This document shows positions 1 through 64,000 of a stretch of DNA of 64,000 nt, piece by piece. The first letter of the stretch is position 1, and each line of letters begins with the position of its first letter. The notes under the pieces were generated by a model, which saw only the letters and a list, made by a program, of their open reading frames with translations, made no database searches and had not been told where the DNA came from. The DNA comes from a virus (lineage: Duplodnaviria; Caudoviricetes): IMG/VR virus record IMGVR_UViG_3300021431_000090, positions 32,001 through 96,000 of that record. One strand, given 5' to 3'. Both the position numbers and the translations under genes were made by a program.

Positions 1-8
1 TTCGCTCT

Positions 9-3000
9 TTGCGTAACCGTAGGTTGATATATGTTGAGGATATAGGATTCTTTGTAATCACTAATGTTGAAGACGGATATGACTTAAGCATTGGTACTGA
101 CTATAAGGATATATCATGTGAATCTTGCGAAGAAGAGCTTCGCTCGAAGAATATACCTTATATCGATGACGGCACGTATAAGTTCTTTACTGGAGAAGAA
201 GGGAATCCTGGTATGCTTGAGAAGCTCGTACAGACAACTCCGCTTTGGTATATCGGAGAGGTCGATACGGAAGTTGCAAACAGATACAGGACTTTTGAGG
301 ATGTCGATTACACGGAAAACGTCCTCGGTTTTATGTTGGAAGATTTACAAAATGCGTATGAATGCATTTTTGTTTTTGATATCCAGAACAGAATCATAAA
401 TGTTTACGATCAAGCAAATTATGTCCATGAAACTGATATCCATCTTACGAGAGATGATCTGATTACGGGTATTAGCGTCACTGAGTCGTCTGATGATCTC
501 TATACCGCGCTTAGCGTCACTGGTGAGGACGAGCTTAGCATAAACGCAGTTAATCCAATCGGCACTAATGTAATCTATAATTTCGACTATTACCTTGACT
601 GGATGACGCCTTCGCTTAGCGCTAAGGTAAGAGAATGGCAGGAGCTTGTTGCGTCGTACAGCGAGCAATATTACAACTTGCAAATGGCAAGATATTCAGG
701 GCTTACTTCCCTATCGACGCTTAATGCAGAGCGAGATCAGCTGAATACTCAACTCACAATGTACAAGCGGTGCCGCGAGAATATGGTAGCAGAAGCTAGC
801 GACGAACAGATTGCAGAATATAACTCTGTTATTACTTCTGTCGGCGGCACGCCGATCCCTGAGGATCTTGGATATTTATGGATTATGTTTGGCGATGATG
901 CGTCTGGAACAAATATAACAACTAATCCATACGGCAAACGTTACATTGGCCTTGCTTGGGATAAAGGTACGAATGTTGCAAGCAATAACGCATCTGATTA
1001 TAGATGGTTCACGTTTAGAAGTGGAGAAAGCTTCCCAAGGCAGAAGGACGGAAAGACTCTTTATACATGGGTTGTATTCGCAGACTCTGTAACATCCGGG
1101 ATGTCAAATACGCCAGAAGACGTCGCTTCGTCTACGGCCAAACCGTATATAGGAATATCTGTAGATAATGATTCGTCGACGAAATCTTCCGTATATGACG
1201 ACTATACATGGTCTCTGACAAATGTCGGTGGCATCAGTGTAAGCGAAGCCCTTGGCACGATTGATGAACTGATTAAACAAACAGAGGCTGCCATCACGGC
1301 AAAAGACGCGGAGATAGCCGAGGGCGACGAGTACATGGATACAAGTGAAGCGAGTGTAATTAATATACATAACGCCGTCGCTATGCAGGGTTTCTTCACC
1401 GAGGAGGAGTTGGACGAACTTAGCAACTACATTGTTGAAGGTACATACTCTGACGATTATATTGGGATCACAGACAGCATGTCGTACAGTGAAGTATTTG
1501 AGCAGATGAAAACGTTATATGATCGTGCGGTTTCTCAGCTCAAGACTGTATCAGTTCCTACACAGCAATTCACAATTGATGTTGAGAACTTCATTTTCAT
1601 CAAAGAGTTTGAACGTTGGAGCGATCAACTCGAGACTGGATGTTTAATCAATGTAGAGTTATCCGAGGGCGATGTAGCGCAGTTATTCCTTACATCATTT
1701 GAGGTTAACTACGAAGACAAGAAACTGTCGATGACATTTGGCAACAGATATAATCGATTCGACTCTAAGGCACTGTTTGATAAGTTCCTTGGAAATATTT
1801 CTAGAACTCAAAACACTCTGTCTTATATTCGCAGCACAATCTATCCGATTAAGAATGGCGAATTTAACCAGATGAAAGAGGCTCTTGAAACGTCTAGGAC
1901 GCTAACTAAAAACGCGGTTTTATCATCCACGAACGAGCAGGTCATCATAGATGATACTGGTTACACAGGGCGCAAGCTTCTCCCTGACGGGTCGATTGAT
2001 CCGCACCAGATTAAGATTAATGGTAGAAATATCGTATTCACAGACGATGCATGGGAAACGTGCAAAACTGCAATTGGAGAAATAATTCTTGGCTCTGGCG
2101 AAGCAAAATATGGGATAAACGCCGAGATCGTTCTTGGCAATTTAATATACGGTAACGAGCTTCATATTATCGATAAAGATGGTAAGGATATGTTTCAGGT
2201 TACCGAAGATAAGATAATGTTGAGTATTGGCGATATCTATGCAGAGAAAGCAGATACTATTTCCGGCGTTGAAGTGATGTATTGTAGAGCTTCGTCAAGC
2301 ACAGCATGTAATATTAGCACAATGACCACACCGTGGAGTGTCACAGCACCAGAATGGGTCGACGGTGAGTATATATGGCAAAAGACTGTTACAACATATG
2401 ACGACGGGCACACAAGCGAGTCTGCTGCGACTTGTTTAAGTGGGTCTCGCGGTCAAGCTGGTCGCGGTATTTTGTCGACTGTTATTAGATATGCAAAGTC
2501 GTCTGATGGTGTTAACCACCCAACCAATGAAAGTGACTGGTACGCAGACATACCAGATTATGCTCAAGGTGAGTATGTATGGACTCGAACTGTAATGACT
2601 TATACTGATAATTCGACATCAACCTCATACTCTGTAAGCAGAAATGGTGTGAATGGCGACCATAATGCTGTTGTGTATCTGTATAAAAGATCTGGCACAC
2701 AAGCAACAATAGATTGGACGAACCCAATTGTATATGACTTTCAGCTGCACACATTATCGCCTATACCAAGTGGCTGGAGCACGACTGTTCCGGCGGGGGT
2801 AGAAGCGCTGTATGTTACTGCTGCTACTGCGAGTTCTAAAACACAGACCGATACAATAGCGTACACAGAATGGTCTACACCGAATGCACTTGCGCAGAGT
2901 GGTGTAAATACTGCTGCTGTATTTCTATACAAACGAGCAGATAGTGCGTCTGATATACAACAGCCAACATCATCACTCACATATACATTCGCAGATGGGT

Positions 3001-6000
3001 CGCTCGACTTATCTCCTCTGAGTATTACTGGGCATACAGTTGAGGCACCTGACGACAATCTGGTTGATAATTTATTCTTCACCGTAGGAGAAGTACTTAG
3101 ATTGACGTCTAGTGTGACGGGGACTGGATATACATACCAATGGTATTATAAGACACCGAACAGTTCATCATTCTCACCTGCGTCAGATACGTCTGCTAAA
3201 ACGCAAACATACTCGATTACAACGCAGTCTTATCATGACGGATATCAGTTCTACTGTTCGGTAACAGACACATATGGAAATGTAACAAACACTAAAGTTG
3301 TAAGAATTAACGCTGGGAAATGGTCGCAAAACATTCCAGCATCTGATGGCACACCTTGTTATGTAATTCAAGCTACTGCTATAAGTATTAATTCTACTGA
3401 CGCAATTGAATATACCGAGTGGAGTACTGCAACTAAACTTGTAGATGATGGTATTGGGATAAGCGGCACCGCAATAACATATGCTACTTCAACAAACGGT
3501 GCAACACCTCCTCAAGCTGCGTCTTCATGGTCTGGTACGTTCCCTGGTGAGCTCGAAGAGGGAGAATATCTTTGGACGAAAACAGTTACGACATACACGG
3601 ATGGAACAGATTCAACTGTTTATTCTGTTAGTCGTAATGGTGTAATCGGTCATGACGGCAGAGGAATAACTCATGTATCTAACAGATACGCAACGTCTAC
3701 AGATAGCTCAACAGCACCGTCTGTTTGGGTTGACACGCCGCCTAATCTTACGCCAACTAATAAGTACTTGTGGAATTATGAAATCATAACATACACAGAT
3801 AATACAACAGACGAGACGGAACGTCGTATTATTGGCGTGTATGGCGATCAGGGAGCAACCGGAAATGGCATAGACACAATTACAGAATACTATCTTGCAT
3901 CCCCGCTAGATAGTGGTGTTACGGTTGCTACAGCAGGATGGACAACTACCGTACAACAAGTAACCGGCGTAAATAAGTATTTATGGAATTATGAGGTTGT
4001 GACGTATACAAACGGAAATTCGTTTACTGGCACGCCTGCGATTATAGGAATGTTCAGTAATGGTATCACATCAACCTCTGTACAATATGCTGCATCGAAT
4101 AGTGGGACATCCGTCCCGTCGTCTGGATGGCAAAGTTCTGTCCCTAGCGTTTCTTCTGGTGAATATCTATGGACTCGCTCTACCACTACATATACTTACG
4201 GAGAGCCGAGTATTTCGTATTCTGTCAGTAGAAATGCCGTAAATGGCAATCACACGGCGGTTGTCTATCTGTATAAAAGATCAACGAGTCAAGTGTCTAT
4301 AGATTGGACTACCGAGCTAACTTATAGCTTTCAGACTAATAAGCTAACATCAACACCGACCGGATGGTCGGAGTCAGTCCCGTCAAATAGTACTGACCCG
4401 ATTTATATGACGGCAGCAACTGCAAGCTCAAATACAGACACAGACACAATAGCTTATACAGAATTCGCTGTGCCTGTGTTAATAGCACAAAATGGTTCAA
4501 ACGGTTCAAACGGTTCAAACGGTGTAAATTCTGCTACAATCTTCTTATATCAGAGATCGTCCAACCCGACAACACTTACAAAACCTTCTGGTAATCTCAC
4601 GTACACTTTTTCGACTGGCACACTAGAAGGATCTCTCGGTGGATGGGCGCAAGTAATCCCTGATACGGATGGCACCCCTTGTTATGTTATTCAGGCAACA
4701 GCCGTAAACTCAGAGGCAACAGATATTATACTCCCGTCTGAATGGAGTGATATTCGTGCGCTTGTAGCTGATGGTGACGGTGTTGGGATTGAAAGCTCTG
4801 CGATTGCATATGCGACGTCAAATGATGGTGCTAACCCACCGACAGATGACTGGTCTGATATTATACCATCTGATGTAGGTGATAAGAAGTTCATGTGGAC
4901 TCGTACCACTACCAACTATACTGACGGGACACAAACAGTTGCTTACTCCGTGAGTTCTAGCGGTGTTGGTATCTCTGAAATTATTACAGAATACTATCTA
5001 TCCACGTCGAATGTTGAACTTATTGCTGGCGAATGGTCAGACACTCCGCCGTCATGGACGAGTGGAACATATATATGGACTCGCAGTCATCTATATTGGG
5101 ATAACGGCGACGAAAGCACCACGACGCCAGTATTGGATAATTCGTTGAATCAGCTTAACGCAGATGTCTATGATTGTCAGACAGATATAGAAGTAAACAA
5201 ACAAGGTATCCAGCAGAATACACAGTACTATCAGGAGCTGTATGGGCAGGTTGCGAAAATCAATGCCTATATTCAGACTGGTGTTATTGGCGTAGATGAA
5301 ACTGGTAAATCTTCTTTTGGCGTAAAGATCGGCGAAAATCTTTCGACGGTAAATGCATATATTATTAATGGATCTGTGGCCTTTTCCGAAGGATGGCTGT
5401 CTTCTACGGATGGCGGTGTCCCGCTCTCCCCTGACGAATCTGTGCTCTATCAGGTTCAAACACCTGGTTCTTACTTCGGGAAGACATACAGATGGAATGG
5501 CTCAACATATTCAGAGGCAGAGTCAGAAGGTACGCTTTCTTCGATCTTCACGTCGAGCGAACTTGGATTTTATGATACTGGCGAAAAGACAGCATATTTC
5601 TCGAATAAGAATCTGAACGTCACGACAGTAAGAACCACACGTATTCTTCTAAGCCGAGATGTAATCTCGGATGTTTCTTCTAACAACTGGCAGATTGGCA
5701 TAGATAATGGGTTCTACCTGAAATGGGTTGGCGCAGCAGATGGTGGTAGCGGCGACGATACAGAAGAGGATACTGCATCTACATTCACTGCTACATCGCC
5801 TGTCACTAATAACACCGACGCTTGCACGATTACGATCACGAGAGCTAAGAATACATATATTCACTCTCTGCAGTATTCGACTGATGGGTCTAACTGGACG
5901 ACTATCACAGCATCGACTACAGGCGAAAGTGCAATTTCGTGGACTCCAAATCTCACCTTCACTGGTAGCGACACGAGTATTTCTTGTACTGTACGGTGCA

Positions 6001-7250
6001 TAACATATAAAGGCAGTGTCGCCGCAAGCAATCTTGTTGGCAGTTATGACAGAATTGTTGTTGTCAATAAAGAAAGTTCTGTCGTAGCCCCGACAATAAC
6101 GTCTCACCCGAGTAATGTTACAACGGCGCCCGGCACGACTGTAACATATGGTGTTATAGCTAATGGTAGCGATCTTACATACAATTGGCAATTCGAATTA
6201 AGTAATGTCAGTGGGTACGTTAATATGAGCGGGTACACAAGTGTCTACACCGACTGCTATTCTGGGTATGATACAGCGACTTTGACGATAACAGACACGA
6301 CATATTTCAATGGCGTTAACTTCAGATGCGTTGTGACTAACAGCGCCGGTTCTGTAATAAGTAATTCTGCTTCACTAACGATTCAGGAAACAGTAACAGC
6401 CCCAACAATTACGTCGCATCCGTCAGACACAACGGTTGATGAGGATGTCGACGCTTTATTCTCAGTTGCAGCGACTGGCACTAATCTCAGCTATCAGTGG
6501 CAATCTGCAAGCAGTAGTTCGGGGACATTCTCAAATGTTACGAATCTTACTGGGTATAACACTGCAAATCTGACAGTCCCAGGGACATCGACATATAATG
6601 GAATGGCATTTAGGTGTGTTGTAACGAATAGCGCTGGCAGCGCGACAAGCAACGCTGCTACTCTGACTGTACAAATAAATATGGCGCCTGTTATAACGAC
6701 GCAACCAACATCCACTCAAATAAACACAAACGGTGGTAGTGCGACATTTTCCGTGACTGCATCAGGTGAAGATTTATCGTATACATGGTATTCGAGAGCA
6801 GGGTCCCAATTTGCTTGGGGTGAGATGGGCGCTCCATATACAACAGCTACTATCCAATTGTCTGATTCGAGGTATTATGACCGTGACTTTTATTGTAAGG
6901 TGTGGAACGAATACGGCTCCGTTGATAGCGATATTGTAACATTAACGTCTATCGATACACCATATATCACATCTCAACCGACAAGGTCTGGGAACAACTA
7001 TAGTATTTCGGCAAATGGTGTACTTTATTATCGGTGGGAATATAGCAGCAACGGCGGAACTACTTTTGAATACATGGGGAACGCAACGGCGGTCGAGAAA
7101 AGTAATTTTGTAAATTATAGTTCAGCAACTGTTACGGTGAGAAATGGCATATTCAATTACTATTCTACTGTCTATATACGCTGTCGGCTCATTAATAATT
7201 CTGGGGAGACGTATAGTGATCCGATACAGGTTGTTAACACAGGCAGCTAA
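9..7250 (+). CDS. Large tail/adhesin (host-specificity) protein with repeated modules and several Ig-like domains; 5'-truncated by the window
   Basis: 2413-aa ORF, frame open to the window edge. Repeated 'YLWTRTxxTYTD' and GxxG-linked modules typical of siphophage antireceptors. Ig-like repeats 'APTITSHP...LxYQW...FRCVVTNSAGS'. Confidence 0.85.
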   Translation: MRNRRLIYVEDIGFFVITNVEDGYDLSIGTDYKDISCESCEEELRSKNIPYIDDGTYKFFTGEEGNPGMLEKLVQTTPLWYIGEVDTEVANRYRTFEDVDYTENVLGFMLEDLQNAYECIFVFDIQNRIINVYDQANYVHETDIHLTRDDLITGISVTESSDDLYTALSVTGEDELSINAVNPIGTNVIYNFDYYLDWMTPSLSAKVREWQELVASYSEQYYNLQMARYSGLTSLSTLNAERDQLNTQLTMYKRCRENMVAEASDEQIAEYNSVITSVGGTPIPEDLGYLWIMFGDDASGTNITTNPYGKRYIGLAWDKGTNVASNNASDYRWFTFRSGESFPRQKDGKTLYTWVVFADSVTSGMSNTPEDVASSTAKPYIGISVDNDSSTKSSVYDDYTWSLTNVGGISVSEALGTIDELIKQTEAAITAKDAEIAEGDEYMDTSEASVINIHNAVAMQGFFTEEELDELSNYIVEGTYSDDYIGITDSMSYSEVFEQMKTLYDRAVSQLKTVSVPTQQFTIDVENFIFIKEFERWSDQLETGCLINVELSEGDVAQLFLTSFEVNYEDKKLSMTFGNRYNRFDSKALFDKFLGNISRTQNTLSYIRSTIYPIKNGEFNQMKEALETSRTLTKNAVLSSTNEQVIIDDTGYTGRKLLPDGSIDPHQIKINGRNIVFTDDAWETCKTAIGEIILGSGEAKYGINAEIVLGNLIYGNELHIIDKDGKDMFQVTEDKIMLSIGDIYAEKADTISGVEVMYCRASSSTACNISTMTTPWSVTAPEWVDGEYIWQKTVTTYDDGHTSESAATCLSGSRGQAGRGILSTVIRYAKSSDGVNHPTNESDWYADIPDYAQGEYVWTRTVMTYTDNSTSTSYSVSRNGVNGDHNAVVYLYKRSGTQATIDWTNPIVYDFQLHTLSPIPSGWSTTVPAGVEALYVTAATASSKTQTDTIAYTEWSTPNALAQSGVNTAAVFLYKRADSASDIQQPTSSLTYTFADGSLDLSPLSITGHTVEAPDDNLVDNLFFTVGEVLRLTSSVTGTGYTYQWYYKTPNSSSFSPASDTSAKTQTYSITTQSYHDGYQFYCSVTDTYGNVTNTKVVRINAGKWSQNIPASDGTPCYVIQATAISINSTDAIEYTEWSTATKLVDDGIGISGTAITYATSTNGATPPQAASSWSGTFPGELEEGEYLWTKTVTTYTDGTDSTVYSVSRNGVIGHDGRGITHVSNRYATSTDSSTAPSVWVDTPPNLTPTNKYLWNYEIITYTDNTTDETERRIIGVYGDQGATGNGIDTITEYYLASPLDSGVTVATAGWTTTVQQVTGVNKYLWNYEVVTYTNGNSFTGTPAIIGMFSNGITSTSVQYAASNSGTSVPSSGWQSSVPSVSSGEYLWTRSTTTYTYGEPSISYSVSRNAVNGNHTAVVYLYKRSTSQVSIDWTTELTYSFQTNKLTSTPTGWSESVPSNSTDPIYMTAATASSNTDTDTIAYTEFAVPVLIAQNGSNGSNGSNGVNSATIFLYQRSSNPTTLTKPSGNLTYTFSTGTLEGSLGGWAQVIPDTDGTPCYVIQATAVNSEATDIILPSEWSDIRALVADGDGVGIESSAIAYATSNDGANPPTDDWSDIIPSDVGDKKFMWTRTTTNYTDGTQTVAYSVSSSGVGISEIITEYYLSTSNVELIAGEWSDTPPSWTSGTYIWTRSHLYWDNGDESTTTPVLDNSLNQLNADVYDCQTDIEVNKQGIQQNTQYYQELYGQVAKINAYIQTGVIGVDETGKSSFGVKIGENLSTVNAYIINGSVAFSEGWLSSTDGGVPLSPDESVLYQVQTPGSYFGKTYRWNGSTYSEAESEGTLSSIFTSSELGFYDTGEKTAYFSNKNLNVTTVRTTRILLSRDVISDVSSNNWQIGIDNGFYLKWVGAADGGSGDDTEEDTASTFTATSPVTNNTDACTITITRAKNTYIHSLQYSTDGSNWTTITASTTGESAISWTPNLTFTGSDTSISCTVRCITYKGSVAASNLVGSYDRIVVVNKESSVVAPTITSHPSNVTTAPGTTVTYGVIANGSDLTYNWQFELSNVSGYVNMSGYTSVYTDCYSGYDTATLTITDTTYFNGVNFRCVVTNSAGSVISNSASLTIQETVTAPTITSHPSDTTVDEDVDALFSVAATGTNLSYQWQSASSSSGTFSNVTNLTGYNTANLTVPGTSTYNGMAFRCVVTNSAGSATSNAATLTVQINMAPVITTQPTSTQINTNGGSATFSVTASGEDLSYTWYSRAGSQFAWGEMGAPYTTATIQLSDSRYYDRDFYCKVWNEYGSVDSDIVTLTSIDTPYITSQPTRSGNNYSISANGVLYYRWEYSSNGGTTFEYMGNATAVEKSNFVNYSSATVTVRNGIFNYYSTVYIRCRLINNSGETYSDPIQVVNTGS

Positions 7251-7271
7251 TGAATTAAAGGAGGTGAGTTA

Positions 7272-8867
7272 GTGGCAACATATACTGGAGTAAGAGATAT
7301 AACTGTAAGTAATGCTACTTTAAGATTTAATTATCGTGAAGTTGTAAATGAATCAGCTGGCACATCTACTGTTACTATAACCTCTGTACAGGCGAAAGTA
7401 CCAGTATCCGGTACGTTGACTCCGTGGGGGTATGTATCATTCAATGACGATGTATACGTAGAATTTGGCGAGAACGCAAGGACTTCTTGCACTGCTGGTA
7501 CATACACGACATTGTACTATTCTGGAACTATGTCTGGAACATTTACAAATAATGGAGTTAATTCAACTGCTGGGATACAGCTAATAGCCGGTCCGACAAT
7601 TTCTGCATTTAGGTTCTTACTTGAGACTAGTACATCACAGCAGGTGTACGATTTTAGCCCTGGTGTTTATTATATTTCTCTTACGAATTACACGACTGAT
7701 AGTTATTCTACTCTGTCAGCACCTACTGGCGTAGTACTTGGAGAAGACATCACAGCAACGATTACAGTAAAGAATACGTCGTATACGCATACACTACAAT
7801 ATAGTTGGGATAATGCGTCGTGGACTAATATTGTAACTGGGCTAAGAACAAGTGGTAGCAGCACACAGATCGTATATGCGTGGGATACCGACAACGTAGC
7901 TTCTTATTTTGAGCGAACAACTGGCGCGACCTGTTATATTAGATGTCTATCATATAACGGTAATTCTTATATTGGTTCTGCTCAGGTATCTGTGGTGATC
8001 TCGTCTTCTGGTAATCCGGTAATATCAGATATTGTTATAACACCTGTTAATGACGACCAGACTGTCAACAGCTGGAATAACGGGGATATATTTGTTCAGG
8101 GTTATACCAGAGTGCAGATCCAACCGCAATTTACTTTGGCTGCTGGTGCAACATTGGCTGCTTGCAAGATATACATCAGCGGCATGCAGGTCGCCGAATA
8201 CGGTTCTGAAGCATCAAGCTTTGTGTACACATCTTCGTCACCCATGACCGATTACGGTACAGTTGAAATTAGTGCACTCATTCTCGACTCAAGAAACAAC
8301 TCGACAACTGCCAGAAAGTCTATCTCGATATACGCATATTCTAGACCGTATGTTACAGATCAAGAGGTGTTCAGGAGCGGTAATGACGCAAGCACAAAAG
8401 ATGATGAAGGTTTGTATATAAGCGCAAAGGGCTCTGTAAAGTACAGCTATGTTGGCGGTTATAACACACCTGGGCTGAAGGTCAGATACAAAGAGCCAGG
8501 TGGAACTTGGTCTACTGCTGTAGACTTTGGCTCCGGGACATCTACGTATACGCACATCAATTCGAGTCTGTGTAGTATCGATAAGACGTATATTGTACAG
8601 TTTCTTGCGTACGATAGTCTTCATACTCTAGAAACAGACCCGTCAACATACGAAGTAACACTTGCCACTAATGCCGTTCTTATACATGCCGCAGACGGAG
8701 GCAAAGGAATCGCATTCGGTGGATATAACAATATCGAGGCGATTCAGAATTGGTTAGACACGTATCTCTATGGGAAACTTATACTTCCATCTGGCATGTA
8801 CAACACGACTGAACCGTCTACAACGGGCGCTGTCGTTGGACAGATTTACTTCCAGCTTATTGACTAG
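7272..8867 (+). CDS. Minor tail/baseplate structural protein
   Basis: Ser/Thr-rich beta protein with a C-terminal 'GKGIAFGG' motif seen in siphophage tail proteins. SD GGAGGTG, GTG start, tail-module context. Confidence 0.65.
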   Translation: MATYTGVRDITVSNATLRFNYREVVNESAGTSTVTITSVQAKVPVSGTLTPWGYVSFNDDVYVEFGENARTSCTAGTYTTLYYSGTMSGTFTNNGVNSTAGIQLIAGPTISAFRFLLETSTSQQVYDFSPGVYYISLTNYTTDSYSTLSAPTGVVLGEDITATITVKNTSYTHTLQYSWDNASWTNIVTGLRTSGSSTQIVYAWDTDNVASYFERTTGATCYIRCLSYNGNSYIGSAQVSVVISSSGNPVISDIVITPVNDDQTVNSWNNGDIFVQGYTRVQIQPQFTLAAGATLAACKIYISGMQVAEYGSEASSFVYTSSSPMTDYGTVEISALILDSRNNSTTARKSISIYAYSRPYVTDQEVFRSGNDASTKDDEGLYISAKGSVKYSYVGGYNTPGLKVRYKEPGGTWSTAVDFGSGTSTYTHINSSLCSIDKTYIVQFLAYDSLHTLETDPSTYEVTLATNAVLIHAADGGKGIAFGGYNNIEAIQNWLDTYLYGKLILPSGMYNTTEPSTTGAVVGQIYFQLID

Positions 8868-8878
8868 GCGGTGGTGTT

Positions 8879-10168
8879 GTGGCAGAAACTAGATCTTTTT
8901 CATTTGCTGGGTTCAACGCCGGAGCATACGCTGGGCTACAGACCGTGTACTGGACTGTTTCGTGGAATCTTGGATCTACAGAGTTTACAGTTACGGGGCA
9001 TGATTCTGGTTCACCAGCTGATCTAAGTGTCGGTAAGTGGCAAGTATATATCTTCTGGGATAACTTTAATACTGCTGTTACATCTGGCAGACAGGGTAGA
9101 GATTACGATTATTATGAGTTCGGCCCTGGTGAAGGACAAACATCATATGGGCATATGTTCTATTTATCGCGAGTCCCAACAGATACAACGACAATTGGTG
9201 TACGAATTTATCCAACCGCATCATATATAGCGACTGGCTATACACATACTCAAGACGGAACAGCGCTCGTAAGCGAAAGCTCTTTACGTGGATCATGGAA
9301 CCCGGCTTTTACTGTAACAGTATATGATGCGAAGAAGGTTCAAACGAATCTTTTCCGAGACGAGACTGGTGCAATTCAGACAAACTCATGGAGTCAACAT
9401 GTTGTCGAAATGCACACCAGTTGGCGTTCTGATGATTTGAGATACCCTAGTCAGCACCCGCATAATGGCTATACGTACAATTCACAAACTGGTTATACAA
9501 GCGTAAACAACATAACGAAGAATACTATCCTTTATAACATATACTTCCCTAATACATACACAGCAACATACGTTGCGAATTCTGATGTGGACACTGTGTA
9601 TAACATTCCTTCAAGTGGTACGGTCGAATTTGAGAGTATTATCCCGCCAGACGATGATGATGTTAAACCAACAAAGGTGTATGTTGTGACTCTTGATCCG
9701 AAAGGCGGTTATGTAACTGACACATTTCTCCGATCGGAAGTGCCTTTCAATTATTGGCAGGCAACGATCAACGGAGTGATAACGCAGGTACAAGGTGGCT
9801 CATCCTATGTTTGGACTCAGAACGTAACATTCACAGCGCAATGGGGGTCAGTACCAGCGGTCAACTTGCCTGTGCCAAAACGTGCCGGTTATAAGTTCGC
9901 TGGATGGGGCTGGGAAGATGGCCTATCCCCGGATACATCATACAAGTATCCAGCTGGCGATCTTGTGCCGCAAGGCAATATAACCCTGTACGCGCTATGG
10001 GAAGAAAGTGGAATTGTCCACATCTATAGTGATGGTCAATTCAAGGCATATGCTGTCTGGATATATCTTGGTGATGGGGGTGGCCCGAATCAAGATGGGT
10101 GGCATCATGCTACACCTATGATTTACTGCACTATAAACGGGACAACAGGATTTCATATGTGTGGATAG
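8879..10168 (+). CDS. Virion structural protein with InlB B-repeat/Flg_new-like domain
   Basis: 'VTLDPKGG...LPVPKRAGYKFAGW...ITLYALW' resembles the B-repeat consensus. Confidence 0.6.
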   Translation: MAETRSFSFAGFNAGAYAGLQTVYWTVSWNLGSTEFTVTGHDSGSPADLSVGKWQVYIFWDNFNTAVTSGRQGRDYDYYEFGPGEGQTSYGHMFYLSRVPTDTTTIGVRIYPTASYIATGYTHTQDGTALVSESSLRGSWNPAFTVTVYDAKKVQTNLFRDETGAIQTNSWSQHVVEMHTSWRSDDLRYPSQHPHNGYTYNSQTGYTSVNNITKNTILYNIYFPNTYTATYVANSDVDTVYNIPSSGTVEFESIIPPDDDDVKPTKVYVVTLDPKGGYVTDTFLRSEVPFNYWQATINGVITQVQGGSSYVWTQNVTFTAQWGSVPAVNLPVPKRAGYKFAGWGWEDGLSPDTSYKYPAGDLVPQGNITLYALWEESGIVHIYSDGQFKAYAVWIYLGDGGGPNQDGWHHATPMIYCTINGTTGFHMCG

Positions 10169-10278
10169 TAGTTGATTTATATTAATGGCCAAGAAACTGC
10201 GGCAGCTCAGTTGTTCGAGACGCGGGGTAACTCCTGCGACTCGTCGTTTATAACTGCCAACATGTTATATCATTAAAC

Positions 10279-10305
10279 AACCCGCTCCGTAATAGAGCGG
10301 GTTTT
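10279..10305 (+). terminator. Rho-independent terminator
   Basis: AACCCGCTC-N7-GAGCGGGTT followed by Ts. Confidence 0.65.
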
Positions 10306-10330
10306 ACTATATCGAAAATGGGGTGAGAAA

Positions 10331-11041
10331 TTGAATTACACACGCCAAATTAAACTTGATGTAAATGCGACGTCCGCTGTTACAGTCGTCAAGGCAAAAG
10401 AGGGTGATGACTCTCTTCGATATATAAATGTTGTTCTTATGAAGGATGGCGTACAGACTCCTCCAGACAATGGTTCAACAGCTATCTTTAGGCTTGAGAA
10501 GCCGGACGGCCACGCCGTAGTAAATAACGCAACAATCGAAAGCGACGGTACTGTTACCATCCAGCTTACAGCTCAGTGTACAGCTTGTGTTGGAAGGTGC
10601 AAAGCGGACGTTCTTATTATGGATGGTGGAGAAACAATTAGTTCTGCCGTATTTGTGCTTGAGGTTGTGAAGTCTCCAGACGTATCCAATCAGGTAAATT
10701 CTAGCGACGAGTTCACGGCGCTTACTGAAGCCATAGAACGGGCAGAGAGCGTTGTTGATATAGGAGAGACAAAGGCATTTGAGATCACACTTGGCACATC
10801 GTGGTCTGGGTCGTCTAGCCCGTATTCGCAGGTAATAACATTACCAGGCTACTCCCCTTCTGCGAACACCAGAGTTGATTTAACTTGTGACGCTGCAAAT
10901 ATCAACAAGATGATTGTGGACGGCGTAGACCGTATTTATGTAGTTAATAACAATGGGGTACTGACTGCATACGCTACAAATAACAAGCCGACTCAGAGCA
11001 TTACGGTGCAGGCAGTCGCATCAGAACAATACATTATGTAA
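10331..11041 (+). CDS. BppU-family baseplate upper protein
   Basis: N-terminal 'VKAKEGDDSLRYINVVL...EKPDG...TIQLTAQC' resembles BppU_N. Confidence 0.75.
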   Translation: MNYTRQIKLDVNATSAVTVVKAKEGDDSLRYINVVLMKDGVQTPPDNGSTAIFRLEKPDGHAVVNNATIESDGTVTIQLTAQCTACVGRCKADVLIMDGGETISSAVFVLEVVKSPDVSNQVNSSDEFTALTEAIERAESVVDIGETKAFEITLGTSWSGSSSPYSQVITLPGYSPSANTRVDLTCDAANINKMIVDGVDRIYVVNNNGVLTAYATNNKPTQSITVQAVASEQYIM

Positions 11042-11054
11042 GGGGGTACCAATA

Positions 11055-11222
11055 ATGGCAATAACTCATGTAACTAGTCCTGGTCAGACGAACCCTTATT
11101 TTGGAAAATCTTCGGACACGAAGCCTGTCGAGAACGTCCCAAACGCAAGTGTGTTCTATGAGATGGACACAGGCGACGTTTATATGTTTGACGACGAAAC
11201 AAAGACATGGCTGAAACAGTAA
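11055..11222 (+). CDS. Small tail-module protein (55 aa)
   Basis: ORF read by hand (MAITHVTSPG...GKSSDTKP...YEMDTGDVYMFDDETKTWLKQ) with SD AGGGGG; not in the ORF track. Confidence 0.7.
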   Translation: MAITHVTSPGQTNPYFGKSSDTKPVENVPNASVFYEMDTGDVYMFDDETKTWLKQ

Positions 11223-11258
11223 TAACGTTTAAGCTCAACAAGGAGGTGCAAAGGAATT

Positions 11259-11615
11259 ATGACTCCTGAGGATCTTGTTCTTCTTGCAATGTGTAAGAAA
11301 GCATCCGGCGGCGGCGGTGGAGGCGGGGATGATGCAGGTTCATATGGCACATCAGGAACTATCTCCCTTCCTGCGCAGTGGACTGCTGGGAGCAATGGAA
11401 CGTACACCGCAACGGCAACTGCAAATGGTTATAGCGTTACTGGGAAGACGGTTGTAAACCTTGTCACAGACGCTGCCGTCATTTCACAGATGCTTGCTGA
11501 CGGTGTAAGGCAAATTTATGTTAGTAATAGCGGCGCTGCCCTTACAGCAGTAGCAATAGGCGGCTATCCGTCGAATGCGATGGAGCTGCAAGCAATTTTT
11601 TCGGAGGTAAGCTAA
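11259..11615 (+). CDS. Small structural protein, paralogous to the C-terminal domain of the BppU-like protein
   Basis: Visible alignment with the C-terminal ~90 aa of 10331..11041. Confidence 0.6.
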   Translation: MTPEDLVLLAMCKKASGGGGGGGDDAGSYGTSGTISLPAQWTAGSNGTYTATATANGYSVTGKTVVNLVTDAAVISQMLADGVRQIYVSNSGAALTAVAIGGYPSNAMELQAIFSEVS

Positions 11616-11616
11616 T

Positions 11617-13308
11617 ATGGCATTAATTGGTAATCCGATTATAGCTGGTAATGGTGGAGCTGGCAACGGGTATGGTACTTGCTCAACTGCAGCTGGTACC
11701 GCAGCAAAAGTGGTTCCTCTTGCCAACTATAATCTCCAGAATGGTGGAATGGTTTCTGTTAAGTTCACAAACGGAAGCACATCCACAAGCATGACCCTTA
11801 ACATTAACAGTAAGGGCGCAAAGCCGGTTCAGTACAAAGGATCTGCAACTCTCGCAAACGATCTGATAAAAGCTGGCGACATAGTAACATTTAACTATGA
11901 TGGTACAAACTATAATATCCTCTCTATCGATAGATGGGGTAAGGAAGTAAGCGACGTACAGAGTACGCTTGATACAGCAGTCGCTGATATTCGTGAAGAC
12001 TGCGAAGCAATGGTCTCCCCCGCTGTGAACACTTGGTTGGAAACTAATATTACTAACCCGGATAGTCCACCGCTGGATCGGTCATTAACGAATAATAATG
12101 CAGCTGCACCTGCCGACCTGGTTGGTGACTTAAAGGAATCAATTAATATCTTAAAGCAGTTCCACAAAGATGAACTTTCATGGGCGCAGATTCAGCAGAT
12201 CGTTCAGAGTGGAAACGCACAGGACTGGTTTAACATCGGCGATCAGCTTGAAATAAATTGGACTAAGAACGGTACGGTTCATAAACTTCCGTTTGATGTC
12301 GTTTCTTTTGACTCTGTTCTGAAATATGGTGAAAGTGCAGAGAAGCCGGGTCTTTGGCTTCAGAGTCATTATGCAGGAGATGGCGTTCAGTTCAGTGCAT
12401 CCAATGCTCTGTATGTTGCAACTGAAGCACTTCCTGCCGGGACGTATCATTTCACTATTGGCACAAACTGGGGTACTCACTGCGTAGCAGGGAAGTCCTA
12501 TCAGTTCACAACAACAAAACAAATTCCTGCTGGTGGGCAGATTATGGTAGGTAGAAATAATGAATACTACACTTGGGGTGCACCTGATCAGGCTGTTTCT
12601 GGATGGCGTGTGCACACTTTTGAAAGTAGCGCGGCTACAACTCCTCTTGATTCTAATATTGGACTCACTGAAGGCACTGACGGAACTGATCTCGGCACTA
12701 CTACCTCAAGTATAAAGTATAGCGCCAGTGGTATTAATAACCTTCAGAGAGCAGCATACGGCTATAACAGATGGAGTCAGAGTGCAAACCGGCAGTATTA
12801 CAACAGTGCAGCGGCAGCGGGCGCATGGTGGACACCTCAGAATCCGTTTGATAGAGCACCGCAGCAGCTTGCATCTCTTGCAGGATATATGTCTGGATTT
12901 GATGCAGACTTCCTCGCAGTTCTTGGCAAGATTAAAGTTACCACAGCACTGAACACGGTTTCTGATAGTGAGATTGGAACGACAGAAGACACATATGATA
13001 CGTTTTTCCTTCCGTCTCTGGAACAGGAGTATATCGTTTTTCAGTTGGCAGGTGTTGAAGGCGCTTACTGGCCGTATTGGAAAGAACGTCTTGAATTAGA
13101 TACTCCGCAGAAACAGGGTGGTGACGGTACGAATGCCAACCATATCCGTTATGCATATGACGCACGTACATCAGCCCAGGACTGCCGGTTGCGCTCTGCG
13201 CGTCGTGGCGATGCGCTTTATACGTGGAGTGTGGGCGCCAGTGGTTCCGCCAGCTTCAACACCGCCGCGACCGCGACTCGTGGGTGTCCGGCTTGCGTCA
13301 TCTGTTAA
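11617..13308 (+). CDS. Tail fibre/receptor-binding protein with a C-type-lectin-like DGR target C-terminus
   Basis: N-terminal 'YGTCSTAAGTAAKVV...LNINSKGAKPV' fibre motif. C-terminal 'DTFFLPSLEQ...CRLRSA...W.V...G......A....G.CPAC' is typical of DGR variable proteins. Confidence 0.8.
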   Translation: MALIGNPIIAGNGGAGNGYGTCSTAAGTAAKVVPLANYNLQNGGMVSVKFTNGSTSTSMTLNINSKGAKPVQYKGSATLANDLIKAGDIVTFNYDGTNYNILSIDRWGKEVSDVQSTLDTAVADIREDCEAMVSPAVNTWLETNITNPDSPPLDRSLTNNNAAAPADLVGDLKESINILKQFHKDELSWAQIQQIVQSGNAQDWFNIGDQLEINWTKNGTVHKLPFDVVSFDSVLKYGESAEKPGLWLQSHYAGDGVQFSASNALYVATEALPAGTYHFTIGTNWGTHCVAGKSYQFTTTKQIPAGGQIMVGRNNEYYTWGAPDQAVSGWRVHTFESSAATTPLDSNIGLTEGTDGTDLGTTTSSIKYSASGINNLQRAAYGYNRWSQSANRQYYNSAAAAGAWWTPQNPFDRAPQQLASLAGYMSGFDADFLAVLGKIKVTTALNTVSDSEIGTTEDTYDTFFLPSLEQEYIVFQLAGVEGAYWPYWKERLELDTPQKQGGDGTNANHIRYAYDARTSAQDCRLRSARRGDALYTWSVGASGSASFNTAATATRGCPACVIC

Positions 13309-13336
13309 TCAATCATCTTGCGCCGCCACGCGGCGC
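13180..13336 (+). other. DGR variable region with downstream GC hairpin
   Basis: NNC/NNT codons at the positions that are AAC/AAT in template repeats. Hairpin GCGCCGC-CAC-GCGGCGC at 13320-13336, just after the stop codon. Confidence 0.7.
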
Positions 13337-13350
13337 TAAGAGGAGGAAGA

Positions 13351-13764
13351 ATGTCAGTACCCGCAAATGAAAGAAGTCACGGGAAATTAGAAGCAAGCGT
13401 AAAAGCGCACGCATTATGCTGTTATACGTTACAGATTACAGCAAACGAGAAAGTGTTTGACCATCAATTTCAAGCATCCTTAACCAACAGAATAGTGGAT
13501 ACTGCGATAAGTATCCACACACTCTGTTGGAGTGCAAATAACGTTCTTGTTAATAGCAAGGAAGATTTGCGGGAAAGAACATCTTACCAAGAACAGGCAG
13601 CGGTTCAGTGCAATGTTTTATTAAGTTTAATCGAGATAGCGAAAAAGATTTTTCATCTATCCACGAAACGAGTGACATATTGGAGCGGACTTGCAATTGA
13701 TGCAAGAAATCTAATCCGAGGATGGAGAACAGCAGACTTAAACCGCTACGCATACTTTAAATAA
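13351..13764 (+). CDS. avd: Avd-like accessory variability determinant (four-helix bundle)
   Basis: 137-aa helical protein 'MSVPANER...SANN...R...Q..A...C..L...I......W......W...D' directly after the VR. SD AGGAGG. Confidence 0.75.
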   Translation: MSVPANERSHGKLEASVKAHALCCYTLQITANEKVFDHQFQASLTNRIVDTAISIHTLCWSANNVLVNSKEDLRERTSYQEQAAVQCNVLLSLIEIAKKIFHLSTKRVTYWSGLAIDARNLIRGWRTADLNRYAYFK

Positions 13765-13776
13765 GTTTTATATGGG

Positions 13777-13971
13777 GTGATAATAATGGTAGCAATCAAC
13801 AGAAAACTGACCCCTGCTGAACGTGCCAACCTTGACAACGCTCGTGCAGGTGCAGAGCAAAATGCCGTCAGCATTGATGACATCATGAATGCGATGGTAG
13901 AACTTGGAGAACTGTTCGCCGAGCAGGATGATGCTCTGGTAGAACTGGCTGAACTTATTGAGGAGGCTTAA
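13777..13971 (+). CDS. Small acidic coiled-coil tail-associated protein
   Basis: ORF track; 'DDALVELAELI' type protein that usually precedes CD1375-like genes. Confidence 0.6.
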   Translation: MIIMVAINRKLTPAERANLDNARAGAEQNAVSIDDIMNAMVELGELFAEQDDALVELAELIEEA

Positions 13972-13973
13972 TA

Positions 13974-14087
13974 ATGGCTAAGATTTATTACAATCGTATC
14001 AAAGCAGGTATCATGACCATCGAGGAAGTTCCTACCAGATGGAGAGCAGCTGTTCAGAAGTTGCTCGATGAGGACGAAGAAGAGTGA
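13974..14087 (+). CDS. CD1375/XkdX-like small protein (37 aa)
   Basis: MAKIYYNRIKAGIMTIEEVPTRWRAAVQKLLDEDEEE read by hand; SD AGGAGG. Confidence 0.75.
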   Translation: MAKIYYNRIKAGIMTIEEVPTRWRAAVQKLLDEDEEE

Positions 14088-14263
14088 AAACCACTACGAG
14101 CGTAACTCTTGAAGGAAAAGAAGTCAGAGCAATCATTGCAAAAGCATTGAACGTTCCAATTCCGAATGTGAAACCACTTCGGTACAATTTCGCAATTGAA
14201 GGAATTGCGCCGGAAGTTGTGGAACAGAAGATCAAAGATTTTCTTGGGCAGTTAGTTACTTAA
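14084..14263 (+). CDS. Hypothetical protein (59 aa)
   Basis: GTG overlaps the previous stop (GTGA); ends at a TAA inside the left arm of the putative recombination site. Confidence 0.5.
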   Translation: MKTTTSVTLEGKEVRAIIAKALNVPIPNVKPLRYNFAIEGIAPEVVEQKIKDFLGQLVT

Positions 14264-14521
14264 ATGGAGCTATTCATCACTACTGTTGCACACTGATACA
14301 CACTGATACACATGGATAAAGCAGACTTGAAATCTATGATGGTAGTGGTCGAGCGACTGCCTCTCCCGCCCTGCGTTGACAGACAAGCGAGAGATCGTTT
14401 AACGGTTAAAGACCATAGATAAAACAGACGGGTTCCGCTAAGCTCGTGAGTGATTGTGGCGAAGATTAAAGCGATGGTAGTTAAGGGGCATCCGCCCGTC
14501 TGAATTATTATGAGGTGACGT

Positions 14522-14617
14522 ATGAGATTTGATTGGGATAGTTTTTGCCTTGGCATTTGTGCAGGGGTAGTATTTGCGGCGATTGCGACGATTGCTGTGA
14601 TATGCGTATGCGCCTAA
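14522..14617 (+). CDS. 31-aa hydrophobic single-TM peptide
   Basis: MRFDWDSFCLGICAGVVFAAIATIAVICVCA with SD GAGGTG. Confidence 0.55.
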   Translation: MRFDWDSFCLGICAGVVFAAIATIAVICVCA

Positions 14618-14634
14618 TTAAAAAACAAGGGGCA

Positions 14635-14823
14635 TCAATACCCCTTGCTCTTGAGCCACTCGTCCAACGCTTTCTGGATGCACCATGACCGAGGACGCTC
14701 TTCCTCTTCCATGAACTTATTCAGACGTTCGACAATAGACGGTGGCAGAGAGATTTGATATCGCTCATATCCTTGCTCTTCAATGCCACGGAGTGAGCGA
14801 CCACCATTGATGCCCATTGGCAA
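14635..14823 (-). CDS. Ribbon-helix-helix (CopG-like) DNA-binding protein
   Basis: 'RYQISLPPSIVERLNKF...RSWCIQKALDEWL' RHH pattern; SD GGAGGT. Confidence 0.75.
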   Translation of the reverse strand: MPMGINGGRSLRGIEEQGYERYQISLPPSIVERLNKFMEEEERPRSWCIQKALDEWLKSKGY

Positions 14824-15129
14824 CCACCTCCCACTATCAATATTATACAGTGTGTGTCAATGTGTACTGATACACAACGTGTGTATCGATAAGCAACTTT
14901 AGTATGGAGCTTTAAGTAAAAGACATTTCCTTCACAGGTAAAAAATAAATGAATAAATCAGCCGTATTATGCGCATATTTTCACAAGCATGCATGTACGG
15001 CTGGTTTTATAATTAGGTTGAGTTTACAATTTGTTTACAGGATTTATGGCGAAATTCTTGATTTCATACCATCCGACTTTGCTATAATTCAATTAAAAAG
15101 ATTAATTATTATAGCAAAGGAGAAATAAA

Positions 15130-16116
15130 TTGTCAATAGTTTCCAAGCAAATTTTTTTGTCTGAAATTGAAGAAAGCCTTTCGGATTATCTAACGGTCAC
15201 ACAGCTCAAAGGAGTCATTGATAATCTAACGGCTACGCTCGGTAAGTATGATATGGAACGCAGCGCTGACGATTCCTGTGAACAAGAGTTTGATGATATG
15301 ATACAGGTATTCTTAGAGGCGAAGCGTGTATCAGGCTTATCTGAAGGAACATTAGAGAGATACGTATACATACTTAAAAAGTTTAGAGAAGCTTGTTCGA
15401 CTCCAATTCGTAGAATTACCGTGTTTGATCTTCGTTGCTTTTTGATGAAAGAGAAGACTCGCGGTATTTCTACAAGCACAATCGAAGGATATAGAGATGT
15501 GTTCTCAGCGTTCTTTGGATGGGTTGCCCGTGAAGGCCTCTTACCGTATAACCCATGCGGGAATCTTGCGGTAGTAAAAAGCAAGAAAGAGGTAAGGCTC
15601 CCTTATAGTGACGTTGATATCGAAAAATTAAAAGAAGCTTGTCAGTCTATAAGAGATAAGGCGATGATATGCTTCCTGTTGTCTACTGGATGCAGAATCA
15701 GTGAGGTGTGTGCGTTGAACAGAGACGATGTGGATCTACTCAACAAAGAATGCATCGTGCTCGGAAAAGGTAACAAAGAACGTAGAGTTTATATGGATGA
15801 TATCTCCGTGATGATGCTCAAAAGGTATCTCGATGAGCGTACGGATGATTCAGAAGCGTTGTTTGTCGGGAAAGGAACTGAAAGAATACAACCGGGTGGT
15901 GTAAGAGCGATGCTGAAAAATATCGGTGAAAAGGCTGGGGTCGAGAATGTTCACCCGCATCGATTCAGAAGAACTCTTGCTACAAATCTTATCAACCGAG
16001 GAATGCCAATTCAGGAAGTTGCCCGTGTTCTTGGACACGAAAAAGTCGACACAACTATGAAATACATTTATATTAACGATGATAGTGTTCGCACTTCTTA
16101 TCGTAAATGTTCTTAA
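15130..16116 (+). CDS. Tyrosine recombinase (XerD-like)
   Basis: TGCRISE, GKGNKER, HPHRFRRT, LGHEKVDTTMKY catalytic motifs. Confidence 0.93.
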   Translation: MSIVSKQIFLSEIEESLSDYLTVTQLKGVIDNLTATLGKYDMERSADDSCEQEFDDMIQVFLEAKRVSGLSEGTLERYVYILKKFREACSTPIRRITVFDLRCFLMKEKTRGISTSTIEGYRDVFSAFFGWVAREGLLPYNPCGNLAVVKSKKEVRLPYSDVDIEKLKEACQSIRDKAMICFLLSTGCRISEVCALNRDDVDLLNKECIVLGKGNKERRVYMDDISVMMLKRYLDERTDDSEALFVGKGTERIQPGGVRAMLKNIGEKAGVENVHPHRFRRTLATNLINRGMPIQEVARVLGHEKVDTTMKYIYINDDSVRTSYRKCS

Positions 16117-16145
16117 GGCCGCTGCATAATTGCACGGCCTTTTTT
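16116..16145 (+). terminator. Rho-independent terminator
   Basis: AGGCCG(C)TGCA-TAAT-TGCACGGCCT followed by a T-run. Confidence 0.7.
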
Positions 16146-16176
16146 GAATGAAATGAATTTAAAGGAGGTGTTTCTA

Positions 16177-17235
16177 ATGACGAAAGTCGAAAGATACACT
16201 CAAGATGCTATTAATGTCGCAAATGATGATTCGCACGGCTATAGCATGGAAAACAGAAATGGTGATCCAGACTATGATTGCTCTAGCCTTGTGTGTGCTG
16301 CTGTAGACAGAGCTGGAATCCCAGTAAAAGCAGCTGGTGCAAGCTGGACTGGCAATATGCTTGACGCGTTCCTTAAGTCTGGGTTTCAGAATATTATAGG
16401 GAAAGTAAACATCGACAACGGGGCTGGTATGAAGCGCGGAGATGTCCTCCTTAACGAGGATGCACACGCTGCTCTGTATATCGGCAACGGCGAAATGGTT
16501 AACGCTGGCGGTAACGACGGGCATCCTGAACCGGGCGACCAGACTGGCAGAGAGATAAGAGTGATGAAGTACTGGAATGGCGGGTGGAATGCTGTACTCC
16601 GCTATATGGGCACAGAAGAATATACCGGTGGAGACGACGCCGAGCAGCCTGAAGCACAGCTTTCTGATGACATTATATATCCGCGACCGGACGCACCGTG
16701 GGCAGCAGAGACAAATAACTTTGACTACCCTGAAATCCTGAAGTATGGCGACGCCGGAACTGTTGTGCAGGAAATGCAGGCTAAGCTTAATGCTCTCGGA
16801 TATCCGTGCGGGAAGACAGATGGTATCTTTGGAGATAAGACGCTCGAAGCCGTAACCAACTTCCAGACTCAGAAGCGACTTCTCGTCGATGGAGAAGCCG
16901 GGCCGGAGACTCTCGGTAAACTGCATGAATGCTACAAGGCACTCACTGGCAAAGACGAGGCGTACTATGCTCAGTGGGAGAAGACGCCAGAAGAAAAAGC
17001 TAAAGCAGATAAACCGCATATCGGTGGATTGTATTTAGGTGATACTGTTGAGTTTATTGGCGGCAATGCATATCTGCTTCCCAATGGATCTGTTAGCAAG
17101 ACATATGAAGCAGGAGCTGCAAAGATCACCAGTATAAATGAAAAAGCAAAACATCCGATTCATCTCGTATTTGTGCGTGGAGCAGCTACGAAAGTTTATG
17201 GATGGGTTGATGTTGAAAACGTAAAGAAAGCGTAA
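16177..17235 (+). CDS. Endolysin: NlpC/P60-CHAP-like peptidase plus peptidoglycan-binding domain
   Basis: 'HGYS...DYDCSSLV...RGDVLL...HAALYIG' catalytic Cys/His; 'LKYGD.G..V..MQ..L...GY..G..DGIFG..T..AV..FQ....L.VDG.AGPET' PG_binding_1. Confidence 0.88.
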   Translation: MTKVERYTQDAINVANDDSHGYSMENRNGDPDYDCSSLVCAAVDRAGIPVKAAGASWTGNMLDAFLKSGFQNIIGKVNIDNGAGMKRGDVLLNEDAHAALYIGNGEMVNAGGNDGHPEPGDQTGREIRVMKYWNGGWNAVLRYMGTEEYTGGDDAEQPEAQLSDDIIYPRPDAPWAAETNNFDYPEILKYGDAGTVVQEMQAKLNALGYPCGKTDGIFGDKTLEAVTNFQTQKRLLVDGEAGPETLGKLHECYKALTGKDEAYYAQWEKTPEEKAKADKPHIGGLYLGDTVEFIGGNAYLLPNGSVSKTYEAGAAKITSINEKAKHPIHLVFVRGAATKVYGWVDVENVKKA

Positions 17236-17241
17236 TTATAA

Positions 17242-17535
17242 ATGAAAGAAGAACTAAGCTTTTCGAAGAAGTATTTCGCATATCTGATTGCGCTTGAGTT
17301 CTTTGTAATAGTATTGACAGGGGTAATGGTCGCGATCACATTCGACCCCTCCCCTCTTCAATGGGTAATCGTCGCTTTGTCGGCTGAGATCTCTGTATAC
17401 TCATCATTTTATCTAACCAAAAGTCGTTACGAGAATAGGCATAAATACGCGCAAATCTACGTTAAAGAGATAGCTGAAAAATACGGAATCGATATGGCCG
17501 CTAGAATAGCGGAGGTCGTATTAAGGGATTCGTAA
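17242..17535 (+). CDS. Two-TM membrane protein (holin-like)
   Basis: Two hydrophobic helices; lysis-module context. Confidence 0.55.
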   Translation: MKEELSFSKKYFAYLIALEFFVIVLTGVMVAITFDPSPLQWVIVALSAEISVYSSFYLTKSRYENRHKYAQIYVKEIAEKYGIDMAARIAEVVLRDS

Positions 17536-17653
17536 TGCCAGTAACAGAGAATTGGAAAACGTACAGGCAGATACATAATGCTCACAGAAAAGGCGTATCG
17601 TTTGATGATATTGCGTTAGAGTATGATGACACGCCAGAGAATGTAGAAGATTT

Positions 17654-17944
17654 TTGGTATATACGGATATAAGAAAACTAAGGTTCGATTTCTATTTGGA
17701 TGAATTAAATGCAGTTATCGAAGTCGATGGCGAACAACACTTTTCACCAGATAGATGCTTTGGTAGTGATGAAAATGAGAGATTAGATAGGTTTGCATGC
17801 ATTGTAAAACATGATCAGATTAAAGATAATTACTGCCTTTGTAATGCCATTCCGATAATTCGAGTGTCCTATCTCGATTTTAAAAGCAAAGAATGGAAGT
17901 CATTGATCGATAATTTTATTGCATTATTTGATGATGTCGCATAA
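17654..17944 (+). pseudogene. DUF559/Vsr-like endonuclease domain, probably a truncated homing-endonuclease remnant
   Basis: 'LRFDFYL...IEVDGEQH...HDQIKDNYC...IPIIRVSY'; N-terminal part missing and weak start. Confidence 0.55.
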
Positions 17945-18390
17945 AGAATGAAAGGAGTTCAAATGATTAAGTTTTCCAGATGGCAGGTTTTCAAACGTCT
18001 GCATGACGAGATGGTAGTCTGCAAAAATTGTGAGAAAACATATTTTCTTGAGAACGGCACCGAGGAAGCGCGTGTGTGGTTTAGACTGCCTAGACGTTGT
18101 CCTAACTGTCATGCGTTCATGATTACAGATAAGTGCTGGTTCCCTCCGAAAGAGTGATTAAATGAGAATTCGTCTTAATCCAGACCACTCCGAGCAGATT
18201 ACATGCTCTCGGTGTGGAAAGGAATTTACGTCACGTGGCATTGCAGATTTTGCGTTTGCATATATGAAGGATGGTATCCCGGTATATGTACAGCGCCCAG
18301 GAGTACTTTGCCCGGATTGTGAGGAGAATGAAAAACGGGAATCTGTAAAAGATAATTTTATAGGCGGCCCGTTAGATAAGGAGAACGAAA

Positions 18391-18696
18391 ATGCAAATTG
18401 ATCTTACTCAGGTTATCATTGCTCTCATCGGACTCATTTCGATCATAATCACGTCGTGCGTTGTTCCGTACCTGAAAAGTCGTCTTACGGTTAGCCAGTA
18501 TCAGAGTTTAGTTGGTTGGGCTAAGATAGCAGTCGAAGCCGCCGAGAAGATGTTTAACGAAAGCGGTACTGGCGATGCAAAGAAAAAATATGTGAAGACG
18601 TTCCTTACTGAAAAGGGATTTGATTTAAACGATACAGAAGTAGACGTAGTGATCGAAAGCGCTGTCCTTGAGTTGCAGCGTGCACTTGCGGCTTAA
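18391..18696 (+). CDS. Holin, LL-H family
   Basis: N-terminal TM helix, then 'AVEAAE...G..KK.YV...L......IESAV'. Confidence 0.85.
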   Translation: MQIDLTQVIIALIGLISIIITSCVVPYLKSRLTVSQYQSLVGWAKIAVEAAEKMFNESGTGDAKKKYVKTFLTEKGFDLNDTEVDVVIESAVLELQRALAA

Positions 18697-18712
18697 GAAA
18701 GTGAGGCATATA

Positions 18713-19141
18713 ATGGATGCTATTATGGGTCTCACGCTCAGCCAGTTGATTGGAAGGATTGCAGGGATTGTTGCGGTGGCGTCCATTTTTATCGAGATCA
18801 CGCCTATTAAAGTCAACCCGATTTCGCATATACTGAAATGGATTGGCTCGCAATTGAACAAAGGATTAACTGAAAAAATAAACAAGATGGAAGAAAAGAT
18901 CGATGTGCTTGAGCAATCTAATGTTGTGTCATGCAGAGTAAGGATACTACGGTTTGCGGACGAACTAAGACGAGGGGAAAAACACTCGCAAGAGATGTTT
19001 GATCAAGCACTATCCGATGTCGACACATATGATAAATATTGTATAGAACACCCAGAGTTCAAGAACAATAAAACTGTAATGGCAAGGAAAAGGATCTTAG
19101 AAGTGTATTCCGATTGTCTTGAAAATAATACTTTTCTATAA
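18713..19141 (+). CDS. Lysis-module membrane/coiled-coil protein
   Basis: 'IEITPIKVNP...RVRILRFADE...YDKYC..HPEFKNN' common phage family; SD GTGAGG. Confidence 0.6.
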   Translation: MDAIMGLTLSQLIGRIAGIVAVASIFIEITPIKVNPISHILKWIGSQLNKGLTEKINKMEEKIDVLEQSNVVSCRVRILRFADELRRGEKHSQEMFDQALSDVDTYDKYCIEHPEFKNNKTVMARKRILEVYSDCLENNTFL

Positions 19142-19168
19142 TGATTAGGAGAATGAAAGGAATTAGCT

Positions 19169-19780
19169 ATGGACGATAAGTCCAATACTTATTACTCGGC
19201 AAGCATCGCTGTTGCTATCTGCGGAATGGACTTCTGCATGCTTGCGACAGACGTTAAAACTAAACAGAATATTATTAAGGTAAATGATAACATACTATTC
19301 GGTGGTGTAGGAAACTTCTGGAATGATGAGGAGATCTATGAGCCGATAAAGCATAGGATGAACGACAGACTTTCTATTGTTGATGCCGTCGAACTAACAG
19401 AAAAATATATGTACGATAATTTGGCATATGTGATGACAATGAAGCGTAATTACTTTATTACTGGTAGGGATAATGACGGAATTTTTTATCTGATACGAGT
19501 CAGTCTTAACGAGGAAGAGAAAAGCGTTCAGGTTATCTCATACGTCCCAAAGGATAAAAAGCAGTTGGCAAATATGATAGCGCTTCCAAATTCACTGAAT
19601 GATATTGCGTATGTCTCGAAGTATAATTCAATGTTGAATATGATATGCAGAGACTCAGAATACATCCCAGATGTATATCTTGGTTGCGCTAAAATAATCA
19701 AGGAAGCAGCAAAGGATGATACGTCACAATCGATAAGTGACAAGCTATCACTTCTTACATTGCGAACAACCGAACTATAA
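19169..19780 (+). CDS. Hypothetical protein with possible Ntn-hydrolase (proteasome-beta/HslV-like) fold
   Basis: 'SIAVAICGMDFCMLATD...IIKVNDNILFGGVG' resembles the proteasome-beta N-terminal strands. Confidence 0.4.
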   Translation: MDDKSNTYYSASIAVAICGMDFCMLATDVKTKQNIIKVNDNILFGGVGNFWNDEEIYEPIKHRMNDRLSIVDAVELTEKYMYDNLAYVMTMKRNYFITGRDNDGIFYLIRVSLNEEEKSVQVISYVPKDKKQLANMIALPNSLNDIAYVSKYNSMLNMICRDSEYIPDVYLGCAKIIKEAAKDDTSQSISDKLSLLTLRTTEL

Positions 19781-20039
19781 AAAATAAGCGTCCACTCTCA
19801 CTGTATCTGTGAGATGATGGGCGCTTTTCTTTCCCGCATGGTGGCTCGACGCTCTACTGTGCGTGTATCTAATAGTAAAGTTGGGCTGGGTGACAGGCAA
19901 AAAGAAAGCCTCCCAGAACGCAAGCTGACGCGAACTGAGAGGCTTATTATTTATAAATGAAAAGAGCGTTTAGTCGCTCTGATATCAAAACAATTTATGT
20001 ATGAGCAAGAAGTACATATATGTCATAGCTTCTGCTCGT

Positions 20040-20330
20040 AGTTCTAACAAAGTTCTAACCAATGTGGTTTCGAATTTTTCCAAGAATTCTTGGCTTTTGT
20101 GAATACAGCACAAATTTATCAGGTTTTTTAATATAACAGATTAAACAGTTTTTGTGTAGATTACACTAAATTTAAATGGATTAGAAATCGGACGTTGGGT
20201 TCGGGACCAAGAGGCCTCGGGTTCAAATCCCGACACTCCGACTGAAAAGTACCTGATTTCGTAAGAAGTTGGGTACTTTTTTCATGCATTTCTGAAGAGT
20301 TCTAACAAGAGTTCTAACAGAAATTCTAAA
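20040..20330. other. attP site: core is the 3' half of tRNA-Pro(CGG) (~20198-20242), flanked by AGTTCTAAC arm repeats
   Basis: GGTTCGGGACCAAGAGGCCTCGGGTTCAAATCCCGACACTCCGA has the anticodon loop, T-arm and 3' acceptor strand but no 5' half. Arm repeats at 20040, 20051, 20298, 20310 (degenerate copy at 20322). Adjacent to the integrase 3' end. Confidence 0.85.
20245..20282. terminator. Terminator hairpin after the tRNA fragment
   Basis: AAAAGTACCTGATTTC-GTAA-GAAGTTGGGTACTTTT (with G-U pairs). Confidence 0.65.
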
Positions 20331-20338
20331 ATGTACTG

Positions 20339-21496
20339 CTACAAAAGCTCTGCACATAGGTCTGAGCCGACCGTTTTTAAGTGCTGATTCGTCAAATGTC
20401 CATAAATATTGCCGGTTGTTTGGATATCAGAATGACCAAGCCACTCCTGAACATCTTTAAGATTATGCCCGGATTCAAGCAATATACTCGCACACGAATG
20501 TCTTAAATCGTGTAGCCGTATATCCGGCATACCGTGTCGTGCAAGAATCTTATGAAAAGTTTTCGTGATATAGTCTGGCGAGTATGGCCTCCCGTCATCC
20601 CATTTGAAGACATAATCATTTTTAACGTATCTGTCGCCGAGAAGCTTTTCATTGTTCTCCTCTTTCGCTTTCGCATCAGCGAATATCTTCTCGATCTCTG
20701 GCGTCATTGGATATGTTCTGTAGCTATCGTCTGTCTTGGTGTCGTCTTTCTCTACCAGCTTGCTGCATCTGCACACGACGTGTTTGATTACGACGCGCTT
20801 ACTTTCAAAGTCTAGACTATCCCATTTTAGTCCAAGCAGTTCGCTTCTCCTTAGTCCATACAACGCCGTGACGATGATAAGAGGAGCGAGAGGCTCGTCT
20901 TTGACAGCTTTAAACAGCTCCTTCATTTGGGCTGACGCATAGAACGACGGTTTAAATTTTTGTTTCTTCGGCCGTTTGATTCTGTCGACAGGATTATCTT
21001 GGATACGCTTCTTGTCTACAGCGTCGGCACAAATCACACTCAACACAGTGAGGTAATTTCTAACCGACTTATTCGATAGCGAACCGCCTGTTTTAACATT
21101 GCCGTATTCTGAGAGATGACTAGCAAATTGTTGTACCGCTTCAGGCGTTAAGTCCTGTATGTCAACCTTGTGCTGCTTGAAATATGGGACGATATGTTTT
21201 TCGACGCCTATCTTATAGCCTTGATATGTGATTGGGTCGTAAATGTGCTCGGCGTATTTAATCCATTCTTCAGCATAGTCTGCTACAGGAATCTTTTTCG
21301 TTGCCAATACTTCCGACGATACATCACGATACTCTTCAAGCGTATCATCGAGGAACTTCTTTGCGGCACGTTTGTTATGCCCGTCAATGCTCAGCTTGGT
21401 GGATATCCATTTCTGTTTCCTATTGCCATTCTCGTCCGTAATATTGAGTACGGCATAGTACATATTCTTTTTAATTTGTAAGCTTCCTGTTATCAT
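20339..21496 (-). CDS. int: Phage integrase (tyrosine recombinase with arm-binding domain)
   Basis: YGLRRSELLGLKW, RLHDLRHS, LGHSDIQTTGNIY; SD GGAGGTG before ATG at 21496. Confidence 0.93.
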   Translation of the reverse strand: MITGSLQIKKNMYYAVLNITDENGNRKQKWISTKLSIDGHNKRAAKKFLDDTLEEYRDVSSEVLATKKIPVADYAEEWIKYAEHIYDPITYQGYKIGVEKHIVPYFKQHKVDIQDLTPEAVQQFASHLSEYGNVKTGGSLSNKSVRNYLTVLSVICADAVDKKRIQDNPVDRIKRPKKQKFKPSFYASAQMKELFKAVKDEPLAPLIIVTALYGLRRSELLGLKWDSLDFESKRVVIKHVVCRCSKLVEKDDTKTDDSYRTYPMTPEIEKIFADAKAKEENNEKLLGDRYVKNDYVFKWDDGRPYSPDYITKTFHKILARHGMPDIRLHDLRHSCASILLESGHNLKDVQEWLGHSDIQTTGNIYGHLTNQHLKTVGSDLCAELL

Positions 21497-21561
21497 ATTA
21501 CACCTCCGTTGAACGGAAGCCATGACATATATGTATTTCGATTATAAATGACGGAGGAAGA

Positions 21562-21744
21562 TTATTCAAGTACAGAGACAGCCACAAACCTAATCACCTC
21601 TGATTTTGGAATAAGGTATGGTTTACCAATATCGAGTCGTTTAATTTTCTTTTCTTTTACAAGCTGATATGCTCTATATTTTTTAACGTGCAGCATTTCT
21701 GCTAGTTCATCTATGTCAACTACATCTTTAAATTGTTCAAACAT
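21562..21744 (-). CDS. xis: Excisionase-like HTH protein
   Basis: 60-aa 'VDIDELAEML...AYQLV...I......YLIPKSEV' HTH_17 pattern upstream of int. Confidence 0.75.
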   Translation of the reverse strand: MFEQFKDVVDIDELAEMLHVKKYRAYQLVKEKKIKRLDIGKPYLIPKSEVIRFVAVSVLE

Positions 21745-22918
21745 GCACTTCTCCTAAAAAAGCTGCAGAAATTTTATGACTTTGTGTAGTTTTCTGCAGC
21801 TATTTTCTATTCATTTGTGTGTCCCTATCTTCGAAATAAGGCTCTATTTAAATGCCTATCGTTTCTCCTGTTCACAATGTCTTCACCAGACGTTTCATTG
21901 TGCCCATCTACTCCGATAGGCATTAAAGACATTTAAGTTACTGACAACATATAACCAAAGTTTGCGCTATTTTACATATTGCTATGATTATTAAACAGAT
22001 CCCAAATAATGTAGAATCAAACTGTCCATTTAAATTACTACCAATTTACTTTCATAGAAGCTATGACTTGAGCAATATTAAGTAACCAATCATTCCCAGT
22101 ATTATTTGTCTTACTTCTGAAAAATTATACATATCGTCTGGGTCAAGGTCCTTCAACATCCACTTCGCATAATCAATCGCTTCATCGATTTTTTCGTTTT
22201 CCATACTTCACTCCTAAAGTTCCCATATTCCAACAATAAGAATACAACAGGTATAAAGGGTAAATACCAACATTGAACCTGCTGCCACTTTATGAATCCA
22301 GTGTCTCTCATTGTCTTCATTGACAATTGATGAACCCACTAACAGCGGTGTCAGAAAAAATAGCGTATACCACAGTTTTGCCACAACTTCCACAATATCC
22401 ATACGTTCACATCAATCTGGATAAAAAGCAATGCTACTGTATATGAGGCCTTCATACTGGAGAACATGATATTCAATATCTTGCGATTGTTCTTGATTCA
22501 TAGACATTTCAGAAACTTTACATATAGAATTATCCATCTGTTTTATTGCAAACTCATTGTAACTTGTACTGTTCGACTGCTTTTCATTTTCTTCATCGTA
22601 CCTCGTACGAGGGCAAACATAGTAACGGCATCTGCCATACATTATACAATCTTCGCACATCATATTATTTTTGCCACTTCTCGAATACCAAGTCTATAGT
22701 ATCTATTACACACTTATGTTTTCAATCATCTTCATCGACCTTCGGACTATAGCAGCTCATAAACGGGTCGCTAGGCTCGCAGGCACTACACGGTTTGCCG
22801 TCACCAGAAGACGGCGGCTCAAATACACATCCATCACACGACCATGTATTTTTTGTTACATGGTCGTTTTCTTTTCTCTGTTTCATAAGTTTGTTAAATA
22901 TGTCAAGCTCAAGGCTCA

Positions 22919-23542
22919 TTAGTTATCGAACCAGAAGACAATTCTGAAATTCTTCGCATTATCATTATACTTCTTCTCTTTTTCTTCTTCACTTAAGAAG
23001 TCCCAGATCCAGAACTCTTCTGCCATCCTTCCTTTAATTGCGTCCACAAGGCCGTCTAACACAGAGTATGGGACAAGCCAGCTTCTCTGTACATAGCTTT
23101 TGTCAGAAGTCCATCTGCACCATTCTTTCGGGATCGTGCCGAACTCATCAAGATAGAACGCATCTGTGCTGGAAATCATCCCGGTTACTTTATAAAATGG
23201 CCGTTTTGCTTTGTATGCGAATAATTCGCTAGCGAGAAACCAACTATGTGAATGCCCATCTGCTCCCCACCACTCTGACTCTTCCTTGACCTTTTTGCTT
23301 ACGTCAACAGGCAGCCCTCGTGGATCATCTATTGGCGTTACGTCTCCGCTGTTTCTAACGTCAGCGAGTGTAGCGAATAGTGTATAATTTCTGTCGCTGA
23401 ATATAGGCTCTACGATCCACTCTCTCTCACGAGTGTATGTATCATCCTTCTCATAGTATGGATTCAGTTTAAAATGATCACAACACCACCATTTGCCGTC
23501 AGGCAGCTTACATTCTGTGTAAACGTGGATATCGCATCCCAT
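22919..23542 (-). CDS. Conserved phage hypothetical protein (MGCDIH...FWFDN family)
   Basis: SD AGGAG before ATG at 23542; 'RNY.LF..LA.VRN...PRGLP.D...HSHSW' motif. Confidence 0.7.
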   Translation of the reverse strand: MGCDIHVYTECKLPDGKWWCCDHFKLNPYYEKDDTYTREREWIVEPIFSDRNYTLFATLADVRNSGDVTPIDDPRGLPVDVSKKVKEESEWWGADGHSHSWFLASELFAYKAKRPFYKVTGMISSTDAFYLDEFGTIPKEWCRWTSDKSYVQRSWLVPYSVLDGLVDAIKGRMAEEFWIWDFLSEEEKEKKYNDNAKNFRIVFWFDN

Positions 23543-23771
23543 ATGTAATACTCCTATTCTTTTGTAGTGTGCACTGTGAATACTGACGAGAGCAGTATTA
23601 GGATAAGCCATACTCCAAATGAAACTTTCCATCCAAACCACGACTGTCCAAATGCACACATAATAAGATACAACATACCTGTTGTAAGCAGGTAACTAAG
23701 TGCTAACCCACCAACCAGTATGATTATTATCAATGCGGCTGTAATCCAGCCGCTATGATCTTTCTGACTTT

Positions 23772-24221
23772 TCATGATCCTGTTGATCCAAACCCTCCTT
23801 CGGCGCGTTCAGTTTCATCTAATTCATCGACAGTTATGAACTCCATTGGCATATATTCAATAACGACAAGCTGGGCGATTCGCTCACCGCCAACAACCAT
23901 CTGTTCTACTTCGGAGTCGTTATGCAAAGCGACAATTATCTCACCTCTGTAGTCGCTATCGACAACACCAACAGCGTTAGCAGGTCTGAGTCCGCGTTTC
24001 GTTGCTACTCCGCTCCTGGCGAATATAGCACCGAAGTATCCTTCTGGAATACTCATCGCAAGCCCTGTATGTATCTTTACTGTCTGATGCGGCTTGATTA
24101 TGACGGATTCGTTATTATCCATGCATGCGTACAGGTCGTAGCCAGCCGCATACTCCGACCCGTGAGTAGGTACAACAGCGTTTTCGTTCAGTTTCTTTAC
24201 TTTGACTTCAGACTTCTGCAT
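23772..24221 (-). CDS. dut: Trimeric dUTPase
   Basis: AGYDL, ARSG, GVVDSDYRGE, ERIAQL, RAEGGFGSTG motifs. Confidence 0.96.
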   Translation of the reverse strand: MQKSEVKVKKLNENAVVPTHGSEYAAGYDLYACMDNNESVIIKPHQTVKIHTGLAMSIPEGYFGAIFARSGVATKRGLRPANAVGVVDSDYRGEIIVALHNDSEVEQMVVGGERIAQLVVIEYMPMEFITVDELDETERAEGGFGSTGS

Positions 24222-25558
24222 TAGTTTTCGTCTCCATCGAATACAATTATTGTATATATGTTATCAATAAGCATCTCACATGCTTCCTGGCTATTATATG
24301 AACCTTCATAATAACCGCCAAGAAGTTCGTTGATGAGACTAAGTTTAATATCATCGCTCATAGTTTAAGTTATGTACTCCTTAAAATCTGTAATTATTAT
24401 TGTTCTGTGAATATATGTATGCCAGCCCAACCATCAGCAAGACCCAGATTGCGAAGTGTATCGTCTGCATATTGGATTATCCTTCTGTGTATCGCCAAAT
24501 GATATCTTCCAGCTCATCAGTCCAGTCTATAGGGAATGATTTGTCGGCAATCATATAGCGATGCATCGCGTCAGCAATCTCAATAAGTCTCTCTGTGTCT
24601 CGAATTTTTCTGGGTTTGATCCCAAGAGGCGGCTTCACTCCTACTGTTTGCTTTCCCTGTTCATTCGGCATATTCAGTATCTCCATTCCGATAATCATCC
24701 TCTTCTTCCTCCGTATGTATATAGGTACTACGACGTAATTCTTCATCAAATGCTTTCATCTCTCTGCTAAATATCTTATCCGAAACATCGGAATACTCTG
24801 ATACTATTTTTTGAAATTCGCTAATACGTATCTCATCATTGAGTGTTTTATTTTTTAGCTCAGAGAAAAGATTTCTAGCCTCAACGCTTGTCATTGAATC
24901 ATTGAAATATGACATCGCCTTCATCTTCCTCTTCAAATATGTAGTATTCTATTTCCGCTCCGCAATTCGTACAGTGGCACGTGTGTATAATGCCTGGCCT
25001 TGCTATACCATAATCTGATGTATCGTAATCGGCGTCCCAAATTACGGTTTTCTCGCCGCAGTGGAAGCATTCGTACATATTTATTCTTCTTTTGCCGTCG
25101 CGCAGAGCTTCATGAAATCTGGCTTGGATTTTTGATGGATGATACTCTGCATCTTTTCAGAAGCAAGCTCATGTGTTAAAACGGGACGTCCGAGCAACTC
25201 CTCAAGATATTGGTATGCATATTTTGTATTATCCCCGCTTAGCATACAGTACCCTGTATAAGCTTCTACAATTGCGCATTCTCTTATAGTCATTCAATCA
25301 ATCCTTCATACCCGAAGCTATCGAGTAGTCCTTTTATGTTGCTTTTAAATAAGTACGTATTAAGCATGACGCTTACACAGCCATCCAGATTTAGTATGCT
25401 TACACTGTCGATATCCATATCATACGTCTGGTCGCGATCTGTGTCCCCATGGTCAAGGCATATGTGAATATCTGCATCACCGTGTCCAGCCTCAATAACC
25501 CCGTTAAGGAACCCAGCGAGCTCCTTAACGGCCATCTTATTTGATTTAGACATAAGTC

Positions 25559-26761
25559 TTAGCCAATAACGGTAATACCATCAATGATAAGGTCAAAGTA
25601 CGGCGCAGACCTTGTCTCGGACTCGTGGAAGAATCCGTCCCAGATGCATTCATTACCTTCATAGAAAGCAACCTGGTCATATGTCGTCATCGTTTCTCCG
25701 TCTTTTGTCCACGTTGCGGTATCGAACACATGAAGTTCTCCGTTAAGGATAAGAGACTTAACTTCCTCAAGAGCATATGCTGTGCCATCTGCGGCAACTT
25801 TCTCGTTTAATTCAGTAAGCTCGACACTACCGGCCTCGATTGTTCCGCACCAATCAGTAGCATAATTACTGCCATCCTTAACAGAGCTAATTGCATACTC
25901 GAAATACGGCTGCCAATTGATTCTGGAAGAGATAATGTATGTATTCGGGCAAGCTGCAAGAGTAGAGCCATTGTAAGATACATTCGGAACACCAGCTGAC
26001 TCACAAGCATTAGGTGCACCCATAGAGTCTGCGTGCTGAGAAATAAGAACTGCGCCAGCGTCAATCAGCGCATTCGCGGCTTCCTTTTCTGCTGTTTCAT
26101 CAAACCATGATCCAGTGTAGATTACTTTCATAGTTACGCTCGGGCAAACGTATTTTGCACCGAGGTAGAAAGATGTGTATCCAGAGATGACTTCTGCATA
26201 AGGGAGAGCGCCTACATAACCAATAATAGCTTCTTCTGGCGTAATCTTTTCTGCTTCGATCATCTCATTGATTTTCATACCGGCAGCTACACCAGCGAGG
26301 AAACGTCCCTCAAAGATCGTGGCAAATGCGTTATGGTAATTGGCGATTCCTGCACTATTTGCGGTATCACCAGTGCATGACGTGAACTGAGTATCTGGGT
26401 ACTCCTGTGCAGCTTGCATGATAAATTGTTGATGACCATAGCTGTCAGAAAATACCACTGCGCATCCATCGTCAGCTAACATCGCAGCGGCTTCATATGC
26501 TTCGGAGTTCTCACCGACAAGAGTTTTAATTACAGGTGTTGCACCAGTCTGCGCACAAGCCTCTTTGAATGCTGTAATAAAGTTTGCATCATAACCGGAG
26601 TTTTCATCATGCAGGCAGATCAACCCGGCTTTGATTGGAGCGGTCGTTTCTTCAGCAACCGTTTCAACAGGCTCAACAACCGTAGCTGTCTTCTCTGAGC
26701 CGCAAGCAACAAGTGTGAGCGCAAGTACGCAGACTAAAACAAGTGAAATAATCTTCTTCAT
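25559..26761 (-). CDS. BMP-family (PnrA-like) nucleoside-binding lipoprotein
   Basis: Lipobox LVAC; 'DSYGH', 'EGRFLAGVAAG', 'TGSWFD', 'SQHAD' BMP motifs. Confidence 0.88.
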   Translation of the reverse strand: MKKIISLVLVCVLALTLVACGSEKTATVVEPVETVAEETTAPIKAGLICLHDENSGYDANFITAFKEACAQTGATPVIKTLVGENSEAYEAAAMLADDGCAVVFSDSYGHQQFIMQAAQEYPDTQFTSCTGDTANSAGIANYHNAFATIFEGRFLAGVAAGMKINEMIEAEKITPEEAIIGYVGALPYAEVISGYTSFYLGAKYVCPSVTMKVIYTGSWFDETAEKEAANALIDAGAVLISQHADSMGAPNACESAGVPNVSYNGSTLAACPNTYIISSRINWQPYFEYAISSVKDGSNYATDWCGTIEAGSVELTELNEKVAADGTAYALEEVKSLILNGELHVFDTATWTKDGETMTTYDQVAFYEGNECIWDGFFHESETRSAPYFDLIIDGITVIG

Positions 26762-26781
26762 TTCGTTTCTCCTTTATTCAA

Positions 26782-27372
26782 TTAATTATTTGTTTCAGAG
26801 TCATACAGCTCTGTGAGATGTTTCATAATATCGTCGAAGTTTTCAAAATCTCCGTTTTCTGCCGTATACAGAATCATTCCATAAAGAAGCTGATTGATGC
26901 TAAAACTTCTTCTCCAGCCCTTTTCGTTGAGCTGTGTATTACGAATATCGAAATAATGGAAGAAGTCTTTTTTGTCTGCAATCCGTTTGATCTCTTCTAC
27001 AAGATGGTTGAGCACATCCTGAGTGTCGCCTTTCTCGTTATCGATGATATCTAGCAGTTTCTGTGCCATCCATTTCCACCCAAAGAGGCATCCTGTTTCG
27101 CACATCGACCCAATTGCACTCTGTTCTGGAGACATTACAACGAAGTCGCTGTTCCATAAGCGGTTGATATCTGCTTCCGTTATTTTCTCAGCGAGCTTGT
27201 TATTCTCTTCTTCCGTTACGGAATTCTTGTCATTGATTGATTTGTTCTGTACCGGGCTGTATACATTCACGTTCAACCCGAGCTCATTAAATTTGTCGTA
27301 TTCATACTGTCTGGCAAGATTTGAGCCGAAGCTCATAATATCCCCGCCAAGATATCCGAGAGGTTTTTTATC
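26782..27372 (-). CDS. Nucleoside 2-deoxyribosyltransferase-like protein
   Basis: 'YLGG...VYSP...I..AD......SD......GS..E.G' NDT/Rcl pattern. Confidence 0.65.
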   Translation of the reverse strand, partial: DKKPLGYLGGDIMSFGSNLARQYEYDKFNELGLNVNVYSPVQNKSINDKNSVTEEENNKLAEKITEADINRLWNSDFVVMSPEQSAIGSMCETGCLFGWKWMAQKLLDIIDNEKGDTQDVLNHLVEEIKRIADKKDFFHYFDIRNTQLNEKGWRRSFSINQLLYGMILYTAENGDFENFDDIMKHLTELYDSETNN

Positions 27373-27554
27373 CATTAAGTTCCCTTTCAAATTCCGGCAT
27401 TGCATAATTCTGAAATTTTTCAGACTTTTTGCACTGTTCTTTTTGTTTTAGGCCACAGTATGGGCAGTAATCAAACAGCTGCTGCCCATAATCTGTGTCC
27501 CAGTATGCTTCGTGTCTGCAACGCGAGCATTCCCAAAACCCGTAATTCTTATCG

Positions 27555-28808
27555 TTAGTTCGCCACATCTTCTTTAAGGAGGAGATTTATTACGACGCCG
27601 CAAACAAGCGCAAGTGCTGTTCCACTCAGTGCAAATGTCGTTCCGCCTACAGCGATTCCGCTAATACCAATCGACAGAGGAATTGCTACGGTCAAAAGAT
27701 TTTTCTGATTGTTAAGATCGACATTTTTCAGCATCTTTACACCACTAATTGCGATATATGCGTAGAGGATAATCGAGCATCCACCGAACACGCAGCTCGG
27801 AATAGATGCGATAAATGCCTGAACTGGCGCAAGGAAAGCAAGCATCATTAGGAATAAAGCGGCGACGAACGTTACAATTGTCGATGCTACTTTAGAGAAT
27901 CCTACACATGCCACACCTTCTCCATAGCTGCAGATACCAAGTCCGCCAAATACAGAGCCAACAAGATTTGCTACACCTTCGCCGATGAAGATCTTGCCAA
28001 GACCAGGTTCTTTATATAGGTCTACACCAACGACTCCACTGAGTGCTGCATGGTCGCTCAAGCATTCACACATTGCGCTTACCGTATAAGCAATGTAAAC
28101 AACAATAATCGGTAAAATCGTTGCAAGCGGGACTATAGTCCAGTGTTTAATTGCAAGATCCGGCAACGCAAACAGCCTAAGGTTCTGGAATACACTGAAG
28201 TCAACTATCTGGCAAACACCTGTTACTGTAAGAAGTACTGCAACGGCATATCCAGCAAGCGTACCGATAAGGAACGGCAGTATCTTTGCGAGCCCTTTTG
28301 CATAGTGGCTAACAAGTGCCGTAATCAATGCAGTAAACAGCGCAATACCTACACCGTACATATTTGTTACGCCATTAATCTGAACGTATGTATTAATGAA
28401 TCCCATCAGAGAGATACCTATAACCATAGTGACCGCACCGATTAATGCCTTTGGAAATACTTTATAGATATTTTCAACCGGGATTCTTGTAAAGATTGTT
28501 CCGAAGATGCCGTATACAATACACGTTACAAGCCCGCCAACTGCAACTGCCGAGTAGCCTCCAGCCGCAAGTGCCATCATTACAGGTGCAACAAACGCAC
28601 CAGAATTAGACACGAACATTGGCGATTTAAATTTGGTAACTATGCAGTAAATAATCGTGGCAAGTCCAGCACCGAATAGTGCTCCGCTTACTGCAACACC
28701 ACATATATTTGCGATTAATACTGTTGCAACAAACACAGACAAAAGCATCTGTAATGAGTACAACAGGAGTTCGCCAATCGGCGGCTTATCGTCTATTTTG
28801 TAAATCAT
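27555..28808 (-). CDS. NCS2 uracil/xanthine permease (UraA/PyrP-like)
   Basis: Multi-TM; 'SNSGAFV', 'SYGE', 'SIPSCVFGG' NCS2 signatures. Confidence 0.88.
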   Translation of the reverse strand: MIYKIDDKPPIGELLLYSLQMLLSVFVATVLIANICGVAVSGALFGAGLATIIYCIVTKFKSPMFVSNSGAFVAPVMMALAAGGYSAVAVGGLVTCIVYGIFGTIFTRIPVENIYKVFPKALIGAVTMVIGISLMGFINTYVQINGVTNMYGVGIALFTALITALVSHYAKGLAKILPFLIGTLAGYAVAVLLTVTGVCQIVDFSVFQNLRLFALPDLAIKHWTIVPLATILPIIVVYIAYTVSAMCECLSDHAALSGVVGVDLYKEPGLGKIFIGEGVANLVGSVFGGLGICSYGEGVACVGFSKVASTIVTFVAALFLMMLAFLAPVQAFIASIPSCVFGGCSIILYAYIAISGVKMLKNVDLNNQKNLLTVAIPLSIGISGIAVGGTTFALSGTALALVCGVVINLLLKEDVAN

Positions 28809-28983
28809 AATTCTTCTCCTTCCCGGTCAGCATGTTCCACATATTCTCCCGATTTCTCTTTATAAATTGTCTGCGTTCAAATAAAAACCGCATTTTATTA
28901 TTGAGATAACCGAGAAACTGTATCTGCCTTGCTGCTTCTTCAGGTGTTAAAACTACTTCCTTTTCTTCCAATAATCACATCTC

Positions 28984-29463
28984 CTAACTTATACGCTCTC
29001 CATACTGGTTCGGAGAAGCGAGAAAGACACCAAGTACTTTATCGAAGTGCCTGTCATAATGTGGCAGGTACCGCCCATACTTCATCACTATATTCTCATA
29101 CTTCTGAAGTTCTGCTACCTGATCTTCTATCTCATCTTTACTATATCCTGTATAGATAACGATATCATCTTTACATTTGAACTTCTTTCGAAGTGACTTT
29201 GTAAATGCGAGGATTTCATCAAATGAATCCATTGGCTCAAGCCCGGCGAATACAATTGCGTGAGTGATGTCGTTTGACAGGTATCTGTTGATGATATCAT
29301 CGTTTTTCATCGTGATTGTTTTCTGAGTCGCGAGCGCACTATTTTGGCACCAGCGGCCACCGCTCTCTATATCACATTTAAATGAACATATGCTCGTTGC
29401 AATGTACATTGACGGTATCTTGTAGTTAATAAAATCCTCGTCAAGAATCCCCTTTAGATGCAT
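28984..29463 (-). CDS. nrdG: Anaerobic RNR activating enzyme
   Basis: 'CSFKC...CQN', 'GLEP', 'IYTGY', 'KYGRY', 'LASPNQY'; near nrdD. Confidence 0.85.
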   Translation of the reverse strand: MHLKGILDEDFINYKIPSMYIATSICSFKCDIESGGRWCQNSALATQKTITMKNDDIINRYLSNDITHAIVFAGLEPMDSFDEILAFTKSLRKKFKCKDDIVIYTGYSKDEIEDQVAELQKYENIVMKYGRYLPHYDRHFDKVLGVFLASPNQYGERIS

Positions 29464-29759
29464 TCGTCACCGCTGTATCTTTCTTTTAAGTTCTTGACGT
29501 ACTCTTCGCCTAACGGAGTAAGTGAGAACAAAGCATCGCCTGGTATATATCCATCTTGCGCCTCTTTGATTGCGTCTCTTACTTCCTTGTAATCCAGTGT
29601 CGTAGAGACAGTTCTAATGTCGCCATCGTAATAAATCTTTGCTTCGATTTTCACTTCCAGAGCTGTCTCTGGGATTGCAAGTACTATGTACTCCTGGTCA
29701 AGCTCTATTTCTTCCCCTTGGTTCCATTCATTTGTATTCTGTTTGCCCATACACACCTC

Positions 29760-31685
29760 TTACTGCATAACACCATCATTCGACAAGACGTTCATCCAAC
29801 GTCGTTTGTCAAATTCTGTCTTGCGAATCTTCTGGTAGCTACTTGTTGGAGTGTAGAATCCGACTACGCGAGCGTAGGTGTCCGCTATTGGTTCTCCGCA
29901 TACTGGACACTTTGGCTCACCAATAAATGCATGCTTGTGTTTGCATACACTGATCTTGGTTGTAAATGCAAAGTAGATAACGCCGTGCGAAGCCACATAA
30001 TTCAGCATATCCCAAGCAGTCTCTTCATTGGAAAAACGATTTTCGATATTGATATGTGCGATACATCCTCCGCCACATTTCTTATCGAAGAGAGAGCCGA
30101 GTCTACACTTCTCCTGAATCGTACATTTCTCCATAAGAGGAATCCACTGGTTACTGTAGATGAAGTATTTGTTCTGTTCGAAGAGCAGGTTGTCTGCCTG
30201 GCAGATAACACCAGCACAGTTTTCTGCCGGAATCATCTCAATATTAAATGAGAAGTCGCAATCAAAGCTGTCTTTTACTTCGTTCATCACATCAAGGATT
30301 TCAGATGCGAAATCTACTGCATCATCGGAGTAGCTCTTGCATCCAAGCTCGTCTGTGTTGATTAGTCCAAACAGATCCATCACTTCGTACATACCAATTC
30401 CGCCAATTGTGCAGAACTGTTTGTCTAATTCTACAGCGCCATCCTGATAATTAGGCAAAAGCCCCTTTTCGATGTTGCGTTTTATGATATGTCGCATAGA
30501 TGTAAGGGCTTTGCAGTCAAGAAGAACTCTGTCGCGGAGGATTTTAATATATTTTTTCCTATTCAAACCACTCTCATATGCTATTCTCACGAGGTTTATT
30601 GTACTTACACGACAAGATCCTACAGAAAGCGCTGTGCCGCCGATCGAATTAATGAATGCGTCAAGCTTTTTAGTATCACTCAGCAGTCTACAGCAGTTGG
30701 AAAGCACACCAACATTATCACTGACAAAGAAATTCGAGTCAGACCACTTGATATTATGCGCAGAGCACCACCGCGCAAACGGTTCATCGACAAATTTGCT
30801 GTCCTGATAGAGCAAAGAATACGTCAAGACCGGGTAAGTAAACATATTTTGCTCTCTCGTTTCGCTTACAACGTCCATAAAAACCTTCTGACACTCAATC
30901 AGGTCTTCGATATGGTCGATTGCAAGCGTACCATCAGGGAAAACCGTGCCGCCGAACAGAGATTCGAGGTACGGCCTGTCAAAAACAGACACATTTGTGA
31001 ACGCGCTCTGGTCAATTCTGAGAAACGGTTGGTTCAGCCGGTAGATTAACTTCTGGAATTGCTGCCTCAGGTAGTAATCCGGGTCTTTCATGTAGTAACC
31101 TTCTTCTACATCCTTCTTCCAGAAGTACCACGCCCAAATTAATACGTTCGGCATACCAACGGCACCGCTCTGCCTATTGGAAAGGAAGCTTACAAACTCG
31201 ATTACGTCGTCAAAGTATGTAGTAAGGTGTTTTGGCGGCTGATTATTATAGTTATCAAGGAAGAAAAGTCCCTCTGTTGCCAGTCTTGTAAAGTCATTCG
31301 CCCAACAGTACGGGAAATAGCTTGCCGTTGTGCTGTCGTTTAGGTAAAATGCGCGGCTGAATTCCGCTTCGAGCCATTGCTTTGCGGTTCTGAGGCCCCA
31401 CATCTTTTTGATCTCTGTAAAGATCTTGTTCAGACCAAATAATTTATCTTCGGCCTTGCCTTTTTCTGTCATAAAACTTCGGATGTCTTTATGATTCGCA
31501 TTCGCGTTCGGGTCGATACTGGAATCCGCCACCGTGTCTTTGTCTACGAAGTTATCTATAAATTCAGAGAAGTCAAGCTGGCTCGGATGAAGGCCGTTGA
31601 TGTACTCAAAATCTTCTCCGTACTTCTTTTTTAACTCTTCAAGGCACCTCTCAAAATCTCTGGAAAGTTTCAGTTGTATATCCAT
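29760..31685 (-). CDS. nrdD: Class III anaerobic ribonucleotide reductase
   Basis: 'SNCCRL', 'PAEN', C-terminal Zn motif and glycyl-radical 'RVVGF'. Confidence 0.93.
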   Translation of the reverse strand: MDIQLKLSRDFERCLEELKKKYGEDFEYINGLHPSQLDFSEFIDNFVDKDTVADSSIDPNANANHKDIRSFMTEKGKAEDKLFGLNKIFTEIKKMWGLRTAKQWLEAEFSRAFYLNDSTTASYFPYCWANDFTRLATEGLFFLDNYNNQPPKHLTTYFDDVIEFVSFLSNRQSGAVGMPNVLIWAWYFWKKDVEEGYYMKDPDYYLRQQFQKLIYRLNQPFLRIDQSAFTNVSVFDRPYLESLFGGTVFPDGTLAIDHIEDLIECQKVFMDVVSETREQNMFTYPVLTYSLLYQDSKFVDEPFARWCSAHNIKWSDSNFFVSDNVGVLSNCCRLLSDTKKLDAFINSIGGTALSVGSCRVSTINLVRIAYESGLNRKKYIKILRDRVLLDCKALTSMRHIIKRNIEKGLLPNYQDGAVELDKQFCTIGGIGMYEVMDLFGLINTDELGCKSYSDDAVDFASEILDVMNEVKDSFDCDFSFNIEMIPAENCAGVICQADNLLFEQNKYFIYSNQWIPLMEKCTIQEKCRLGSLFDKKCGGGCIAHINIENRFSNEETAWDMLNYVASHGVIYFAFTTKISVCKHKHAFIGEPKCPVCGEPIADTYARVVGFYTPTSSYQKIRKTEFDKRRWMNVLSNDGVMQ

Positions 31686-31700
31686 ATTAAATTACCGACC

Positions 31701-31913
31701 TCACTGTTCATTAGCCCATTTTATTGCGTCAACAAAACCCAGAAGCTTATCGCCAACCTTCAGAGCTGGCGCTGATACCATTCCAAGCTTCAGCATCTCA
31801 TCTACGTCGTAATTAATAATGAAGTCGATGCCCTTCTCTTTCAATCTCCCCTCTAGCACTGCGCATTTTGGACAGTTCGTAGAGTACATTACAATATCAT
31901 CCATCAACATCAC
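31701..31913 (-). CDS. Glutaredoxin-like (NrdH-like) protein
   Basis: CPKC motif; 'SAPAL.VGD'. Confidence 0.8.
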   Translation of the reverse strand: MMLMDDIVMYSTNCPKCAVLEGRLKEKGIDFIINYDVDEMLKLGMVSAPALKVGDKLLGFVDAIKWANEQ

Positions 31914-32503
31914 TCCTTGTCAAAAATATCGAAATCAAAATTCATTCTTTTATCACTACCGGCGATCTTTTGAATTTCGTTATATATTTCAAACCAGCTT
32001 TTTACACGGATCATCCCGTTCTTTTCAGCCGGATAGTCAAAGTTATGTGGCGAATTCACTAAAATCTTCGCATAATCCCCACCTTCCAAATTATGAGGGC
32101 CGTCATCAACAAGCACATCACCGCGAATCATCTGCTTATTACACGCCACAATCACATGTTCCCAATCAATCATTGGGAAGTATTTAAAAATCGCTCTGTC
32201 GAATTTTGTAGGGACGGTCTTATAGTATGAGCTTGTAACAAGGTAGACAGAGTGACCCTCCTCTATTAATTTTTCAATCACAAGAGAGGCAAACGGGATT
32301 GGCTCAACCATATCCCATAGTGCATCATCCTGTAGCGCCTTGTATATCTCAGCACGAGTAAGGTTTGGGAAAGCTTTACATATATCCCAGCTTCTGATCG
32401 CCAACCAGTCTACACTCTGCCCATACTTCTTGTTTAAATATGTAACCCACGCCTTCAAGAGGTAATGTATCGTATCGTCAGCGTCAATTAGGATGGTAAG
32501 AAT
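31910..32503 (-). CDS. 5'(3')-deoxyribonucleotidase (HAD superfamily)
   Basis: 'IDADDT', 'K...GDVLVDDGPHNL'; start uncertain (ATT at 32503 or TTG at 32539). Confidence 0.85.
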   Translation of the reverse strand: MLTILIDADDTIHYLLKAWVTYLNKKYGQSVDWLAIRSWDICKAFPNLTRAEIYKALQDDALWDMVEPIPFASLVIEKLIEEGHSVYLVTSSYYKTVPTKFDRAIFKYFPMIDWEHVIVACNKQMIRGDVLVDDGPHNLEGGDYAKILVNSPHNFDYPAEKNGMIRVKSWFEIYNEIQKIAGSDKRMNFDFDIFDKE

Positions 32504-33225
32504 ACCACGTCTCCCCCTTTGTTGATCTGATCCGCCCAATTACTAATCCATCCTCTATGATTCGTGACAAGTTCGCATATAGCACATCGCTCTTTACTTG
32601 CAAAATGCCTAATGTATGCATCGAACCCACTCTCATTTGGATTGTCCAGGTCGCACTGCAGTGTATGTCCAATTACTACGACTTTTGCCTTTCCTCCAAC
32701 GCGAGTAAGGGTCTTTTGCAGCTGCGGTATCGTATAGTTCTCTGCCTCGTCAATGATAATTACTGCATCTCTGAGATTTGACCCCCTGATGAAGGTGTCT
32801 GTAATACATGTTATGTATCCCGTCCCGTTCTTCTGGTTCACCATACTCTCATCATTTACCGCTGTGTTTGGATTTACACCGCACACTGTGAGCGCCTGAT
32901 AAAAAGCCTCAAAGTAAACAGAGCTTTTCTCGGTTATTGTTCCTGGCAGATACCCTTGTCTCCGTTCATTCACCGGACTCATGATGTAAATAATCCCATC
33001 GTAAAGCCCATACTGTACAAGCATGTTTGCGACACCAGTTGCTATGGTTGTCTTGCCAGTACCGGCGGCAGCATTGCAAAATACGATATCAATGTTTGGA
33101 TCCCAGATTGCATTGGCAAAATTAAGTTGGTGCTCATCAAGATCAAGCCCGTAAAACGGCTGCCCAGTTAGAGTTGAAGGAGCTTCTTTTGAAAAATCTG
33201 GAGTGAGTTTCCTCTTTGTCGCCAT
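32488..33225 (-). CDS. phoH: PhoH-family ATPase
   Basis: AGTGKT, GYLPG, RGSNL, IIDEAEN, LTR, Q.D motifs. Confidence 0.92.
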   Translation of the reverse strand: MATKRKLTPDFSKEAPSTLTGQPFYGLDLDEHQLNFANAIWDPNIDIVFCNAAAGTGKTTIATGVANMLVQYGLYDGIIYIMSPVNERRQGYLPGTITEKSSVYFEAFYQALTVCGVNPNTAVNDESMVNQKNGTGYITCITDTFIRGSNLRDAVIIIDEAENYTIPQLQKTLTRVGGKAKVVVIGHTLQCDLDNPNESGFDAYIRHFASKERCAICELVTNHRGWISNWADQINKGGDVVFLPS

Positions 33226-33234
33226 AAGCCCTCC

Positions 33235-33873
33235 TTAAATAATTTCGTCAATGTCGCAATCTTCTCCGATTATATAGTCGACGAACCCTTTCTCCTTAGC
33301 CTCATCGGCGAACATATACCACTCAACACGGTACTTATCTTCATACTCTTTTTCCGTGACTTTACTGTGCGCAAGAATGTAACCCTTGATTCGCTGCTCA
33401 GCTCGTCTCTGGAACTCCATCTGATCCTGAAGCTTTGCACTGGAATCCCATGCGAAGCTTGATCCGTCATGCATCAGGAAGCGAGCGTTCTTCATTGCGA
33501 AACGTTTATGTCCTGCGATACCGATCAGAAATCCCATGCTATATTGGAACCCGAGGTTGATTGTGTATACCGGAGTTTTGCTAGAACAAATCGCATCGAT
33601 TACTTCGAACCCTGCGTCTACAGATCCGCCATTAGAAGTCACATACAGAATAATCGGTTGACGCTCGTCGACGGGCTTGCCCTTATCTTCTCTGTTAAAC
33701 TGAAGGATATGTCTCACTGTATCTTCAACATTCCACTGGTCAATATCTGCGTTCAGGAAGAGTTTCCTCTGCTTTAAGTCTTTAATTCTAAAGATGTCTT
33801 CAAGAAGCCCACTTGCAGTATCGAGCTCAAGGTCGAGATCAATATCGTAGTATCCGTTTTCTTTAGTTTCCAT
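33235..33873 (-). CDS. ClpP-like serine protease
   Basis: 'TSNGGSV', 'YSMG', 'FLMHD', 'A.EAKEKGFVD'. Confidence 0.85.
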   Translation of the reverse strand: METKENGYYDIDLDLELDTASGLLEDIFRIKDLKQRKLFLNADIDQWNVEDTVRHILQFNREDKGKPVDERQPIILYVTSNGGSVDAGFEVIDAICSSKTPVYTINLGFQYSMGFLIGIAGHKRFAMKNARFLMHDGSSFAWDSSAKLQDQMEFQRRAEQRIKGYILAHSKVTEKEYEDKYRVEWYMFADEAKEKGFVDYIIGEDCDIDEII

Positions 33874-34399
33874 AAACGTTCTCCTTTAAAAACTTTTCTA
33901 CCTTTTCTTTCAATTCCTCGCTACCGCCGTCGTTTATAATTGTGTAATCTGGCTTTACATTATCGAGCGATGTCTCGGATGGATGTTTCTTTTGCTCCTC
34001 AGTAAGACCGTTATCAAAATTCGGGCGGACGACTCTTAAATGAATTACATCGAATCCTTTCTTTTTTAAAACGTCAATTTCATTCACAAACCGTGTGTCG
34101 GGAATGATAACGAAATCCCAGTAACCATTGAACATTTCGAGGATTGACACAATGAAGTCGACCCAGTAATCAGGGTTTTTATTTCGCACTACGTCAGTTC
34201 CGACATATTGAAGCAATGTTCGCCCGTGCTCGTCCTTTAGGCCGTTCCAATTAAAGAATTTTTCACATATGTATTTGACCAGGTCTGCGTAGTGCGTTAT
34301 CAATGTTTTATATCCGCCACTCCTTAATTGGTTGTTTAGGAAATTTGCTACGGTATCTTTCCCATTTCTCGCATGCCCTGATATTGTAATAACCTTCAA
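33863..34399 (-). CDS. Deoxynucleoside monophosphate kinase
   Basis: P-loop 'SGHARNGKDT', 'R.LLQ..GT', 'D.RF.NE', 'H.SE'. Confidence 0.85.
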   Translation of the reverse strand: MKVITISGHARNGKDTVANFLNNQLRSGGYKTLITHYADLVKYICEKFFNWNGLKDEHGRTLLQYVGTDVVRNKNPDYWVDFIVSILEMFNGYWDFVIIPDTRFVNEIDVLKKKGFDVIHLRVVRPNFDNGLTEEQKKHPSETSLDNVKPDYTIINDGGSEELKEKVEKFLKENVYGN

Positions 34400-34944
34400 T
34401 TAATACCAATCCTCCTCTGCTGATTATTCTTCGCTATAAACCTCGCCTCCACGATCTATAACCGGATTTATTTTACAGCTGTCTATCAGTTGATCCATAC
34501 AGTCACAGCACAGATCAAGTCTTAGCGCACTTCCGTCATACTTAGATCCATATCCTATTAGGTAGCTTACGATTGCGAAATTCTCCTGATTGTCCCACTC
34601 GTCAAAATCCTTGCCGCACATATTACAGACTTTTCTAAGCATTGAACGATCTCCTATTATGTATTTTTAAAGCTTCTCAAAAACTCGTCGATCATTTCCC
34701 AACTCTCTTTTTCTCTGGCTTCATTCAGATAAGCTTCTGTGCTTTCAAACTTCTCTTCTAGTACAGAAAGCCTTCGAGAAATGTCCTCAAGCATAGACAT
34801 TTTTGAATCAATACTTGTGTTATCCTCCATAATGTCGACTGGTCTCACGGCCCAATCAATAGGGTCTCCATAGTACTCCATGATTGGATTTGTATGAATA
34901 CAACGCGTATCAATAGTCATTAGTTGCGGTATTTCGACCACCAC

Positions 34945-37900
34945 CTAGTATATTTTTTTGAACCCAGTTAAAGTGAAGTACTGTCCTTCTCTTGTAAATG
35001 ACTGACAGTAAATGATGTCACCCTTTTTGATGGGATCTGTATTATAAACACGGTTGAAAACCGTGAACCTACTATCAACACCGCTTCCTATCGACTTCGT
35101 TATTATCGAATACCCAAATTGTTTTTTGTCTTTCTTGCGAACGAGCGGATACACATCGATTACATATAGCTTTCTGCGATCCTGCTCCTTACCAGAAACA
35201 TACCCGATATATCCCATAACGTCATAGAAATTTCTAACCTTGACAAGGTCACTCAAATCCTCAAGATGAGCTGCCTTAATCGTATCCTCGATCTCTCGCA
35301 GGATTGATCTCATATCAAAAATCGTGTAGAACTTAGATTCTTGACCAGATTTCGTTATGTTATTGGAATACTTTACGATTATCGGTTCAAGCGGCGTCCC
35401 TTCGATTTTCTCCTTTGAGATTTTCTTTGCTTCACCCTTTTTAAATGTCTCGTAAAACATATCGGTGATGCGTAGAAGCTCTCTCTGGTTCCCAAAATCG
35501 GAGAAAAAATCCAGCTTGATCAGAATATCAAGCTGCCTTGTGTTTATATGTGCTTTTTGATCTATATCAAACAACAGATCAACAAACCTGTTGTAGTGAT
35601 TATTATGTGCGAGCTCATACAGTTCCTCGGCAATTGCGGCGTTCATAAATTTCACAGATGTGAGACCTTTCGCGATAATGTTTTTGTCTTCGTCGTAGAA
35701 GTACTTGTCTCTGGAAAGCCCCCACTTCGGGTTTGTTACGGCAATTCCGACCTTATGTGCGTATTTCGTAATCTCTGCCGTCTTGTCGGTATTGTCTTGG
35801 AAAATATTCAGTGCAGCAGTTAAGAACTGTAGCGGGTGATAGTACCTCAAGTACCCACAAATATACCCAATACATGAGTAGCTGTCTGAATGGTTCCACG
35901 AAAAGGCATATGCCGATGCGTCAAGGATAACCTGCAAGAACGGTTTAATTACTTTTTCGCACTCTTCTTCTGACATCCCATAATTCTCAATACAGTAAGC
36001 TACGAACCGTTTTTCGATTTCTGGCAACAACTGCTCGGTACCTTTCTTTTTCGCGATGCCTCTGCGGACAAGGTCGCTCTCAGCTGCTGAATAGCCACAG
36101 AACTTTACAAGGAACTGCATTATGGTTTCCTGCATAGCGATTCTCCCAGCCTCTGGGGCAAGGAAATCATTCAACGCATCAAAACCATTATCATAAAATT
36201 CCCCTCTTGCAACGCTATCTCGGAAACTCGCACATGCTGGGCGGATTAAACCATTGCCGAACGACATCCATTTTATCATTGAGAAATTAGGGATTCTTGA
36301 TCTGGCTTTTTCAAGTGTCTTTTCCGACATGAATTCTCTTAGGTATGCCTGAGCACTGTTAGATTCCCATTGGAATATCAGCGTAGTATCTTTCCGAATA
36401 CTTTCCCAAACCGCCATATCTTCTAGGTCTGTGTTATCAGGCGTTAACCTCTCAATACCAAGCATTTTGCATGTGTCATTGATCACGCCTATATTATCCA
36501 AACCTAAAATATCAAGCTTCACGTACATCTGATCATCGAGTTCCTTCATGTTTATCATGGAAACCGGATAATCTGATGTTGATATACTGCAAAGCCCCAT
36601 CATTTCATCTATTGGAAGGTCACTGATCAACACTCCACTAGGATGTGTACCGATTGATACAATCGTACCGTCAACTATATCGGCATACCGAAATACTTCC
36701 GGCCACTTCTTTCGTGCATTTTCGACATCACGATCAACTTCCTTGCTGATTTCGCTTGAAAGATCCAAGTAGTTGATTTTTTCGTTATCTTTATATAAAG
36801 CTCTGCATACATCTCGCACTGCGCCCTTCGTCGCGATTGTGTTGAATGTGATGATTTCTGCAGAGTTGATTGTCGGAAGTCCCATCTTATCCTTCAGCAA
36901 GAACTCTTTTATCCTGTCTCGGTCTGCGCCTGCATAATCTGTGTCTATATCAGCGTTTGTAACTCGAGCGGGGTTCATAAACCTGAAGAAGTTTAAGTTA
37001 AACTTGAGGCTATCCATCTGTGTTATACCAAGAATGTAGGCGATCATGCTTCCAGAGACAGAACCACGGCTGTACCCGCACTGAATACCGTTTTTCTTCT
37101 CCCATTCACGTAAGTAAGTCTGCATTAGCATAAAGTCGATTGACTTTGTGGTCTTGTATACTTCAAACTCTTCATCGATTACTTTGTCGAGCTCTTCTCG
37201 TGTGTGATTTTTAAGCGCATATGGGTGTTTTACCAATGCATCGTCAATCTTTTTGCGGAAAGTTTGCTCTGGGTTGTCATAAATGTGCGGGTATTTCGTG
37301 CCACAATCCAGTTTGAATTCCTCGACCATGTCAGCAAGCACATTTGTGTTACGAATTGCCTTCATGTACACATTTTCTTCTAACGAACCCTGTTTTTTAT
37401 AAGCTTCTACCAACTCATCGTATGTTTTGAACTTTAAATCCCAGAGCTCCTCGCCGTCGAAGTGTATGTTTTTGGAAAGCTGTAGTATGCCGCGCCCTTT
37501 TTCGTGTTCTTCATTCAATACGTGTGTATCTGTACCGGCGATTAATGGGATTGATGTACTCTGACTAAGCGCTGTAAGCTTCTCATTGTATACGATCTGT
37601 TTCTCATCCATGTGATGCCCAATTTCAAAGAAGCACCTATCCCTGTTTCGAAGCATAAAATCCAAAAATCGTTCGCGTACTTCTTCGTCGCCTTTACCGA
37701 AAACACCGCCGACACAAGCGGTTGTTATTATAATGTTATCGGTCGTAGCAAACAGTTCATCGAATGAAATTCTCGGTACATAATAAAAGTGGTTGTCTTT
37801 TCTGTTGAAACTTTGTGTTATTAGCTTATTAAGCTCACGGAACCCATCGTAATTTCTGGCGATAAGGCAACAGTGATAGTTGTCTCGGACTTTTTCATCA

Positions 37901-38136
37901 AGCGATGCGGTGAGGTAAGCCTCGATCGCGTGGATATATTTCATTCCAGCAGCTTCAATGGCGTTCTTCTTATGCCACCACTCGAACACCGAGCCATGTT
38001 CACTAAACGCCAGCGCCTTCATACCACATTCTTGTGCTCGTTTTATGTATTCACCGTATTTTGTTACTGAGTCTACATTTGTAACTCCGTTAGAAAGGTC
38101 GCTGTGCAAATGATAAACTACATAATTTTCAATCAA
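34945..38136 (-). CDS. dnaE: DNA polymerase III alpha subunit
   Basis: PHP 'HLHS', 'RGSVSGS', 'DIDTD', 'HPSG', 'KLDILGL', 'YAFSWNHS'. Confidence 0.95.
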   Translation of the reverse strand: MIENYVVYHLHSDLSNGVTNVDSVTKYGEYIKRAQECGMKALAFSEHGSVFEWWHKKNAIEAAGMKYIHAIEAYLTASLDEKVRDNYHCCLIARNYDGFRELNKLITQSFNRKDNHFYYVPRISFDELFATTDNIIITTACVGGVFGKGDEEVRERFLDFMLRNRDRCFFEIGHHMDEKQIVYNEKLTALSQSTSIPLIAGTDTHVLNEEHEKGRGILQLSKNIHFDGEELWDLKFKTYDELVEAYKKQGSLEENVYMKAIRNTNVLADMVEEFKLDCGTKYPHIYDNPEQTFRKKIDDALVKHPYALKNHTREELDKVIDEEFEVYKTTKSIDFMLMQTYLREWEKKNGIQCGYSRGSVSGSMIAYILGITQMDSLKFNLNFFRFMNPARVTNADIDTDYAGADRDRIKEFLLKDKMGLPTINSAEIITFNTIATKGAVRDVCRALYKDNEKINYLDLSSEISKEVDRDVENARKKWPEVFRYADIVDGTIVSIGTHPSGVLISDLPIDEMMGLCSISTSDYPVSMINMKELDDQMYVKLDILGLDNIGVINDTCKMLGIERLTPDNTDLEDMAVWESIRKDTTLIFQWESNSAQAYLREFMSEKTLEKARSRIPNFSMIKWMSFGNGLIRPACASFRDSVARGEFYDNGFDALNDFLAPEAGRIAMQETIMQFLVKFCGYSAAESDLVRRGIAKKKGTEQLLPEIEKRFVAYCIENYGMSEEECEKVIKPFLQVILDASAYAFSWNHSDSYSCIGYICGYLRYYHPLQFLTAALNIFQDNTDKTAEITKYAHKVGIAVTNPKWGLSRDKYFYDEDKNIIAKGLTSVKFMNAAIAEELYELAHNNHYNRFVDLLFDIDQKAHINTRQLDILIKLDFFSDFGNQRELLRITDMFYETFKKGEAKKISKEKIEGTPLEPIIVKYSNNITKSGQESKFYTIFDMRSILREIEDTIKAAHLEDLSDLVKVRNFYDVMGYIGYVSGKEQDRRKLYVIDVYPLVRKKDKKQFGYSIITKSIGSGVDSRFTVFNRVYNTDPIKKGDIIYCQSFTREGQYFTLTGFKKIY

Positions 38137-38506
38137 CTATCACCTTCTTCCTGTTTAAACTCCCCTAAGAACTCATCCAACTCTTCTGATTTCCATGATT
38201 CCGTATCAACATCTCTCTGTTCTAAGGCTTCCTTAATTTTCGGTATGTTCAACTTTCCAGAGTAAACTTCAGTGCTGCGCGGCCTCGTACTTGGAATACC
38301 CCAAAACTGCCCATCATGAGCAAGGTCTGGTGATATCATCCTGTTCGGGTAGAGGTCACACCATAAAGTGCTGGCATCGTAGTCCGGTGTAGTTCTCGTC
38401 ACAGACGATGTCCATACATTGCTAGGAGATTCTGTAGTTAATTTATTTACCCAAGCTTTTAATTCTTCGGTAAAAAGTTTTTCGAATTGGATACCAAGAT
38501 TATCGC

Positions 38507-39490
38507 TCATCTTAACCTCCCCCTATGTAGATACAATGTTTTGAACACATCAACCCCTTTGTCTACCGGCGAATCTTTGCTGTCTAGCAAGCCATCTGTG
38601 TCATAGATATAGCTTACATTTACATACCGCTTAAGCTTGTTGATATTTTTATCTTCCCAGACTTTCACATCCTTATCCAGGGCAAAAGTTACATTGACAC
38701 CAAGCTTTGCCAGTATCTTCATCTGATTTACAGATAGATGTGATGTTAAAATTGCACCGCAATAATGAATTCCCCATGTGTCTGCTATAAGCACACTCTT
38801 GCAACCTTCAAACAGTATTACTTCTCCAGCTTTTTTGATAGCATCCATATTGTCTGATAGGCCGTAGATCGTATTTATTGTTCCAAACTGGAAGAAATAA
38901 CAGTATTTTCTTTGCCCTTCCTCTTTCCATGTTGGAGACACTGCCCTACCGCCGACATTAATGATCTTCCCGTTTAAATCGCGCACAGGGTACACAAGTC
39001 TGTCCGAAAATCCATCATAATAGACCTGGAATTTGTCCAAAGATTCCTTGGAGATGCCTTCTTTCTCCCAGATTGCAAGCTTATCGGCACGTTTTTCGTA
39101 CCTTTCCATGTAATTATCCGGTAGAATTTTTACTTTCGACTCTTTCTGCGTGATTTTTGGCTTCTGGTACTTCTTGCAAATGATCGTCGCAGACATTCTC
39201 TCTCTTGGCACAAAGACCTCGCCGTCAATTCCGGCATATTCCTTGAGTTTTTCAACAGCTTCATGGCTTGAACACTTAAAATACGCTTTGATGAATGTAA
39301 TTATGTTCCCACCTTGCCCGCTCGAGTAGTCATACCAGAATGGTGGGTCTTTTCTTACTGAAAATGACGGCGTTTTCTCACTCTGGAAACATGAAAGTCC
39401 CCAAAATTCCTCTCCTTGCTGCTCAAGTTCAACAAATTGTCCTATGTAGTCAACAATATCTATTGACTGGATCAGTTCTTCGAGTTCCAA
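38507..39490 (-). CDS. dnaG: DNA primase (zinc-binding-like domain plus TOPRIM)
   Basis: 'EKTPSFSV', 'FEG', 'ALDKD', 'KDSPVD'. Confidence 0.85.
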   Translation of the reverse strand: MELEELIQSIDIVDYIGQFVELEQQGEEFWGLSCFQSEKTPSFSVRKDPPFWYDYSSGQGGNIITFIKAYFKCSSHEAVEKLKEYAGIDGEVFVPRERMSATIICKKYQKPKITQKESKVKILPDNYMERYEKRADKLAIWEKEGISKESLDKFQVYYDGFSDRLVYPVRDLNGKIINVGGRAVSPTWKEEGQRKYCYFFQFGTINTIYGLSDNMDAIKKAGEVILFEGCKSVLIADTWGIHYCGAILTSHLSVNQMKILAKLGVNVTFALDKDVKVWEDKNINKLKRYVNVSYIYDTDGLLDSKDSPVDKGVDVFKTLYLHRGRLR

Positions 39491-40124
39491 TCGGCACTTC
39501 CTTATGTAATCTGCTCTGTGTAGTCAGAGCTCGTCCAATGTCCCATCCATGATCGATTCTCCAGAGTAGACATGAGTACGCGAGGCCTGTCTCATCACAC
39601 CATTCCTTTATTGTCTTTGTTTCGCCGTTGTATGTGATAAATCGGTTATCTGTTCTATTCAGGCTCTGTTCTTCAGACGTCGCCCATCGACAATTTTCTG
39701 GAGAATAATTCCCATCAACGTTTATTCTATCTATTGACAGGCCATCTTTATATCCATTTTCAATTGCCCAATTATAAAATGATTCAAAACTCGTTACCCA
39801 TTCGTCGCATACGCATATTCCTCGTCCGCCGTAGCTTTCGTATCGGTTCTGACTTGGATATTTACATCTGTTCTTCATTGCTATCCATATAGAATAAAGC
39901 CTATGGTGTCTTTTGCCGTGTGTCGTGTTATTTTTTGACGTAATTTCCCGCCTTAAACACCCACAACTTTTTGTATTGCCACGCAATACACTACCTCTGT
40001 TAACTGTCGCTATATTTCCGCAGTCACATTTACACATAATATGTCTACAGTCGTCAGCCTTTCCTAATACAACAAGCCTACCAAATCTTTTCCCTATTAA
40101 TTCTTCTACCTTTATGTAGCTCAT
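39450..40124 (-). CDS. Free-standing HNH homing endonuclease
   Basis: 'FGRLVV...CKCDCG...SCGC...YGGRGI.VC.EW...SIDRINVDGNYSPENCRWAT'. Confidence 0.88.
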   Translation of the reverse strand: MSYIKVEELIGKRFGRLVVLGKADDCRHIMCKCDCGNIATVNRGSVLRGNTKSCGCLRREITSKNNTTHGKRHHRLYSIWIAMKNRCKYPSQNRYESYGGRGICVCDEWVTSFESFYNWAIENGYKDGLSIDRINVDGNYSPENCRWATSEEQSLNRTDNRFITYNGETKTIKEWCDETGLAYSCLLWRIDHGWDIGRALTTQSRLHKEVPIGTRRTDPVNRYC

Positions 40125-41459
40125 TTAATATGGCTCAACTTTCTGATGTTGTATCTCGGATTGTGAATATTTACATGTGCTTCCGTCAAATTTCATATCA
40201 ATGTATTCGTCTTCTGTCATCTGAGCACCATTTCTATTATAGACAACACGGATTTTCTTAGTTGCTCCTGTGCCATCCTCTTCAATTTCAGCAATGTCTT
40301 TATCCGAGATGGAGATAACGGTGCTCATTGACCTTGCTATCCTTGCGCTATCTGCAATTTTCCCTGATGCTGTAGCCTGCGCCGCTGTAAGAGCTGCGAT
40401 TCCCATTTCGCCAGCTATTTTGTTTTTTAAGATATCGCTAACATTTCCCAAATCACTGTAAACTTCAAATGCCTGATCTTTAGTTGAATCTGCTTTCAGA
40501 TAATCGACTACTATGCAGTCAATTCCGATCTGATGTTTCGCTTTCTTAGCTGTAATATACAAGGGATCTGCTTTCAAAACCGGCATGTATATATGTATGA
40601 ATTTCTGTTGCTTTAACCATTCGATCTGCTCTTGAATTAAAGCCTCTTCCTCTTCTGTTAGAGCCGCACCGTTTCTGATTTTCCAAAATTGGATTCCAGT
40701 CAGGTGAGAAAGGATTCTCATCGTGAAAAGTTCATCCGAAATCTCTGAATCAACGTACAAAACACTTTTCCCTTTTTTCAGCATTGAAACAGTGATCGTT
40801 AATAGCATTGCCGACTTCCCTGCTTTCGGTCCGCCGGTGAAACATACGCATTCACCAGGCTCCAGCACAACATATTCGTTCAACAACTTGAATGGGAAAC
40901 TTATTGCTTTGGTTTCCCCACGTTGTCTTGCTTTTATGTGCTCCCACGTACTCTCAACGATCTCAGAATATAATGGCATACTGTTTACGCTTGAATAGTC
41001 AGTCATTATCTTGTCTATTCTATCGTAGATATTCTTCTGGATATCGTCTTTGCTCATATCTTTGCACTCATCGATGCATTTCTTTAGGCACCGGCATGCT
41101 TCTCTTCTGAAAGCACAGTCAATAATATTCCCGGCAAGAATTTCGTACTCTTCATACGTGTTTCGCGCCAATGTATCGCTCATATCGATCAGTTCGTTCA
41201 GCTTGTCGATCGAAAGCTCTTCAACATATGATTTGGTTTCCTCGGATGCACTCAAAATCTCACGGATGTTATACGGGTCTACTGTCGGCACGTTTCTTTG
41301 GGCAAGTTCTCTGATTGCTGTATAAACGTAGCTGTTTTCCTTGTTCGTAAAGTGTTTTGGGAGCAAATTTTCCGCTCGGAAATAATAATCAGGGTGATGA
41401 ATCAATGTCGCTATCACGCCAGCTTCGCTAGATAAGCTATTAATATCTTCTGTCCTCGT
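40125..41459 (-). CDS. dnaB: Replicative DnaB-like helicase (probable ACG start at 41459)
   Basis: Walker A 'GGPKAGKS', 'VVDYLK', 'TAAQ', 'NRNG'. Frame is open 14 codons upstream of the GTG at 41417, up to an ACG preceded by SD GGGGTG. Confidence 0.88.
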   Translation of the reverse strand, partial: TRTEDINSLSSEAGVIATLIHHPDYYFRAENLLPKHFTNKENSYVYTAIRELAQRNVPTVDPYNIREILSASEETKSYVEELSIDKLNELIDMSDTLARNTYEEYEILAGNIIDCAFRREACRCLKKCIDECKDMSKDDIQKNIYDRIDKIMTDYSSVNSMPLYSEIVESTWEHIKARQRGETKAISFPFKLLNEYVVLEPGECVCFTGGPKAGKSAMLLTITVSMLKKGKSVLYVDSEISDELFTMRILSHLTGIQFWKIRNGAALTEEEEALIQEQIEWLKQQKFIHIYMPVLKADPLYITAKKAKHQIGIDCIVVDYLKADSTKDQAFEVYSDLGNVSDILKNKIAGEMGIAALTAAQATASGKIADSARIARSMSTVISISDKDIAEIEEDGTGATKKIRVVYNRNGAQMTEDEYIDMKFDGSTCKYSQSEIQHQKVEPY

Positions 41460-41463
41460 TTAA

Positions 41464-42245
41464 TCACCCCATTCCCTGGTACTCACATATTTCTGTGTAA
41501 GGACAGAGCCACTTACATCCGAAGTAGTCAACATACGGCGGGAAATCCTCACTATCTTTTAGAATATCGATGTTTGTCCTCGCCCATTCAATCGCTTCAT
41601 TATATTTATGTTCAACAAACGGTTCTTCAATGAATGTATTTGACTTGAAGCAATTGAAGCATAATGACTTTGGAAATTTCCCGTATTCTTGCTTAACTGC
41701 TTTGGCATAAATATAAAGCTGCACAAGCATGTCGTCTAACTCCTGATCTTTAACAGTTGGTTTCGATCGTTTGCTGCGCGGCTTTAAATCCCGTGACTTA
41801 TTATCAATTATGTATAATTCCCCATCCTTCTCACCGAGGTAATCTATATACCCAACGAAGTTTGAGTCGCCAATTTTGAACTCAACCTTTTTCTCAACAC
41901 CTAATTGGTTATATGGGAACGGCTTAAAGTTTTTAAAGTACGTTTTCCCCGCCTCGATATACTTCTGGACTGTACTCTCCTGCGGCCTTTCTCCTTGCAC
42001 TTCGCGGTGAAAATCAAACAGGAATTTTATAAGCAAATTTTCCTTAGATAATAAACCTTTGTAGTACATTTCGAGCAATTTATGCATAAAAGAGCCGTAT
42101 GAGGCGTAGAATTTTGGCTCTTCAGGGCACTGTTTTATGTACTTTAAAAACCAACCTAGCGATAGGGACAATCATCAAATGTTTTGATCCTCGAATATGA
42201 CCAAGTCATGTCCTCGATCAAAGGTCTATATGAAACTTCGCCTAT
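41464..42245 (-). pseudogene. PD-(D/E)XK RecB/Cas4-like exonuclease, frameshifted near the N-terminus
   Basis: N-terminal 'WSYSRIKTFDDCPYR' is separated from 'WFLKY...GSFMH...GYID...IIDNKS...QL..Y...C.W.C' by 5 extra nt (TAGGT, 42154-42158). Confidence 0.75.
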
Positions 42246-42283
42246 CTATATCACCCCCAGACATTGATTAAGTAGATACGCAA

Positions 42284-42655
42284 TTAGAACGGGAGCCTAT
42301 CGTCTGTTTCGTCTACTTCGCCGTCGTCAACCTTGTGATGCTGCTCAGGAGCCGGATCAGAGCCATCTGCCATTTCAAAATTAAAGATATTGAAATTTGT
42401 AAAGGTCTGCTTTGTGTCCTTATAATAGACGTTTGTCACATCAACATCTCCAAGTTTAATTCTGTCGCCTTCTTTTAGAGTCGCGGCCTTTGTCGCTGCG
42501 GCTGTTCCAATAAAGCTTACAAACCCACCGAAATCCTGTTCATACTGACCAGTTTCCTTATTCTTCTTACTAATGGAGATTCTCCCCTTAGTAACTGTAC
42601 TTTTTACCGGTTCAACCGACCACACTTTTGCATAACTTCCTGTTCTAAATCCCAT
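42284..42655 (-). CDS. ssb: Single-stranded DNA-binding protein
   Basis: OB-fold size; acidic tail ending DDRLPF. Confidence 0.8.
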   Translation of the reverse strand: MGFRTGSYAKVWSVEPVKSTVTKGRISISKKNKETGQYEQDFGGFVSFIGTAAATKAATLKEGDRIKLGDVDVTNVYYKDTKQTFTNFNIFNFEMADGSDPAPEQHHKVDDGEVDETDDRLPF

Positions 42656-45600
42656 TTAAATCACTCCTGTTCTGTTTTAACTCATTAACACATCTAAGCA
42701 CCATGATATGACTAGATATGAGCTTAACATAAAGAATTCTATTCCCGCCGTTGAACATAAAGCCACCCAGAACGGCATCTGATCATCCCCACTATCGCTG
42801 ATCCAAATAACAGTTCCTACGATTAATGACGAGAAAAGCCATAGTATTACGCCAGCTAATATTTTAATTGCGTTCCCTCTTCTTTCAGCCGATAAACCTG
42901 GATCTCATCTCAGCCCCACAATTTTTGCAGAAATTCCCTACTGGTTCCATGAGGCCACACTTTGAGCATCGGAAAGTATGATAACTTTGAATCCCCATAC
43001 CAATTAAATGGTCTGTTTGCCACTCACCACGGTTATCAACGATTTGGTATTTCTTTTGTGGATACCCGACGGCTATCATTTCAGCACTACCATCATCATT
43101 GAAATGAGTCAGGAATGTTTTTGGATCATTCTCGGTTGGAGCTTTAAATCCTTGTATAATAACGCTCATTTTTACCTCATTGTTTGATTCTGTCGAGCAA
43201 CTTGCCGCACCGTCCACATCTTAAAAACCGCTTGCCGTAGAAGATCACCTCGACGTACTTCTCTGGCTTGTGGATTCCAAGTCTACATAGAAGATTCATC
43301 TTGAACATTTTGAACATCATAATAGAAATCCGAAATCGCAGCATTCATTTCGTCATCAAAATACTCTTCAATAAATTCTTCTAAGTGTCTCTTTACCTCA
43401 TCTGCGGAATCGACTTCCACATCGTTTGGTACTACTACGCTCATTGAAAGCTTACAACCACACGTTATTTTCTTGTAAGGCAGTTCCATATTACTCCTCC
43501 CACCACATATCTATTGGATCTTCTCTTACTATTTCTTCAGCATTCGAGATGAAACCATCCAGCGCATCATCACCAAACGATTTAATGTTTCTGAATGGAC
43601 AAGCTTGAACTGTTATCCTGCAACGCAAGCAGCCTTTAGTTTCGCATTCTCTTCTTACTACCATCAAAAACTCAAGCGCCTCCACCCTTTACCTCTTCTT
43701 TCAGCCATTCAAGCCAATCTGCTTCCAATGCTGCTCTTTCTAACATTGGTTGCATTCCGAGTATCCTATTTTCAATGAATGTGAGCCACTCTGCCAGCTG
43801 GCCATCTGTCATCTGACGGATTTTATCTGCGTTTGTCATGTTTCCTCCGCTTCGATGATGGTTGGTGCGTTATCAATATCATCCAAGCAAACCACTTTCT
43901 TTACATCATCTGGTCGTAATGCAGCGGAAGCATAGTACCAATTATCTGTTAGCGCATCCACATCAACCAGTCTGCCGTGCGGTCGAACTTCTTCTAAACG
44001 GCACCAGTCTGGTCTTGTTCCCTTTTCGCAGCACTCGTAATACTCTCGTACTCTTGATGGAATCCCTGAAACAAAGACACAATGCATATCATAACCAACA
44101 CCAACAAGTTTACACGGACAACTTTTCGGCATCTCCATGCCCTTAATATAAACCCCCATGTTATACCTCCGCTTCTATGATGGTTGGTGCTTCTTCAAGG
44201 CAACCCGCAATAGCAGACATCGTAGGGCTTTCAGACAAGTCATCAGTTGCGTATAAACGCAAGCATTCTTCTTTTAGCTCTTTTATAATCGCATCCGCAT
44301 CGATCAACCTTCCATGCGGTTCTGGGATAGTCATTACCTTATGCCACTCAGTTGAACTGCCAGAATTATAATCGTGATATCTCGCGTATAATTTCCCACT
44401 TAATTCTGTAGCAAATTCTATTGTAATCGATGGGTCTATTTCTTTCGGCATCTCCATGCCTTTGATATAAATGCCCATTTCATTCCTCCTTCGGCGGCTT
44501 TGTATCATCAAACAAAAGCCATTCTAAATGTGAAATAAACAGTTTTGCGTTTTCTTCGTTTTTAAAGCTTGCGACCTTAAAAGCGTTGTGTTTGTAGTGA
44601 ATCCATAAGCTTGGATTTTTCCCAAATCCATCAATCTGACTTACAGAAACGCCAAAATCCCCACGTTTGTAGATCATTCCGGCTTCTCCTTCGGCGGTTC
44701 CGACTTACAGATATGAAGGATTCTTTTCGTCTGCAATTCTTCAATCTTTCGTTTTACCGCACATCCAAAACGGATAATTCTATCGCACTCCTCACACGAT
44801 CTGTTCAGATTGCAAAATGCAGTAAAATGTCCGTATGTGTGAAACAAAACATGTCTTGCTTCTTCGAGCTGTTCCCTTGTCGGTATCATGTTTCCTCCTC
44901 CGGCGGTTCTGGAAATCCGTAGTTTTCCTCCATTGGTGGTTTAACAGAATGGCTTTTTGTTCGCCGATATCCATCATCTAATCCAAAGTATTCTCCGGCT
45001 TCATATAATTCGCAGCGTGGCATATCAGGCTTTCGAGCTTTTTCGTTTTGTGTTTTGCTTCGTGCAACCATGCAGCAGTAGCCGCGCCCATTGGTTTTAT
45101 ATCGGTCAAGCCATTTGCAGCCATGACAGTTTTGAATCATGTTCCTGCCCTCTCTTCCTTTAGTTGACATTTCTTAGGGAAAGAATGAATGGATCCGTTC
45201 TTTTTAGCACACCAGTAATTACTTATCGTTCGCTCTCCTAACTTGTTTTTAGTACCATAATGCTTTGCAAAGTATATGCATCCGGCACAATCATGGATAC
45301 TCATGATTCTTCCTCCGCATGCCTTTCACAAGTACGCTCATTCCTCATAGTTCACCAAGATCATACTGATACTATCAAGGAGTCCTCTGAAAGAATCTGG
45401 GCTCAATGTATTTAATGCTTCATCAAGCAGTTCTTCAACTGCTTCTTCAAAATCGTATTTACTTTTCATGATTCCGCCTTTCTTTCTGGACAAATCCATG
45501 CGCATCCTTCGTATCTGTTCATAATCTCCGAAAAATGTGGTGATTTATTATTGACGCAAAACGAGCCATCTTTGTTACGGCAATCGTAGTAGGCGCAGTT

Positions 45601-46420
45601 CTGACAGACAGGTTCGTCATCATCTATAATTGTAATCATGCATCACCATCAAAACAGCTATGTATTTCCCTTGCATCAACTTCGCAATCCCACTTAGAGC
45701 AATGATCATAGTACCAGTTGTACCATTTGCAATTATCACAATTCATATTTTCCATATGCATTCTTTACCTCATTCATAGCATTCGCACAAATCGTCGTTG
45801 TTCACTTGCTTCTGGTGTACAGAACATTTAAGCCTATAAGGTGGGTCATCCATAGATGAATAAATACACGTACCGCATCTTGCGTTTTTGTGTTCAAACC
45901 ACCTTATAAACTCGTCTCGATTGCTGAACAGTGCGTAAACCACATAGTTAGCACATTGTTCAACTACTGCCCGTTCCTGTTCGGTAAGTGATTTTTTGTT
46001 GCATTCGTCTTTAACATCTTCACCATAGAACAACAAATTCTCAAAATAGTGTTCAAGATTGCTCAATTATTTCTCCTTTGGTGTCCAATGCGACCAGTCT
46101 ATGCACCCCTTATTAAAACGGTCTGGGTCATAGCACATATTCTGCTTCCACATATCGTTGTAATGCCCGAAATAGCATGTACTACAGCTCTTTTTTATTT
46201 CAATATCAACAGGCTTTTCGTCTTCCTCGCCCCTGAGCTTTCGCCCGCACAAAGGGCAGAATTTGATATCCCATATATAATCGAATCCAATTCCGCCATC
46301 CCAGTCAGCACTCTCGTATAGCGTGTCGCCTTCTTCGTGGTTCTTGCAGAACTTACAATTAATGTCCTCTATCATATTTAGTCTCTCCATTTTGTTCCCG
46401 ACATTTATGTCGGTAACATA

Positions 46421-46561
46421 ACTTCACGGGCGAGGATTTGCACCTCGCATGTCAGATCATTTCGGGCCGTTCGCTACCCACATTTTCTAAGGCGTTGTCG
46501 CACAACGCTATGGCGCATCTGACTCCCCTTTAAGCGTCTACCTATTCCGCCACCGTGAAGT
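46421..46561 (-). ncRNA. tRNA-like RNA with an expanded central domain
   Basis: 9-bp terminal stem ACTTCACGG/CCGTGAAGT; D-arm TGGCGGAATAGGTAGACGC; T-arm GCGAGG-TGCAAAT-CCTCGC; ~85 nt in place of the anticodon arm. Confidence 0.7.
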
Positions 46562-46728
46562 CTGCTTTTTATTAGTCCCGCTGCGATATATCTGTTATAT
46601 ACAACACTCTATAGCCCTCAAGAGTCAGCCATGCAACGGCGTGCTCTATGTTTTGGAAGTACCGTATTATTTTCTTAACAACTCCTCTGCTCTCAACTAC
46701 ACACTTGTATTTGTACATATGCCTCCGT

Positions 46729-47541
46729 TTATCCGGCAACTTCCCGTTCGAGGATGTCGTTCCCTGCAATGTATTTATAACCTCTACTACCAAGATCAAG
46801 TGATTTATATGCATCCGATATTTCCTCGGCGTCAAGGCCAATATAAGTAAGCGTCTGTAGCATAGTCGCATGCCCTAGCATTTTCTGGAGAAGCAGAAGC
46901 CGTCTCGGCTCGTTGTTTCCACGAACCATCATCCAGTAGCAGAATGTTTTCCTCAGCGTATGAGTAGAAATCTTGACGTTTAAATCAAGATCAGAAGCAA
47001 TTCCCTTTAAGATGTATTCAATTGCGCGAACAGACAGAGGTTCGTTCTTATTCCCGCCATGATTTGACTCGCTCCTAAACATGTAGTCGCTCAGCGAAAC
47101 GCCTGGTGTGTGCTCAAGAAATAGTGTTACAGCCTCAATCACAGCATCATTTACTGTAATATACCTGTTCTTTTTCCGTGACCTTGTATTCCTCGTTTTC
47201 TTCTCAAAAACCGGGAAGCTTTCCTTGAAGGTTAAGTTCTCATTAATAAGGTTAGAAAACCGCAGCATTCTTAAGTCGCTTGCCCTCAAACCAAAGTTGA
47301 TTCCTACTATGAATAACATATTGTCTCGCCATCTCTTGTTCTCTATGAGATACTCAGTCACTCTGTAGATATCATCAATGTTTTTGATTGGTTCGGCGGC
47401 ATGTTCCGGGGCAATATCGCTCTGGATTTGCTCTGCGGCTGGAGCGATAAGGCCTTGCGCAAGCTTCCTCGAAGTATTGTTTTTAAGAGCAGAAACATTA
47501 ATTGTGTTTAAACGTGCTTCTTTGAAATCTACTATCTCCAT
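46729..47541 (-). CDS. Tyrosine recombinase-family protein (catalytic domain)
   Basis: 'GLRASDL', 'EKKT', 'STHTLRKT', 'LGH...TLTYIG'. Confidence 0.88.
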   Translation of the reverse strand: MEIVDFKEARLNTINVSALKNNTSRKLAQGLIAPAAEQIQSDIAPEHAAEPIKNIDDIYRVTEYLIENKRWRDNMLFIVGINFGLRASDLRMLRFSNLINENLTFKESFPVFEKKTRNTRSRKKNRYITVNDAVIEAVTLFLEHTPGVSLSDYMFRSESNHGGNKNEPLSVRAIEYILKGIASDLDLNVKISTHTLRKTFCYWMMVRGNNEPRRLLLLQKMLGHATMLQTLTYIGLDAEEISDAYKSLDLGSRGYKYIAGNDILEREVAG

Positions 47542-47589
47542 ATTGCCACCTCATTCAATTGTAATTAAGACTGCGGTTTAACCTACTGA

Positions 47590-48282
47590 CTATTTGTTTA
47601 TGTACGTATTCTTGAAGTCTTCGAGTAATTTAGCTGCGAGAGAAGACTCTTTAATTGCTAAGTAATTTGCATTCTTAGCGAACCTCGAAATAAACTTCTT
47701 GACTTCCTCGGTCTTGTCCTGATGATCGGCAAGGTACTGTTTGAGGAGTGTGTCAAATTCCCCAATGATTGCCTCAGCGATCGCTTTATCTTCAGATGCC
47801 TCAGCAGCTTTCTGTTTACTACGGTAAGCGTCTACGTCGATGTCGGACTGAGCGATTTGGAAGAATGAAGTAAGGAACTGCCTCATTGTGTACGTAAGAC
47901 CAGATCCTAGCGCCTGTGATGGATCGGCCTGAGAGCCAGTGACAAACCACGGAACTTCGATATAGTCATCTGGGTCTTCATCATTTATCCATTTGTAAAT
48001 CATATCTGCTTTTACAAGCATCTCTGTAACCGTGTTATCATATGGCTTTCCCGTCTTATCCACTTTTGTGTTGACAGTAACCATCTGAGAAACCTCGGCG
48101 GTCCCAGGAACAATTGAAGGGATTAGCGAAACATCGTACTTTTTCATACCAGCGGTGACCTTTGCAAGGATTTCCGTGATGTCTGTGTATGAATAGTTGA
48201 ATCCCTTTTTGTCTTTCTTCGCTACGTCACTAATCTTGCGAATGTTTGCAAGCTTCTGAACCAAATTAAGTTTTGCTTCCAT
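47590..48282 (-). CDS. ERF-family single-strand annealing protein
   Basis: 'YSYTDI..I', 'D.SQALGSGLTY..R.FL...F....D.D'. Confidence 0.85.
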   Translation of the reverse strand: MEAKLNLVQKLANIRKISDVAKKDKKGFNYSYTDITEILAKVTAGMKKYDVSLIPSIVPGTAEVSQMVTVNTKVDKTGKPYDNTVTEMLVKADMIYKWINDEDPDDYIEVPWFVTGSQADPSQALGSGLTYTMRQFLTSFFQIAQSDIDVDAYRSKQKAAEASEDKAIAEAIIGEFDTLLKQYLADHQDKTEEVKKFISRFAKNANYLAIKESSLAAKLLEDFKNTYINK

Positions 48283-48352
48283 ATAATCCTTCCTGTGCAG
48301 ACTTTATAATTATGTTGATATGTAAAAAGAGAAGCCCTTTCGGGCTACTCTT

Positions 48353-49315
48353 CTAAGCAAATGTCATTTTCCAACGTTTGTAGTCGGTGGAATACTCAGA
48401 TGCCAATTTCCTCTTCTTTGCTCCTTGTGTATTTCTGCCGGAGCTTAGGTTATATTCCTTGTCTCCTGTTACCGCATCAACAATCACATAAAAATCAGGT
48501 TTAATACCAGCTAGTTCGTCCTCGTACAATCTATAAAAAACACCTGAAAGCCACACTCTATAATAGCTTAATCTTAATCCGCACTTATCGTTAGATTTGC
48601 TGCATTCAGCCAAGTATCTTTTAGATCTCCTAGAAAGTTCGACACGCATCGAACCAACTGTTGGGACAGAACGAAATCCTCTTATTAAGATATCGCCATC
48701 TACTCTGCTACGTTTTATCGGTTCATAGTTTGGATGGACATATACAAATTCTTTGAGATTTACGCAATTTTTAAATGCCTGGATTGCCTCTCTGTATATT
48801 GTATATGCCTCACCATTATAAACGACAACCAGATCATCAAGATGTACGTCTGAGCATCTTACATTAAAGATATCTGCCTCGGCCATTCCGGCATATGCGA
48901 GCCAGTAATAGCAGCGTATCGTATTGTCTGCCGTCTCATCACTTTCCGGCACACAGATCTCATCTAAGTACCTTTGGAGATGTCTCGGATTCCGCACCAT
49001 CTCTTGCTTTATTTTCTCTGTGTTGTCTGGGTTGATTTTTAGAAGACCATCACATGCCCCCGGAACGTTATTCTTAATACACCATTCCGCGTAGTTGCGT
49101 AAAATTGAAAGCCGTAGTGTTTTACTGGACACTCTTAATCCAACAACATTATCAACTACTTGCTTTAATTCATCTTCCCTTTTAGTACAAATGTCAGCTC
49201 CCCATTCATTCTCATATTTTTCAAGGAAGTTGAATAGGGTGAGGCAGGACTTTCTTAAACTAATGCCGTCTGTATACTCTTTTACAAACTTTTCCTTCAG
49301 CTCAGTGTTATACAT
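48353..49315 (-). CDS. MrpR/YopR-like lysogeny regulator (degenerate integrase fold)
   Basis: 'MYNTELKEKF' N-terminus, 'LAYAGM...I', 'RVWLSG'; integrase-like but without a complete catalytic set. Confidence 0.55.
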   Translation of the reverse strand: MYNTELKEKFVKEYTDGISLRKSCLTLFNFLEKYENEWGADICTKREDELKQVVDNVVGLRVSSKTLRLSILRNYAEWCIKNNVPGACDGLLKINPDNTEKIKQEMVRNPRHLQRYLDEICVPESDETADNTIRCYYWLAYAGMAEADIFNVRCSDVHLDDLVVVYNGEAYTIYREAIQAFKNCVNLKEFVYVHPNYEPIKRSRVDGDILIRGFRSVPTVGSMRVELSRRSKRYLAECSKSNDKCGLRLSYYRVWLSGVFYRLYEDELAGIKPDFYVIVDAVTGDKEYNLSSGRNTQGAKKRKLASEYSTDYKRWKMTFA

Positions 49316-49339
49316 AGCAATTCCTCCTTATTGTATGTA

Positions 49340-49771
49340 TCACGCAACCGTAATGGTTGCGTTTAAGGAGACTGCTTTTTGCCACAATGTGATAAGGATA
49401 TCCGGGTTTAAAAATGAAATAGCGGACGACGCTAAAATACTTGCGCAAGCAACTTCTGCCATATATTCATCAGGTAAAGATGTAATATAATCGCCTATCC
49501 GTTCTTTCGACATTCTCTCCGGGTTCTCGCAGAGAACAATACTATCCTTAGGCAACCCAATCTCTTTTGCGGGGAGTATCACATGCGTCGGCTGTCGCGT
49601 TTTCTTTGCGCGACTCGTAAGCGGCAGAGCTATAATATTCGGGCTATACAAATTCCCTACGTTATTTTGGAAAACCAAACCAGGCCTCCACCCTTTTTGT
49701 TCGCTTCCGCTTCCACCGAATTGCATATAGTAGATATCCCCGATACGAGGCTGTCTACTTATTGCTATCAT
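49340..49771 (-). CDS. PemK/MazF-family endoribonuclease
   Basis: 'GDIYY...GSEQKGWRPGLVFQNNVGN.YSP...PLTS...PTHV...DS.VLCE'. Confidence 0.88.
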   Translation of the reverse strand: MIAISRQPRIGDIYYMQFGGSGSEQKGWRPGLVFQNNVGNLYSPNIIALPLTSRAKKTRQPTHVILPAKEIGLPKDSIVLCENPERMSKERIGDYITSLPDEYMAEVACASILASSAISFLNPDILITLWQKAVSLNATITVA

Positions 49772-50199
49772 CGTATGCTACATCCTTTCGTACAGTTCAG
49801 TATAACACACGTGACGCCGAAGATCAAGTTAATTTTATAGGCACAAACAAATTAGTCTATCAAGAAAGTATAGGCAATATCCTTTTTATTTTCCGTACAA
49901 ATGATGTCTACTCTTACACCGATACTTTCAATGTCATCGAAAACATGAACATTTTTTACATTTTCCATAGTCATCCTGCCTCCGTTATTTGTCAGGCTAA
50001 TTCTATTTGGCTTAAGTACTACAGATATTTTGTCAAATCGCATCGACATGTTCACAGAGTAAGGCGCATTACTCTGATTGATTGTTGAGAAGACGTAACA
50101 AGGGTGTTCTATCCCTGCACAATAATCATCAAATTCCTTTAAGTTTAAAACCCTCATACATTTCCTCCGTTAACCGAACGTCATCATTATATAAAAGTG

Positions 50200-50280
50200 T
50201 TGACAAATACTTTTGTTTCTGTTATTATTCAAGCATAACCAAGGTTTCTATATAATAGCATAAAGAAATACCATTGTCAA
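50200..50280. promoter_or_regulatory. Two face-to-face sigma-A promoters of the lysis/lysogeny switch
   Basis: + strand TTGACA(50200-05)-17-TATTAT(50223-28); - strand TTGACA(50280-75)-17-TATTAT(50257-52). Confidence 0.7.
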
Positions 50281-50312
50281 TAACAGACGCATTAAAAATA
50301 AAGGAGTGCTCA

Positions 50313-51107
50313 ATGACAATTTGTGAAAAAATAAGAACTATGAGGAATTCCCTCTCTTTTACACAGAAAGAACTCGGTGCAAAAATCGGAGTATCCGAAG
50401 TTACTATTCGGAATTGGGAGAGCGGGACGAAATTACCGTCAATGCAAGCAATAATTGACCTGTCAGACGCTTTTAATGTATCAGCTGACTATCTACTCGG
50501 CCTAAAGGACAGGCAAGATCTCCCAAAACAATTTACGATTTCAAAATCCGATGAGGCATTCCTAGAAGATTACAGAATGCTCGATGAGCACGGAAAGAAA
50601 ATGGTGCGCACGGTATGTTCTTTGGAAAGAGAGCGTTTAATTAAGGAAAGACAGAGCATTGCGGTCTTGAAACGTAACGCCAAATCACATACAAGAACTA
50701 TACCATTATTCGTATCTCCGGCAGCTGCCGGTGTATCCGTTCCAGTCGATGGTGATGACTACGAAATGATCCCAGTTGAGAATGATGTCCCGTTTTCCGC
50801 AGACTTTGCTGTCAAAATCCAGGGTGATAGTATGTCGCCGTATATTTCGGACGGCGATATAGTTTACGTGAGGAAGCTACGAGATAATCTTGAGATAGGC
50901 GATGTTGGCATCTTTAGTGTCGATGGAGCAACGTATTGCAAAATCTTTTATGCGGACGAGAATAATAACATTACATTAGTATCAGCTAATCCTGTTTACA
51001 AAAGTAGTAATGTCTATATTCCGTCAGATAGCGGCATGGAACTAACTTGTTTTGGGAAAGTTATTTTGAAACACAAAATTCCTTTCCCACATTACTTCAA
51101 CACATGA
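50313..51107 (+). CDS. CI/LexA-like repressor (HTH_3 plus S24 peptidase)
   Basis: 'TQKELGAKIGVSEVTIRNWESG', 'AAAG', 'GDSMSP', 'YCK'; SD AAGGAG. Confidence 0.92.
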   Translation: MTICEKIRTMRNSLSFTQKELGAKIGVSEVTIRNWESGTKLPSMQAIIDLSDAFNVSADYLLGLKDRQDLPKQFTISKSDEAFLEDYRMLDEHGKKMVRTVCSLERERLIKERQSIAVLKRNAKSHTRTIPLFVSPAAAGVSVPVDGDDYEMIPVENDVPFSADFAVKIQGDSMSPYISDGDIVYVRKLRDNLEIGDVGIFSVDGATYCKIFYADENNNITLVSANPVYKSSNVYIPSDSGMELTCFGKVILKHKIPFPHYFNT

Positions 51108-52354
51108 TCGCGTCGTCTAGTTTCTCTTTCACTTGATCAACTAATTCAAGCGCATCATTGAGTGAGTCAACAGCACGTTCCATATTTTCATACCTATCAC
51201 TAAATTGAAGATTCTCCGGCATGTTGTCCAGAGAATCTTCTTCTGCATCACGTATTACATCTATCTTAGATTCGACACTGTTTAATAGATTTATTACCTC
51301 GCGAATTGAATTCCGTCGTTTATCGTTCAAATATTCTTCTCCCAAATACTCGGAAATACAAATTCCATTACCATCGATCCATCATCTTCGTCTGGATAAA
51401 ACCCGAGTGTAACAGACCTTTCGGCAAGCTTATAGAACAAATCGTTTTCAGGATAGATAATTACCTCATCACATCCAATCGCAATAGATATCGTCATTTT
51501 TATTTCGTCTACCTCAACTTCGATTGAGTTCCCTGAAATATCATCAATGATTTTATCTAATGCATCACAATATGTCTTTAGTATATGCTTGCTATCTTTA
51601 TTCTCTCGAAATGTTGGGGCAAATCTTGTCGTCGCTTCATCAATAACGCTTTCGACAACATCAAAACACTTTATTTTTGGCATATGAAACCTCCGATTAC
51701 TTTCTATCTATTAAAGCAAGCCCATCAAACGTGAAAGCCATGCACACTTTCCCATCTACTCTTGGATATACTTCAAAATTAGAGGCAAGTGTTGCATATT
51801 TTGCAAGCATTCGCGTATTTGAGAACACAACTTTACTACCGATAATTCTGATATACCCAGAACCAATCATCGGTTCATTAATTCCGTGAGTTACTTTGGC
51901 GCCGGTGTTTTTCAGCGAAGATTTGACGGCGTTGTAAACATCGGAAAATTTTCTTATGCCATCTGGATTCAATACACTGACAATTTCGCCCTGTTTCAAT
52001 AACTCACTTGCAATTTTGTTGCATAACTCATCAAAAGCCACATCAACTTCGTCTTTCTCAAAGTTTTCGTCATCAAAACTGCTGTATTTTTCATTGCCCA
52101 ATTTAACCACCCAACCTTTCGGTAATCATAAACCTACTGTCTAAATATTGTCTGCATTACATGATACTTTTCTTCAAGCTCTGGAGGATCTTTGGATTTC
52201 CCCAGCTTTTTTATTTTACCATCATCAAGGATTTCATACAAGTAGTAATAATCCCTGGTATTTTTGCTGGTCATAATAAATAAGATCTCTCCGCTGCTAT
52301 TTGCATAATTAACCCATACGATCTCGCCTTTTGGGTACTGGATCTTTGAGTTAT

Positions 52355-53518
52355 CTAGCATTTCTTTAAAACGTTTACGCACGCAGCTATCGCTTTTGCT
52401 GCAAACCTAACCTCTTCTTTTGTATTCATTCTTGAAAAGGAAATTCTGACTGAGTTTCGTGCGTCATCGTCTGGAATCCCCATCGCTACAAGCACATGAC
52501 TGGGGTGATTTTCCCTACTCGTGCATGCAGAACCTGCGGAAACACAAATTCCCTCTGCATCTAACATGAGTAGTAACGTCTGCCCATCCACGCCGTCGAA
52601 TCTCAAGTTAATTGTTTTCCCAACAGAATTTACATCCGGCCCGTTTACATGAATAATATCTGCAAACCCGTGTCGCTGTAGCGATAGTTCTGAAACAAGT
52701 GTTTTGTAAAACATCTGCTTCATGCTGGATGTGTACGCACTATATTCCGCGAAGTTATTCCTTAGTATCTCACATGCCTTTCCAAACCCAACAATCCCAG
52801 CTACATTTTCCGTGCCGCCACGCAGACCGAATTCCTGCGCAGACCCACCATTAATAAGAGGGTTACACAATAGTTTGTTTCTAACAAATAACGCACCAAC
52901 GCCCTTCGGTCCGTGTATCTTATGTGACGAGATCGACATGAAATCACAATTGAATTTCTTCACGTCGAGTTCCACACTACCGGCTGCCTGAACGCAATCT
53001 GTATGGAAAAGAATACCATTTTCTGCGCACACTCTTCCGATATCCTCAATTGGATTCACTGCTCCAGTTTCGTTATTCATGCACATAATCGATGCATACT
53101 TTGTATTTTCTGTTATTCTATCACAAAATGCAGAAAATTCAATGCTTCCATTCAAACCGACTGGTACGTACTTTGCCTTGTGCCATATATCCACATCATC
53201 AACAGCGTTAAGAAGTGAATCATGTTCGGCCTCATCTGTTATGATTTCCTCGTCATCAATAACGCCTAGAAAAGACTTGACGGCTAGATTATTAGCTTCA
53301 GAGCCACCGGATGTGAATATAATCTGATCTGGTTCCGCACCAATCAGACTTGCCACATGATTCCTTGCTGTTTCTACAGCGCATTGCGCTCGTCGGCCAA
53401 GAGAATAAACACCGCCAGGATTCCCGTATTCATCTTTTAAGTACGGCATCATTTCATCTAAGACTCTCGGATCAATCTTAGTTGTTGCCGCGTTATCAAG
53501 GTAGATCAAGTTAACCAC
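52355..53518 (-). CDS. iscS: Cysteine desulfurase (IscS/NifS family)
   Basis: 'YLDNAATT', 'HTDCVQA', 'SSHKIHGPKGVG', 'SAGSACTS'. Confidence 0.93.
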   Translation of the reverse strand: MVNLIYLDNAATTKIDPRVLDEMMPYLKDEYGNPGGVYSLGRRAQCAVETARNHVASLIGAEPDQIIFTSGGSEANNLAVKSFLGVIDDEEIITDEAEHDSLLNAVDDVDIWHKAKYVPVGLNGSIEFSAFCDRITENTKYASIMCMNNETGAVNPIEDIGRVCAENGILFHTDCVQAAGSVELDVKKFNCDFMSISSHKIHGPKGVGALFVRNKLLCNPLINGGSAQEFGLRGGTENVAGIVGFGKACEILRNNFAEYSAYTSSMKQMFYKTLVSELSLQRHGFADIIHVNGPDVNSVGKTINLRFDGVDGQTLLLMLDAEGICVSAGSACTSRENHPSHVLVAMGIPDDDARNSVRISFSRMNTKEEVRFAAKAIAACVNVLKKC

Positions 53519-53535
53519 TCCCTTCTAATCTATGT

Positions 53536-53853
53536 TTATTTATGTATGGTTAAAAACGTAGAAACGAAATCCAAGAACTCTTTATCATCATCCGCTTCTA
53601 TTTCTATCCCGCAGTTTAACCCAGCGAACATTGCGTCACGCCAAGGCCATCTCCCGCGATCATCAACAATATGATAGCAATTACGTTTCTTCCCGATTGA
53701 TTGCACATGCCAATCTAATATCGTAACAATTTTCCCTTTGAATTTTGACATTGAGCTGTGTGCGCGGATATCGTCGTAATATTTATCCTTTGTTAAATCA
53801 GGCCTAACATAAACTTTGTCGCCAGGTTCGTAATGACCATTCTTCACTAGCAA
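53536..53853 (-). CDS. Small SH3/KOW-like protein with acidic tail
   Basis: 'PGDKVYVRPDL...WPW.DAMF...DDKEFLDF'; paralog of the 60803 and 61119 ORFs. Confidence 0.55.
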   Translation of the reverse strand: MLVKNGHYEPGDKVYVRPDLTKDKYYDDIRAHSSMSKFKGKIVTILDWHVQSIGKKRNCYHIVDDRGRWPWRDAMFAGLNCGIEIEADDDKEFLDFVSTFLTIHK

Positions 53854-56416
53854 AATCCCCGTTCAGCCGATTTAATACAACATATAAACGTCAATGCCTT
53901 CTCCGTACCCAATATCGACTAATGTACTTACCATAAGAGCGACAGCTTCTTCGTGAAACTTCTTCGGGTCTTCATTTGAGTCTAGAATATCCTTCATTTT
54001 CTTTGCAAACCCTTCAGGCGTGATAGGTCCGTACTCATCTTTGCCGCCAGGCCACAAATAATCCATGCCAAGTTCCACGATTTCATCCCATGTACATTCG
54101 CATACATCCCGAAGCATATCCCTCACATAGGATTGTTCAGAACCCATAACGTCGTAGTTAATATAATCTCCAAGAATTTCAAGCGCTCTTTCTAATGTCA
54201 TATTCCTAATCCTCATCAATAATTACTTCTTCAAAGACTACGTCCATCACGCTATATTCCCCAGCATAATCCCAAGCTTTCTCCTGAGCTTCTCGTGCTT
54301 TCGTTTCAGTGGTATACACACCGATTATTTCGGCGATATCTAACAGATCAATATCACCTATCCAAGGATCAAACACTCTCGTAATTACGTAGACTTTCAT
54401 TTTTGATTTCCTCATCGACCGCCTTAGCGAATTCCTCTTCCGTCTTTCCCAAATACTTGCAGGTATCTTTTACTATGCCTTGGTAATAAGCGTTAATATC
54501 TTTCGGATAATGTCCTGCGAGGGATATGTATTTTACGAGATCATCCCATGGTTCCGCGCCATTTTTTAAGCAGTCTCTGCAGTACGAAGTTGTCATAGCC
54601 CCACAAAGAGATGAACGGCTCCATACCTCTCCAACTTTCCCACATACGTTACATCTACCAATTATCATTCTGACCTCATCTCTTTTAACGCATCATCAAT
54701 ATCTTTTTGCCATGATTCAAGCACAAACTCCATATCCTTCTTGGTTGATTCCTTGTTCTTGTATTTATCCTGAATCGAGAAGAAATGAATAATTCGCAAA
54801 TAGTCTAAATATGAATTCATATAAATATCTTTTTGCGCGTAGTACGGTCTACGCGTAGTATACACAAGGGTATACGGCATTGATAACGAGACAAGCAAAG
54901 GCTTTTCATAAATATAGTTATTCTCTATTAATTGCCATGCCTCTGGATTTGTGGAATAAACTAACTTAAATTGTCTGAAGTAGGTTTTGCATTCGTATCT
55001 TGTCTTCACTTTGTAGACAATAGTAGCTATTAAAAACCACACAAGAAGTCCCGTAAGAATAATACCAATTATTATTACTACGGTACTCATTTCTGTACTC
55101 ATTTTAAATCAGACCCTTTCGATTATTCTAGCTCATAAACCCAAATCCCGTTCTTATCTATACGTCCTATAAAATCCGCTCTAATATCAGTGTCAACTAC
55201 ATCAAGATCAAGTGTGTCGATTTGCCCATCATTAAGCATTGCTTCAAAATTTGCGACGGCTTCTTCTTTTGAACTAGCCTCTATGATGTAACTACCACGT
55301 AGCGTTTCCGTGTATTCCACTTTAAACATACTATTACCACCACATTGCCGGACATATTACAGCCCATATCTTTTCAGCTTCCATGACATATTCGCTTTGC
55401 TCGGAATCAAGCGAGTCATAATTGTATTCAGGTGAAAGTGCAAACTCAAGACGCTCGATCATCATATCTATCAGTTCAATCTGGCTGTACATTTTCCCAT
55501 CGTATTCCCACTTTTCTTCCGTCATATCAATGACCTGCTCTGCTTCCTTTTTGAACATTATTAAATGTTCGTACATCCACATGCGCCAAGTCGTATCGAG
55601 GTCATACGTTTCCCTAGGATCAACGTTGTAAAGGAACTTTGTCGCAAGACACTTAACAGTCCTTTTTAATGGACGAATCCATCCCTCTGGACGATATTTT
55701 CTTTTTAAACCAATTTTGTCGAGGTATAGTCTCATAATCCTCCTGTTACCATGCAATTCCGATTATAAGTCCCGCTGCGCAGCTCTCTAATATTATTACA
55801 AGCAACATAATGCAACGTATAATTATTGGCGCTTGTGTAAAAACCAGAATCCAGATCATAATCATTGATGCCAATATAATAAAAAATGCCTCGATCAAAA
55901 GACATACTTTCTCAATTGGCCTGCACTCTTCAAATATTTCCTTCAGGATCTCCATCGAAAACCTCCGTTATATTTTCAATTCTAGCAAAGTCAAACTGAG
56001 ACTCCTCACATAAGGCATTCCAGATAGAGAAGAGATCGTTTGCCATCTCTTGGAAGCTACCTTCTTCTATCTCTATTTCCGTTTCATCCCATACCGGATC
56101 TTCTGCGCCGCCGCCAAACTTTAAAAAACTAACATTATACGTATGTAAAGGCATATTTTCTCCTCGCATAATTATTCATTTTAAATTGAATCTCTGCTTA
56201 AACTTCTCTTTCGCCCTTGCTGCGTAATACTTTTCCTCATTTTCGCTATCGATTGCTGTTAAAACCCCTGCGGCAATCCATGAAACAACTAGCCAGACAA
56301 TTACCAACTCATATACCGATTCCCATCCGCTTGCAATTGATTGGAACATTATCGAAAGTGGAAGAGCCTTGATGAAAATACAGGCGTTTTTATACTTCGG
56401 TTTGTATTTTTCATCA

Positions 56417-57025
56417 TCAATGCTCATCAAATATGACCTGCTCCCCTTTCATTAATTCCCAACATCCGCCAGTTGTCGCAGCACACTTGGCGCAATTCCC
56501 GCCATATCTTGCACACGGAACTGCAGATGATCTGGCTGTTGTGGAACCATCTCGATATTTTACATGCGCTTCCGGTAATCCATATGGGTTGATCATTTCC
56601 AAACCTTTCCACCCGCTAAATATCAGGTGAAGATTTTCAGGGATTTGCACACCGCTAGCGATGAGATCATTTACATACTCGTATCTTTTTGTGAAGCACA
56701 GCATCTGGCAGTGCTTATTACGCTCGGCGATCTCAACCATTTTACGAAGGTACTTCTTGTCTGGAATATCACCGGACACATGCCAACGAAAAAATCGAGA
56801 CACCATGATGGCTGCCTCGACTTCTCTGAAGTATTTATCTGGATCACTTTTATATATCGCGTAATTATTTTTGTATGCGTTTCTTACATTTGGTCGCAAT
56901 CGTTCAAGCTTCAGTGCGTAGCACTGTTTTGCACACGGTACATTTCCGCATGTTACAACTGCTGGTAATGAAACGCTTGGGATAAATCCCATTTTAGAAT
57001 TTCCTTTTGAAATAGAAACATTCAT
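56417..57025 (-). CDS. Gp88-like Cys-rich phage protein
   Basis: 'GNSKMG..PS.SLP...TC...C...CYA', 'FRWHVSGD', 'FTK'. Confidence 0.65.
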   Translation of the reverse strand: MNVSISKGNSKMGFIPSVSLPAVVTCGNVPCAKQCYALKLERLRPNVRNAYKNNYAIYKSDPDKYFREVEAAIMVSRFFRWHVSGDIPDKKYLRKMVEIAERNKHCQMLCFTKRYEYVNDLIASGVQIPENLHLIFSGWKGLEMINPYGLPEAHVKYRDGSTTARSSAVPCARYGGNCAKCAATTGGCWELMKGEQVIFDEH

Positions 57026-57774
57026 ATAATTCGCTCAATCCTTTCGTAAATACACTCATATTGCGGCGATCCGTACCAATCCCTGTGATAGTGCCCAAAA
57101 ATCCAGCGCTTAAAGCTATTGTCTGTTGCTATCTCATTGAAGTACTGAGTCTCAATATCCGGCTTTTTAAAGCCCATTGACGAAGCAACGAACTGAGGAC
57201 AACAATGAGTTATAATGAAATCTACTATATTCCTGCATTCGCTAAGTGTTTCCCGCCCACGTTGCATTTCTTCTTCCGACGGGAGTTCCTCTTTCCACCA
57301 TGAAACGTGGTTGATACGAAACATTTTCCCTGCGAGATACCATTGTTTGATAGCGTCATAGAACTCCTTCGCGCTTCCGAAATCATTGAGGTCAAGAATC
57401 CCGTCGCGAATGTCATGACTTTGTGCACCGCCGAAACACCAGAACTTTTTCCCATCAAACTCAAATACATACCCCCGCATCAAATGATATACATTAGCCT
57501 TAATTTTGTGTGCTTTCCCGCCGTGGAAATCCACTACCTTAAATTCACTGTACAATCTGTCAAAATTTTCATGGTTGCCATCGACAAAACAAATTGTGAA
57601 CTTCTTCCTTGACAACCATTTCAACCACCATTCTTCTTCATTTCCGCCGTTCCAAATACCAAAATCCCCGCAAACGATCACAATGTCGTCGCGGGTCATT
57701 TCTTTTTGATCTGGGAAATTTTTTGTCGAGAATCTATGGTATTCACCGTGGCAATCACCTGTCACATAAACCAA
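57022..57774 (-). CDS. Calcineurin-like metallophosphoesterase
   Basis: 'TGDCHG', 'CGDFG', 'DGNHEN', 'ITHC', 'FGHYH'. Confidence 0.9.
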   Translation of the reverse strand: MVYVTGDCHGEYHRFSTKNFPDQKEMTRDDIVIVCGDFGIWNGGNEEEWWLKWLSRKKFTICFVDGNHENFDRLYSEFKVVDFHGGKAHKIKANVYHLMRGYVFEFDGKKFWCFGGAQSHDIRDGILDLNDFGSAKEFYDAIKQWYLAGKMFRINHVSWWKEELPSEEEMQRGRETLSECRNIVDFIITHCCPQFVASSMGFKKPDIETQYFNEIATDNSFKRWIFGHYHRDWYGSPQYECIYERIERII

Positions 57775-57797
57775 TTACATCCCTCCCTGACTAAACT

Positions 57798-58237
57798 AAA
57801 AGCCTTCTGCATAAAGCAGAAAATATATTTGAAAGTTTGTGTTTTAAAACGACGAGAAACTCGTCTAGAATTAATTGAGAATAATCTCAAAAGAAGTTAA
57901 ATATCAATTTTCCTTAGAGAGTCAAACCTCTATTTATTCTGGAATTATTTACTTGTCGGTTTACGAAATGCCTAACGGTTAGTGAATAACGTAGAACGAA
58001 GAGCGAATAATGTAGAATGAAGTATGGTTGTTGAAACGCATATCGATCTTCAGAATGGTGGAACACTCAGGTATTATCATGCCTGAAAAGTCCCTAAATA
58101 TGTATTCACAAAGCGTATTTTATATTATATAAAATCTGCTTATAAATCCTGCGTATTCGCAAGTGACCAGTTAACGTACTGCCAGACGAAAACACCAAAC
58201 GATCTCATAAATCTTCTGCTTTATGCAGAGGGCTTTT
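57798..58237 (-). ncRNA. Candidate ~440-nt structured RNA closed by a 24-bp terminal stem, with internal heptamer repeats
   Basis: Inverted repeats 57798-57821 and 58214-58237 (23/24 match); no convincing ORF; heptamer run 57974-58022; strand inferred from the upstream gene. Confidence 0.6.
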
Positions 58238-58251
58238 GCCCTCAAGTGTTA

Positions 58252-58878
58252 TTACGCAATAAACTTTTCTGCGTAATCTGCAATTACATCCTCATAATCC
58301 TCGTCCACATCAAACGGGGGTGTATAGAATACCTCTGTATTCACCATATACGAATCAATTGTTTCAGAGATCTTATCAGCGTCAGTTGCAAGCCTGCGAG
58401 CCATTGCCTTATCTGCTTTTCGATTAAACAATTCCTCACCGGTTGTCTCAATCGTATATGTATACGGAACTTGATTTCCCTCTACATTAAATCTGTAGCC
58501 TGTGCCATTGCTCTTGGATTTCTTCGGCTTATTTTCAAGCATATATTTAAGTGCGCTGACTGCTTTTCTCCTGAATTTATTTGCCTCGATCTCAGCGTCG
58601 ACATCCTGCGGTAAGCCGCGCTTTGCATTCCCGATCGCAATGCTAAGCATTTCTTTTTGCTCGATTAGATTTTCAATAAAAGAAACCACAATATCATTCT
58701 TGATAAACTCATCGACGTCAACTACCTCTTCGATATCCGCATCTTCTGGGTTTACCTCTGACTTCTTGTGCAGTCTTTTTGTTAGAATGCAGTGTTCAGG
58801 TCTAATGATACTGCTGCAAGCTCTCGACATAATCCGATCAAGATAGCTCTGGTATCTAAACGCTTCCTTTAAATTCAT
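58252..58878 (-). CDS. Uncharacterised coiled-coil-rich protein (MNLKEAFR...GYRFNVEGNQ) directly upstream of the ncRNA candidate
   Basis: 208-aa ORF with SD GGAGG. Confidence 0.75.
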   Translation of the reverse strand: MNLKEAFRYQSYLDRIMSRACSSIIRPEHCILTKRLHKKSEVNPEDADIEEVVDVDEFIKNDIVVSFIENLIEQKEMLSIAIGNAKRGLPQDVDAEIEANKFRRKAVSALKYMLENKPKKSKSNGTGYRFNVEGNQVPYTYTIETTGEELFNRKADKAMARRLATDADKISETIDSYMVNTEVFYTPPFDVDEDYEDVIADYAEKFIA

Positions 58879-59329
58879 AAAAATCCTCCAACGTATATAT
58901 TAGACGAGTTTATTCGTCGTCTACGATTTCTGTACCATCGCACACCCACGTGTACGATGTATCGCCATCAAGATATACTGTGATAGATGCCTGCCTAATC
59001 ATCATATCCTCAATCTTGTTTTTAAACCAATTTATGATGCTTTGATAGTCATAATAGTCACGCAAATCACCAAAAATAGATACAGTATATCTTGCAAGGA
59101 TGTTTTCCTCATCGGTTTCCCAAACCGACATCTTAAGCGAGCCTTCCGAGCCAAGCGGGAGATATTTTTCTGGATGATCTTCCGCATCATGCCATACTTC
59201 TATATCTGAATCAAAGCGGACTTCTTTCCCGAATTCCTTTTCGAAATCCATTTTCCCGAAACTGTCTACTCTTGCTATTGCTGCAACGTGAGTCCAAAAA
59301 GACATACCAAAAGTCTCCTATTTTTATAT

Positions 59330-59403
59330 TGGCAGAGGCAGTCGGAGTTGAACCGACACCGTGAGAGCCAAAATCTCATGTGCTACCGCTACACCATGCC
59401 TCG
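59330..59403 (-). tRNA. tRNA-Gln(UUG), CCA encoded
   Basis: Cloverleaf with anticodon arm TGAGA-TTTTGGC-TCTCA and T-arm GTCGG-TTCAACT-CCGAC. Confidence 0.88.
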
Positions 59404-59841
59404 ATTATTTGTCCCTAATAATATATGTATTTAGGGACATAGGATCAGAATTCTATTCTAATGAATTGGATGATTCGTCATCTTCCTCGTCATAAAACTC
59501 GTCTTTTATTCTCTTCTCATCACCAAAATATGAGATTCGTATATCGCTAAGCTTGTAGTATTCTATCGTATCAAACGACTCCCATGTGCAATCATCAACA
59601 AGCTTGAAACCAAGAAGCCACTCACCATATCCGAGATCAATTGCCTCCTCTAAACGCCCGAATTTGTAGTATCCGCCATCCTCATACACTGACTCATCTG
59701 GAAATTTTTCTTCCTGTTCATACGGGGTGAATATTTTCCTGTGCACAAGAAACCTGAATATTCTATCCTCCGCGTTGTCTAACATAAATGTTTCCAAATC
59801 TGTGATTACCATGTGGATTCCTTTCCTTTCTTTTTCTTAAT

Positions 59842-60198
59842 AATCATGTAATCTACATAGGTAGTTTAGCCGCCGGAAGACATCACCTTAGGACCGGACC
59901 CTGCTAACGAGTTCCTTCGCGTCCGGCTGCTCGCTCAATACAGGGGTTGTTAAGATGCCTCCCCGAGTAGTTTTTGTGTGAAATTCTTTGGCTTCGTCAG
60001 GATATTTCTTCTTCGTGGAGTCACACTCTTGGTGAAAGCCTTGGTTGATCAGCAGTTCTACTCGAGTTCGTAGAGCACGGTGCCCGCCATCGCTCTCCAG
60101 CTGCCTTCGTGAATTCCCCATCTCGTTCACTTATCAAATTATTACTTCTGCGAAACGCTAGAAGCTGCTTCAATAGAAACAAATTGCATTACATGATT
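59842..60198 (-). ncRNA. Retron-like msr-msd RNA, unit 1
   Basis: a2 AATCATGTAAT (60198-60188) followed by G60187; stem TGTTTC/GAAGCA; hairpin CTTCT-A-GCG-TTT-CGC-AGAAG (60164-60145); a1 ATTACATGATT (59852-59842). Confidence 0.7.
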
Positions 60199-60337
60199 TA
60201 TTGTTTACGTTTAGTTGGCTCATGCACTGCCGTCGCAGCATCGGAACCAAAACCATTACAACAATGTGAGGGAGGGCACATTGTTTTTTCTGGCGACAGC
60301 ATACCTGCCATTCAGCATGATTTGATCCTCACTTACG

Positions 60338-60414
60338 TGGTGCCGCCGGATGGATTCGAACCATCGATCATCCGATTATAAGTCGGAAGCTCAAACCATC
60401 TGAGCTGCGGCGGC
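60338..60414 (-). tRNA. tRNA-Ile(UAU), CCA encoded
   Basis: GCCGCCG acceptor stem, anticodon arm TCCGA-CTTATAA-TCGGA, T-arm GATGG-TTCGAAT-CCATC. Confidence 0.9.
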
Positions 60415-60419
60415 ATTTC

Positions 60420-60641
60420 CCTTGCAATCCGTGCGCCAAAAATAAGCTTGTATTTTTAGGGCGCATGCATTATCCTGCCATTTAGACGTAGCCTATTTGC
60501 GAGGCTTGCCGGGCGGCTTCCGCCGGGCAAATGAGCAAATAAGCGTACGGATAAATGCAGCTAACATTTTCATCCTTCTGCGAAACGCAAGAAGCAGTTG
60601 CAAATATGTAAAAGCTTCAGCAACTAATCTACATTGCAAGG
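60420..60641 (-). ncRNA. Retron-like msr-msd RNA, unit 2
   Basis: a2 CCTTGCAAT (60641-60633) followed by G60632; stem AGTTGC/GCAACT; hairpin CTTCT-T-GCG-TTT-CGC-AGAAG (60594-60575); long msd hairpin; a1 ATTGCAAGG (60428-60420). Confidence 0.72.
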
Positions 60642-60802
60642 TCTACCTGATATATATCAAGCCTTAGGCCTTGTTATATCCTATAAGTTTATCAAGTTCC
60701 CTGGAGATATCCTCGCGCCTCCGAGCGTCGATATCTTTCTGCTTCTTTTTCCTGTGCATAATTCGCCAGAGATGGAACCTCTCTTTTATTTCAGAAACCA
60801 AT

Positions 60803-61105
60803 TCAACTAACCGCATAAAAATCTCCTAAAAAAGCATAGAATTCCTCGTCTGTTCCAAATTGATCATCCGATTCTTGCGCATATACAAGCATCTCATCTG
60901 TCCACTTCCATTGATGCCCATCTATTTCTAGTTTGTAGAAAGACTCATTTGTGTCGATTGCGGCAACGGTTGTTTCAAGGTCGCTGTATTGAAGCATACT
61001 GCCGACAGCAAGATATGCTCCTATTCCAGAATCCATCTTGTATATTTCCTGATCTTTAAGATCAGGACGAACACGCACAGCATCGCCAACTCTGAATTTT
61101 GCCAT
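60803..61105 (-). CDS. Small SH3/KOW-like protein with acidic tail
   Basis: 'FRVGDAVRVRPDL...WKWTDEML...TDEEFYAFL'. Confidence 0.65.
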   Translation of the reverse strand: MAKFRVGDAVRVRPDLKDQEIYKMDSGIGAYLAVGSMLQYSDLETTVAAIDTNESFYKLEIDGHQWKWTDEMLVYAQESDDQFGTDEEFYAFLGDFYAVS

Positions 61106-61118
61106 TATTAATCACCGC

Positions 61119-61397
61119 CTATCCACACATTAACTCATTGAATAAGGTTTCAAATTCCTCGTCCGTTACGTTTACGACTATATCGTCCGCATATCCCTCG
61201 AACATTTCATCTGTCCACCAGTGCCCATCACCTTCGATTTTGTACTTTCTATCAGCACGTGATATAGTTACAACTTTACCGCGATATGAGAGCATTTCTG
61301 CAGTTACTATATCAGTGAGGATATTACTAAACATTTTATAGCGGTGATCCCATTGTAAATCCTCACGCACAACTACTTTGTCACCTACACAATACAT
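61119..61397 (-). CDS. Small SH3/KOW-like protein, paralog of 60803..61105
   Basis: 'VGDKVVVREDL...WWTDEMF...TDEEFETLF'. Confidence 0.65.
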   Translation of the reverse strand: MYCVGDKVVVREDLQWDHRYKMFSNILTDIVTAEMLSYRGKVVTISRADRKYKIEGDGHWWTDEMFEGYADDIVVNVTDEEFETLFNELMCG

Positions 61398-61400
61398 AAT

Positions 61401-61928
61401 CTACCCCTCACATCTCTGTATCGTATACCCGCCGAATTCTACTGGTTTGTCCGATCCGCGAACCTTCTGGAAAATTTCCTTGACTTTTGCAGCGCCCGCC
61501 GTAAAGCATTTGTTTTTCAAGATGATTTTTTGTGCGGACTCCATCGGGAGCTTTACCCCGTTCAATATCACATATACAATCCCAGCATCTTGTGGGTTAT
61601 TTTGTCTTGAATCATCGAGAGCCCGCTGGTTATTTTCCTCGGCAGTAACCCATTCAAGATTCGATAAGGAGTTATCTCGTGTGTTATGATTGATGTGATC
61701 GACTGTGAGCTTCGCATAATTTGGAACAGGTCTCCACGCCTCAAGAACAATCCTATGGACTTTCTTACCTTTGTAGAAAAGATATCCATCACTTGCGCAT
61801 ACACGCTGTGGTTCCCCATTAACATCTTTAATATTCCCCATGTTGGAAACATAGATATCAAGCGGTAGATAATACTTCCACCGCTCAATGCAGATATGTA
61901 GCTTTGGCGTAAACCTCCCAAATTTCAT
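61401..61928 (-). CDS. HNH endonuclease
   Basis: 'VHRIV...TVDHINHNTRDNSLSNLEWVT..EN'. Confidence 0.85.
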   Translation of the reverse strand: MKFGRFTPKLHICIERWKYYLPLDIYVSNMGNIKDVNGEPQRVCASDGYLFYKGKKVHRIVLEAWRPVPNYAKLTVDHINHNTRDNSLSNLEWVTAEENNQRALDDSRQNNPQDAGIVYVILNGVKLPMESAQKIILKNKCFTAGAAKVKEIFQKVRGSDKPVEFGGYTIQRCEG

Positions 61929-62672
61929 GATAGTCCTCCCAGATTATATACTTGTTACACTATTCCTACTTCGTAGATCGATTCATCAAGCAATGACTGG
62001 ATCTTATCTTTCAGCTCATCATAGTTTTTCCCGTAAATAACCGCATCATTAGATCCGACCTCGCAATGCTTGTTATCAAGCCTAACGTTACGATCGGACA
62101 GGAAATCCTCGAAGATATCAATGATCTGCCCGATAAGTTCCTTGCGATCCACTTGGCTCATATTATTCAACCTCAAAATCAACCATGGCAAGCGGGACAA
62201 TATCCATGTCCCAATTCATATCAGATGCGCTTTCGGCTCCAACGATTTCAAGCAATTCCTTCTGCGCTTTTTCGTTAAGATCATTGAAGTAAATGTTATA
62301 TGTGACACACATATTAATCCTCCTCGGTTCCTATAAGCAGCCATTCATCTGTTGTCGCATCATATGGATGCCATTCATAATGTTCACGAATCATAACAAA
62401 CCTCCGATTATTGACGCCATAAATCCCTGGCGCAATTCGTCCAGTACGCCGCTCTCTTGAAATCGGTGTAGCAACCCGGTTTACCTTCCATTCCACTCTT
62501 GAGATGATACTGAGCGGAAGTCAGATATTCCCGCAAAGCATCACCGGAAATCAGATTCATTATTTTGAACCGGATTGACCAGTGTGGATCAAGATAAAAA
62601 TCCAAGAAGAACACATCCCAGATTTTATCCCGCAAGCTTGAAAACAATTGTGCTACATTGCTGAATCGCTTC

Positions 62673-62972
62673 TTATTCACAGCGCACTCCTATAATCAGC
62701 TCCATAAGTTCATCGAATGTGCACGGTTCAAAGTCTTTTTCAATTACAAGTTTGAGTATTGATTCCTCGCAGTCCCAACCCTGTCCGTCTTTGCAGGTAT
62801 GATCGCAAGTGTGACCATTTATATCACGACCCCAGTCAACATGAACCCAGTGGCTGTACTCTGTATAGCCCATTACAACACCAATATCACCCTCGACGAG
62901 GTGTTCATTACTATCTGGATGATCTTTCAAGAGTATCACCCTGTCCCCGATATTAAATTTTTCCCTATCCAT
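62673..62972 (-). CDS. Small SH3-like protein with a GHxCxxxC motif
   Basis: 'IGDRVILLKDHP...GHTCDHTCKDGQGW'; ATG overlaps the end of the upstream paralog. Confidence 0.6.
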   Translation of the reverse strand: MDREKFNIGDRVILLKDHPDSNEHLVEGDIGVVMGYTEYSHWVHVDWGRDINGHTCDHTCKDGQGWDCEESILKLVIEKDFEPCTFDELMELIIGVRCE

Positions 62973-63264
62973 TGTGTGACCCTCCGCAAATAAATGAGAG
63001 AAATTCCTCATCAGAACACGCGCTGTCATAATCTTCCTGATCAACCTTCTCTAATGTATCAATTGGAACATTCCAACCATACCCTGTCTCACATCTCCCA
63101 TAGCAATCGTGACCGTATATATACATGTCAAAACGCACACCTACCCAGATATCACCGTATATATTGCCAAGATTAACGACTGTTCCTTCATCTCCAATAC
63201 CAAGCCGAAAATTACCAGCGGGATGATCTTTGATAAGTCTTACTCTATCATTGATTTCGAGCAT
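62965..63264 (-). CDS. Small SH3-like protein with a GHxCxxxC motif, paralog of 62673..62972
   Basis: 'INDRVRLIKDHP...GHDCYGRCETGYGW...SDEEFLSFI'. Confidence 0.6.
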   Translation of the reverse strand: MLEINDRVRLIKDHPAGNFRLGIGDEGTVVNLGNIYGDIWVGVRFDMYIYGHDCYGRCETGYGWNVPIDTLEKVDQEDYDSACSDEEFLSFICGGSHNG

Positions 63265-63366
63265 TGTTACACTCCTTGCAATGGTTTGCTATAACAGCAT
63301 CGAGCTGTTCTTGCGTTAACTCGTATGGGTATTTCTCTGACAGTAAATACATCATCTCATGTCACC

Positions 63367-64000
63367 TCAAGAACTTAAATCTTCCTTCATCATCTGCTTA
63401 ATGCTGCCACATCCCAGCTTCTCGCTAAGATGAGCAACCATCTCATCAATCTTTGATCCCTCCACCATCTTGTAATAGTTATAAAGACCATTAAGTACTT
63501 GAATATCATGCAATTCCCAGCTATTCCCCGTGTTTCTATCTCGCACGTAAGTTGTCAGCATTGCCTGGAAATTCCTTTTATTCTTATACCCGATTGTGAT
63601 CTCATTGTTCGCATTCAGCATTACGCCAAGGTTCCAATTTCTACCAGCGGACGAGCCGTATCTTGTTTTTGCGCTATTAATAGTGAACGGAGCGTTGAAA
63701 CTATGCAAAGTCTCTATGATCGCATTTTCCACTTTGCGATAATCAAAATCAAACTTGGATGAGATTAGGAAATCATCTGCATACCTTGTGTACACATATC
63801 TCTGTTTCCCAAAATCTCTAAACATATTTGTAAGCTTGAAGTCCACAGGGATCATCATAATATTTGTGATCAGCGGAGATATCGGTGTCCCTTGCGGAAG
63901 ACCTCCGTCTAATATCGCAAGATCAAGTGCATCTTCCAAAGCTTTTTTACCACGCTGAGTCTTTACCACTTCTGAAAACGGGAACACCATCGAAAACATC
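63367..64000 (-). CDS. Retron-type reverse transcriptase, C-terminal half (5' end lies beyond the window)
   Basis: 'LPQGTPISPLITN' and 'YTRYADDFLIS' catalytic motifs, then 'INSAKT...NLGV' and a short thumb with no maturase or endonuclease domain. Confidence 0.88.
   Translation of the reverse strand, partial: MFSMVFPFSEVVKTQRGKKALEDALDLAILDGGLPQGTPISPLITNIMMIPVDFKLTNMFRDFGKQRYVYTRYADDFLISSKFDFDYRKVENAIIETLHSFNAPFTINSAKTRYGSSAGRNWNLGVMLNANNEITIGYKNKRNFQAMLTTYVRDRNTGNSWELHDIQVLNGLYNYYKMVEGSKIDEMVAHLSEKLGCGSIKQMMKEDLSS

What the first reader, a model, noticed from the sequence alone, without database searches (positions are those of the whole stretch)
57798..58878. Uncharacterised protein gene followed by a ~440-nt closed-stem RNA with heptamer repeats
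A 24-bp inverted repeat (AAAAGCCYTCTGCATAAAGCAGAA, one mismatch) starts 14 nt after the stop of the 208-aa gene and encloses ~390 nt of non-coding DNA in an otherwise gene-dense region. The centre holds seven in-phase heptamers (+ strand AACGGTT AGTGAAT AACGTAG AACGAAG AGCGAAT AATGTAG AATGAAG, 57974-58022); the last six form a 21-nt duplication (18/21 identity). Smaller hairpins flank them (GACGAG-AAA-CTCGTC, TTGAGA-ATAA-TCTCAA, ATTTTATA-T-TATATAAAAT). Inference: a ribonucleoprotein module in which an oligomeric protein binds a periodic single-stranded tract, or a type III TA-like or sponge RNA. I recognise no named family.
Basis: partly seen in the sequence, partly recalled or inferred. Interest (0 to 1): 0.72.

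Follow-up and report, generated by a model that had tools for sequence, protein, structure and literature searches.

The report
New large phage RNA with partner gene
The gap after the 208-aa gene encodes a roughly 440-nt folded non-coding RNA, closed by a long stem and paired with that orphan gene in well over a hundred gut and rumen Clostridia phages; it matches no catalogued RNA family and its function is unknown.

Summary
Window 58237-57798 (minus strand, same strand as the genes) encodes a ~440-nt structured RNA.

- **Conserved closing stem.** A 25-38 bp long-range stem starts a median 14 nt after the stop of the 208-aa homologue in 90 of 106 viral loci and 68 of 75 independent bacterial-genome loci. 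Its sequence differs between lineages while pairing is kept.
- **Strand.** G-U pairs outnumber A-C mismatches 270 to 88, so this is an RNA on the gene strand, not a DNA repeat.
- **Internal structure.** Inside lie a second helix, an H-type pseudoknot and further hairpins, all with compensatory changes.
- **Genomic behaviour.** The element is single-copy per phage and always follows this gene, while the flanking genes vary.
- **What it is not.** It matches no Rfam family, including ROOL and GOLLD. It does not match the msr-like RNAs of the retron-type reverse transcriptase in the same phage.
- **Partner protein.** The protein has no Pfam or PHROG family and no clear fold match.

Function is inferred only. 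Most likely it is read through from the gene, released by RNase III at the stem, and acts with the protein. It is a new RNA family within a known kind.

The parts
58252..58878 (-). 208-aa orphan protein gene, the invariable upstream partner of the RNA
   Evidence: ORF list. No Pfam, PHROG or NCBIfam family. 956 homologues of about 205-212 aa. AlphaFold2 model has pLDDT 94.7. The best solved match is 3kdq_A, of unknown function, Z 11.5.
57798..58237 (-). The whole structured RNA element, about 440 nt, 5' end at 58237
   Evidence: Delimited by closing stem P1. Covariance model R2 hits 58133-58237 on the minus strand as the only strong hit in the genome.
58196..58237 (-). 5' arm of closing stem P1: perfect core 58214-58237, imperfect extension to 58196
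   Evidence: On alignment A3, P1 has 26 pairs, 97% paired, 20 of them with compensatory changes.
57798..57839 (-). 3' arm of P1. In this lineage it can also fold alone into a terminator-like hairpin (57823-57803) followed by a U-run
58238..58246 (-). Upstream half of a small 6-bp hairpin with a 4-nt loop, just after the stop codon. Its descending strand is the start of the P1 arm, so it competes with outer P1
   Evidence: Direct reading. A comparable hairpin overlaps the arm in 74 of 127 elements.
58189..58200 (-). P2, 5' strand. It pairs with 57835-57845
   Evidence: MFE fold. P2 columns 44-51 with 602-609 of A3 show compensatory changes in all 8 pairs.
57835..57845 (-). P2, 3' strand
58166..58188 (-). 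H-type pseudoknot: three nucleotides 5' of hairpin P3 (58186-58188) pair with the P3 loop (58175-58177). The P3 stem is 58178-58183 with 58166-58171
   Evidence: PK helix 84% paired with 3 of 4 pairs covarying; P3 98% paired. The same topology occurs in type-B relatives, 96.7% paired versus at most 40% when slid.
58148..58163 (-). Hairpin P4, a 6-bp stem. Most type-A relatives carry the loop AGCGAU here
   Evidence: all 6 pairs have compensatory changes.
58057..58063 (-). UUCCACC motif, invariant in the window's clade
   Evidence: Alignment A5 of 7 sequences.
57974..58022 (-). G-poor single-stranded tract with seven in-phase heptamers (21-nt duplication, 18/21)
   Evidence: The heptad-like UUCR repeats recur in L027, L030, L206 and L208. 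Family-wide enrichment and 7-8 nt spacing are shown, and the central G depletion.
57851..57890 (-). Two 3'-domain hairpins (57875-57890 and 57851-57865). The second is followed by a U-run
   Evidence: Both keep pairing through compensatory changes in L027.

Best explanation
**Shown.** The gap is the gene for a ~440-nt structured non-coding RNA on the minus strand. It forms a conserved two-part module with the upstream 208-aa gene. Its architecture, in order:
- a near-perfect 25-38 bp closing stem P1;
- a second helix P2;
- a 5' domain with an H-type pseudoknot and hairpins P3 and P4;
- a variable middle holding a G-poor single-stranded tract with UUCR motifs every 7-8 nt;
- 3' hairpins.

**Inferred.**
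- The RNA has no room for a promoter of its own between the stop codon and P1 (median 14 nt). It is therefore most likely made by read-through from the 208-aa gene.
- P1 is longer than two helical turns of duplex, so host RNase III would cut it. That would release a stable RNA and separate the upstream and downstream messages. The small hairpin after the stop codon could then re-form and cap the upstream mRNA.
- The released RNA acts through its pseudoknot domain and its periodic single-stranded tract. The most likely partner is the co-inherited 208-aa protein, giving a ribonucleoprotein or an autoregulatory pair.
For: **P1 is conserved in place and covaries.**
- It is present in 90 of 106 viral loci and 68 of 75 genome loci. 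Control searches placed elsewhere scored at most 42, against a threshold of 45.
- The arms differ in sequence between lineages.

**The RNA is on the gene strand.**
- With strand-neutral scoring of 116 distinct stems: 2887 Watson-Crick pairs, 270 G-U, 88 A-C.

**The internal structure is supported.**
- On A3, 50 pairs are 91.8% paired, versus 71.7% in shuffles and at most 44% when slid. 42 pairs have compensatory changes; 0 of 500 shuffles reach the observed values.
- The type-B pseudoknot is supported.

**It is single-copy and locus-specific.**
- Model R2 gives one strong hit per genome in the 13 genomes of the model's own (type-A) class among 33 searched, each next to the gene; most of those 13 supplied the model's training sequences.
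- blastn and pattern search find one copy in the window's own genome.

**Gene and RNA form a module.**
- The 208-aa homologue is present in 98 of 98 loci, while the flanking genes are found in 1 to 24 of 98.
- The downstream ORF varies from 60 to 880 aa.

**It is non-coding**.

**The protein has a possible binding surface.**
- It carries invariant aromatic and basic residues (F130, Y139, Y141; Y128 nearly invariant) that lie within the two predicted beta-strands 120-130 and 136-146.

**RNase III would have to be the host's.** None is encoded in the phage.
Against: - There is no transcript, cleavage or binding data. Everything after 'structured RNA linked to the gene' is inference.
- The protein is acidic overall and has no recognised RNA-binding domain.
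- A few homologues (L037, L038, L040, L151, L157) are followed directly by another ORF with no element. The protein can therefore exist without the RNA.
- Linkage could reflect co-transcription only.
- At least four UUCR motifs occur in only 22 of 102 central tracts.
- In this lineage both arms can also fold locally, and the 3' arm looks like a terminator. P1 may therefore compete with other folds.
Confidence: 0.45

Rival explanations
1. It is a trans-acting RNA that works without the 208-aa protein. It could be a self-assembling ornate RNA in the manner of ROOL and GOLLD. It could also be a decoy or sponge for a host factor or defence system, merely co-transcribed with the gene.
For: - It is large, pseudoknotted, phage-borne and close to tRNA genes (59330-59403 and 60338-60414; tRNA arrays in relatives). 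Those are the properties described for ROOL and GOLLD (PMC5737381; PMC12286853).
- About 24 nearly invariant nucleotides lie in the type-B pseudoknot.
- The protein lacks a known RNA-binding fold.
Against: - There is no match to any Rfam model, even at E up to 10.
- The RNA was not found away from the 208-aa gene in 33 phage genomes, though the model used detects only the type-A form.
- The flanks change while the gene and RNA stay together.
Confidence: 0.2
2. It is a purely cis-acting processing or insulating element. In this reading it is a long RNase III stem plus structured spacer that uncouples or tunes expression of the flanking messages, acting as a 3' UTR of the 208-aa gene or an antiterminator for the next gene. 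The RNA would have no function of its own.
For: - P1 abuts both genes: median 14 nt after the stop and 47 nt before the next start.
- A competing hairpin sits at the 5' end in 74 of 127 elements.
- The 3' arm can fold as a terminator in this lineage.
Against: - A processing site needs only the stem. About 390 nt of interior with a covarying pseudoknot, conserved hairpins and conserved motifs is unexplained.
- The downstream gene is not conserved.
- A terminator-like hairpin near the 3' end occurs in only 23 of 127 elements.
Confidence: 0.2
3. It is a further template RNA for the phage's retron-type reverse transcriptase. In this reading it is an msr/msd-like cassette whose inverted repeats correspond to a1 and a2.
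For: - The same phage encodes a retron-type RT about 5 kb upstream on the same strand.
- That RT comes with several closed-stem cassettes.
- 22 of 32 related phage records also carry such an RT.
- Both RNA kinds have G-poor interiors.
Against: - Covariance model R1 of the msr part finds the known cassettes and new ones in many relatives, but nothing in this element at E up to 1.
- Model R2 of this element does not hit the cassettes.
- P1 is 25-38 bp, against 9-12 bp for the cassette a1/a2 stems.
- No conserved unpaired G follows the 5' arm.
- Two records rated 100% complete carry the element but no RT match: G020 with L068 and G026 with L087.
Confidence: 0.1
4. It is a DNA-level feature: a miniature transposable element, a replication origin with iterons, or a recombination site bounded by inverted repeats.
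For: - It has inverted repeats at both ends, an AT-rich palindrome (58117-58135) and short periodic repeats.
- A short direct copy of the outer 3' arm precedes the 5' arm in many relatives.
Against: - It is single-copy in every genome tested.
- The G-U to A-C asymmetry of 270:88 and G-U-dominated pairs in P3 would be mismatches on the other strand or in DNA.
- Compensatory changes in five helices, including a pseudoknot, have no DNA-level rationale.
Confidence: 0.03

Closest known systems
ROOL and GOLLD RNAs (large ornate bacterial and phage RNAs; Weinberg et al. 2017, PMC5737381; Kretsch et al. 2025, PMC12286853)
   Same: - Several hundred nucleotides long, with multi-helix architecture and pseudoknots.
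- Carried by phages and prophages of Firmicutes from gut and rumen.
- Located close to tRNA genes.
- Function unknown.
   Different: - No match to their Rfam models or any other, even at E 10.
- Shorter: median 433 nt, against a reported average of 581 nt for ROOL (length).
- Closed by a very long, near-perfect terminal stem.
- Always follows one particular protein gene.
Retron msr-msd non-coding RNA
   Same: - Closed by inverted repeats at its two ends.
- Structured 5' part and G-poor interior.
- A retron-type RT and genuine msr-like cassettes lie in the same phage.
   Different: - Fails the covariance model of the phage's own msr cassettes.
- The stem is two to three times longer.
- No conserved priming G.
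- Present in RT-less complete phage records.
RNase III processing stems that flank rRNAs and intervening sequences (established knowledge)
   Same: Long-range pairing of the sequences flanking a structured RNA inside a polycistronic transcript, with a duplex of more than 20 bp.
   Different: - Cleavage has not been shown here.
- The enclosed RNA is not an rRNA.
- The module is phage-borne and protein-linked.
Type III toxin-antitoxin RNAs (ToxI and relatives) and repeat-binding systems such as TRAP or CsrB-type sponges
   Same: A protein gene sits next to an RNA that carries short periodic motifs in a single-stranded tract.
   Different: - The repeats are degenerate heptads, not a ~36-nt tandem array.
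- The RNA lies downstream, not upstream.
- The protein has no ToxN-like match.
- Most of the RNA is a complex fold, not a repeat array.

Membership tests
ROOL / GOLLD / any Rfam 15 family | Match to the family covariance model | tested here: not met
   At gathering scores cmscan finds only the two tRNAs in the window. In 16 related loci it finds tRNAs and one drum RNA, none in the gap. At E up to 10 on the element and on a type-B relative, only chance-level hits of 10-16 bits appear.
ROOL / GOLLD | Phage or prophage location close to tRNA genes | tested here: met
   The genome is a 107-kb phage record with terminal repeats. tRNA-Gln lies 1.1 kb and tRNA-Ile 2.1 kb upstream. This is context only, not a membership criterion on its own.
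Retron ncRNA (msr-msd) | Inverted repeats a1/a2 closing the RNA | tested here: met
   P1 is present. It is 25-38 bp, against 9-12 bp in the phage's own cassettes.
Retron ncRNA (msr-msd) | msr stem-loops of the kind recognised by the cognate RT | tested here: not met
   Model R1, built from 15 cassettes, finds 23 cassette sites in 40 sources but none inside the element at E up to 1. The reciprocal model R2 does not hit the cassettes.
Retron ncRNA (msr-msd) | Conserved unpaired priming G directly after the 5' repeat | tested here: not met
   The cassettes have an invariant G after the a1 repeat. Alignment A6 of 22 elements shows no conserved G at the inner end of P1 or P2.
Retron ncRNA (msr-msd) | Obligate co-occurrence with an RT | tested here: not met
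   An RT was found in 22 of 32 related records. It is absent from G020 and G026, both rated 100% complete and both carrying the element.
Retron ncRNA (msr-msd) | Production of branched msDNA | not testable with these tools
   This needs co-expression and detection of cDNA.
Type III toxin-antitoxin | Tandem array of ~34-36 nt RNA repeats upstream of the toxin gene | tested here: not met
   TRF finds only a 13-nt, 2.2-copy array elsewhere in the gap. The 21-nt unit occurs twice. The RNA lies downstream of the gene.
Type III toxin-antitoxin | ToxN/AbiQ-type endoribonuclease partner | tested here: inconclusive
   PADLOC gives only a weak HamA hit (E 0.0017) and Pfam gives nothing. The fold searches list no such nuclease, which does not exclude a distant one.
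Miniature transposable element | Multiple copies per genome | tested here: not met
   There is one copy in the window's genome. Model R2 gives one strong hit in each of the 13 phage genomes it detects among 33 searched, always at the same locus.
RNase III-processed long-range stem | Duplex of at least about 20 bp formed by the flanks of the enclosed RNA | tested here: met
   P1 is 24 bp with one mismatch here and 23-40 bp in relatives.
RNase III-processed long-range stem | Cleavage by RNase III | not testable with these tools
   This needs end mapping in wild-type and rnc-mutant hosts, or cleavage in vitro.

The most novel reading that the evidence does not exclude
The gene and the RNA form a previously undescribed phage ribonucleoprotein. 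An orphan-fold protein would bind, probably as an oligomer, the periodic UUCR tract or the pseudoknot domain of a ~440-nt RNA that is cut out of the early transcript. The particle would act on host or phage RNA metabolism, or against a host defence. The neighbourhood fits such a role: tRNAs, a retron-type RT with several templates, a phosphoesterase, a MazF-like toxin and, in relatives, RNA ligases.
Probability: 0.3. Interest if true: 0.85.

Novelty: new variant of a known kind. Interest (0 to 1): 0.72.

Why it matters
Very few bacterial or phage RNAs of this size and complexity are known. Each one studied so far (RNase P, group I and II introns, OLE, ROOL, GOLLD, raiA) has turned out to be biochemically unusual.

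This family has four useful properties:
- It is abundant. There are 956 homologues of the partner gene and 127 distinct elements collected here.
- It is confined to phages and prophages of gut and rumen Clostridia.
- It has strong covariation and a sharply conserved pseudoknot.
- Unlike ROOL and GOLLD, it comes with a dedicated protein gene, which gives a direct experimental handle.

At least two records are from sequenced isolates rather than metagenome bins: an Oscillospiraceae chromosome (L184) and Intestinibacter bartlettii (L181). Expression and genetics are therefore feasible. The family should also be added to RNA family databases, so that these gaps stop being read as empty spacers.

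Tried and rejected
- **Rfam.** Four searches, at gathering and at E 10, on the window, 16 relatives and a type-B relative found nothing in the gap.
- **Phage collection.** blastn of the locus found no match.
- **tRNA or tmRNA.** None in the gap.
- **Coding potential.** Rejected.
- **Retron cassette.** I saw a resemblance by eye between hairpin P4 plus the following AU-rich run and the msr hairpin of cassettes c1 and c3. Neither covariance model bridges the two RNA kinds, so I treat it as chance.
- **Neo-like rolling-circle template.** There is no long stop-free frame on either strand.
- **Internal terminator as a general feature.** It occurs in only 23 of 127 elements.
- **Phage-encoded RNase III or RNA ligase in this genome.** None. 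The RNA_lig_T4_1 search had no positive control, so that one is uninformative.
- **Protein fold.**
  - Foldseek against PDB gave only TolC-like helical hairpins at E above 0.02.
  - BFVD gave one uncharacterised Vibrio phage protein.
  - VIA-align gave 3kdq_A, of unknown function, at Z 11.5. For a largely helical model that is not decisive.
  - The profile search against PDB sequences gave nothing below E 0.05.
- **One wasted scan.** A viral-contig scan used a mis-registered arm pattern.
- **Literature.** Four searches found no description of this RNA or protein. The 2023 phage structured-RNA catalogue (PMC10690425) does not mention retrons, ROOL or GOLLD, and could contain this motif unnamed.

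Full report
**Setting.** The window is bases 32001-96000 of a single 107,085-bp virus record with direct terminal repeats, rated complete. Around the finding all genes run on the minus strand.
- The 208-aa ORF is 58878-58252.
- A 477-nt gap follows.
- Next come a calcineurin-type metallophosphoesterase (57774-57022, preceded by a purine-rich Shine-Dalgarno-like motif) and a GP88-family gene.
- Upstream lie two small orphan ORFs, tRNA-Gln and tRNA-Ile(UAU).
- About 5 kb further up is a retron-type reverse transcriptase.

**The observation.**
- A 24-nt inverted repeat with one mismatch, extendable to 42 nt at 83%, starts 14 nt after the stop codon and encloses 392 nt.
- Seven in-phase heptamers lie at 57974-58022 and contain an 18/21 duplication.
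- Three small hairpins are present.
- The arms are unique in the genome.
- Both strands fold equally well, with z about -8.5, because the long stem dominates.

**Comparative evidence.** The 208-aa protein has no Pfam, PHROG or NCBIfam family. It does have 956 homologues of very uniform length.

I fetched 110 viral loci, 80 loci from bacterial species genomes and four more close relatives. In nearly all of them an ORF-free gap of 400-750 nt follows the homologue.

The two ends of the gap pair with each other over 25-38 bp, although the arm sequences differ between lineages.
- Viral loci: 90 of 106 have such a stem. The same search placed 1.6 kb upstream as a control never exceeded a score of 42, against the threshold of 45.
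- Independent genome set: 68 of 75 have it.
- With scoring that treats G-U and A-C alike, 116 distinct stems hold 2887 Watson-Crick pairs, 270 G-U and 88 A-C.

That asymmetry shows the pairing is selected in an RNA read in gene orientation, which is the window's minus strand.

**Internal structure.** On 17 type-A sequences, RNAalifold recovers P1 (26 bp), P2 (8 bp) and two hairpins, P3 and P4.

I added a 3-4 bp pseudoknot between the nucleotides just 5' of P3 and the P3 loop. I had seen it by eye and then confirmed it column by column.

Counted together:
- 50 pairs are 91.8% paired, versus 71.7% after shuffling and at most 44% when the partner is slid.
- 42 pairs show compensatory changes.
- No shuffle of 500 reaches the observed values.

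A second, more distant group (type B, 25 sequences) has the same pseudoknot topology with about 24 nearly invariant nucleotides. It is 96.7% paired versus at most 40% when slid, with G-C/C-G and U-A/C-G swaps.

**The centre of the RNA.** The middle is poorly alignable but has a conserved character.
- Across 127 distinct elements (median 433 nt), the central 40-60% drops to 14-17% G and rises to 26-27% C.
- UUCGC is five-fold over-represented there.
- Consecutive UUCR motifs are spaced 7 or 8 nt apart 15 and 12 times, against 1.1 expected.

The window's heptamers are the local version of this tract. Similar heptads recur in its clade: L027, L030, L206 and L208. That clade also shares an invariant UUCCACC motif.

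The gap is not coding. All frames are closed, tblastx against the closest relative (L027) scores all six frames alike, and the longest ORFs are equal on both strands.

**Genomic behaviour.**
- A covariance model of the 5' domain (R2) gives one strong hit per genome in the 13 genomes it detects among 33 searched. Each lies next to the homologue of the 208-aa gene, and most of these genomes supplied the model's training sequences. The only other hits, weak ones, are mostly the 3' arm read on the other strand. The remaining 20 genomes, including the type-B ones, gave either no hit or only such weak hits, because the model was built from type-A sequences.
- Among 98 non-redundant loci that carry the element, the 208-aa homologue is found in all.
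- The window's upstream neighbours are found in 1 and 3 of those loci, and its downstream neighbours in 18 and 24.
- The next co-directional ORF ranges from 60 to 880 aa.
- A handful of homologues lack the element.

Gene plus RNA is therefore the conserved unit, and the RNA depends on the gene's presence rather than the reverse. By record titles the hosts are mainly Oscillospiraceae, Ruminococcus, Roseburia and other Clostridia from gut and rumen, including two sequenced isolates.

**What it is not.**
- No Rfam 15 family matches, including ROOL, GOLLD, OLE, raiA and HEARO, even at E 10.
- The retron idea came from earlier notes of this scan, and I tested it.
  - The RT is retron-type (PADLOC RT_II-A 3.5e-45; NCBIfam retron St85 family 6.7e-48, below that model's cut-off).
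  - It is preceded by an RNA with 9-12 bp terminal repeats, an invariant G and two conserved hairpins. Two more such cassettes lie at 60420-60641 and 59842-60198.
  - A covariance model of this msr-like part finds cassettes in many relatives, but never inside the element.
  - The element also occurs in two complete records without any RT match.
- It is not a type III toxin-antitoxin RNA.
- It is not a multi-copy mobile element.

**The protein.** AlphaFold2 gives a confident model (pLDDT 94.7) of long helical hairpins packed against two beta-hairpins.
- Invariant aromatic residues (F130, Y139, Y141; Y128 nearly invariant) fall within the two longest predicted strands, 120-130 and 136-146.
- Foldseek finds nothing convincing.
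- VIA-align's best match is 3kdq_A, a Corynebacterium protein of unknown function (Z 11.5, 145 residues aligned, rmsd 4.6). For a largely helical model that is suggestive only.
- Atlas neighbours are unnamed viral clusters.

**Mechanism.** Shown: a conserved, strand-specific, pseudoknotted RNA that is inherited together with one orphan gene.

Inferred from anatomy and established knowledge:
- Transcription is by read-through, because only about 14 nt separate the stop codon from P1.
- Host RNase III cleaves P1. P1 is a duplex of more than two helical turns, and the phage encodes no RNase III.
- Cleavage releases a stable RNA.
- The upstream message is capped by the small hairpin that overlaps the 5' arm in 74 of 127 elements.
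- The RNA acts through the pseudoknot domain and the periodic single-stranded tract, most plausibly with the 208-aa protein.

I put about 0.9 on 'real structured RNA family tied to this gene' and about 0.45 on the full mechanism. The main rivals are a protein-independent trans-acting RNA (0.2), a purely cis-acting processing element (0.2) and a retron-like template (0.1).

**Verdict.** This is a genuine, previously uncatalogued large phage RNA with a dedicated partner gene. It is a new family within the known kind of large ornate phage-associated RNAs. Its function is unknown but directly testable.

Noticed in passing
window 63367-64000 and beyond (L111:1213-2376, minus strand); cassettes at window 60420-60641 and 59842-60198: A retron-type reverse transcriptase is preceded by an msr/msd-like RNA, and two further cassettes of the same build flank tRNA-Ile. 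A covariance model of the msr part finds one to three extra cassettes per locus in many related phages, so one RT appears to serve several dispersed templates.
   Followed up: partly
L001:5447-6087: A drum RNA (Rfam RF02958, 57 bits) sits inside an array of tRNA genes just downstream of the element in a related phage.
   Followed up: no
window 49340-49771 (minus strand): The phage carries a PemK/MazF-like toxin gene (Pfam E 1e-22). Nearby are a class-V aminotransferase (52355-53518), an ERF recombinase (47590-48282) and two integrase-like genes.
   Followed up: no
L208:19-840 and L209:984-1388: In two relatives an RNA ligase gene lies next to the 208-aa homologue: T4 Rnl1-like in L208 and a weak RNA_ligase hit in L209. 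The window's own genome has no match to either RNA-ligase family, but the Rnl1 search had no positive control.
   Followed up: partly
window 57803-57823 and 58213-58243: In this lineage each P1 arm is itself palindromic and can fold into a local hairpin. The 3' one is followed by a U-run (terminator-like on the minus strand), which suggests a possible switch between P1 and two local hairpins.
   Followed up: partly
type-B relatives, e.g. L015, L018, L025, L187 (central part of the element): Type-B elements share a CU-rich central motif containing CUCC and a conserved A-rich motif just before the 3' arm. Neither is explained.
   Followed up: no
G000 contig ends (outside the window): The genome ends carry tandem copies of a roughly 70-nt GC-rich unit, consistent with the direct terminal repeats noted for the record.
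   Followed up: no
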